A DNA stretch of 54,254 nt, counting the filler, from Bipalium vagum (lineage: Eukaryota), in NCBI GenBank assembly GCA_037834085.1. It is 3 parts of 3 records of this genome, joined end to end, with 100 filler letters (N's around TTAATTAATTAA, not from the genome) between each part and the next. Parts side by side here need not be neighbours in the genome. Positions count along the whole stretch, not along the records: positions 36,016 to 54,254 come from JBBMKC010035360.1; 2 more parts are not named here. One strand, 5' to 3'. How positions within the stretch are numbered: position 1 is the first letter of the stretch; every line of letters begins with the position of its first letter. The notes below the pieces were generated by a model. That model searched no databases, was not told where the DNA came from, and saw nothing but the letters and a program-made list of their open reading frames with translations. Positions 1-54,254 of the stretch are shown here, piece by piece. Position numbers and translations under genes: made by a program.

Positions 1-74
<74 letters not shown>

Positions 75-84
75 GTAGTAGTAG
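1..84. repeat. (AAT)n microsatellite grading into (AGT)n
   Basis: Perfect AAT repeats from position 1 to about 73, followed by agtagtagtagt. Confidence 0.95.
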
Positions 85-819
85 TCAAGTGGATATTTAT
101 GATTTACGGTTTCAGCAGTACAGTAGATATAATAATTTCATAGTAGATATAAATAAAATTTAATGGTTGTCATCCCATTTGATATGATGAGAATTTTCTT
201 CTCAGATCATCTGACTTATTTCTTTGAAAGTACGTTAGAGATAAATTATATATAAAAAATCGAAAACATAGGTGACCTAAACTAATTCGAAACACAAATA
301 AGGAAATTTCCAGGTAAATGTGCCAAAATATCATATAAAATTTCAATCAAGAGTTAATTTTTTCTGACAAAGCAAAGACAAAGATGATTTGCTTCAAAAG
401 TATTCTTAATTTCTGTAATTTCAAAAAAAGTAAAATAATGTTGTCTTTCTTAAAACGCCATTTATATAATATATCTACCAATTCTTTCTATTGATATTGA
501 CATAAATTTTAATAAAAAAAGAAAATAATTCAATTTTTCAATTTTTTAATAAAATAAGAAAATAATTCAATTTTTCGAATAAAATCTGATTTTAATAATT
601 TTATAAATGAAATATATTTTATAAATAAATAATAAAGGTTAAAAAGGATTAAATTAAGAACGGAAATATTTCTTATCTTAAAAATTCTTGAAATAAGAAA
701 TTCTGATTTCTTCATAAATGTTACAAACACAAAAAATATAGTTGAAAACGATAAATGTAAAATTTAGGTGAAATTATAACAAAGTGAATATTTTTAGATT
801 CACTTCAATGTCGTATTTT

Positions 820-3800
820 TTATTTGTGATACATATTTATGTTATGGTTATGAAATATAAATAAATGTGATTCAGACTGAATAATAAAAATGATGAAGTT
901 AAATATTACTTTTGTAGATATTTCACTCAAATAGAAATGGATGTAATAACACAATCTCGCTGAGTCAATCGCAAATCGTGATCCATACCCCACATGATCC
1001 ACAGCATTACAGTTAATATCAGAATCAGTAAAATGTGAAATTGAATTAATGAATTCTGACATTTGACTATAATATTCTCGACAATATAGTGCCATAGACC
1101 GCATATAATTTTCTTTGGTGTCGTCGATACCAGCAAAATTAGCAATGTTTTGAACACATTTTGCTACCTACAATATACTTATTGGTAAAAGTAAAAACTA
1201 ATACAATTATATAACATATATAATTTCTAAACCATAATAAATGCATTTGATAGTTGATAAGAAAACAATGTCGGTATGGAAACTATTTATAATTTTAATG
1301 AGTGACCATTAAAATTAAAATATATACAACAGATGAGGAAATTAAATATTTTTTAAAATCAACATATTTCGAATATAAAGTTCTAGATAAAAATAATTTT
1401 AAAAATATATAAAATCATGTAATATATTTTTTATTAAATTAATTTTGAAATGTTACGTGTAATTTTAATTTGAATTACTCTATCATAATTAATATATTTT
1501 TACTTTTATTGGATACAACATCTAATAATAAATAATCATTTGAAACAATATAATATAATATAATTTTTTTTATTTTAAATATCAAGATTTTTTTAAATTT
1601 TTCAAAATGTTTAAAACAAAAAATGGTTTTATCCAGTAAATATTTATGAAAATTATCAATGTGACATCATTAGAAGATAATTGATTAGAATATTAAAAAT
1701 CAAAAAAGATTTGAATGAAAAAGATTGTTTTAAAATTTCAAAATTGTCAGATAAAAAACGTTTATTATAAAAATATTTAAATATTGTTAAATTGGCAAGA
1801 CAGTAATTTCCAACTTTTTTGATTAAACTTGTTGCCATCCTTCGGGAAGCATAAAAAATTCCTCGTTCATAAAAGCTAATTAATTGGCTTATCTACAAAA
1901 ACTGAAACAATTCGAATTTTACGTCATCATTATTAGTATGAGTTTTACCATTCAAGAATGTTTGCATAGAGCAAAAAATAGTAATCGGACGGGGCAATGT
2001 GCGCAATAATTTTGTGTACAGAACTGTATACTTTCAGATCGTCATGATGAAAAATAATGCCTTCAAGATCTGAAAATTTTGTTTTTTTCTTGAATTTTCG
2101 TGTCCAATTTTGTCAACTGATAAATAAAAATATCAGAATTAATCATTTGTCAGCTTGACAAAATTTCGAAGTATATGATTCGTTATTTATTGCACTGCTT
2201 CCTTTGTCTTGCAACATGATATTTTCCAATAAACATTATTGAAGAAAATCCATTTTTCATCACGCGTTACCATTTTCAAAAATGGATTATTTTTGTTGTA
2301 TGTGATAATCAAAAGTATTGTCTAATGTGACTTTCTTAAGTTTATAAGGAACCCATAAATTGAGATTTTCACTTAGCCAATATGCTTGACATAAATTTGA
2401 TGCGCTAAGCTTCTGTCCAATGTGACTAATTTTTGTGACGATTCTCATTGATACAGTTTTTGATTTCGTTTTCATTGATACCTAGTGGATAGCCAATTCG
2501 TTTTTTATCTGAGTGAAAATCCCCCATTCGGAATTTTTCAAATAAATTCCGATATTGGCATTCTTTTAATGCATCCTCACCATTCCTACTTCATATACTT
2601 TTTGCAAGCTTGTTTTGGATTTTTGCATCTGTTTCATACATCTATGAAATTAAATTACTAGTTCAAATTTGAATCCATCAACTTTACTTTAATATTATTT
2701 AAACAATGATTATTTTATTTAAAATAGTTAAATTGAAGTTAAATATCTATGTAAAATCGGTAATAAAGTTTTTGCCAACCAAGCATTTTTTATTATATAC
2801 ATAATTATAATTCTCTTTTGAAAACCGAAAAAAGTACAATTTTTAAGGATTTTATTTCAATATCGTATTACTGAAACAAATCAGGACAGACTAATCAATT
2901 AATAAAAATAAGATTATTATAGCTTGTCATTTACGTCAATGCCAAAAATTGAAATATTACTTTAGACGTATTTTAGAACACGAATAGTCTTCATTCTGAT
3001 AAAGAAATTGATTTTTCATATTCGATTTTGTGTTCAGAATTTAAAACTTTCGCAAGGTAAACAATAATAGTATCTACTGTGTTAATTAATGTGACTTATA
3101 AATTCATTTGAATTAAGAAAATTATGACATTTTATTCGAAATCAATTTAAAGTAAAATATTTTTAAAGTGTTTTTTTGTTGAATCGTGAATTAGCCAATG
3201 TCTATGAATTGAGAAATACGAAAATATGAAAAATGATATAATAAATATAATTCTCATCATTATTTAACTAATCAAATTGAAGCTGAACGAAATGTTAATG
3301 ATTAGGTTGAGTAAAAGACACTAGATTATTAAATAATATATGCTAAATAATTTAATTAATCCATTATAAAAAATATTACCAAAGTGAAAGAACGATTGAT
3401 ATTGGAATTATCAGAATATTCTGGTAATAATTGAAATAGATATGGAGTCATAATTGCTGGGCACACCAATCTCAAAAAGAAACATGCTGAAACAACTTTC
3501 TGTGTAAATTCAAAGCTGAGAGTTCCACAATTTTTTAATTTGAACCTAATTTGACTGAATACTGCTCGAACTCGACTGGAATTAAATTATAAACTTTTAT
3601 AAATGTTATCTGATGCAGTTGGCAATTAATAAATTAATTAATAATGTTAGTACTTTTTATTATATATTATTATTTATATTTATATTATATTATATATATT
3701 TGATTATCATATATATATATATATATATATTATGTATATATTTGATTCATCGAGCTTACTTTAAAAATTATCTAACTTGTACTCTAGTTAAATGTTTGAA

Positions 3801-6800
3801 TATTTTTCAAAAATTTTAATTTATTCAATTTTTAAAAATATTTTCACTTATACCTTTATTAGGTAAAGTCTTATCATTAGGAACAAAGTCGAAAGGAATC
3901 CTCTTATAATATGTAGTAGTTATGATCTTAAAAAATAGAACCATGTATAATTTTTCATTAAATTGATATACACACAATGTTGTTTTGTTTTGTTCATTTT
4001 ATTTTAAAGTTAAAGTTTTAAATTACAAGGGTTACAAGACATAATGTCTAAAAAATTGATCAACAATATTATGAAATGGTAAATATTATCCAATCTCTGC
4101 TTAAAATATAAAATCAATAAAAAAAGTTTTATATTTTCATACATTTATTGAAATATTAAAAACAAAAATTAATATTAATAAAAATAATCTTAATTAAAAT
4201 AACATTGCACAAATTAAGAACTATTAAGATACCAAAAATTCTTGTCTCTTGATCGTTCAATATTTTCAATATTTTTAAGATTAACAATATCTTTATATGT
4301 AAGTTATTACAGTCACAAATTCCGATTCTGGAGTTTAGTAAGCTTGTGTAAAATAATAAGATTATTACAATATAAGAATGGATATTAAAGTGGTTAAATA
4401 AATAATTTACAAGACCTTTGATCATGCGCTGATATTTATTTAATGACTACCAAAATGTTAAGTTTTTGTATATAAAACTTAAGATTTTGAACCTAATTCT
4501 ATTAATAAAAGCGACTCATGTAACTCAATGTTTAAAGTTCCAAAAATTTTAGTTATTCCAATGAATGAGATAGATTTCGAGTATTAATGAATAATAAAAT
4601 TTTTTTAATTATTTAATTAAAATAACATTGCACAAATTAAGAACTATTAAGATACCAATAATGCTTGTCTCTTGATCGTTCAATATTTTTAAGATTAACA
4701 ATATCTTTATATGAAAGTTATTACAGTCACAAATTAATTTAATTTAATTTTTGTTGAAGCTAATTTTTTTAAATAAGACATTTTAAAAATTAAAATAAAA
4801 TAGTTTAAAAAATCCCGGATTGTTGAATCCAAAATTTTAAAATTTTTCTTCTCACATTCTTTTCTTATCTTTCCATTTTACGTTTTCAGCTCATATATAG
4901 ACTTACATTATAATGCACAAAAATTATTTATTTTAAATTAAGCATTTGATTTGATTAATCTTAAGCATTCAGCAGCTTTATTTAATGTCAAAGTTATTAT
5001 GAATATATAATATTATAAATATGAAATATTATATAATAAATAATTATTATATAATATAATAAATAGGGCGACCAATTTGCATAAAATCATTTAAAATTCA
5101 CACAAGATATGAAAAGTCCAAAAATTCAAAAACAGATCAATTTTCCTACATTAAAGATACTTACAGATATATCAATGAATTACATTTTGCCAATGATCCT
5201 GTTAAAATAAAGAAATATATTGGACAAAGATTACTTGCATCAGATTTAAAAACAATTGCAGAAGTCAATAACCCATCGATAAATCCCATTTATATATCTT
5301 ATTAAATGGATGTCCATCAGTATCTACCAGTGTTGAATGAAGCTTTTCTATGCTTAGAAAACTTCTTGCAAAAGATAGAAATTTTAGCACGTCAAACATT
5401 CCAGCATATGTTTTTATATTTTAATAACTTCGATGAGTTTCACGAAGAAACTGACGAAAGCGGTTTGTCGTAAATTCTTATTAGTAATATAACTATAAGG
5501 TGTTGTTTTGACTTATAATTTTATAAATGCATATTTTAACGACATAAATGCATATTTTAAGATTTTTAACTTCATAAATGCATATTTCTTCATTCATAAA
5601 TTCATATTTTTGGTCTCCCTAATAAAAAATAATTGTTATTATAAAATATTTTATTTAGTTTTAATATTTAATGAAAAATTGCCAGTTTTATGGAAATTCT
5701 GAATTTCAGAAATTATTATTCATCCTTTAATATAAATCATAAACCTAGTGTACATGACAAATAGATAAAAATCAAAAAATAAAGAAAATATATCAATATT
5801 TGACAAAAAAAAGATATTTTTTCATGATTTACTATGCACCGAATTAGGTGACACAAAACTTTCTTTGAATGAACCAGGTTTAATGAATAATATAATTTTA
5901 GCTAAAAATGATAAAATAAACCAGATGTTTATAATTAAATGTACATATTTCACTGAAGCTAACAAATTAAATTACCAAAGATTTTATAAAGGTTTATCAG
6001 AGAAAACACAATATAATGAAATACACTCTTTGAGAAAATTATTTGCCCGGGACACATTACTTATTAACTTGGAACAATTAGGCAATTTATTATTAAAGAA
6101 TGGCTTAAAATTTTACAGGCTTATCTAGATAGTTTAATGGATACTATGCCTAGAAAGGTTAATGCAATGAATGAAGCTAGAGGCGGGTACACCGAGTATT
6201 AACACTTATTTTATTTTTGTATTTTGTATGTTTGAATAAATAAAGTATTTTGAGTTAAAGGTTGTATATTTATTATGAAGTATGATTAACACAAGGTAAA
6301 ACGAAATATTCTTTCTAATACACAGTGTGCAAATAACTTTGTTAAAGAGTGTGTATTAATAGTTGTAACTTTCAAAATGTAAATACAGTATAATTTATAA
6401 ATTTATTATTATTACTTATTTATTTAAATATAATCTAATCAGATCTATTTATAATTATTAATAAAACGAATTACCGTGGAATAATATCAACACTGCTAAA
6501 TATTTTCATTAGAACTTTATCTACAATACTTTCCAGTTTCTGGTTGCGCTTCTTAATAGCAGAATAAGAAATACTCTCATTTCTTTTTAACAAGTGGTCT
6601 TGATCAATTTCTAAATCTCTGTTGTGATACATGATATCTTTGATTGTACTTTGGAGTATTTTTTGTAAATACTATAACAAATTTAATGATATTTATCCAT
6701 ATTATTAAACTACCAAATGACACTCAAGTTTAAGAAAACATTCAATTGATTTGGATGCCATGCTGTTTCCACGTAAAATAAGATTTATATCTGTAAAGTA

Positions 6801-9800
6801 ACATAAGCAATAATAAAAATGAAATAAATTTTTCTGATGATTTTTATAAAAATATTTTCCCTTGTCCAAACAACAAAGTATACTTCAAATAATTTTTCTA
6901 AAAGCCTGATTATATTTAAAAAGAATACCAATGTCAATTTGTGACAATCAAAAATTAAAAAGATGAACTATTAACGTAAAGACCTGGCAAAAATATTTGC
7001 ATATTGATTTTTAATATTGTGTTCTTAACATAAAAACGAGTATTAACAAAATTGTTTGCTTTTTTAATTAATGACAAAATATTTTTTAAATATAATATCA
7101 GCAAATTATCTGTGAGTTTAAGATCTATTACAGTCTTTCATTTTTATATTTGCATGATTTCATATTTATATTTGTTTGAATAAATCAGTTAATTTAAATT
7201 TCAAAAGATGAAATGAAAACAAAGAAAAATTAATATAAAGGATATTTACCACCGTTTGTAGTATATTTAGAACAGAACTGTTTACAATTAAAGAAATTGT
7301 TGAAGCTACCAACATCACTAGAAATAAGCTTAGTAATCTAATAAAGTTAATTGAAAAATGTGTTCCATTTTAAAGACCACGTGATAAGCTAGCTATTCAA
7401 TAATTCACCTTGAAAGATCAATTAAAATGGTTTTAAACCCTGGAAATAAATATGTAGACCAAATAGTGAGATTCTATCTACATATAAGAAATAGTTTGGA
7501 TAAAGCTGGAAAGAGAGAACCTTTTATTTAATAAAATTGTTAATGTGAAATCTTTTTTTCTTGATAAACATTGTAAATAGTTCAAACAAATATAAATATG
7601 AAATCATGGAAATATAATTTTAAAACAATTTCAACTGAAATGTGCATATATCTTGTACATATTATTTAAGTAAGTTATTTTTTTTTACTATTTTATTATA
7701 TTTATAACATCAAAATATGGAATTCATTTCATAAATTTTCTTAAATCTTTTTATTAGAGTAAAAATATTTGAGCAGATCTGATCTAATTAATGATTTATT
7801 CTTTGAATCTTAACTCTAAATTATATTAATAATAAACAAGTTCCAAATCTTCAACATATATAAATCTCAGAATATCTATTATTTTTTCCATCATGTATAC
7901 CAACATCTATGATATAGTGATGATAATTGACAGGAACTCAAATAATATCGTCTAGCATATCTCAGGTATTAAAGCAGACGTAGAATTTGTTTACTAAAGT
8001 GCATTAAATACACATTTGATATGAAATCCAACAATAATTCTGATAAAATTTGAAAATTCCTTTTTTAGAGTTATACATAAAACTTATTTCATAAATAATT
8101 TTGAATTTGTGAAAAATTTACATCATTAAAGTACAATTATGACAACAGGGATCATACATTGTAACTAAAAAAAGTTCATATATAATAATTATTATATTTT
8201 ATAAGATAATTTCAAACATCAGCTGTATCCTAAAACAGTAGATAGACATTTTATCAATATGAACAAGTATAAAAATTATTATTGAAACATTACCACAGGA
8301 TTGTGCTTCTTTTAAAATTAGTTCCGACAACAATTCTTCCACCCAATTTTCTGTAATGGACAATTGTATCATTGGTAAAATAAGTACTTCTCGATATTTT
8401 GCCTTCATTTCTGATTCCATTTCCTGTAAAATATTTACTCCATTCTTCTTTATAAATTCAATGAATTCCATATAAAATTCTGAATCTAGAACTTTTAGTG
8501 GAAAATATCTAGACTTCACTCGTAAAACCGGAGCAGAATCCATAATCTGATTATGAATTCTTTGGTTACTAGAAGGAAGATCATTTATATCACAGGCAGC
8601 AGAAAAAGTCAAATTATGAGAAAGCTTAGAAACCAAATTTGGTAAGCACACTGGAGAAGGTGAATACCACTTTTCAGTTACACAATGTTTATTTATATTT
8701 TCAATGGCAATATTCACGTGAGCTATTAATAGAATTGTTAATGTATCGCTCGTTTAAATTAATGTTTCTTACAAACTATCTGAGGTTCCTTATATTTTTC
8801 TTTGATCCGAGGCAATCTCCATAGACTTATTGAGACCATCTTAATGACTGGAAGACTCCTATAATTATTCAATTAAAATGCATTATATGCACATTTTAAA
8901 TTTACGATAATTCAAACTCCTCTCCCCAAAATAACATATCCTTCATTTCTTTAACTGATGTTCGAGCATAAATAAGACCATCAAGTTTAATTTCACAATA
9001 ATATCTTAATGTAGCATTATCTTTAAAATATTATATCAAAAACCAACTTGTTTTTATGTGTTAAATTTCTGGCTTCTTGAATACCAATACTCAACATATT
9101 TTCTTCGAAAATAATTGGACTTAAGGTATCAGAAATTGTATATCTAATTCTTAATAGTTAAAATAATAAATAAAGAAATAAAATTCAAATAATATTCAAG
9201 AATTCAAAATGAAACGGTATACGAAAAATTAAGGAACATTTTTTTTTAAAAGTTAAATTAAAATTACGTTAAAAATATACCACTTTCAACAAATACCACA
9301 TTATCCCACAAAGAATTCAAAACATCAATTTTATAAACGGTTTAGTAAATTTTTTCAGTACACAGTGATTGAGAAAATCAGGTAAATATTATAAAAAATT
9401 ATTTAATTTATGCATATATTTTATGAACTATTTATATTTTTATATAAAAGAACGTACATAAAAGTTTAAAAATAATATGCATCCGTATTGTACCTTTAAA
9501 TAGATAATTGAAATAATTATAAGTATGAGACCCATACCTTAACTAATTACTTATCGTTTAATACATTTTATTACATTCTAAGCAAACTGATATATTTGAT
9601 AATTGTTAAAATTATCTTTATTAATATAAAAATATAATTCTACAGAAAATGCGATAAAATATTACACTGAGCTTTATCAGACTTTTTATAAAAAAGAGCA
9701 TGAAGAAAATTTTCTAATGAAATCGAAAAACATAATATTCTCTAGGTTAATCGATGGTTGAAATAAAATAAAACCAATAATTTCTTTAAAATACTATTCT

Positions 9801-12317
9801 ACTAAAAAATTATTTCTCAACATATTTTTCGGAATATAGTTTTAATTTATTAAAAATGTTATTGAAAAAAATTTTTCATAAAATAAAATTATTTTTAAAT
9901 TAATTAATTATTTTTATTAATAAATTTTAATAAAGTCACAAATGCATTTTCGACATAATAAATTTGTTATGCACAATAATTATTGAACATTTAAGCCATA
10001 AATCTGAAGGAAAAGTTAAAATGTAAACCCGTGTTTTTTGAAAAAAATAGCTGCTTGTAAATATCTAAATATTGCTAAAGTCTTTAAATTTGACAAGAGA
10101 AAACAGCCAATTGGTTACATTATTAATCACAAAAATGTAAAACTATAATTTGTTAAATAGGATAAAATTATTTTCAGAAAAATAAATACATTTATTTAAT
10201 GTTTAGAGATTCTATAATAAAAAATGCAGAACTTTACTCTTTGATACAGTAATCTCTTTCTGTCTGACTTGCACAGCTAAAGACAATCGACTTCGTCTCA
10301 TTCGGCACACGATTAACAACTATCTGAAAATATGAGAGCATAAAGTAATTGCAACTTGCTTATGAATTATTTATAAGTAATATTAAATAAATCTAACATT
10401 AATTGTTGATAACTCCTTTATTATTCATGTTAATTGAGCGCTAGAATTGCGATTAATATAATACTTTATCTATCACTGTTTCATGCTTCATAATTCAATA
10501 CGTTTAATATAATTATCTTCATCAGCAGAATTATACTTATCAAGCCTTTCTCTAATTAAAACAGGAAAGAATATTTTTATCTTTACTTAATCATCGTCTG
10601 GCAGTATATTGAAAACCAATATATCTATGATAACGGAGTGAAAAAAATTTTATCATTGAAAAAATGTATAGATTCTTTTTTACTTGAAATTTTCAAGTTA
10701 CATTTCAAAATCCCTGTCATTATTCCGAATGGTGTAATATTCGGAATAATGATAAATTAATTAAAAATATGGCTGTCATCATAATGTGAAAAAGTTTTTC
10801 AGACATTTAAAAGTAATAAACCAAATGATTGATCTGTTCCACAGGATTCAATTAATAAATAAAACTTGTATTTATTTTCAGTTTCTTCAAAATTGAAACT
10901 GTTAAATTATCTTTTTAAAAATCATAAATACAACAGAATCGATTAAACTTGATAAATATGGCATAACAATTAAGGTGAGTCTTAATTTAAGACGGTTATA
11001 AAGATAGTTCTAAATTTTAGTATATATAATAAAAAGGTATCAATCCAAAAAACCGAATAATTCTCTGAAATATGACTATGCTGTGTTTGTGTATAATTCA
11101 CATCGAGGTTTGTATTTATTTAAAACCAGTTAAAATATTTCATAAAAATTATAATCGATAAATGACTGATCTTAATTATTTAAAATTCAAAAAATGGAAA
11201 ATCTTTTTTTACCCGATTAGAACTTAGATAAATTTAAACTAAGAAAAGTCTAGAGATAAAAATAATTATTGAAAATAATTTAGAAGAAAAACTAGAAAAA
11301 AATATCAAGTAAAAACAGATCTAACTCTTAAGTTACAAAAGTAAAGCATTACTGATTGTTTTACATAAGCAAAACAGAAATCTGCTCTAAAATTGAATAA
11401 TCTAAAAACGTAGAATTTCTCATTTTACAATTACATAAATATTTACGAATGCAAGAAAGTAGACCTTTCAAGATAGATTTTATTGCGTGAAATGATGTGA
11501 AATTTTAGGATAAATGAAGTGTTTGATATGTGGTTCGCACAAAAATATTCATAGCATTTGAAAATTCGAAAATTGCAACTGTCAAGAGTTGAACAATTTT
11601 TAACCCTAAACAGCAGCATCATTTAAAGAAAATAAAGAAACCCTAAATACATTCAAATTAAAATAAGTTTCAATCTGCAAATAAAACTGAATCTCCTTTG
11701 GAAAACTTTCAGGAAATTGACATTGTTATTTGAAATGAAGAACCAACATAAAAAAATGATTTTTTATCAACAGTTTTACAAATTAATTACATTAGATATA
11801 ATTAATTTTAAATTCCAAAACGTTTTTAAAATAAAATAATTATTGATTATCAAAATACTAATGAAGGCTTTAAAATCGGTATCAGATGATGGACATTTGG
11901 CACAACAAAGCCTTTAGAATCTATTTGATTTCAATATGAAAATTTCAACGTTTAAGCGATACCAAAATGTAAATCAAAAAATCATTTTATTGCGGCAATG
12001 AAATTAAAAATAAATAATGGAAATTGGAGTTTTTCTTCCAACTTATACCAACAGGTTCTGATTACATATCTACAAGAAAAAGAACTTGAAGTTGTTACTT
12101 AAAACCTGACAAAATTTTCTCAAAAAAAATGAAATTTTAAAAACAGGAATGCGAAAACTTTTCAAAGTTCTACAAATGAATTTTTACAAAATACAACTAT
12201 TTGTACATGGAGAAATAGATCGGTTTCAATTTTGAAAAATTTAAGCATGGGGAATCTTTAGCAAGGAATTAAACAAAGGGAAACTTTTCTTTCCGGTTTA
12301 TAAAAAACAGGCTTTAG

Positions 12318-12362
<45 letters not shown>

Positions 12363-13087
12363 AAAAAGAACTGATACGAGAATTTTCTGAAAATATCTGA
12401 TTCGAAGAAAGAAATATCTGAAAAAAATTCCAGACAGTTCTGAAAATAATTCCCATAAAATGAAATTGATTGTATTATAAATTTAATTAAAAACGCTCAA
12501 AATACTTTTCAATAACGTAAGACAGCATCAAGCTGAAATATAAAAAAAGAATTCAAAAATCATGATTCTTTCATAGACAAAAAAGACGGACTTCTTCACA
12601 AAGCCGTAAAAATAGTTCAGATGAATTAAATAAAACATTTAAAAATTTCCAAACGATGACCAAACCCACCATACCCGGTAACAATGACGTCTGCCCAGAC
12701 AAAGCGAATAGTGGATCGGCACAACGAGAGAAATCGACGAAAATTTGATCGAATCAATAAAACCGGCTTCGATGTGTTTGAAAGAAATGATTTTTTCCTC
12801 TCTATTGATATATTGACTATCGGCATATAAAATATTATATTGATCATTGATTAATTTTGTTGATTTCGGAGATATTTCCAATAATTCCACTGTTGAGCTG
12901 GACAGATTTCTGCAAATCAAACGTTTAAGATTCATACAACAAATAAAAATTGAAAATTGAATTATATAATGGTGATAAAAACAATTGATTCGATAATCAG
13001 ATCAATGACAGAATATGGAAGGGAAAATCATTTTACTTACGGATAGTGCGAAACATTCCGGTTCAAATGAATACAGCAAAAGCTCAT
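820..13087 (-). CDS. Ras GTPase-activating protein, SynGAP/DAB2IP/RASAL2(nGAP)/raskol family (partial PH + C2 + RasGAP), about 620 aa, 12 exons
   Basis: Hand-spliced GT-AG exons with consistent phases: 13087-13041, 12909-12675, 10323-10238, 9149-9048, 9004-8906, 8858-8773, 8722-8294, 6790-6714, 6671-6475, 3575-3380, 1167-910, and a probable last exon 876-820. PH end: VVPIHYSLCLGRRHCYR/IVFSCASQTERD. C2: YYCEIKLDGLIYARTS..LFWGEEF..EKWY. Arginine finger: ILRGNSMASK. GAP signature: FFLRLVCPAIMTP. Also RSFTLVAKCVQNIAN..KENYM. The first and last exons are less certain. Confidence 0.9.
1760..2782 (-). mobile_element. Degenerate mariner transposon inside a RasGAP intron
   Basis: Minus-strand fragments FEKFRMGDF, LWVPYKL, VTRDEKWIFF, GIIFHHDD, APSDYYF, FYERGI..LPEGWQQV with stops and frameshifts. 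TIR-like TTGGTTGGCAAAAACTTTATTACCGA at 2782-2757. Confidence 0.85.
4191..4735. repeat. Direct duplication of about 125-130 bp (copies 4191-4321 and about 4614-4735)
   Basis: Near-identical TAATTAAAATAACATTGCACAAATTAAGAACTATTAAGATACCA...TTATTACAGTCACAAATT. Copy 1 carries an extra 9-bp TCAATATTT. Confidence 0.9.
5064..5621 (+). mobile_element. Internally deleted hAT-like DNA transposon
   Basis: TIRs TAGGGCGACCAA / TTGGTCTCCCTA. Flanking 8-mers ATAATAAA / ATAAAAAA (7/8 match, TSD-like). hAT C-terminal motif CPSVSTSVE*SFSMLRKLLAKDRNF. Three subterminal ATAAATGCATATTT repeats. Confidence 0.7.
6022..6355 (+). mobile_element. Short internally deleted Tc1-like element
   Basis: Imperfect TIRs TACACTCTTTGAGAAAATTATTTGC / GCAAATAACTTTGTTAAAGAGTG. 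Tc1 C-terminus MDTMPRKVNAMNEARGGYTEY*. Confidence 0.75.
12325..12356. repeat. (TA)n microsatellite
   Basis: About 16 TA units. Confidence 0.9.
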
Positions 13088-13169
13088 TTTTTCATTTTAA
13101 TTTTGAAAAATCAATGCAAAATTCCTTCATTGCATAAAATTATCAAACAAACATTTCTGATTGTTATTA

Positions 13170-13340
13170 CTCATACGTGACGTAACTGATCAATAAGATA
13201 GCAGTACCTAATACGCGCACGTGTGTATAGCGTTGTGTATTAATATGTTTGTCTGTCTGTGTGCACACATGATTCAATATGTATGTGTGTATCGATAATT
13301 AAGTATGTGTCAGAAAATAACCACGGTTTCCTTAGCACGA
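13170..13340 (-). promoter_or_regulatory. Putative promoter of the RasGAP gene
   Basis: CpG-containing patch 90-250 bp upstream of the predicted ATG, with a CRE-like TGACGTAA (13178-13185) and an E-box CACGTG (13218-13223). Motif match only. Confidence 0.35.
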
Positions 13341-15789
13341 TTTGTTTTTTTATTTATTATTTATTTCAACAGATTTTTTTTCTAATTTTATTTTTAAATA
13401 TAATAATTGAGATTTTATTTTAGAATTTTTTTACGAAGCTATTTTAATTTTATATATTAATTTCTAATAAAAATAATATAATTATTGTTAAAATTAATTA
13501 GTAAACTTTTTTATAAAAAAAACATAATTGATTTTATTTATGAACATTTACTAAGCCTAACCTCAAAAATTTTGAATATTGATGCATTGATTTGGTTTTT
13601 TGATTTTGATTTTTGAACCCCTTTGTGAAAAATGTTAAATACATTTAAACAATAAAGTTATATCACTGAAAATCGTCGTTGTTTTGAGACCGATGCTTCT
13701 GCAAAAAAGATATTTTGCTTGTTAAATTCTGTGGAACTTTTCATTCTAGAATAAAAATATGTAATTATTACAAAAAAAATGTCAGATTTGGATATTACTT
13801 CATATTTCACAAATAAAAAACCAACAAAAATTATCAGAATAATCAAAAAGTTTTAGAAAGAGAAACAATCAATTATTGTCCAGCTCGTTAAGCGATGGTA
13901 ATCAAATAATATCAATGTGAAATCCCAATTTGTTTGCATATCCACGATTCACAGAAATGCAAAGGAGAATCACACCGTCAAATCAGAATCAAATCAGACA
14001 TCAGAAATAATTTACAGACAGGCGAATCTTAAACGAGATGGAAGTGTCGTTTAAGATATATTTCTTCTTGTTTTAAATGAAATTCTAATAAAAAGTAAAT
14101 AAACCATTTAATTTTATTTCTCTCATTATTCAGTTTGCTAAAATTTTATTTTAGAATTCTCCATAAACATTTAAATATTTGATGATGATGATGATGATGT
14201 GAAAGCAACTGTTATATTATCAAAACATTCAAGAACACTATCAAGGCAAAAAGCGTGAATGAAATCAATTTTATAAAAAACTAACTAGTCTTCGAAAGTC
14301 AATTAAAATTTCATCAAGCTCTAGAGATTCAAAGTTAAATATAAAGTTCAAATGTATAGTAATGCAAATGCCTTGTAACAAAATTGTCTAGTTTTATAAA
14401 ATCGTTTACTGATTATTGTAAAACAATAAGACATCAACGCGTTGATGTAAATAGAAATCGAAAGACTAAATATTTTGATCGAAAAGAATTTCCAAGACAA
14501 TGAAAAGTCACTTCAATTGTTGAGTGTGCAGAATAAACAAATTTTGTTAGTGTTTTTTGAGAATTGTGCATTATTTTCATTGAAAAATAAGGAATATTCT
14601 AAATTCAAATAATGAAATACTCTGAAAAAATAATTAATACTTTTAATCAAGTAAAAATAGAAGAACCCGGAGTTTAAGTTTAAAACAATAACTTTATTTA
14701 TATTAAAATAATTAACTATTTATTATTCTACGAAATTGAAAGTCATTATTTAATTTTTAAAAAATCAAGAAAATAATCTTGGTTTCTTGATGAATCAAAA
14801 GATTTTAAAAAATTAAATCACTATAATTTTTTATATTTTTTTAAAAAAGGAAACTAATGAATCTATAATTACATATTCGATTTTGGGTAAAATGTGATAT
14901 CAAAAAATTAAAATTATTTTTTTCAAAACTTGATTTAATAGTGGCAGTTGAATTTGTATTAAGAATGATAATTTTAAACGTGGGTTTGTAGTACTTCAAA
15001 AATGTAGCTTAAGGAAAAGAAAATGATTTTTTTATTAATATAATTTTAGGATTGTTATGATTATCCATTCTTATTTTCGATTAAACTGAAAACTTCTTGA
15101 TAGACATTTAATATTTTCCATAGAAATTATGCATATACTATATAAAATGATGTACTCATTTCCAATGAATGATAACAGATTAAATTGGATTGATTGAGCA
15201 ACAGAAGCAATAATTCAGATGAAATTCGTTAAAATAAATAAGTGGTCCTTTTTCATAGAAAAAATTATATTACAATTTTTCCTAATAGATCAGTAAAAGT
15301 TAAATTAATGCTAAGTTTATATTTGCTTTGAAAGTAAAATAGGTTTTTTGTGATTTAAGATACAAATAATTTAAACATTCTTAATAGTCTTTAATCTGTA
15401 ATTTCACGCTTTCGGGACAAGAAAATGAGCAATTTTTTGTTTTAAATTATAAAATCAATGTTATATAATCACTAATTTATTAAAAAGTATATGATCAATC
15501 ATAAATATTTATTTAAAATAATCCAATAATGTGATTTTTTAATTTTTCTCTATTTTTAAATCAAGTTCTTTTTGAATTGAAATAGTCCTTTGATTCTTAA
15601 CCATTTATCCTCAGACTGTTTTCCGAATATTTTATAATTAGCTTGATAATAATAATAATAAAATAAATCAAATTGCATTAATAAAGTAAGCATTTCTGGT
15701 TTGAGTATCGATCTACACTCCTTTAATTAAGTCTGTTCACCCCCGTTTATTTTATTAAGAAATTTCATTTTCAAAAGATTAAATACACA

Positions 15790-15889
15790 NNNNNNNNNNN
15801 NNNNNNNNNNNNNNNNNNNNNNNNNNNNNNNNNTTAATTAATTAANNNNNNNNNNNNNNNNNNNNNNNNNNNNNNNNNNNNNNNNNNNN
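15790..15889. other. Artificial scaffold join (N44-TTAATTAATTAA-N44)
   Basis: Exactly 100 bp with an all-frame stop linker. An identical copy lies at 35916-36015. Confidence 0.95.
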
Positions 15890-16068
15890 ACATCATAAAA
15901 TTTGACATTAAAAATAGATAAAAATAAAATGACTATGCTAAATAGATTTACCTTTTCAAGAGCTTTTTTTCATATATAATATTGCGCCAAAAAATATAGT
16001 AATAATGAAGCAGTAAAACAATTTCAATTTATTAAAAAAACGCATATAACTTTTGACTCAACCTGGTA
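15890..16068. mobile_element. Mariner terminal fragment
   Basis: TAACTTTTGACTCAACCTGGTA matches the TIR of the mariner ending at about 45691 (TAACTTTTGACTCAACCTGATA). Confidence 0.6.
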
Positions 16069-16199
16069 ATATAACACTAATCAGGGTTTTATTAGTTATA
16101 ATATAAATAAAAATCAAACAGAAAATCAATTTTATTTATACCAATGGATTTGCTGCAATACGATATTCGAAAATTAATTTGGGCAAATATCAAGAAAAT

Positions 16200-17425
16200 C
16201 CTCACATATTTATTAAATTTATTTCGAAGATTTCCTTCAGAAGTTATTGTTGCCTTTCCTTGAGTTTGCACAACGGATCTGTACTGTTTTGGTCAGACCT
16301 GGCAACTTTACACTAGTAAAATAACTATGAACTGATATCAACAAAAAGGTGCCTCATGTGTAGTAAAAGACATGAATCCAACAAACTACCCACAACTGAG
16401 GCCCATTGTAAAATATTGGGCAATAATGAAAAGAAAACTCCTAAAAACAAAAGATTTTGTAAAAAGTGTAAAAGATTTGCGCCGAAATTAGAAAATGGTG
16501 GCAGATATATTAACGGAAGATGATGTGCAACGGTTGTTTGAGAGTATTGTTACTATTATACTCTAACAAAGTAACTTTCACTCGTATATCAACAACTCCT
16601 CATTTAAATGTGTTGCGTTCGTAATTCTATTGTCGCTGCACAAAGTTAAACTCGATTTGAATCAAAACAATCACAATTAAACTTTATTGAATAACGCAAA
16701 AACAATCGCTACACTCGTCGTAAAATTTCAATCAAAATCGTTAAAGATCTAAAATCGAAATTGTCTCAAAATCAAAACGTTCAGTTATCTGAAAATCAAA
16801 GAAAAACAAAAACAAATAATTCACAAAAATCTCAAATTTGAGATGAGTAAAATGAAGTTTTTGTTAATCATAAAAATAAAAATTAAAGATATCCTCACTA
16901 GTAGCGACAACGGGCTCCGGGTCGACCTCTAGGTCCTTTGCCCGTCACCTAGGGATTCCCAAACTCGTTGGGTCCCCTAATAAATCCTGTTGCATTGTCA
17001 TCTGGTTTTTCCTCTGACAAAATTATGATCCAAAGTGTTTCTTCTGACGATAATTATTCTGGGCATTTTATGAGAATAGTCGTCTCCTTATATAGTCGTA
17101 GAGATTGGTCTATGATCATCAATCCCTACGCTCAGAGACCGCTATTTCCCCTAATAGCCGTTAATCAAACTCTGTCTCCACGCCGAGATATATTCCGATT
17201 GAAATTTGCAGTCCACACGAAAACGACTGTCAAAAAATCCATTAGCCTAATATATCAAAATTCCCACGGCGAAATTTTGATATAAGGCTTTTGGAAAATT
17301 TTTTTAAAAATTATTATTATTATTAATTTTTATTATTACTCTTATCAATATTATCGTTATTATTATTAATTCCAGAACCCAACAGTATGAAGTCTAACAT
17401 CCGGAATTTTAAGTTCTTCTCCTAA
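16200..17425 (+). mobile_element. IS630-Tc1-mariner (DD37E-like) transposase relic interrupted by an insertion
   Basis: DLATLH...MNPTNYPQLRPIVKYWAIMKRKL. The C-terminus VQRLFES|MKSNIRNF rejoins in frame across 16548-17384. Confidence 0.7.
16548..17384. mobile_element. Solo-LTR-like insertion (837 bp)
   Basis: Ends TGTTAC...CCCAACA with a 4-bp TSD GTAT on both sides (16544-16547, 17385-17388). It splits a transposase frame. Confidence 0.65.
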
Positions 17426-18284
17426 ATCAGAATACTTTTTTCAACTCTTATCTAGTTGAAGGGGAATTTATGGAGAAATCCTTCTCCTTTTATAGTATTC
17501 TGGTCGACGACTAATCAGTCTTAGATTAGTTTTATTAATGGGAAATGTCAATTCCCTTTTTGAATCATTAATTCTAAATCGATCTCTCCTTGCGGACCTG
17601 ATTAAATCTTGGCAATTTAAGTTCGCCTTTGTCAATATTAGGTCCCTAAAAAAATAATTTATTGCCTTTTTTCCTTTTTAATTAGCTAAAATTATTAATT
17701 AATTATTATTCTTAGTATTATTATCATGATTATGATTATTATTATTCTTACTATTTTGGGCACAATTTCACAATTTTCATTTGGGACAGGTGGGTGCTTG
17801 GGTAAATCCAACACATGTTATTCTAATACTCTGCCATGAACGGTGAATAGTTTTTTCATTTTTCTTTCTATGTATTAGTAACAATCATTTCAAACATTTC
17901 ATTTATTTATTTTCAATGTTATCTGTTTTCAAAATCTTTTCATTCTTTATGCAAAAATTATTTCTTTTATATATATAATGTCATCTAATATTTAATTTTT
18001 GACTTAATAATTAAATTCAGGATTTTCTGTTGAACTTTAAAAAATAAAAATATTTTTGACAGAAATCTTATGAAATTTTTATCTCAAGAGATTGTAAATA
18101 TATTTATTTAGATTTGTTAAAATTTACTAAATATCCTTTTCGAACGCAGAGAACAATTTGAAAGTGTAAAAAATTGATTAACTTTCAATCGGAAAATTGA
18201 CTTTTTAATCGACATCAATTTTAAATTTAAGTCAATTCACGTTTAATTGGAACACTTCTAATTGTCATCTTTCATTTTCAGAAT

Positions 18285-19040
18285 ATGTCATCCAGTTTTA
18301 AAGTCTTTGTCGTTGGTCATACCGGACTGGTGGGCAAACAATTCCTTGATCTGATTGCCGAAGATTCAAGATTTCGTGAAATCGTTCTGTTCGGCCGAAG
18401 GTTGGTCGATCTGAATTACGGTGAAAACAATAACAAGATCGACCAGAAATTGATTGACTTTGACAAGTTAAGCGAGCATGGCGAGTTATTTAGGGATAAT
18501 TTTGATGGCGGCTTTTGTTGTCTTGGCACGACTCGTAGCAGGTCCGGCAAAGAAGGTTTTATTAAGGTCGATTATAATTACACCTTGAAAGTCGCTGAAT
18601 TGGCGCGACAAGGAAATTGTAAGCAGTTCCATTTGATATCAACGGGAGTAAATTTCTTTTTGATTTTAGTTTAAATGAATGAAACGCGTAATTTTTATTA
18701 GGCTGGCAATCCTAAAAGCTGTTTATTATACCTTCAAGTCAAGGGTAAAGTTGCGGAAGCCATTTGTAGATTAAAGTTTCCAAAGCTCTCTATTTATCAA
18801 CCTGGAGTGTTGAGTGGACAGCGAGCCGAGAATCGATTGGTGGAATCTGCACTGAAAACGGTACTCAAACCGATTTCCTATTTCCGTCCGACCTGGTTAA
18901 CCACGCCCGTTGAAGTCTTAGCCAGAGCCATGGTAAATAACTTTGTTGACGGTTTACCAAATGTTGAGTCCATCACTGAAGAAAACAATGTGAAAATTTT
19001 GGATAACAATCAAATTTTTCAGTTGGGTTCTCCAAAGTAG
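18285..19040 (+). CDS. HTATIP2: Oxidoreductase HTATIP2/TIP30/CC3 (atypical SDR), 233 aa, 2 exons
   Basis: Exons 18285-18647 and 18702-19040 with a 54-nt GT-AG intron. Motifs GHTGLVG, GFCCLGTTR, GFIKVDYNY, YLQVKG, SIYQPGVL, VLARAMV. Confidence 0.93.
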
Positions 19041-20747
19041 CTTTCGCTTTTCATCCTTCACGTCGACAAATTAGGCTTCTTTTATGCATAACAACTTTGC
19101 TTTCTTATATTCTTTGTCCCCCATTATAATTATTTGTTTATATTGATGTATTCAATGATTTATTTCCAAATCAATACATTGTCAATCAATGAATCTATAC
19201 CGAATTTACAGTTGACAGTTCTTAAATGTATCGTCTGGGCTTGTTATACTTTGCTTCGTATATATTTTTTACTTTGGAAATAATTTAGTTATACAAATAC
19301 AGAAGAAAGTTTATGTAGAGAATTTTAAGAAAATCTGCAATGAAAAACTGAACCTTTTAAAGTATCATCAACAAAAATAATCAGGAAAGAAAGAATGTTT
19401 CAAGAGAAGACGAAAGAAGGTCAAGCTGTTATCAAGGCAAAGGAGAGATCATATTGTTTTACTGAATAAAATTATATTTTTATTTTGTGTAAATGATATA
19501 ATTATTTCATAATCGCGATTAAGGTAAAATAATAATAAAATAAAATCGATTATTTTTAATAAATAAAATAAAATACTTGAGCATACCATAGAAAATTTTA
19601 ACGTAAATTATGACAAAATCATACTAATAATTATTATGTCAAGTTATCCATTTAAAATTTAATAACTAATTAATTATTAATAACTAAAATAATATTAGAT
19701 GTACTAATTATGATTACGATTTTTAAGATGCCGTTAAAATTCGGCTTTCTTCATTTGTATATTCTTAAAATCAAAAATGCGTTGTTATATTAATTGTTTT
19801 CTTAGAAATCATATGCAAAATTAATTGCGGACTTTCAAAGTGTATCTAAAAGTGCAACACATGAATCGTAATTGAACAATTGAAGGTGAATCCGTTACAT
19901 TGACGCAAACGTAATAAAATAATAATAATAATAATACACTCTGGGCTGTAATGTTACTTTTAGACTTCTGAATGAATCTTCATTTCCTTGTTCTTACCAA
20001 ACTTGTCTTTATAATCGTTATACTTTCTTCCTCCAACAAATTACAAAACGGACACAGAACTCGTCATTTTGATCCCCAATAGTTTTAATTGTTGTCAAGG
20101 ACTTTGATATATAAATAATTGCGCCAAACTACCATTTTTGTTTGTTTGACTGAACATACGTTAACATCTTATCAATCGTCACATTAATATATTTAATATC
20201 GTTCAAAATAACTTAGAGAGAAGTAATTTAAATTATAGCATTACTTTGTTTATATTCTTAAGACATATTTTAGATATTTTTATTAATAAAGTTGTTTTAA
20301 TTAATTATTTTTTGAAACGGTCTAGAACTTCGGCATTGATCTATTCTAGCAGACTACAGTCTATTCAGATGAACTTGTAGAGCTAATTTTTGATAATTTT
20401 CCTAGTGATTTTTGAATGATTTGAATTTTCAAGTTTGTTTTAATGAACGTATTTATAATCGATCTCGAAATTCATTGTTCGGTGTAATAATAAAAAAAAT
20501 TTCATACGGTCATCGGTTGTTGAGATTAATATTATTAAAATATTATAAATGTCATTAATATTAATTACTTAAAATTTAATATTATAAAAAACATGTAAAA
20601 TTTTATTTAATTATAACTATTTTTTATTATTATTATTGATTTTTTAATTAATTAATTAATTAATATTTATTTTATTATTATTAAAAAAAAATTTTTTTAA
20701 TTTATTTATATTTTTATTATAATTATTATTATTTATTAATTTTATTT

Positions 20748-20886
20748 NNNNNNNNNNNNNNNNNNNNNNNNNNNNNNNNNNNNNNNNNNNNNNNNNNNNN
20801 NNNNNNNNNNNNNNNNNNNNNNNNNNNNNNNNNNNNNNNNNNNNNNNNNNNNNNNNNNNNNNNNNNNNNNNNNNNNNNNNNNNNNN
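20748..20886. other. Assembly gap
   Basis: Run of N. Confidence 0.99.
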
Positions 20887-21350
20887 ATGTATATTTAAAA
20901 ATAAAAAGAAAAATAAAATTTTACTTATTTTGGCTTTTAAATATCGTTGTCTTCCATTTAAAAACATTAAGAAATCTTTCATAGACATGAGTACATGTTT
21001 CGCAGAATTTGTTTTGTTAAAGCGAAAATTGACAGAAGGGAAGTCGAACATTCTTCATTACATAATAAAAGAATGGTCGTTTCTTTCACCATAAAATGCT
21101 ATTTTTTCAACTAAATATTTTTACAGGAGACAAGAAGTATTATTTATTAATTCTGTTACAGCAAAAGTGTCCACAAAATCCAATTTACCAATGCATATTT
21201 TGTTCTCATAATTTCTTATTATGCGTGATTTTCTTTGCAGATCTTTTGTAACGTGTCAGGTTGTATCATCGATTAAAGCTGTATGAGGGTTGAGATCCAT
21301 TAGATTATTAAGAGCCTTTATTAAGAATATATTTCGATTGGGATTGGGCT

Positions 21351-23040
21351 CTATAACCAGTCCCCGGCATGTTTTAATAATGAATGACCTATTCCTTCAG
21401 CTCTTCGGTCACTGAAGCTCATTTGAATCAATTCTTCTTCGCTAAGAAATTTCCGACCCGAAGAGAGTTTGGAAGTCTCGTCGGTATTATCATTTTGCAG
21501 AGACGATAAAATATTTTCATTGAGAGATCCATGAAAACTGATCTTGTTTCTGTTACTGACTGTTGTTATTCCATGGACTCGTTCCATGTGTCTTTCTCTA
21601 TTTGATTTTGTAGAAAAATTCTTTGAACATCTGATACACTGAAAGGGTTTATGGGCTAAATGGAAAAGTCAGAAACAAAGAAAAACATAACCATACCGAT
21701 ATGGGTGAGCATATGACGCATTAGAGAGCTGTTCCAAGGAAATTTCTGAGCGCATCCGTTCATGGGACATCGAATCAGCTTAGGGGCATCTTTATAAGAG
21801 TTCTTTTTACACCTCAAATTTGACCAGACTTCAGTCTCATCAGTGGAATTGAACATAGCTGAGGACATCAAATTGGTCGTTGAGTTTGATAAGAAAGAAT
21901 TCTGAAATGAATCGGGACTCGGCAATTTGCTTACGCTTAAATCCAAAGGTATCTCACAAGTTTCTTTAACTCTATCGATAAATCTCCGCACCGGATTTAC
22001 TGGAAAACGTTTTCATTAAAAGAAAAGAATTAAAAATATATTCTACTTCTTCTCTCTCGATATTTTCGACAGATCTTTTTCGCTAAAATTTTATTTAACA
22101 TGGAACATCGTTTGTTTGTGACAGGACCTTTGTATATTTCAGAAATGTCTTTCACATCTGTAACCGATTCGGATTTTGTGGAAAGATTGAGAACGTCTTC
22201 CAAAATGTTTGGAGGGCTTGCAGTACTTTTATATGTTTTCAGAGAATTCTTAAAAAGATCCAAAAGAATATTGGAGTTCGGTTTCGGATGGAAATGTGAC
22301 TGGGAAAATTTGTTGTAAATCAATGGGAAATGGGCCAAAAACGGCAACTGGAAATGCGATAAAAGTGGATTATGAAATAACAGTGGTGGAGGGTTTGGTT
22401 CGAAAGTCGGTTTTGAGCAAAAAACGTTGTTGGAAAGATAAGTTGCATGTGATCCGTGGGACGTTTTGTTATGGCGACTTAAATTTCCGTTGGTTGTGAA
22501 TTTTTTGCCGCAATTTAAGCAATCAAATGGCCTGTGATCTGGATTGAGCGATTTATTAAAGGTTTTCAGATAAGAAATTATCTCACTAGAGTGCGTTAAC
22601 AAATGTCTTTCTAGAGAACTGTTAGAGCTGAGCTCCTTTCCGCACAGACAACACAAATGTCTTCCGTCCACCGGTCGGTATTGTAACTGATGTTGGTGCA
22701 AATGTTCCGTTAAACTTTTCCGTCCTTCAATTTTCTCTATAGGACAAAGTGGACATTTAAAAAGCTCTTTCCCTGAAATGGATTCCTCAAATGGCAAGAT
22801 CTTGTGAAAATATTTCAATAATTTATATCATTAAAACAATCCATTTACTTTGCATTCGTACCTCAACCTCGGATTTGGCTTGGTTAATGAATGTAAATTA
22901 TCCACGAAAAACTTGGAGAAAACTGGAACATTTTCATATTCATTCTTAACGGTGAGAAAATCATTAATTAAATAACGTGGTTAATAAATTTCATGAATTA
23001 CCTTGATTAAGGCATTGTATGGAAGGAACCCGTTGAACAT
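21351..23040 (-). CDS. RREB1: RREB1/hindsight(pebbled)-like C2H2 zinc-finger protein, about 482 aa, 6 exons, 5 fingers
   Basis: Exons 23040-23002, 22944-22849, 22800-22587, 22538-22047, 21999-21697, 21655-21351. Diagnostic fingers CGKELSSNSSLERHLLTH, CGKKFTTNGNLSRH, KFPWNSSLMRHMLTH, FSTKSNRERH match the RREB1-family N-terminal and C-terminal clusters. Confidence 0.85.
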
Positions 23041-23069
23041 ACTTTTTAGACCTGGGATCAAAATGAAAG

Positions 23070-23375
23070 TTTCAAAAATGTGTGGAGCTCAAGTCGACAG
23101 CGTGGTGAAATAAATAAAACTCAGTCCGCGTTGACTCAATACACAACACACAGCACCATGTATTGTCAGGTATGCGTTTGTCATTGAGTTTCTTTGTGTG
23201 TGTCGTTCGATTGCAGCTACTCATTGGTGATCGGTTTGACATGCACTGATTGGCTGCGGTGTGTACTGCAAACACTTCATAGTTTAATGGTAACCAGTGA
23301 CCATTGATGAGGAAATGATGAGCGGGATTGCGATTAAAATAATATCCAAGCAACTTGATTGGTTGGATATAAAGT
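23070..23375 (-). promoter_or_regulatory. Putative promoter/5' regulatory island of the RREB1-like gene
   Basis: GC-richer non-repetitive block directly upstream of the ATG, with three CCAAT boxes on the minus strand (ATTGG on plus at about 23223, 23250, 23359). Confidence 0.4.
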
Positions 23376-24779
23376 TTTTGAATATTATAATTTTAATAAT
23401 AATAAAAATAATAATTTTTTATTTTTAGTATTATTTTTTTTCCTATTTCAGTTTTAATTATAAACATTTTTTTTTGGTAATCTTTTCATTAGGACTACCT
23501 GTGTAGACTACCTTTTCAACATTTTTATTTTTTTATTGAGCAATTACTTAAATATTTCACGTGGTTATGAATATTTTATACCATTTCATAAAATTGAACT
23601 TTAGTTATTAAGGTTCCCAAAGAAAGTCAGTTTAAAGCTTTCACTTATTAGAGAACTTATCGCATTTAGGAACAACAATTCACTTAGGCTTAAGCCGTAA
23701 AATTATATCCGAATTTGCCTCAGCAACACTAAATATAAATATGTAATAAAAGTAACTGTTAAGTCAAGAATTGCCAAATGTTTCCGTCTCTACGTTAATT
23801 TATTACGGTTAGAGATGAGTTGTTTTAATGTGCTCTGGATTTTATTTACCCATTTTACCCATTTTACCCATTTACGCTATTCGAATTGTTTGTTTGCGCC
23901 TCTGGAGACAAAATCCTGCAACGAACAGAAACTGTAATTATTTACTTTGACCGGAACCACAGCGTTCCTTCCAGGGCAAGCATGATCAATTAATTACTTT
24001 TTTTATTTGATTGAAAAAAAATTCCACCATTTTATTTTGTGAATGTATTTTTCACTTAATCACACCAATGTTGTCCCTAATTCATTGTGAACTGGTCTGA
24101 ATATTGTTCATCAATTGAGAGAGTACGTCCAGTATTACGTTGATTATTTTTCCTTTTAACCATTCAATTAAGTCTTTGTTGCTTAACTTTAAAACTTTCA
24201 TTTAGTATGGATAAGAGAAAACCTTGAAAAGATTGGCAACCATTAAAGGATTTCGTAACCTCATTTTGTTATCTAAACCTGTAATATTTTGGAAAGATGA
24301 AATCTCAGTGTAACGAATTCTGCATTTAAAGAAAATTGATCAACAAGAAAAACCCAACCCATAAAAAAATTTTCATATATATCATATGTGATTATTGTTT
24401 TATTTCAATTTTCGGATACGTTTCGCTTATATCTGCATTAATTTCTTGAAGATCGACGTAAAGCTCAAAAGCAGTGAAGTGATAAAAGAAAATGATCATT
24501 GTATTAGGGTTGTAGGTAATGGACTCGTCGCTATAACTTGTAAGAGACATCCTAAGGAAATAATGTTGACTATGAATATAACATAAATCTAATCCACTTA
24601 GCTTATTAAAAATTTGAGATTCAAATACAAGACTCGTATAAAGTAAATTACAGATTTTGGGGATCAGCGAAAATAATTTTTCATAATTAAATAACATTTT
24701 GCTAAGAAATAGAATTTCCGAAATTTAATGCAAGCGTTTTATTGAATAATAATAAATTGATTTTATCGAATTTAATTTC

Positions 24780-25140
24780 AGTAAATTCGAATTTTAATAA
24801 TCTTCTCCATTGAAGAAGTGCAAATTGTTTTACTGATAGCTAAAATGAAATCAGTCACATTAGTTATACGGCATTTAGAAAACTTGAAATGGAAAAAGAA
24901 GCCTATAGCAAGGACAAATAGAAAGATACTTGCAAAATTCAAAAAGACTGGAAGTGTTTGTGATCTTTGGAAATCTGGAAGACCATCAATTGAAGATGAA
25001 TAAAAAGGCGAATTAAGTCACACTTATGAAGAAGCACCTGAGATAAAATTGCATAAATTTTCTATTTCGCAAATAATAAAAACAGAACTAAATTTCGATG
25101 AATGGAATTTACAGACTTCTTGAAAACAGGTTTTACTCCT
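24780..25140 (+). mobile_element. Tc1/mariner-family transposase N-terminal (HTH) relic
   Basis: KILAKFKKTGSVCDLWKSGRPSI motif (F..TGSV.D..RSGRP type). Confidence 0.65.
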
Positions 25141-27049
25141 TCTGCAACAACTGAGCCAATGAAAATTAATTATAGAATGCCATAGGCATGAGTTCAATGA
25201 AAATTTATGATTTATTTTATTTTTATTAAATTGCCAAACAATTGAAATGTTGTGTAAGACATTGTAACCAAAACAAAATCAATGATTCAAATAAAAACGA
25301 ATTTTAAAAATAAATTTACCGTCATGATTTTAATTGAAAACCACATGATTTATTAAAACAAAACTTAAAAACTGCACTTCGAACAAATTAATATCTTCAG
25401 TGAAATGTGTGAAGCACAAAGTAAGAAAGAGAAATGAGAGAGAGAGAAAGAGAAATCTGTTTTGTAGAGATTTTTAAGGTAAAAATCAGTTTTTTATTGA
25501 TCGACATCTGAAGTAGCACCAAATTGAGTGTCGTTGAAAGGAGAATTCAGTTGACGCATTAGATATAGAGCTTAGCAGAGAGTGTCTTATCACTATCACT
25601 GGGTGAGTAGGTTTTACCTGCCATCGAGACGTATTACTGGAGTCATTAGTTCCTTCATATCACTTCATAAAATAGATCTGTAAATCTCAATAGCAATTAA
25701 TTAACTTTTCCTTAAGATATAAACTCACTCATTTCTACAGTTTTAATATTACTTTCCCAAAATATCCAATTGTGTGGTTTTACGTGCAATCACTGTGGGG
25801 AATATTAAAAATTAATTAATGTTGGAATAATATTTTTAATATATTATGATGCCAAACCGTTGTAACATAAACTTTATTGAAAATTTGGTCTGCATTACAT
25901 ATAATGTGAAGTCGATATGAACTTACAAGAAAAACACCTAATAACCGATAATGGTGGAAAACGAAAATAAAGTAGCAAAAATATCAATATTACAGATAAA
26001 ATAATAATAATAATAATAAAAACAACTGACTGAAACTGCAAGTTAAAAAAACATGAGTGTAAAAAATAATAATTATACTAATAGACATAATATTATTATT
26101 ATGATAATTTTTATAATTAAAACAAAACTAATATTTAAGGGTGTAGAAAATATTCTCGATTAATCTCAAATAAAGTAATTATGTGAAATGACGAACAATC
26201 ACTTGTGGAGTTCTAAAAACTGAGACAATGAATACTTAGCCCATTGACATTGACAGCTTAAATTGCTGTGTCTCATCAGGAGCCCTGAACAGTCTATCGT
26301 TCCCAAAATGAATCTCTTCAGACCAATGTCAAGAGCAACAGAAATTAACACGCAAAAATAACAAAACACATGGCATACCGGAAACGAACACACAATTGTT
26401 CTGTGACTGAACAGAGCAGTATTAATAAAACACAACTCAAGTCACAAGAAAAATAAATAAATAAATAATATTTTTACTATATTTTTATCCCTAAAATGAC
26501 AACACCTGTAAATAAATTCATTTAACGTTGCGTTTTTTCCAACCATCTCAGCACCCGAATTCGTTTGGTGTTTTATGGGATCTTTTGGATAATTAAAAAT
26601 TATTATTCCCCTTGATCCTACTTGGAAACAGATGTTATTAGCTTGTTGGTTTCGGAGATAGTATAGGTATTATCTATTGGTTTTTATTAATATTTTATAA
26701 GTTAAGATAAAATTGAAATAAAATTATACTGTTTATTAGGATTTTTCCTCATTTTTATGTATTAATTTTAATAAATTTAATGTTTTAAATTCACAACTTT
26801 GAAAAATAAATGAGAACTTAATCGAAAAATTAATAAATTATAAAAATTGCAATTATTTTATAAATTATAAATATACATGATGTGGATAATGTCTTTTGAC
26901 TCTTACATAAATTAAATTAAGAAGTTCATGAAATTTTCTACATAAAACAATTAATATATGAGCAATTATTTTTGAATCTGTTTTAAATAATAATCGTTTA
27001 ATGACATTATTTACGGTGCTTTTTTTTTACAAATATCACAGAAAATTAA

Positions 27050-27340
27050 ATTTGGCAGCGTTATTCGTAAAAGGTAGACATTATTTGTCAGCTACATGAA
27101 TTATATGGAAATGAAGATCTATTCAAGTCTTCTATTTATAATTTTATCAGAGTTTACCTGTGAGAGAAACAAGAAAGAATAAATGACCACACATAATTTG
27201 TGTGAAATTCAAAAACTAAAACTTAATGTGAAGAGAGACGGATTAACCAGAGACAGTTGTCTATTAGAGTTAATTTAAGTAACAAGGCTTTCCAGAAAAT
27301 ACTAAAGACCATTGGAATTGTTAAGATCCTAAAAAGGGAT
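27050..27340 (+). mobile_element. Highly degenerate mariner N-terminal relic
   Basis: DIICQLHELYGNEDLFKSSIYNF resembles the mariner HTH. Frameshifted. Confidence 0.4.
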
Positions 27341-27729
27341 ATGAATAGGTAGATCTTATTGTTATTCAGGTCTTAACGGCGAAGGTTGCTTATTGGTTGT
27401 TCGATATTATTATTTAAAAACACTGAGATAACGAATTGATTTTTAAAAATTTTATTTTTATTAATATAAAGTGTTAATTTACAATGCAATGATATCGTCC
27501 CTGAATGATATATTAGATTAGTTAAGGTTATTATTATGAAAAATCCTCTTGCTCTTCGGCTCAGAAGTCCTCAGTAAAGAGGAAAATGTTCTTTCACCGT
27601 CCTACTTAACGTGTGAAATAAGAAAAGAAAAAAGTATAAGGAATGGAGATTAAAAAATTATATATTCCTCAGATCCTGGTCTGAGTATTTATTTATTTAA
27701 TAATAACAAACTATGTCTTGTCTAACAAG

Positions 27730-29960
27730 ACACCCCTGTTTTAATTAGCTAACAATTATTTTCTGGTGATACAATAGCCCTTTTCATGTGCACTCATTTC
27801 GTGTGATCCTTAGGCGATTACTCTCTCGTAGCCATTGTTGTGCTTCTGCGATAACACTGCTACTATTATGTCGAAGCTTGCATCCGTATCTAGAATGAAT
27901 TGTTTCCTAATATCTGGAAAAGTTAAGACTGGGGTTTCCATTAATGCTTTTTCCATAGATTGGAAAGCTTCGACGCAACGTGGTGTCCAGATTAGTTTCT
28001 CCTTGTTTCTGCCAAGTAGTTCTTCCAATGTTCTTGCTTTCGATTCGTGTCCTTTGATAAATTTTCGGTAATAATTACATACCCCGAGGAAACCCCTGAC
28101 TGCTTTTACATTTGCCTGGGTTTGCTCATAAACCTGGTTGTACTATCTTTTGTAGAACGATGTCAAGTGTCTTGTAGTGCTCTGGGATGTTATCTGAATA
28201 TATCAAAATATCGTCCATATATACCATGGTGCCCTGATCTCCTGTTAGCATCTTCGTACCAGGTGCTGATACTATTCCAAACAGCATTCTAGTAAAGCAG
28301 TGTTCTGTTTTAGTTGAAAATGCTGTCTTTTTCCGTGACGAATCATCCGATTCTACATATTCATTGCCCAGATATTCCTTACTGAAATATTGAGCTCCTC
28401 CTAGACGATCTAGTAATTCTTCGGTGTTCGGCATTTTGAATGCTTGTCTTTCTGAAATCGAGTTCAGTTTCCTGAAATCTAAGCAAAGTCGCAATTTTTT
28501 TGTCCTGACGCATACAAGTAGAGAGTTCCACCTTGAATTACATTTTCGTATTATACCGTTCTCCTCCAGATTTTGTATCCAATATCCCATTCATCGGCCA
28601 TGAAAGCTGTTCTATTTTTTCAATCACTCTTGCTAGATCGACGTTGACTTCATTTTTAGAATCTCCAGTGCTCTTCGTTCTCGTTCGTCATCTGATACTA
28701 CTCTTCCATACGTCGCTTTTAAAACGCATATACGAGCATCTGTTTTTTCAATGGTATCGTCTGTGATTTTGCATAGTTGGAACCCGAATGTTCTTTGAAG
28801 ATCGAACCCGCATTTAATGTCTTGGCAAGAATCTACTGCCACTGTGAGGCTGACTCGTTCTGTTCTTCCCGCAACCTTGATCTCAATCTTCACATTTCCT
28901 GATGTCTTCAACATCGTATTATTCGCGCATTTTAATCTTACACTTGTGTTTTGGAGATACACATTCTTCAGTTTTTGTCGTTCAGTACGTTTATTTGAGC
29001 TCCTGTATCAATAGGCATTCGTAAGTTCTTCCCTGTATTTAAATTTCTGTGCTAGGTCGTCCTTGCATTTTATCGTAGGTAATTCTCGCCTGATTCCATT
29101 CTTTGATTGTCACAATTTCTGTCTCTTCTTCCTTGTCAGGGCCGCTTTTCTTTAAAAATTTATGAAGTTTCCACGTCGTCTCTGCTTCTTCCGCTCTACT
29201 CTCCGCGGCGCGGCCCTCCGTGCGAGTAACACCTATGGCGTTTAATATAATGTTCCTATCACCTCGTCTTCGGAAGGAGCCCTTCCATTTTAGGGCTTGT
29301 CCCTGCTTTCCTTCTTATACCTCTCTTTTTCTTCACTGCCGTTGTAGTCCGTACTGTCGTAGTTTCCGAATCTGTCTGCATTTACGGCTGTAATACTGCT
29401 ATTCATTCTGCTTGTCAAATTTCTTCGAAGTCCTCTTTTATCCTTGAAAAGAATACCTTTTTGTTCATGGCCAAATCTAGTTTCTCTTATCTTTCTTATT
29501 GTTCAATAGGTAGTTTGACATTCTTCTGCAGTGACCCTTAAGCGTACATTTTACACATTTTACCTTGATACAAAATCTTCTAAGATGCTCTGTTGACCCG
29601 CAAGTGTAACATTCTCGTTTCTTTGTTAGACAGTTTCGTCTGATGTGTCCAACTTTATTGTAACCAAAACACGTAGGTTCAATGTATCTGTCGTGCCAGC
29701 TTCTGTCTTGTATCCTGGCTTTGAATACTCTGGGTGATTGTTTTCCTGTCCGTGGTTAGTGACAGTTCTTGTGACATCTCTGTAGCTTCTTCTAACAACA
29801 TTTATGGTCTCCTTTTCTTCAATTCTATCCAGATTTCTGATAAGCTGGATGATGCTTTCCGAGTCCTTAATGTTCTGCACTGTGACACTTCCTTATTTCC
29901 TTGTTGTTGCTACAATAAAGCAAAACTTCCTTTCTTACTTCCTCTTTTCCCGTGAATGAC
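27730..29960 (-). mobile_element. Degenerate Ty3/Gypsy LTR retrotransposon (gag, protease, RT, RNase H; integrase and LTRs not found)
   Basis: Zn knuckle CYTCGSTEHLRRFC. RT motifs LRLCLDFRKLN, KTAFST, MVYMDDILI. RNase H motifs FILDTDAS..AVLSQ..ERVIA. Multiple stops and frameshifts. Confidence 0.9.
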
Positions 29961-31138
29961 ATGAGAGCATTTATGACTTATTTTCTAAATTTAATTATTA
30001 CTAAAAATAAAATAAATTTCTAAAAAAATTGAAAATTATAATTTTAGAAATACAGTTGATTCTAAAATAATATTTAAATTTATTTAATTAATTTTAAATT
30101 AATAATTAAAATACTTAATTTTAAATTAGCCAGTGTATTAATTAAATTTTATTTTTCGCCAAAATTTTATTTACAGAAACTTATAAGATTGGAGTCGAAC
30201 CTCAACATATAAGTCAAGTTCAGAATCAGATGTTATCAAAAGAGTTTATTAATGAAAATCAAGTTTAATATAGTTAGTAACTGACTACACAACTAATCTA
30301 TCAACCATTAAAACAAACAAATATGTCAACGATTAATAATGAATTGAATTAAAAATAATCAATGAGAAATAAATTGGTAATTAACTTGAATCAATTTAAT
30401 GTTTATCAAAAAACCGAAAAATAAGGAAAATTCACTAAAACACTCATCAATGAGAAAAGCAGTTTGTTTTTGGGTCCTCTCCTAAGCCTCATATGGTTGT
30501 CTATCAAGACCAAACTGAATGGGATCAGTTGAAAATTCAGAAACAAGGAAAGCCTATTTTTAAATATGTTATTCACTAAATAATCAAATTTCATCGAAAA
30601 GCCTGGCGAATACTTAATTTTAATAATGATTAAATAATTTAAATGATTTAAATAATCACTGTTTATTAAATATAATAATTAGCATAAAAAACTTTGGTTT
30701 TGCATAAACTCAAAACCAAATCCATTGAAAAATTTTCATAATTTTAAAAGATTCTTTATCATTTTAATTTTACTATCCAAAACCTTCTTGTTTTTCATTC
30801 TTTAATTCATTCCATGAAATCATTCAAATACTTTGTTATTACTATAACTGGTTTAAACATTATCTGCTGAGTTTCTTATTTTTATATTTTTAGAAATTTA
30901 GAAATTATTTATATTATTTGTTATGGAGATAATTTTAAAAGTTTTTATTCTGATGAATTGCTCAAGAATCAAATACGTATTGTAACAGTAATTAATTAAT
31001 ACTAAGATTATCAATAAATTTATAAAATCATCAATGGATAATTAAATCACTAAAGAGTTGTTTAAATTCATAAACGTTTTAAAATGAAGTTTGAACATTT
31101 GTTTACTTATTAAATTAATTATCGATGTGTTATGTTAA

Positions 31139-34100
31139 ATGGATCACTTAAGCATCACTTTAATTTTAACTTCAATTTTAAGTCTTTGGTATGCGTATTA
31201 TTTGTACAGCACCAGGGAATCCTATCTATGGTGGTCAAATATAAGCGATATTGAAAAATTGATTTCATTTCGAACCGAACAGGGATTATATTACTCTTAC
31301 TATCAGGAATTTATTCAAGAAACCAATTTTGTCCATGGTTATTTTATTTTCAAAAATCATTTTATCCAATGTTGAATTGTCAGGTTTTCAACGACTATTA
31401 AATAACAACATGACAGAATATCCAAACACAGTAAACATTATTAGACGAATGAATGTTTGGCAGGAAATATTGATTGGAACTCTCTACAAATTATTGAAAA
31501 TGACTCAGGTAGCTCTATATCAATCTGATCGTGATCATATTATAAATTTAATCAATCAGCTTTCAGACATTCATCCAATTGATTTCTATGTCAATTGTGT
31601 CTTATTTTTACAGACTCTATTTTTTGGATCCATATCGATTTTATCATATTTAATCAATAAATCCATTCTCGGTGGACTTCTATCCATGGCGCTTTTTGTT
31701 TTAAATCGGTAATTGAAAAATCTTTTAATTGAGACGATATTCGTCACCACTGTTTTTTGTATATTGATTATCTTTTATTCAGCCATACAATGTCAAGAGC
31801 TGCCCACATGTTACCGTTGCGCGAGAATTTCGCTCTACCGTTTTGGTGGTTGCACGTGGTCTGTTTCCATTTATTGATTCAGCCCAAGAGACCAACCATT
31901 GTGGTTCAGGTAATAGTGTTTTATCTGGAATTTATTCTCTATAATTGAGGATCATTAAAATTCATATATTTTTCGTTTCGGAACGAGAGAAAAGAATATA
32001 AGAGAAGAAAGGAGAAAACGAAGAGAAAAAATAAATGGGAGGAAAAACAGAAAGGGACAAAAATTAGAGGAAGATGAGAGAATGGTAGACAAAAGAGGAA
32101 AGAATGTAAGGAAAAATAGAGAAAGGGGAAGGAGATTGAGAGAGGGGAAAAGAGAAATGGTAATATAAGATTTTCAATTGAAGTATATATTAATTTCCAT
32201 TTAATTAATACAGAACTGATATGTTCTGGGATCTATTAACATTAATTAGAAAAGAAACATATTCTTTAATTTAAAAAATCTCATTTTTAAAATATAACTT
32301 ATAAATTTTAAATAAAATTATCTAACTTAACTTAAAAATTTAACTTATACCGTTTTCACCTCTATTTTGACATTGCAAATTTAATTTTGACAAAACTATG
32401 AGCTTAACAGCAAAATGTCATTAAAGAATGGATTCATGAAGACTGTTCGATCTCTTTAACAAAAGTTGCTGATAAATGTTTGAAGAATTCAATGTAACGG
32501 TTTTAAAGACTACAATCAACAATGTTATCAGATTTTTTTGTAATTATACCTTGAAATGAGTGAATAATATTCAAGAAAAAATAATGATGCATTCAATATA
32601 CAATCAAGATTTTGTTATGCTCAAGAATTAATTAAGCTTATCAAGTTTCTGAAAGTAACATTTTTTATTGACGAAGTTGGCTGTAATGTAAGCATAAGAG
32701 CTAAGAGAGATGGATTTTTTTTAAAAGATAAAAGCTATTTAGGTTGTCTAATCTTTAAGATCAAAAAACATATCTGTTTGCTGTACAATGAATAGAAAAT
32801 ATTATTTTACATAGGGGATCTTTATTTTTTATTATGATGTTCAAACTCGTAATTTAATGGTGACTTTTTTGAATATACAGAAAAATAGATCTGCTTAAAA
32901 ATGTGTACGAAATCGGTTTTAATAATGGACAATCATTCTTTCCATTAAACTACAAGAATAAGGAAATTGATAGAAGAAAACTGTTTCAGTTTAATATTTT
33001 TACTTCTATATTTAAATTTTTAAAATCCCATTGAAAATTTATTTTCAAAATGGAATGAATTTGTACGAAGAAAATGATAAAAAATTAAGAATCTTTAATG
33101 AAACTTATAAATAATGAGTGAAGATTGCTCCATTCCAAAATGTTTGAACAAGGAAATTATTAATGAATAAATGTATTTCTGTTTGAAATTTTTGATTTTT
33201 TTAACGTTTTAACCTGTTGAAATTAGCATTTTGTCAAAATAGACTTTTAAGATGTCAAAATAGACCTTTACAATGTCAAAAATAACTTTAACGTTGAGAA
33301 AATTGAGATGAAAACGGTATATATATATAACTTTAATTTGGTTTAATTTTTTAAAAATTTGTTTATATAATATTTTGTCCGAGTAGCTGTAGGGTAAATA
33401 TTTAAATTTAAAATTTATACAAGTAATTTTAATTTATGTATAGCTTTTTTAATATTTTGTATTATTATTATTATTATTTATTATTATATTATGTTTTAGT
33501 GAAACTATCTGTTCCCCTGTCATAAAATTTTCCAAAAAACTGGGGATATACTATAGTGTTACCGTATAAACTTCCAAATCAAATATAAAATGTTTTAATT
33601 TACATATGTTAACTTTAATTCAGAAAAAAGCGATAACGGTATAGTATCTCTCCCGTTCGATAATTAAAATAACAATATATCATTTAAAAAAGAATTCTTA
33701 TTATGAAACTGAAATTTTTTTTAAATTAAGCCAATATACTAAAAGTTATTAACAATTAAAAATAAAAAACTTGAAAAGTATTCCAATTTGACATGGTAAC
33801 CATAGTTACTTAATAAAATAATATACTTAAACAATACGTAAACTAAGATTTTTTAAAATGTATATTTTTAAATGAAATTTAAAATTTTTTAACCGTAAAT
33901 CAAACCTTAATCATAATTATAAAATATTTTAAAGAATTTTTTTTTCGCTCTAGTCCTATTTCTAATAATATTTTTCATAAATTTTAGCCCTAACCCTTAA
34001 CCCTAGTTAAAAGAATTAAAATTAAATATGATTTTCGAAATTTTAGCCTTAACCCTATTTAAAAGAATCATTTTAAATCTTATTTTTTATTATACCATAG

Positions 34101-34747
34101 CCAAAAAAGCTATTGCAGTAACACCAGGAATAAGACTGTAGTGGTTTGCATGTGGGATCAAGGTCTTGTCCATTATAAAGAGAAAAAGAAGAAAAGAAAG
34201 TAGAGAAATAGAGAAAGGAAAGATAGAGAAGAGAATGAAAAAACGATAAGATAAAGTTGAGATAAAAATGAAAGGGGTGCTCTTTGTTCTCATGACATTT
34301 CTCAAATCTCTTAATTTGATCACATTAATCGACATTGAAAATTGATTATTTTATTTAATCTATTTATTTCATGTTTTCTGTCTTTCAAGAAGTTGATTCG
34401 TCTGCTTTTTTATTCATCGACTTTTTTGTTCTGTCTCCAATGGCAATTCAGTCCGTTCGTCATTCTCATCGAATGCTCCGCCGTGTTCATAATGCAAATG
34501 CTGGACTTTATTCCATCGACTACGGTTAGATTTTTATCTCGAAATACGCGATGAACCATTATAATATTATTTCATCCTTTCTGTTAGGGAAATTTCTGTA
34601 ATTTTCTATATGTAGGTTCGCTGTTATTATTGGACTTGTCTGTTAGCTCTATTGGCGACTTGCGCTGCACAAATGGGTAATGTTATTCTCTTGTCATCAT
34701 TCACAATATCTATGCTGCTGTCCTCGTTAATATTGGGATCATTTAAG
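31139..34747 (+). CDS. DPY19L3: Dpy-19-like protein C-mannosyltransferase (DPY19L3-like), 5' part only (about 289 aa, 6 exons)
   Basis: Exons 31139-31337, 31384-31508, 31560-31708, 31783-31909, 34390-34524, 34616-34747. Motifs ISFRTEQGLYYSYY, TEYPNTVNIIRRMNVWQE, PLRENFALPF, WQFSPF, QMGN. Ends in a splice donor; the C-terminal half was not found in the window. The L3 subfamily call is less sure than the family call. Confidence 0.85.
31981..32160 (+). repeat. Purine-rich (GA) low-complexity tract
   Basis: Almost exclusively A/G over about 180 bp. A second tract lies at about 34176-34275. Confidence 0.85.
32350..33317 (+). mobile_element. Degenerate IS630/Tc1-like element with both TIRs
   Basis: TA-flanked TIRs CCGTTTTCACCTC / GAGATGAAAACGG. 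Motifs FIDEVG.N, LIMDNHSFH, FLNPIENLFSKW. Repeated subterminal TGTCAAAATAGAC. Confidence 0.85.
33542..33654. mobile_element. Possible MITE of about 110 bp
   Basis: Imperfect inverted ends GGGATATACTATAGTGTTACC / GATAACGGTATAGTATCTCTCCC. Confidence 0.3.
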
Positions 34748-34959
34748 GTGCATAATTTTTAATTTTTTCTAATGATTTTTATCTATTGATGTATATATTG
34801 TATATTCATTTGTGATAACTTTGAAAAATTAAGACCTAAAAGCTTCAGAATGCCAATTCCTATTAAAGATGAACAATTAATCAATACATTTGTAGAAAAA
34901 TTGAAAAAAAAAGAATATAAAAAAATTAAAAAATAATGGAGATTAATTAATTAAGAAAA

Positions 34960-35260
34960 ACAACATTCAAAAATTATATGGTTTATCGAAGATATATAAA
35001 GAAAATCAACGACTAAGATCTATTTTATATCACAAATTACCCCATTATAAAACACCCAATGTTTGCATTAAGTAGAACCATTAAAATATTAGATCATTAA
35101 ATGAATTGCGTTGTTCGAAAAATTAAAGGGGTTTATGAGTCACTTTGATAACATTAATTAACGAAAGAGTTGTGAATCTTTAATAATAAAAGATTGACAA
35201 TAAAATATTAACATTTAAACAGGGAACAGTAAAAACCAATGGATTGTTAGTGTATTCTCT
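34960..35260 (+). mobile_element. Penelope-like retroelement RT relic
   Basis: KLYGLSKIYKENQRLRSI corresponds to the PLE motif YGLPKIHK..PLRPI. Heavily decayed. Confidence 0.55.
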
Positions 35261-35289
35261 GATTATTTATAAATATTATAAAAATAATG

Positions 35290-35850
35290 TTAACACGAAG
35301 AAGTTGAGAATAATCCACCAACCAGTAGTCTAATGTTGGAAAATCAGCTGAAGCTGTCGAAAAGTCTTGTGGATTAACCAAAAAAATCAAAACCACAGTT
35401 AGCATATGTCAAAGACTGATTGAAAATCCTTGCAGCGAACGTTTCTTTCGAAGAATAGTCCCTTGAGATGAAAATGAATTTATTTCCAAAATACTGATAA
35501 TAGAAAGTAATGGTTAATTTTCAGTTAATTTCCAGGTCAATTTTCAAAAGCATTGTCAAAGCAATACAGGTTCTCAGAAAAGGCTTTATTGTGTATCTGG
35601 TGGAATATCAGAGACAACCCGCTTTGAAGTTTTTCCAAATGGAGAAGTAATAAATGCGGATCTATACTATGCTCAGCTTGATCGAATAAATGCAAGAATT
35701 ATACAAGAATTATCTTTCACTGATCAACCGAAAGCGAATATATTTTCATCAAGTCAATGTAAAACCACATACGGCCAGAAAGACGATGAAAAAAATAAGA
35801 ATACTGAATGGAATCGAACTGTTACCGCTTCCAGTTTACAGCGCTATTTG
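35290..35850 (+). mobile_element. Degenerate mariner
   Basis: LLCIWWN, INADLYYAQLDR, FHQVNVKPHTA, ELLPLPVYS. Confidence 0.85.
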
Positions 35851-35915
35851 TTGCTATTATGAGAAATTGACATTTTACAACAACTATAATTTTTTCTGTT
35901 TGCTGGTTACTCATA

Positions 35916-36015
35916 NNNNNNNNNNNNNNNNNNNNNNNNNNNNNNNNNNNNNNNNNNNNTTAATTAATTAANNNNNNNNNNNNNNNNNNNNNNNNNNNNN
36001 NNNNNNNNNNNNNNN
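35916..36015. other. Artificial scaffold join (N44-TTAATTAATTAA-N44)
   Basis: Same 100-bp linker as 15790-15889. Confidence 0.95.
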
Positions 36016-36077
36016 TTAAAGTGTATGGAATTAAATGTTCAAATAAAAGAGGTGTTCAGGTAACAAAGGTGTTCATT

Positions 36078-36220
36078 NNNNNNNNNNNNNNNNNNNNNNN
36101 NNNNNNNNNNNNNNNNNNNNNNNNNNNNNNNNNNNNNNNNNNNNNNNNNNNNNNNNNNNNNNNNNNNNNNNNNNNNNNNNNNNNNNNNNNNNNNNNNNNN
36201 NNNNNNNNNNNNNNNNNNNN
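36078..36220. other. Assembly gap
   Basis: Run of N. Confidence 0.99.
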
Positions 36221-36720
36221 TTTTTAAAGAACTGAATCCATTTAGACAATTAATTCATAATTGCAATTTGGAATAAGAAAGGAATGAAAAAATCTAATAT
36301 AACATAAAAATGAAAGTAAACTAAATCTCTTAAAAAATACAAAAAGTAAAACAAACTTATTAACCTTTCGTTATAATGAGCAAGCTCTTGGATAATATTT
36401 TTGACTAAAGTATTTGAATCTAAAAGTGTATGGGTAACATTTCAGGATTGATTTTAATAAATAAGTAATCATAACTTAAAAACATTTTTCCAAAATCTTA
36501 ATAAAAATTTAATTTATAAATAAACAAAAAACTAGATTATCTAAAATTGATATAAATAAATATAAATGTTCTTATATTTTTCTAAATATTCTTCTTCAAA
36601 AGTAGGGTTGTCCGATGTTCTGAGCATGAATAGAAATCAGTAAGCGATCAATGACATTTTTAAAAAATCGTTTAGCAAAATTAATATTTCGATTAATAAA
36701 TAATTAATAATTTCATATAA

Positions 36721-37033
36721 TACCGTATTTTTTGGACCATAAAAAACATTAAAGGATAATTAAATAGTTGGTTAGTTAAAAGCGTAAGATGGCCAGCTTT
36801 TCTTCATAATCTTTTGGCAGCTGCTGCAAGTCATGAAACGGATGCACCAGGAAGAAACCCATTGAAAGTAGCTGATATTCATATCACATTTCAATAAATT
36901 AATATAATATGCCTTTTTATTTAAAAAAAATTTTGGAAATATAATTTTAGAATTCAGAATTATGGCGCACTATCGAAATTTTTAAGCAGTCAAATGGATT
37001 TTAAGTGTACCTTGTAGTCCGAAAAATACGGTA
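36721..37033. mobile_element. pogo/Tc-type MITE
   Basis: TA-flanked TIRs TACCGTATTTTTTGGACCATAA / TTGTAGTCCGAAAAATACGGTA, about 310 bp with no ORF. Confidence 0.8.
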
Positions 37034-37099
37034 AATAGACAAATTATTTGTATAGGTTTGTTGAATATAATGTAAATTGCATATTTTCAAATTTATTGA

Positions 37100-37786
37100 T
37101 TTGGTCTTAAGAGAACTCTCAAAACTGTGGTTATGAATATGATATATGAATTGTGTCATATATCTGGACAAGAAATTAAGTTTGAGAAAACGTTGAGCAA
37201 TACGGGTGCTGCATTTGTTAATTGAAGATCAAAAAACCCATTGAATAAAACTTTCTCAGTATTAGTTGAAGCCCTTTAGAAAAAATAAAACCGATTTTAT
37301 CTCAGATTTGAAATGCGCATAACCACAGTCTTCAATTTTCGAAACTACCATTATCGTTTTGTGTATTAGCCTGGTATTTTGATCAGTTGTTCCCTCAACT
37401 GGACGACTACTATGACATTCATCTTTAATTAATGTGCGACCTTATTTGAAATCTGAATACCAGTTTTTAATAAGGGAAGACAATGATACTGATTGCCCAT
37501 AATACTCATCCAAAATTGCTTTGGTTTCCGTAGTGTTTTTTCCTTTCATAAACTAATGTTTCATTAATATTAGGATATTAATTTAGGAATTTGTATTTGT
37601 CAATTTTCAAAAATGCACATATTAAAAATATTTATATTGAATGTATAAAACAAAATAATCTAGCGAAATCAGTAAATTTTTATATTTATTAATTTATAAG
37701 CTTGTTTTTTTAAATAAGCATATAATTTTTACTTAGCCTTGTTATTAATGGTTAAAACCTGGAACTTTTGACACAGCAAATTGTAT
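37100..37786 (-). mobile_element. Degenerate mariner, Himar1/irritans-like N-terminus
   Basis: ILMKH*FMKGKNTTETKAILDEYYG..IKNWYSDFK*GRTLIKDECHSSRP. TIR-like TACAATTTGCTGTGTCAAAAGTTCCAG at about 37786-37760. Confidence 0.75.
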
Positions 37787-37857
37787 TAATTATTAATTAT
37801 TTTATTTCCATAAATTAATAACTGAACTACTGAGAGTTGAATTCAGATTTTATTAAA

Positions 37858-38296
37858 TTATTTATCATCAAAATACCTAGAAATACAGAATCGTCGAAAT
37901 CCACGATTTTTGGAGGATTTTTCTACAAAAGGTAAATTAAATATAGGAGTAACAAACAATTTTCGTAATACTTTGGAATTTCCAATCTCAGCAGAATGTA
38001 AGAATATTGGGTCAGTGGAATTGCTCAGTTCATCAATGGAAATATTTGTATAATCCAAATAATTAAAGGTTTCTGACTTCTTATTTTTCCTACACCTTTT
38101 TGGATTGTTGATTACTTCATTGAAAGTTTCATTTGGTGCTGCATTTGCATTATTTTCATAATTTTTTTTATTAACATTTTTAAATTCATTAATTATTTCA
38201 TGTGCATCATTGTAAGTTATTGTATCTGACATTTTTTTAGATCTTTGAGCCTGAATATGTTGATATGTAAATTTTAGCTGAATGACATCATTCATA
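37858..38296 (-). CDS. Probable terminal coding exon (145 aa, unknown low-complexity region), possibly the last exon of the CLASP-like gene
   Basis: Long stop-free frame in very AT-rich DNA, preceded by the acceptor-like TTTTTCTAAG. No family recognised. Confidence 0.45.
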
Positions 38297-39039
38297 CTTA
38301 GAAAAATATAAAACAGGGAAATAATTTATTTACAATTAAAATAAAACAGTAGTCCTTAAAATTGGATATTAAATTAATAAAATACCAAAAAATATAATTA
38401 CTATATTGTCCCATAAAAATGTCGGTTTTTATTATTAAGATTTAAATGAAACATCTTTTATACATGAAAAAATGTATTTTTTTTTAAAATTCGCTTAAAA
38501 ATCTTAATATAATAGTGAGAAGTGTTTTTATCAATTATTTTTAGTAATATATTTTTTCGCCAAATATGAGATTTTAGTAATTTTTACTATATTAATAGAA
38601 AAAAAGTTATCCATGTCGAAAATTGTCCGTTTTGTTACAGAATTTAAAGGTCGTTATGAGACAAACAAGAAGACAGCCATGTGTGGTCTGCAAAGTTCAA
38701 ATCTGGTGACACCCGCTGGAGGAAAGGTATCCGTGTTTGATAAAGATATCTTGAAAGAATCAGTTGAATCAAATCCATCTAAATCAATTTTCAATTAGCT
38801 ACTGGGTTAGTTCTTCAAAATGTACCATCCAACGACATCTTTATTCTATTGAAAAAATGCAGAGCTCCTCGAATTGAACATTTTGAATTGTCAGAAAGTC
38901 AGGTAAATAAAAATTGCTTTTCAGAAATTTTTCATTTTTAAGAAACCCGTTAAGGAACGACTGTTATTATGGAATGGATTGCTGTCATAAACGAAAAGTT
39001 GGTTTTATTTAATAACCCATAAAGAAAATACATATAGTT

Positions 39040-39620
39040 ATCTACAAATGAGTCGCACGTTTTTTGTCCTAAAATATATTGAATTGGAAAAAAGATTATG
39101 TCCGATTTTATGAACTTTCATGGAGTCCTCTTCTTTGAACTTCTGCCAAATAATAATAGTTTAAATTCGGACATTTATTCAGCACACTGACGAGATTGCA
39201 TGAAGTAAAGAAAGTAAAATATACTTCTTCAATTAGTCGGAAGAAGGTTTTGTTACAAGCGGTAATACAGTCTGATAATCACGAAATCAATTTCAACTGT
39301 GAAAAACCTTGATAGAATTGAACTATTGACACATTTGCCGTACTCACTAGATGTTACAGTTTCTGACTTTCATTTGCTTCGCTCAATGTCACATTTTCTC
39401 TGAGAACGGTGCTTTGAAAATGAGCAGGCCCTTCACGAGGAGCTGAAAAAGATTTTTGACTCCAGACCTGCAGAAAGTTATAAAAATTGAATTAAAAAGA
39501 AAGCACAGCGTTGGGCTCTTGTCTGTCAAAAGCATGGATTTTATTTTTGTTCATAAATTTTGAGTTTTAAAAAAAAACTATCTATTGAAACTTTTTGACA
39601 AAAATTTTCATTCCATGTAG
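39040..39620 (+). mobile_element. Degenerate mariner (C-terminal half)
   Basis: GVLFFELLP, ELLTHLPYSLDVTVSDFHLLRSMSHFL. Confidence 0.85.
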
Positions 39621-40277
39621 AACTGCATAATCTTTGAAATTGTAAGCGTACATTAAAAAATTACTCAATTTTTCTAAAAAGGTCTGTTATAAATATATTT
39701 TGAAATAATTTAAAGTCTAAAAACTGTTATTATTAAAATTACGATTTTCTGGTTTCTTTATATTAAGAAATAATAAGTAATTATTAAAAATTAATACTTT
39801 ATATTTATAAAATATTTCTTTTCTTTTAAACAGAAAAGTATGTCTTTTTTGGGTAAACCTATAAAGTATTAAAGGTTCAAATTTTAAATAAATAAAATTT
39901 TAAAAACCTATAGTTTTTTATTTATACAGTTAATATTATCACTAGATTAAACTTTAAAAATGATCAACTTTCTTAATGCCACCATTGTTTACTTAATTTA
40001 ATAATGGTGTTAGGATAAAGTTCATTGATTTTTCATGTTTGTTAGGATAGATATGTAACTTTTTTGAAAATGTTTAAATACATAATTAAATATTTAAGGA
40101 TTCACATGATTCAAATGATTATACCATTTTATATCATTAATATATTATGAGGTCATCCGAAAGGTAATATCTGTTTTTCGACCAATTTATAAAGTCTAAA
40201 TAAAATTAACCAAAACTTATTATAAAATATTTCATATAATATTAATAAAGTAAGCAATACTTTTTTAAATAATGATT

Positions 40278-41440
40278 TACAGTCCCCCGAATAATTATTG
40301 ACGCAATATTAAATATCACATTTTTGTATATTTACAGAGTATCAAAGTTAACAAAAGTATAAAAAAGTAAAAAGATAATATTGTAGCCATCCTATTATGA
40401 TATATTTATTCCAAAATAAATAATTCTGTTCAAGTAATTATAGAAATAAGTAAATAGGCAACTTAAAAATTACAATAATCTATTGCCGCACTTTTAAGAA
40501 ACTATAATACGAATAGAAAAATAATTTATATATGTATATGGACACTTAGTGATTGATAGAATTGCCATGAGAATATATCACTTGAAAAATTCTGTTAGGC
40601 ATAGAATTTAACAGTGCTCGAAATACCCTGTTCCAATAACGAATTATAGAACTTTTCAGCTCCTCTAATGATTGATATTGTTTCCAATCAGCAAAGACCC
40701 GACGAGCAAGTATCCCCCATAAATTCTTGATCGGATTCAGATTCGCTCAATAATGCATAACTTCAAAAATGGGAAATGCTCTATTAAGAGCCTTTGATAT
40801 TTATACTAATTTTGGTTTCCGGTAATAATCACCAGAGTGGAATTCCGATGATAATTTAAACAACCCCAAATCATTAGGGAGCTTCCTGCTGTGTGTCTTT
40901 TTGAAAAAGATATCTCTTCCTTTCAAAAATCGTTCTAATAATAAGCGTAGCCATCTGGTCCATTCAAATTGAATTTTTTTTCGTCACTTCAGATGACATT
41001 TTTCCATTATTTAACGCAGGACATTTTATTTTTAGCTCAAGATATACGAGTCATTTTGTCTTCAAAGAGAGCTTTACTAAAATTTTCTTATGCCTGATGT
41101 TTTGAAATTTTTTCAATATAAATCGTTAACTTTCGACGGGCATATTCAAATTATTTTGGCTTTTTATCTTTGTAACAGATATACTTTTGTTGCTAGAATT
41201 TCTCACAATCAAGCGTTTTGTTGGTTTAAAAAACTTTATTTTAAAAAACTTCTTTTTATCGTTTTTTGTTTTCAAATAGAACTAAGTAAACTATCACTTA
41301 TCCCGGTTGACGCGCACTTCCTTTCCGTAGAAAATTTAAAAATCAAGATGCTATGAAAAAAACCGTATGCTCCAGCTTTTATACTCCAAAAATGAAAAGA
41401 AAATATACAAGGGGGATTGAAAACCTGGTTTCTCGATGGC
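40278..41440 (-). mobile_element. Degenerate Tc1/Tc3-like element
   Basis: TIR-like TACAGTCCCCCGAATAATTATTGACGCA at 40278. Minus-strand motifs SDxKKFNLNGPDG, LNPIKNLWGIL and SMPNRIFQVI. Confidence 0.8.
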
Positions 41441-42146
41441 AACAAGTCATGGACTTCATAAAGAGGACAATTTGATGATATCAAAATTGATAATTCTAAA
41501 AGTTGTGTATTGTATCTTCGGATGACATAATATATTAATTTTAGTTTTATTATTTTGTTATTTCTCTTATTTTTATTTATATTATATATATATAATATTA
41601 TTTTATATGTGAACTTAACATAGAGTTAGTTATAATAACAAAAATTAATCGCTCATCTAGTGAAAAGCATGAAAATTAAATTACACAATTATTTTTATCA
41701 TAATTCTGTTCTTAAAAAGTTTATTGAGAATTTCCTTAAGTAATTCGTCCAATCCATTTGTTTTAATATTTTTAAAAATTTATTTAATTTTTATTAATTA
41801 TTCCAAATTTTATTGAAAAAATCTTTTTATGAATTTTTTAAATGTATCTTTTATTAATATTAAAGGACTTATGGAGGGTACCTTAATTACACCCACCCTT
41901 TAAAACTATTTTATTTTATCACTTGATGTTTTTACATACAAATATGAAAGTGAAAGTAATAATAATTTGACATTTGTAAACACAAGAATGACAATAAATA
42001 TTTTATTTTATTTATTTCTGTTATGATCATTATTCTACTTTTCAATAATCTGATTTAAAATTACTTTTGTCAAATTAGAGTAAAGTAGAAAAAATGAACA
42101 ATTTTTATAAAATTCAATAAAGTTGTAAAACTTTTTCTTTTCCACA

Positions 42147-45100
42147 TTAACTTGACAGAAATTTAATCTTTTCCTTGGAAACCAAACAGTCGTATTAAAA
42201 ACCAACCTCCACTTTTGTTTCTTCTTTGTTTATACTTTTATATCGCTGGTGGAAATCTAAATTGCGCATCTCAAACAACCCAGGTCTCGGGTAAGCATTG
42301 AAGGTGGTACTGAATGTTACTGAATTTTCATTTCTGTCAAAATAATAATTAATTAAAAATTGAAATATTGAGCTAACGGAGTCTTAATTTTATCATTTAA
42401 AGTTTCAGTAGACCCAGATTTTGCTGGTGGAGTCCCGTAAAATGTTGCAAACGTCAAATTATCTTTAAGAATAACCTTAATTCTTTCTTGAAATCCAACT
42501 GGTAGAGAGTTTATTATTCCTAGAAATGCAGCAGGATTTAGCGTAAAGAACTTCTGGATGATTATCTCCGATTCCTAAAATGAAATTTATCATACTTTTT
42601 GAGATGCTTTAGAATAATTTATATTCTCATTAATTTAATACTTTAAATTAATATAATTTCTTCATAAAAATTTCACACCCATATTTATAAGGGGTACAAA
42701 TAAATAAGGCGGTTTATTTAAAATAGATTTAGTGAGATATCGAAATATAATTGTGAATTGAAATATAAATCAATTTGTTTGAATAATATCTATTAATTGG
42801 GTAATCATTTAAATTTTTATAATATGTTAATCATTTCAAAATTTTTAGATCTAAATATGTCAACATTTAAGCCAAGCAAAGAACACTTGCGAGAAGTTCT
42901 CATTCATTAATTCATGATGAACAAAACTTCTGAAGAATATTATGCTTATAAAAAACATGTAGTATCTCAGGAAACATGTGAGCATTGGTTTCACCGCTTC
43001 AGAAGTAATGATTTCAGTGTAAAGGATAAAGAAAGCTTAGGCCGTCCTTCCAAATTTGAAAACCACAATTTACAAAATTTATTGGATGAAGATGCCTGTC
43101 AATCGCAAAATCCAGAATGGGTCAGAAAACACGGAAAAGTAATTCTTCTACATGACAACTCAACGCCTCAGATTTCTAAAGCAGTTAAAAGCATGTTAAA
43201 AGATATGAAATGGAAAAAAGTACTCACCTACCTGCTGTATTCACCAGATCTTGCACCTTCCCATTTTCAGCTGTTCCGTTCAATGGCACATGAACTTGCT
43301 GAGCAGCACTTTAAATCGTAAAAAGATGTCCAAAATTGGTCTCAGAATGGTTCTCCTCGAAACTAGAAATGTTCTTTTTGGATGGCATTCATAAACTGAC
43401 TGAAAGATAGAAGAATGCGTGGATAACAATGGCCATTATTTAGAATAAATTATTTTTTCTTTTTGTTTCGAAATTACCATGCTTTGGTTATTAAAAAATC
43501 CGCATTATTTATTTGTACCTCTTATAATTAGTAAACTCATTCTCTTTGCTTTACTTCTAATTTAAAGTATCAAAGATAATTTTAAATAAAATTATCATTT
43601 CTCTTAACAAATGAAAGTTTAATTAAGACTCATAATTTAAAATATTTTCATTTATCAAATGTTCGAAAATAAAATTTATTTTACAAATGAAAAAGAGTTA
43701 ATTTCATTACCTTGTCCGGGTTTGTCTTATTATTTCAATTTAATTATCAAGGACATAAATTTACTTTATTTCAATTAAACTTTACTTTAATTTATTTACT
43801 TTATTAAATTAATTTTTAAATTTTATTCTAAGAATTATGACTTTATTAGAATTACTAGAAAGGGTAAAGGATGAAAAAAGCAATTTCTTTATGTCAAGGG
43901 AAATGTCGAAACCACAGAATATAAATCGATCTTTAATGCAAAAGATCAAATTCAGAAAGAGTTTAGTAGTAACACTTTTGCATAACACATCCTTATCAAT
44001 TATGTCATTGGTACTCATAACACAGTGTACTCTATTTGTACCCCCACTTTTTAAAAATAAAAAACAGGCCTTGAGGGATAGGCCTAAAAATATATTTTGT
44101 CTAAAAATAACATCTATACAAAACACAAAAAATATAAAATTTAATAAAAATAAAAATATATGAAATATTCAATATTTGAAATATACAAAATGTATAAAAT
44201 ATGCCAAATAATTAAAATACCTAAAATACTTTATCACAAAATTCAGGGTCGGTTTTCAATAAAAAAGTGGGGGTACAAATAGGGTACACTTTGTGTCTCA
44301 ATTTATTATTAGTGCTACACAATGCATATTGATAGGATCTTTTTCCAATTAAAAAATTCTAAAAGAGAAATTTCAAACAAGTTTCATGAGCCTATTGGTG
44401 ATGAAGAGCAGGTTATATAAATAAATGAGGCATTACTTGCGAAAAATAGATATTTAAAAGTAAATGTTTACCAAGCAAACATTGCGTTATTGGAGATGTT
44501 GTTCGAGAACAAGCTTATAAATGCTTCATTGAATTTATTGAGAATCACAAAGCCATCTTTCTACCAATTGCGCAATTCCATGGTAATATCACTCAGGTTT
44601 TTTTGAGGCGAAGAATTCGACTATTCCTTTTTTGAGCTTTTCCTTTGAACCAACGCGTTTCCCTGGTAAAAATGCGAGAGAGACCAAAACATATGATAAT
44701 CAGAAGGAGCGAGATCCGGGCTGGGTGGGGGATGACTTCAATGCCTTGCAGTTCCTGAATTTTCCACTGCACTATTCTTGATATATGGCTTGGAGAATTA
44801 TCATGCTGTAGGAGTGCTGTACTGCGATTCAACAATGCTGGGTAAAGAGTGCTCAAATCATTATGAACTAGCTGTAGTTGTTCAACATAAAGGTTACCTT
44901 CGATAGCTCGACCATCCGGAACAAGTTCCCAGTGCACATGCCCCTCTTAATTCCACCAAACTCACAAAATCACTTTCTTTTCGAAGCGATCTAGTGAAAC
45001 TATTTACTGAGTTAGCTGACCAGACAAAAGCCACCTCTACTAGAAAAAAAACCAATTTTTTATCTCCTGTGCCTCCAAAAACGGTTGTCTTTGGGATTCT

Positions 45101-48100
45101 GTAGTAATATCGCGGCAAATGTCAACTCGGCACTTGGCCTGATTATCTATCAATTCGTGGGGAACTCGGAGTGAATTTTTATTTACAAAACTAATGTTAT
45201 GCAGATGACGAACGATAGTGCTTTGAGAATGCCCTCCTCCTCTGACAGCCTTCGGGTGCTTGTTCTGGGCTGCTGCTCTGCTAGGGCACAAAAATCTTCC
45301 TTGTTCATCACCGATGGTCGACCTGAACTTTCCTGACCTTCAATATCGGTATCTCCTTGATTAAAGCGACTAAACCACCACTGAACTTTATTTTCCTTTA
45401 GCACATCCTTGTCTTTCACGTCGCAAATTTCTCGAGTCGCAGCTGCAGCTGATAGACCTTTTTTTCCAATAGTGACGTAATAGTATCCGAATTACTGCTT
45501 TCAAACATTCTAACTGTAAAAAAAGGTGAATGGAATTTTATAAATTTTACTTTTAAAATGTAACTACAGTATCCTTTTCAACGGCTTTTAAATGACACCA
45601 ACGTTTTCATATAAATATTATTATTAAATGATATGGTAAAACAAGAACTTTAAATAACTAAAAACATGAATAACTTTTGACTCAACCTGATACTATATAT
45701 ATTATTATATAATAATATATTATATGAATCTTATGTATTACATGAAAATATTATAAAAGATGGTAGTTATTTATAATGGGTGAGTTTTTGTCAGTTTGTT
45801 ATATTTAAAAAAAATTATGTATATTGAATGAATTGAATAAGTTTTTTTATATGTATGACCTTGATGATTAAATTGAAATAATTAATTAATAATCTAGGGA
45901 AAGTAATTAACTTAACCTGGAAAAGAAAAGCACAACCAAAAAAATTATGTTCCATGTATGTAGAAGATGTTCGATCTCAATTGCTAGACTTTGTATTGTA
46001 AAATTTCATGGAAAAGTTTGATGGTTCTGAAGACTGCTTTTTGGAAGATAAGGGTGAAATAATAAAACCATGTTAATAAATTAATTTTTAATACATTTTT
46101 ACTTTTCTATTATATATTTATTATTATATTATTTTATTATATATTTTATCATATTATTTTTTTAATTCATTCATTATTGAATATGCAGTAAATAAAGGAA
46201 AATCAGACAATATCACCTTTCGAACTTTTCCAGATTTGAGGTCTGCAGTCCAAGATATAATGCGAGAAATTGCCATGACAAAGGTAGGGAATATATTGCT
46301 GAGAATTTCGGATTTCAACAAAACAATTAGAAGCCGAATAAATCTTATCAAGCAAATTTTGATATCACTATCTTTTGGTGGGATTTCATCCATAACAAAT
46401 TTGCAGCAAAGCTCTAATAAGAGTCTTTGAGGAAATAAATTCCTGGTAATAAATTTTGAAAATGTTAAATATAAGCTCATAAACTTATTAAAAATATATT
46501 ATAAATTTTTATATAAATACATAATAATTATAATTACTTTTATTAGGGATCCACTTTAATTTTGAGTCCTAATCAACAAAATTTCAAAATAAATTTTATT
46601 ATTAACATACAAACATTTATTGATTAAATATTCTCCATCAGTATCAACTATTATCTTCCACCTATCTACCAAAGAATAAAAGCCATCAGAATAAAATTCA
46701 GTAGTTTTTTGATAAAAAAAACGTTTGTAAATCATAATTGTTTTCACTAATTTTTCCTTTAAGAAAGTTAGTAATCTGTATCAGCAATGTCTGGGCTGTA
46801 TGGCAGTGGCAAGACTTTATAATACAGTTCTTTTAATTTTTTTTGTCATTTTTGATGCACAGGGTAGAATAGCCCTTTGAAGAATAACCCTTCTCTGCTA
46901 ACCAAACTGTATATATAAAGAGCTTACAATTAAATTGGATCCATAATATTATAAAAATATTACTTATAGATCAGACATAAAATTTTTCACTGAACTCACC
47001 TTATCATATCCGCAGTATCCTGGAGAGTGGTAATGTGATTATCTATGGAAGCAGATGATTGCCTAATTACCAAATGAACTAATAGAGGATATAACCAGTC
47101 CATGAGTTGGGAATGATACTTTTGAATGAACACTTGTAATGTTTCCAACATGTATTCACAATTCTTTAACATGAAATAACATAAGTGATATATTTCACTT
47201 CATAAAATTAGAAAATGACAAAATGGATTTATTTATAGAAAATATACAAGGAGAATATTGTTAATGATATTTGATCATTAAAATTAAAAACCTTTGAAGA
47301 AAATTAAACATTTTACAATAACATATTTTATATATCTATAGAATATTTGACCTCTAAGGGAAAATTTTTAATTTATCAAATCCTAATGTAAACATTAAGA
47401 TAGTGTAATGTCTGGAAAATTTTAATCATTGTTCCTTTTCTTATTTTTTTAACTACCCAGCTTAAGACCAATAGTCAACCACCGAATAAAAAATCAATTA
47501 TGAACAATAACGAGTGGTCGGAAAGCTTTGTCAAAAAACGCGTAAAATCTTTAAATAAAAAAATCAATTGCATATAGATTTATAGCTTTCTTAAATTACT
47601 TTTTATATACATGGTGACTTTTAAGTAGCTTTACAACTTTATGTACGAATAGAAAAAAAAGATTTTGATGTATTTTTTTTGGTACATGAAAACAAAGCCA
47701 AATATACAAAATTTATTTATTTTCAAAATATTCACCATTGGCTTCATAGCAAGTGCGTACTCTACCAGTAACAGACAACAAAACTTTTTCAGTTAAATCC
47801 AATGATATATTAGTAGATGCTTCACTAATTTTATGGTTCAAATCTTCTAATGACTAGATTTGCTGAGGATAAGCTAATTCTCTTATATGACCTCAAACGA
47901 AAAAGTCATGGAGGTGAGGTCAGATGATCTTGGTGGGCAATCAATAACTTCTCTTCTGCGAATCCACTTTTCATGGAAATGCTGCCATAATGCTGCCGTT
48001 TTTATTCGTCTGACAAAGAAAAAACATGTTAGGTTTTAATCCAAAAATAAATTCTACTACTAAAGCCAATTAGATCGACTCCGTGATAAATTCACTAAAA

Positions 48101-48990
48101 CGAGACCATCTCAGTTCAAACAAAAAGATATTATTCTGCAACAAGATAACGTAAGACCCAATACATTTAAAAGAACCAGAAGTTGAAAGAATATTGATGG
48201 GAACACCTGCCTCACACATCAAAGTCCAGAGATGACATTGAAAGATTATCATCTGTTCAGATCATTACATTACTTTTTGAAAAGAAAGGTTTTCAGTGAC
48301 AAATGTAAGATCGGAAATGCTTTTTCCGCGTATTTTGCTGAAAAGGACCGAAAGTTCTTAAAACACGGAATCGAACTTCCACCAGAACGCTTTCAAATCG
48401 TAGTTGATAACAGTGGATTAGATAACTGATTAAAGTATTTGTGTTTTTATAAAATATATTTTTATTCTAAGTATTTTTCCGTATGGAACGACCTCAGATT
48501 TTATAATAATGTAAAATTGAAAGAATAGTAGAATATGATATTATAAATAAAATGACTTTCTTTAAGAACAATAATAAAGTAAACAAAATATTAAAAAAAT
48601 TAAAGTACTTCTTTTTCCTTTTCTTTTAACAGCAAAGTAAATGTATTTTGAATTATTTTTATGTCTGGTAAGCTAAATGAAAATACTATAATAATATCAG
48701 ATTATTTTATATAATAAAAAATTAAACATTTTGTGATGAATTATTATTAAAAATCTTAAAGGATAATGAAAGTTTATGTACTATTGCTTATGTTATCAAA
48801 TTTTAGATTTTCTCATTGTATGAATAAACATGAGATTAATTAATTTTTTTTAGTTAATTCAAAACCCGGATATTTTATTACAAACTTTTTGTCCCGCGCG
48901 TTTCGAATCAACGAGATTTCACTGTATTTAAAATGAACTTTGTTTTTAACAAATAATTATCACAAATTTTCTTTAGTTCTTCTAATTCAT
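42147..48990 (-). CDS. CLASP: CLASP/Orbit/Mast-like microtubule regulator (TOG3 region recognisable; 5' and 3' ends unresolved)
   Basis: Phase-consistent exons ~48990-48923 (EELKKICDNYL), 47163-47000 (MLETLQVFIQKYHSQLMDWLYPLL), 46442-46217 (NLFP..AISRIISWTADLKSGKVRK), 42574-42378 (FTLNPAAFLGIINSLPVGFQE), 42333-42207, and possibly 42173-42147. They match CLASP TOG3 (FLETL..DWL..LL; AVSRVITWTTEPKSSDVRK; FELNTPEF..LPKTFQ). Confidence 0.7.
42688..43524 (+). mobile_element. Internally deleted Mos1/mauritiana-like mariner with both TIRs
   Basis: TA-flanked TIRs TAAGGGGTACAAATAAATAAGGCGG / CCGCATTATTTATTTGTACCTCTTA. Motifs MSTFKPSKEHLREVLI, WFHRFRSNDF, LLHDNS, YSPDLAPS. The WVPHEL/first-D segment is deleted. 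Confidence 0.9.
44020..44294. mobile_element. MITE, about 275 bp
   Basis: TIRs of about 33 bp: ACACAGTGTACTCTATTTGTACCCCCACTTTTT / AAAAAGTGGGGGTACAAATAGGGTACACTTTGT. Confidence 0.85.
44380..44550 (+). mobile_element. Merlin/IS1016-like transposase relic
   Basis: EPIGDEEQVI*INEALLAKNRY...VIGDVVRE..KCFIEFIEN resembles Merlin IGG.G..VEIDES..KRKY..WV.G...CF..V. Confidence 0.5.
44570..45692 (-). mobile_element. Degenerate near-full-length mariner (elegans-subfamily-like)
   Basis: TIR TATCAGGTTGAGTCAAAAGTTATTCATG. Motifs WFSRFNQGDTDIE..SGRP, RVPHEL, TGDKKLVF, LLQHDNSPSH. Frameshifted. Confidence 0.9.
46541..46900 (-). mobile_element. Mariner C-terminal relic in a CLASP intron
   Basis: FYSDGFYSLVDRWKIIVDTDGEY plus an upstream YSPDIA-like segment. 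Confidence 0.8.
47608..48000 (-). mobile_element. Tc1/mariner (DD37D/DD41D-like) C-terminal relic
   Basis: PPRSSDLT (WPPRSPDL.P type), followed by NLVIRRFEP/ANGEYFE fragments. Confidence 0.6.
48010..48500 (+). mobile_element. Mariner C-terminal relic
   Basis: KILLQQDN, DYHLFRSLHYFL, GIELPPERFQIVVDNSG. Confidence 0.85.
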
Positions 48991-50423
48991 CTTACTCAAG
49001 AGTCGTAAATGATATTTTTAGATAATAAGTATTTTAAATCAAAATTTTTTAAAAATTTAAATTAAACAAACCCTAAAATTTGGTTTCTGATTATTGCTTG
49101 AAGCTTTATAAAGGCATTTTGAGAGAATAGATTGATGACTTCCTTGATAGCTTCTTGGAGTTGCATATATGATGATTGTAATCAGGATATCCTTTTCAAT
49201 AGACAATGTGGAAGTTTATGTAAAATATTTGGTTGAACATTTTTAAATTGCAGGATTTTTTAATATGACTAGACAATCATTGATCAAATAATATTATTAA
49301 TTTAAAATATTTGAAATTTAATATTGATTTATTTCTTAAGAAATGTAAAAATATCTATAATTTTTATTCCATATTTTTATTTTTATAATAAGATTTTTTC
49401 CACCTAACTTATGATATAACAGTATTAGATTGAATTTTTAAAATTTTATCTCCGTTTATTCTTTCATAACGGAAAAGGCTTTATGCTTTCCCTGCATTCC
49501 ATAAAAAGTCTAATAAAAAGTGAATAACGCGGAAATCCCGTACACTTTAACTTTATCCTGGACAAGCTTTTCCAAGTTACCATCAGACTTGAAGTAGAGT
49601 TCCACGATCCGACTGGCCAGCTTAGAGTCAATGGCTCTATCACCATCCATCAGTGAGTCATCGGGTTTGTCTCTCTACATTTTAAATGATACACAACTTT
49701 CAATAAGGAAAGAAAGAGAAGGAAATTTAAACTTTTTATTATTAATATGATTATTATTATTAGTTTCTCTCTGCCGTATTTTTCCTTTTACGAAATAAAA
49801 AATAAAATAAAATTTTTAAATTGTAAACAAATTTTGCAAAATCTTCAGAAAAAAATATCCATTCTGTTGAACATTTTTAAATTGCATATTTTTTTATGAC
49901 AGTAATGAATCAAGAATTATATCGTCTTCAGAAATTATCAATAATTTTTTTTTTAATTTGGGACATCTCAACAATATAATTATTTATTTATATTCATACA
50001 ATCTGCACAAATACTGAAGATCCATCTCAAAATCGAAACTTATCCTAACTTTAATTATAAAATAATCAATGTGAAATGTGCATTTTTTAAAATAATATTT
50101 GATTTTGGCACTAAAATTATTTTTTAAAATTTTCAAAAATAATTAAAAAATAATCGCCTAAATTGAAAGTTTTGTCATTATAAAGTTTCACTCTAAAACA
50201 ATTACGAGTTTTCGAACGCTTTAGCTATAATGTAGATATATAATTTTCTGAAGTTTTAGTTTTTCAAGACATCTGAAAAACTAAATGTCACTCATTTCCG
50301 TATCGGTCATTTCGTATTGTCAACATCGAACTGTTAACAATCTGCAAACGTTGCAGGGCTAAAGTGCATTACGAATAATATAAATAAAATCTGGCGATAA
50401 GTAATGTTCACTGTATTTCATAC

Positions 50424-51221
50424 ATGGTTTTTAAAAAGCAATTGAAGGTTTTAAATATTGGAATAATAGCTGTGCAGGGAGCGTTTATTGAGCATGAAAA
50501 CTTTTTCAAGAAGTTAAGTGAAACATCTGAAGGTGTCAAAATAAACTGTATTCAAATACGAAAATCAGTCCAACTTACGGCTGACATTGATGGGCTTATA
50601 ATTCCAGGAGGAGAAAGTACCACATTAGCAAGGTTCTTAGAGTTTGATAAATTTGAGGAATTCTACAACAGGTGGTTGACGGGTATGGATATTCGGGATA
50701 ATCTTTCAATTATTTAATAATTTTCAGAACGAAAGCAAGCGGATAAGAAGTATATGGTTTGGGGAATTTGTGCAGGCTTAATTTTCTTAAGTGACAAAGT
50801 TAAAGGAGAAAAAGAATTAGGTCAATGGAAAGTCAGTGTTACATTTTGTATAAAATTTTGATAAACACGTTTTTAGCTAGGAGGAGTGAATATAGAATGT
50901 GAAAGAAATGGAAATGGAAGACAAAGAGAAAGTTCGGAGAAAATCTTAAGGCTTAAAACTGAGTTATGTGGTAGATTATTTTTACAAATTTGATATACAA
51001 TAACTTTGTTGCTGTTAGACTCACAACATTCAGACTTTAACGGAATATTTATTCGATCTCCTAGAATAACCAAACTCTTGTCTGAAGATGTCGATGTCTT
51101 AGCATATGATGTGAACGATGAACCCGTTGCCGTACAACAAAATAATGTCATTGTTACTTGTTTCCACCCAGAATTATCGGATGATTTTAGATGGCATAAA
51201 TATTTTATACAACTATTATAA
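50424..51221 (+). CDS. PDX2: Pyridoxal 5'-phosphate synthase glutaminase subunit (PDX2/SNO/PdxT), 219 aa, 4 exons
   Basis: Exons 50424-50682, 50728-50831, 50877-50970, 51019-51221 with GT-AG introns of 45, 45 and 48 nt; the spliced frame is open. Motifs AVQGAFIEH, IPGGESTT, WGICAG (catalytic Cys), RNGNGRQRES, FIRSP, FHPEL (catalytic His/Glu). Confidence 0.95.
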
Positions 51222-51719
51222 ATTTAGAATAAAAATAAAGTGCCTTTATCTTTATAAAACTGATTCTCGTCCTTTGATCGAGAAATGGTTAGATTTTGGT
51301 ATACTTAACAGATTAATTGATTGGTGTTCTTTATCATGATTATCTTAAAAGATTAAAATGAATATAAAGCTTTCCATAACAAGGAGTGTTTTTTCGTAAT
51401 TTCTATAGCAAAATTAATTAATATATATTATTAAAAATATGATATTAAATATTAATGAAATAAATAATTTTTCAATCATAAAAATGATGACAACCCAAAC
51501 CAAATTATTGTAATTTTATTTAATAAGAGTATTTTGAAATAAGTATACTTTCTATTCATTCGAAATTATGGTAAAACAGTAAATAAGTCCCGATTCTCAT
51601 TAATACATGCACAATCGAAATGATGCAGTGAAGACGTTCACTGTTTATTTTTTATTTCAATTTCACAAGACTTCGCATTATTGGTTCTTGAAACTTGGCA
51701 TCGACATTGGCTTAAGAGT

Positions 51720-52870
51720 CCTTCAGGTTGTGTAATTATGAATAAGGGCTATCCTATAATATATTTCCCTTTTTAATTGGGTTGGTGGTGTACCATAATA
51801 AACCAGTTAAAATTAAGTTATCTAAAAATTTAATTCTGAAAAATGTTTGTAAAGCTTTTCATCTTTTAATTCAAGTTTCATTTCTTTTTCATTTAAACTT
51901 GTTGATCCCTCTTTAAGATTATAGAGTAAAATTTCATTTTTAATTCAGTTAATGTTTCATTTTTTCTTCAAATGATTTTAGTTGATTTTAAATAATTAAT
52001 AAAATAGAATGATTTTTTCGGCTTACTATTCCATTTACACTAATTTCATTTAATAAACTTTTTCTAAGTTTTGTGATATTAAATGATATCTCTAAACGTT
52101 TGCTCACATATTTTAAAATTACAATATCATTATCATTTATTGAATCAGTTACATTTATTATTTTAAATTTATTCACATTTATTTTTCCTTTCATATCATT
52201 ACCAGTAATAATTAAAAATTTAATATTTGATTCATTTCGAATAAAATTACCTTTTACTTTATGACTATCACTATGATTATTATTATTTTTAAAGTTTTAT
52301 AATCATCATAAAAACAAAGAGATTTTAAAGTATCATTATTATTATCTAATCTCTTCTAAAATATTTTTAAATGAATTTCTAAGGTTAAAGCTTATTTTGC
52401 TCATCTGAGCAACTTCCACATTTCTTTTCATTAACGTTTTTCCATAAGACAAGCTGTTAATTGTTCACATTAAACAAAATGTTTTTTCAGATTTTTTTTC
52501 TGTAATATCATCGCGCATTAGAACTTTTAATACCATTTTTAAATATTCAGTATTATCTATTAAATCAAAATTCGATGTTGAATTAATTCCATAATTACAG
52601 AAAAATTCTAAAAATGGAAGAGATTTTTTTATTTTAAGGAGAGGAATTTTTAGAAAAATTGTTTTTTCAAAGGTGAATAAACCATTTCCTTGTTATACAA
52701 TCCTAACCTTTTCTCCAAAATTTTTGTAATAAATACATAATAAAATAATAAATAAAAATTTGTATCTGTTGATCCTCTTGCAAAATAATGATTTCTTTCT
52801 TTTGAGAAGCTTTGCTTAAATCATGCAGTTACTTTTGTTCCATTCTTTATAATGAACATATAGGATATAG
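51720..52870 (-). mobile_element. Probable Polinton/Maverick(adintovirus)-like relic
   Basis: Fibre-type repeat TGNDMKGKINVNKFKIINVTDSINDNDIVILKYV. Upstream on the same strand: LHDLSKASQKK..KVRIV*QGNGLF and MVLKVLMRDDITEKNLKK fragments resembling small Polinton ORFs. No pPolB, integrase or capsid seen. Confidence 0.35.
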
Positions 52871-53869
52871 TATTATTTAAAATTTTATTATTAAAAATTT
52901 TCAATAAAACAAATAATGCTAACAGCTCACAATAAAAAGTAGACTCAATTTTTATTTTATTATTTTTAGCCGCTACAATCTCTTGCACTTAATTGATTTT
53001 GTAAAAAATTGGAAATAAGATACTTGAATTTTTGAAAAACGTTTCAATCAATGTATTTAGACAAAACATTTGGTTGCGTTTTACTATTTCATACATTTTT
53101 AAAATTACATAATTACGCAACCATTATATAATTTGGTCAATTAAAATTATATGGTAAATTTTAAAAATTTTTAACCTAAAAATTATTCTACAAAAACTTA
53201 TGAATATTTTAATAATTAACAACAAAAAATAAAAAAATAATTTCTAAAAAATTTTATTTTATTATATAATTTTCTCGTATCAATCGCAAAAGCTCTTCGA
53301 AACGATCGATACAATTTGCTTTTGTTCTTCTTTCAGCTTTGTATGGTCAATGAGACTAATTGTTATTTTCTCATATGAATCTTCATTGAAGAAACCATAC
53401 ATAATTCTAAATAAAAAATAAAAAGAATTTAATAAAAAGATATTCATTTACTTATATATTTTATAAATGTGCATTTTGGTATTTTCAAACCAAATCACTT
53501 TCGTTATGGTTTATTTCGGCAGATAAATCTATTATGGCCATGGGTGCTTTGAAATTTCATTGCTCCATGACCATCAAATGGGCAAAATTTAATTTAATTA
53601 AAAAAAACTTAATTTAAAATTAAATTAATTTACTTAAATTTATTTTTAATAAAAACAAAAGTCATAACAAATTGATATATTTATCAATTTTTATAAAACA
53701 AAAATAATTATAAAATAAAAATTTTAAAATTTAAAATTGATCTCAATTAAGAAAACATTAAAAAAATTCTCTCAAATATCTAGGTAAAATAGAAAAAATA
53801 ACAAATAAATATTTTGAAGTAAATAAAAAAATCAAATTCAAATAATATTAACTTAGAAAAATGAAAGAA

Positions 53870-54254
53870 ATATTGTTCAACGTCTTAAAAAATAATTATT
53901 TTATGTTCTGGAGTCATGCCAAAACTTCTTATATGCATTAGGTTCATCTAATTTTCTTTTTTTTCATCGCTGAACATCAGTTTAGAAGATTTATCACCAA
54001 TTTTTAAATCTTCATTGGTCCAACCATTTCTCAATTTAAGACGCTCTGGTTTGAATGGTAGAGAAACTTCCAATTTATAATATTTCATATATCTACACCG
54101 TTCCAAGACATTGGTAATTTTTCTTCTAAAGGGTGTCTCAAAAATCACGCAAGATTTGAATTAAATAAAAAACACCGTTTTTTTCATTAAACTGTTAATT
54201 TTTTATTGAAATATGAAGTACATAGATTAGGGTTATGTATGAAATAACACTGAT
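53870..54254 (-). mobile_element. Tc1/Tc3-like transposase relic
   Basis: LMFSDEKK..LD.P..FWHDSR. Confidence 0.8.

Follow-up and report, generated by a model that had tools for sequence, protein, structure and literature searches.

An intact, intron-containing PDX2 gene was found on the plus strand of the window, by which we mean the whole 54,254-nt stretch of Bipalium vagum DNA that was analysed. Positions 50424-51221 hold four exons, which splice to 660 nt and encode 219 amino acids followed by a stop codon. This four-exon structure is far beyond chance. The first-pass annotation had described an intact, intron-bearing PDX2 of four exons and 219 aa with the catalytic triad and PGGEST, and both the splicing and the motifs agree with that description. 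Judged from its sequence, the product is a predicted PDX2/PdxT glutaminase (PF01174). We consider it probable that the gene is an intact, vertically inherited PDX2, the predicted ammonia-supplying glutaminase half of the vitamin B6 (PLP) synthase, and that its PDX1 partner would be encoded elsewhere in the genome. Such a gene would presumably be expressed.

The gene model was examined by enumerating every combination of one, two or three introns among 142 GT..AG pairs of 35-80 nt. This exhaustive enumeration gave 96 combinations with an open frame and all six motifs. Every one of them needed three introns, which always fell at the same three sites, and no model with one or two introns was open with all motifs. 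The three introns are 45, 45 and 48 nt long, have GT-AG borders and fall behind residues 86, 121 and 152 in phases 1, 0 and 1, and each of them would bring in-frame stops if left unspliced. The precise splice sites may differ from this model by a few codons, so that the possible products range from 198 to 221 aa. The model given here keeps the spacing of 27 residues between CAG and RN, which is the same in 13 of the 14 named animal PDX2s.

Exon 1 (50424-50682, +; M1-T86) contains Q18, E23, H24 and PGGEST with the gate residue E64, and it matches PF01174 at E = 1.8e-10 and TIGR03800 with 46 bits. Intron 1 (50683-50727, +; phase 1) has a donor that is identical in 96/96 solutions and a second possible acceptor at 50739. 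Exon 2 (50728-50831, +) encodes the nucleophile elbow GICAG with the catalytic C101 and the start of the K.GGQ-type insert (PF01174, E = 7e-4). The junction at intron 2 (50832-50876, +; phase 0) preserves the 27-residue family spacing, and alternatives to it exist. Exon 3 (50877-50970, +) carries RNxxGRQ (R131, R136 and Q137), E142 and the unusual N134 and S141. After intron 3 (50971-51018, +; phase 1), exon 4 (51019-51221, +) encodes FIR with the gate residue R165, S166 in place of Ala, and FHPE with H202 and E204, and it ends in a TAA stop (PF01174, E = 1.3e-15; TIGR03800, 64.4 bits).

Exons 1 and 4 scored 41.4 and 58.2 bits against Pfam SNO (PF01174), above the cut-off of 27 bits, and exon 3 alone had no Pfam match. 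TIGR03800 was the top NCBIfam match for both exon 1 and exon 4, and the two scores add up, as a rough sum, to about 110 bits against a cut-off of 105.55. Twelve PdxT/PDX2 structures matched at E 5e-40 or better. C101, H202 and E204 align with C79, H170 and E172 of B. subtilis, the Cys-His-Glu triad of class I amidotransferases. Among 64 other PDX2s, 43 columns are conserved in 85% or more of the sequences, and the gene retains 39 of them. E64, R131, R136, Q137 and R165 are kept, and the flanking N134, S141 and S166 deviate. Each of these three is unique among about 400 fetched PDX2s, where the positions are occupied by F/Y in 393/398, F in 380/398 and A in 391/397, respectively. From sequence comparison, these substitutions could mean a reduced or altered function.

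The surface that would face PDX1 is conserved, and E23, E64, R136, E142 and R165 are all present. The available text of PMC2266796 describes the Plasmodium Pdx2 gate residues E53 and R154 as essential, with mutation abolishing activity; they correspond to E64 and R165 here, both of which are kept. Six residues of S. aureus Pdx2 are named at the Pdx1 interface in the accessible part of PMC11237949. Four of these six are kept, and the two that are lost are also missing in 14/14 and 13/14 named animal PDX2s.

The window contains no PDX1, as the earlier annotation had stated: the best tblastn match with B. subtilis PdxS had E = 0.46, versus 4e-22 for the PdxT control. PDX2 and PDX1 normally lie at separate locations in eukaryotes, so the absence of PDX1 from 54 kb means little. 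Contigs of run X1 were also compared with a metagenomic pdxS (L004, GC 0.43) at 80% likeness and none was placed, a comparison at the DNA level in which a diverged PDX1 would not map. None of six long PDX2-containing proteins was a fusion with PDX1. In P0288, P0335 and P0363, PDX2 is joined to SAICAR synthetase, PNGase A or inositol-pentakisphosphate 2-kinase; each combination was seen once and may be a gene-prediction fusion.

Glutaminase activity of Pdx2 requires Pdx1, and Pdx1 can use free ammonium, according to the available text of PMC2266796. Since Pdx2 needs Pdx1, a PDX2 that is conserved, its interface included, leads us to predict a PDX1. The same dependence suggests that the animal would make some of its own B6, and B6 prototrophy is plausible. 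The alternative is that PDX1 has been lost and that an orphan or decaying PDX2 is drifting, or works with another ammonia-accepting partner. The absence of PDX1 from the window, the long branch of PDX2 (1.67 in the careful tree described below) and the three unique substitutions beside conserved motifs would all fit such a loss. The same is true of the identity to the 387 fetched PDX2s, which is at most 46%, though relatives of a neighbouring HTATIP2 exon reach 63-71%. However, a drifting gene would hardly be expected to keep an open frame across four exons and most of the conserved columns, including those that face PDX1, and the reported inactivity of Pdx2 without Pdx1 also speaks for a retained partner. 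We regard such an orphan or decaying PDX2 as unlikely.

The origin of the gene was assessed with three profiles built from 14 named animals, 15 Firmicutes-type rows and 16 Chloroflexi-type rows. PDX2 scored 227.7, 153.4 and 152.1 bits on them, respectively. Macrostomum, when left out of its own profile, gave the same pattern (225, 148 and 173 bits). Two amoebae also scored highest on the animal profile. The PDX2 of the amoebozoan Dermamoeba algensis (P0250) reached 248 bits on it and fell within the animal group, which could be explained by old common descent, by transfer or by contamination. Because of the place of Dermamoeba and these amoeba scores, these tests point to an animal or amoebozoan type rather than a strictly animal one. 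In full-length BLAST against the 387 fetched relatives, proteins of the animal group ranked first, and 22 rows preceded the first Chloroflexi-type row. Exon 1 alone ranked bacteria first, with nine rows named as bacteria and one as an animal among the 120 matches listed. Raw identity (35.5-43.3% to the 14 animals and 41.8% to S. aureus) does not separate the options.

The four loop lengths of PDX2 are 34, 33, 27 and 25 residues. They are 33-46, 27-31, 25-27 and 23-38 in the named animals and 26, 27, 27 and 21 in Caldilineaceae, and the last two loops of Firmicutes-type rows measure 24 and 18-19. The first-pass annotation had taken WG.CAG and the K.GGQ-type insert as a sign of vertical retention. 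In that form the argument fails, because Caldilineaceae bacteria (Chloroflexi) carry both W-G-x-CAG and the insert, and the two features exclude only Firmicutes-type donors. The 80 loci fetched (alignment A2) each gave one near-full-length match of about 550-640 nt, and such a single stretch leaves no room for introns.

Phylogenetic analysis comprised a 224-row FastTree, from which 30 rows without motifs or of odd length had been excluded and in which bacterial rows were thinned, a quick tree of 64 rows, and a careful tree of 36 hand-picked rows that also served for the AU tests. In the careful tree, PDX2 fell inside an unstarred group of 17 rows (93/92) together with all 11 animals named in the set, Dermamoeba and four rows without a name. 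No starred clade of this tree contained PDX2. Pairing with Macrostomum was not rejected by the AU test (p = 0.39), nor were placements outside the animal group (p = 0.224), with Firmicutes/Fusobacteria (p = 0.080) or with Caldilineaceae (p = 0.054). The proposed preference for vertical retention over horizontal transfer was thus upheld in part: the tree sets PDX2 among animal PDX2s, but the AU tests reject no alternative. Because these other placements were left unrejected (p 0.054-0.22), vertical inheritance from animal ancestors is likely, not proven. Animal affinity is the best fit to the sequence comparisons.

It could also be supposed that PDX2 was acquired long ago by horizontal transfer, either from a bacterium or from a microbial eukaryote, and gained its introns afterwards. 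The unrejected bacterial and outside-animal placements and the exon 1 matches would agree with such a history, and there is a precedent in Globodera and Heterodera, whose B6 genes are tabulated as transferred in the available part of PMC4901422. However, the animal profile is ahead by about 75 bits, so that the best affinity is not to a non-animal donor, the full-length BLAST ranking puts 22 rows ahead of the first Chloroflexi-type row, and the loop lengths fit named animals better than Caldilineaceae or Firmicutes-type rows. In addition, the flatworm Macrostomum carries an animal-type copy, so transfer need not be invoked. We consider an old transfer improbable, and vertical inheritance appears to be the most economical reading.

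The gene lies in a neighbourhood that looks like an animal genome. The window is AT-rich, with a GC content of 0.21-0.40 per 2 kb. Two CLASP exons encoding TOG3 were found at 46157-47199 on the minus strand, 3.2 kb from PDX2; they match residues 113-194 of CLASP2 (3woz) at E = 2.5e-7 and residues 65-99 at E = 0.024, which bears out the CLASP neighbour named earlier. Only these TOG3-encoding exons were found, and the 5' part of the gene was not recovered in 46157-49700 (-). A search for more CLASP exons around PDX2 (25 small ORFs against Pfam and two against PDB) gave nothing convincing. PDX2 is upstream of CLASP on the opposite strand, and it either stands head-to-head with a shortened CLASP or is nested in a CLASP intron. 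An exon-like frame of 54 aa at 49513-49674 (-) is GC-rich (0.44), has no convincing Pfam match and may belong to CLASP. Several exon-like frames at 51991-54160 (-) may be a gene or a degenerate element, with a weak Peptidase_S24 match of 22.4 bits (cut-off 23.3).

Farther away, an HTATIP2/TIP30-type gene of two exons (18285-19040, +) encodes 233 aa, with a 54-nt intron and a GC3 of 0.44, above its neighbours. Its exon 1 has three relatives, the Logan proteins P0240 and P0241 (71% and 63%) and a Bulinus protein (48%). A Dpy19-family gene extends from 31139 to about 34550 (+), with strong Pfam matches in its first two exons. The stretches 27810-29900 (-), 42911-45491 and 48064-48429 hold a broken retroelement with reverse transcriptase, together with several remnants of broken mariner transposases. 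In run X1, contig depth over the mariner stretches was very high. RREB1 and a SynGAP-family gene had also been named as neighbours; these stand at the domain level, with C2H2 zinc fingers in the window and a RasGAP fragment just below the Pfam cut-off (27.6 vs 28.3 bits), and the names RREB1 and SynGAP themselves were not confirmed. A scan for bacterial promoters gave 4 sites versus 3.0 expected, which is irrelevant to a eukaryote.

The introns of PDX2 (45-48 nt) fall within the range of five neighbouring introns (41-74 nt), which were placed by hand, with open frames checked for two of the three genes. Together with CLASP, Dpy19 and HTATIP2, this confirms the host-style introns and animal-type neighbourhood described before. 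The GC3 of PDX2 was 0.29, versus 0.35-0.44 in three neighbours. A contig of run X1 spans 48434-51883 without differences at a depth of 19, and other long pieces have depths of 14-28; this contig is not independent evidence, because X1 may itself be the source sample. Contamination or a non-animal scaffold, to which the occurrence of the window stretch in one public run alone might point, is very unlikely and largely refuted by the three obligatory spliceosomal-type introns, the CLASP, Dpy19, HTATIP2, C2H2 zinc-finger and mariner neighbours, and the unbroken contig with the depth of its flanking pieces.

Published statements on B6 synthesis in animals differ. Animals, schistosomes included, are stated to be B6 auxotrophs in the available text of PMC7891054, and "most animals" are said to be without de novo B6 enzymes in that of PMC6071262. 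Metazoans are counted among the holders of PdxS/PdxT in the accessible parts of PMC5407770 and PMC11237949. A search by title and abstract start, with subscription journals and supplements outside its scope, found no paper on PDX1/PDX2 in planarians or surveying them across animals. The words "vitamin" and "pyridox" do not occur in the main text of PMC6040629. Invertebrate PDX genes may well be recorded in supplements of genome papers. That a free-living flatworm (planarian) makes its own B6 with an ancestral PDX1/PDX2 synthase is quite possible, although we lean slightly against it. If this is true, making B6 de novo would be ancestral to animals. At least seven phyla would have retained the ability, vertebrates and some further lineages would have lost it, and the printed statement of animals as B6 auxotrophs would be contradicted. 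A host that is a planarian and carries PDX1 would be an RNAi-tractable animal and would offer a direct handle on whether animals rely on their own B6.

PDX2 was compared with known systems. The triad, PGGEST, RNxxGRQ, FIR, FHPE and the gate residues map one to one onto PdxT/Pdx2 of B. subtilis (2NV2), S. aureus (8U7J) and P. falciparum (2ABW). Bacterial pdxT is intronless and adjoins pdxS, which was visible in 58 of the 80 fetched loci, whereas the gene here is interrupted by three introns, with no PDX1 in its vicinity. One record (L082, NZ_OX441725.1), which bears the label of a 161-kb plasmid of S. aureus, carries pdxS and pdxT together. pdxT was also present in 27 PLSDB records, some of which are megabase-sized and perhaps not true plasmids. 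The cyst nematodes Heterodera and Globodera likewise carry B6-synthesis genes (SNO/SNZ) in an animal genome. Craig 2008 is said to deal with these nematode genes; Seack 2001 reportedly describes a sponge SNZ. The nematode genes are reported as horizontally acquired in the accessible part of PMC4901422; the named rows of this analysis included no nematode, and the genes are set beside PDX2 here by report.

Invertebrate genes annotated as PDX2 or "PdxT-like" in NCBI (Macrostomum lignano PAA70402.1, Tigriopus californicus XP_059079612.1, Nematostella, Owenia, Clavelina and 23 molluscs) belong to the same family and agree with the present gene in their motifs and in the lengths of their loops. PDX2 was named in at least 26 animal species among the 120 matches listed, namely 23 molluscs, Lingula and two cnidarians. 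Looking up 28 PDX2 clusters by name added six further species (Macrostomum, Owenia, Tigriopus, Clavelina, Xenia and Clytia). With at least 32 animal species of seven phyla already named, the gene is not unusual for invertebrates. These relatives are database annotations, and no paper testing their function was found. ESM Atlas, queried with the Macrostomum PDX2, returned SNO clusters of fungi, archaea and plants only. The best BLAST match of the present gene was P0256 (Logan/ENA, 212 aa; 44%, 174 bits), which also has no Phe at the position of S141. It was the sister of PDX2 in the quick tree (SH-aLRT 94), a pairing not resolved in the careful tree, and a metagenome scan with P0256 as query found no relative. 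Identity to animal PDX2s ranged from 35.5 to 43.3%, with Macrostomum and Tigriopus at the top (43.3% each). The rare G-I-CAG is common to the present gene and Macrostomum; it is found in three of the 333 proteins fetched, and a Chloroflexi-type row is the third. The gene differs from other invertebrate PDX2s in its longer branch, in N134, S141 and S166, and in its short C-terminus. The PDX2 of this window adds one more lineage to a broad, little-discussed distribution among invertebrates, and the mechanism would be unchanged.
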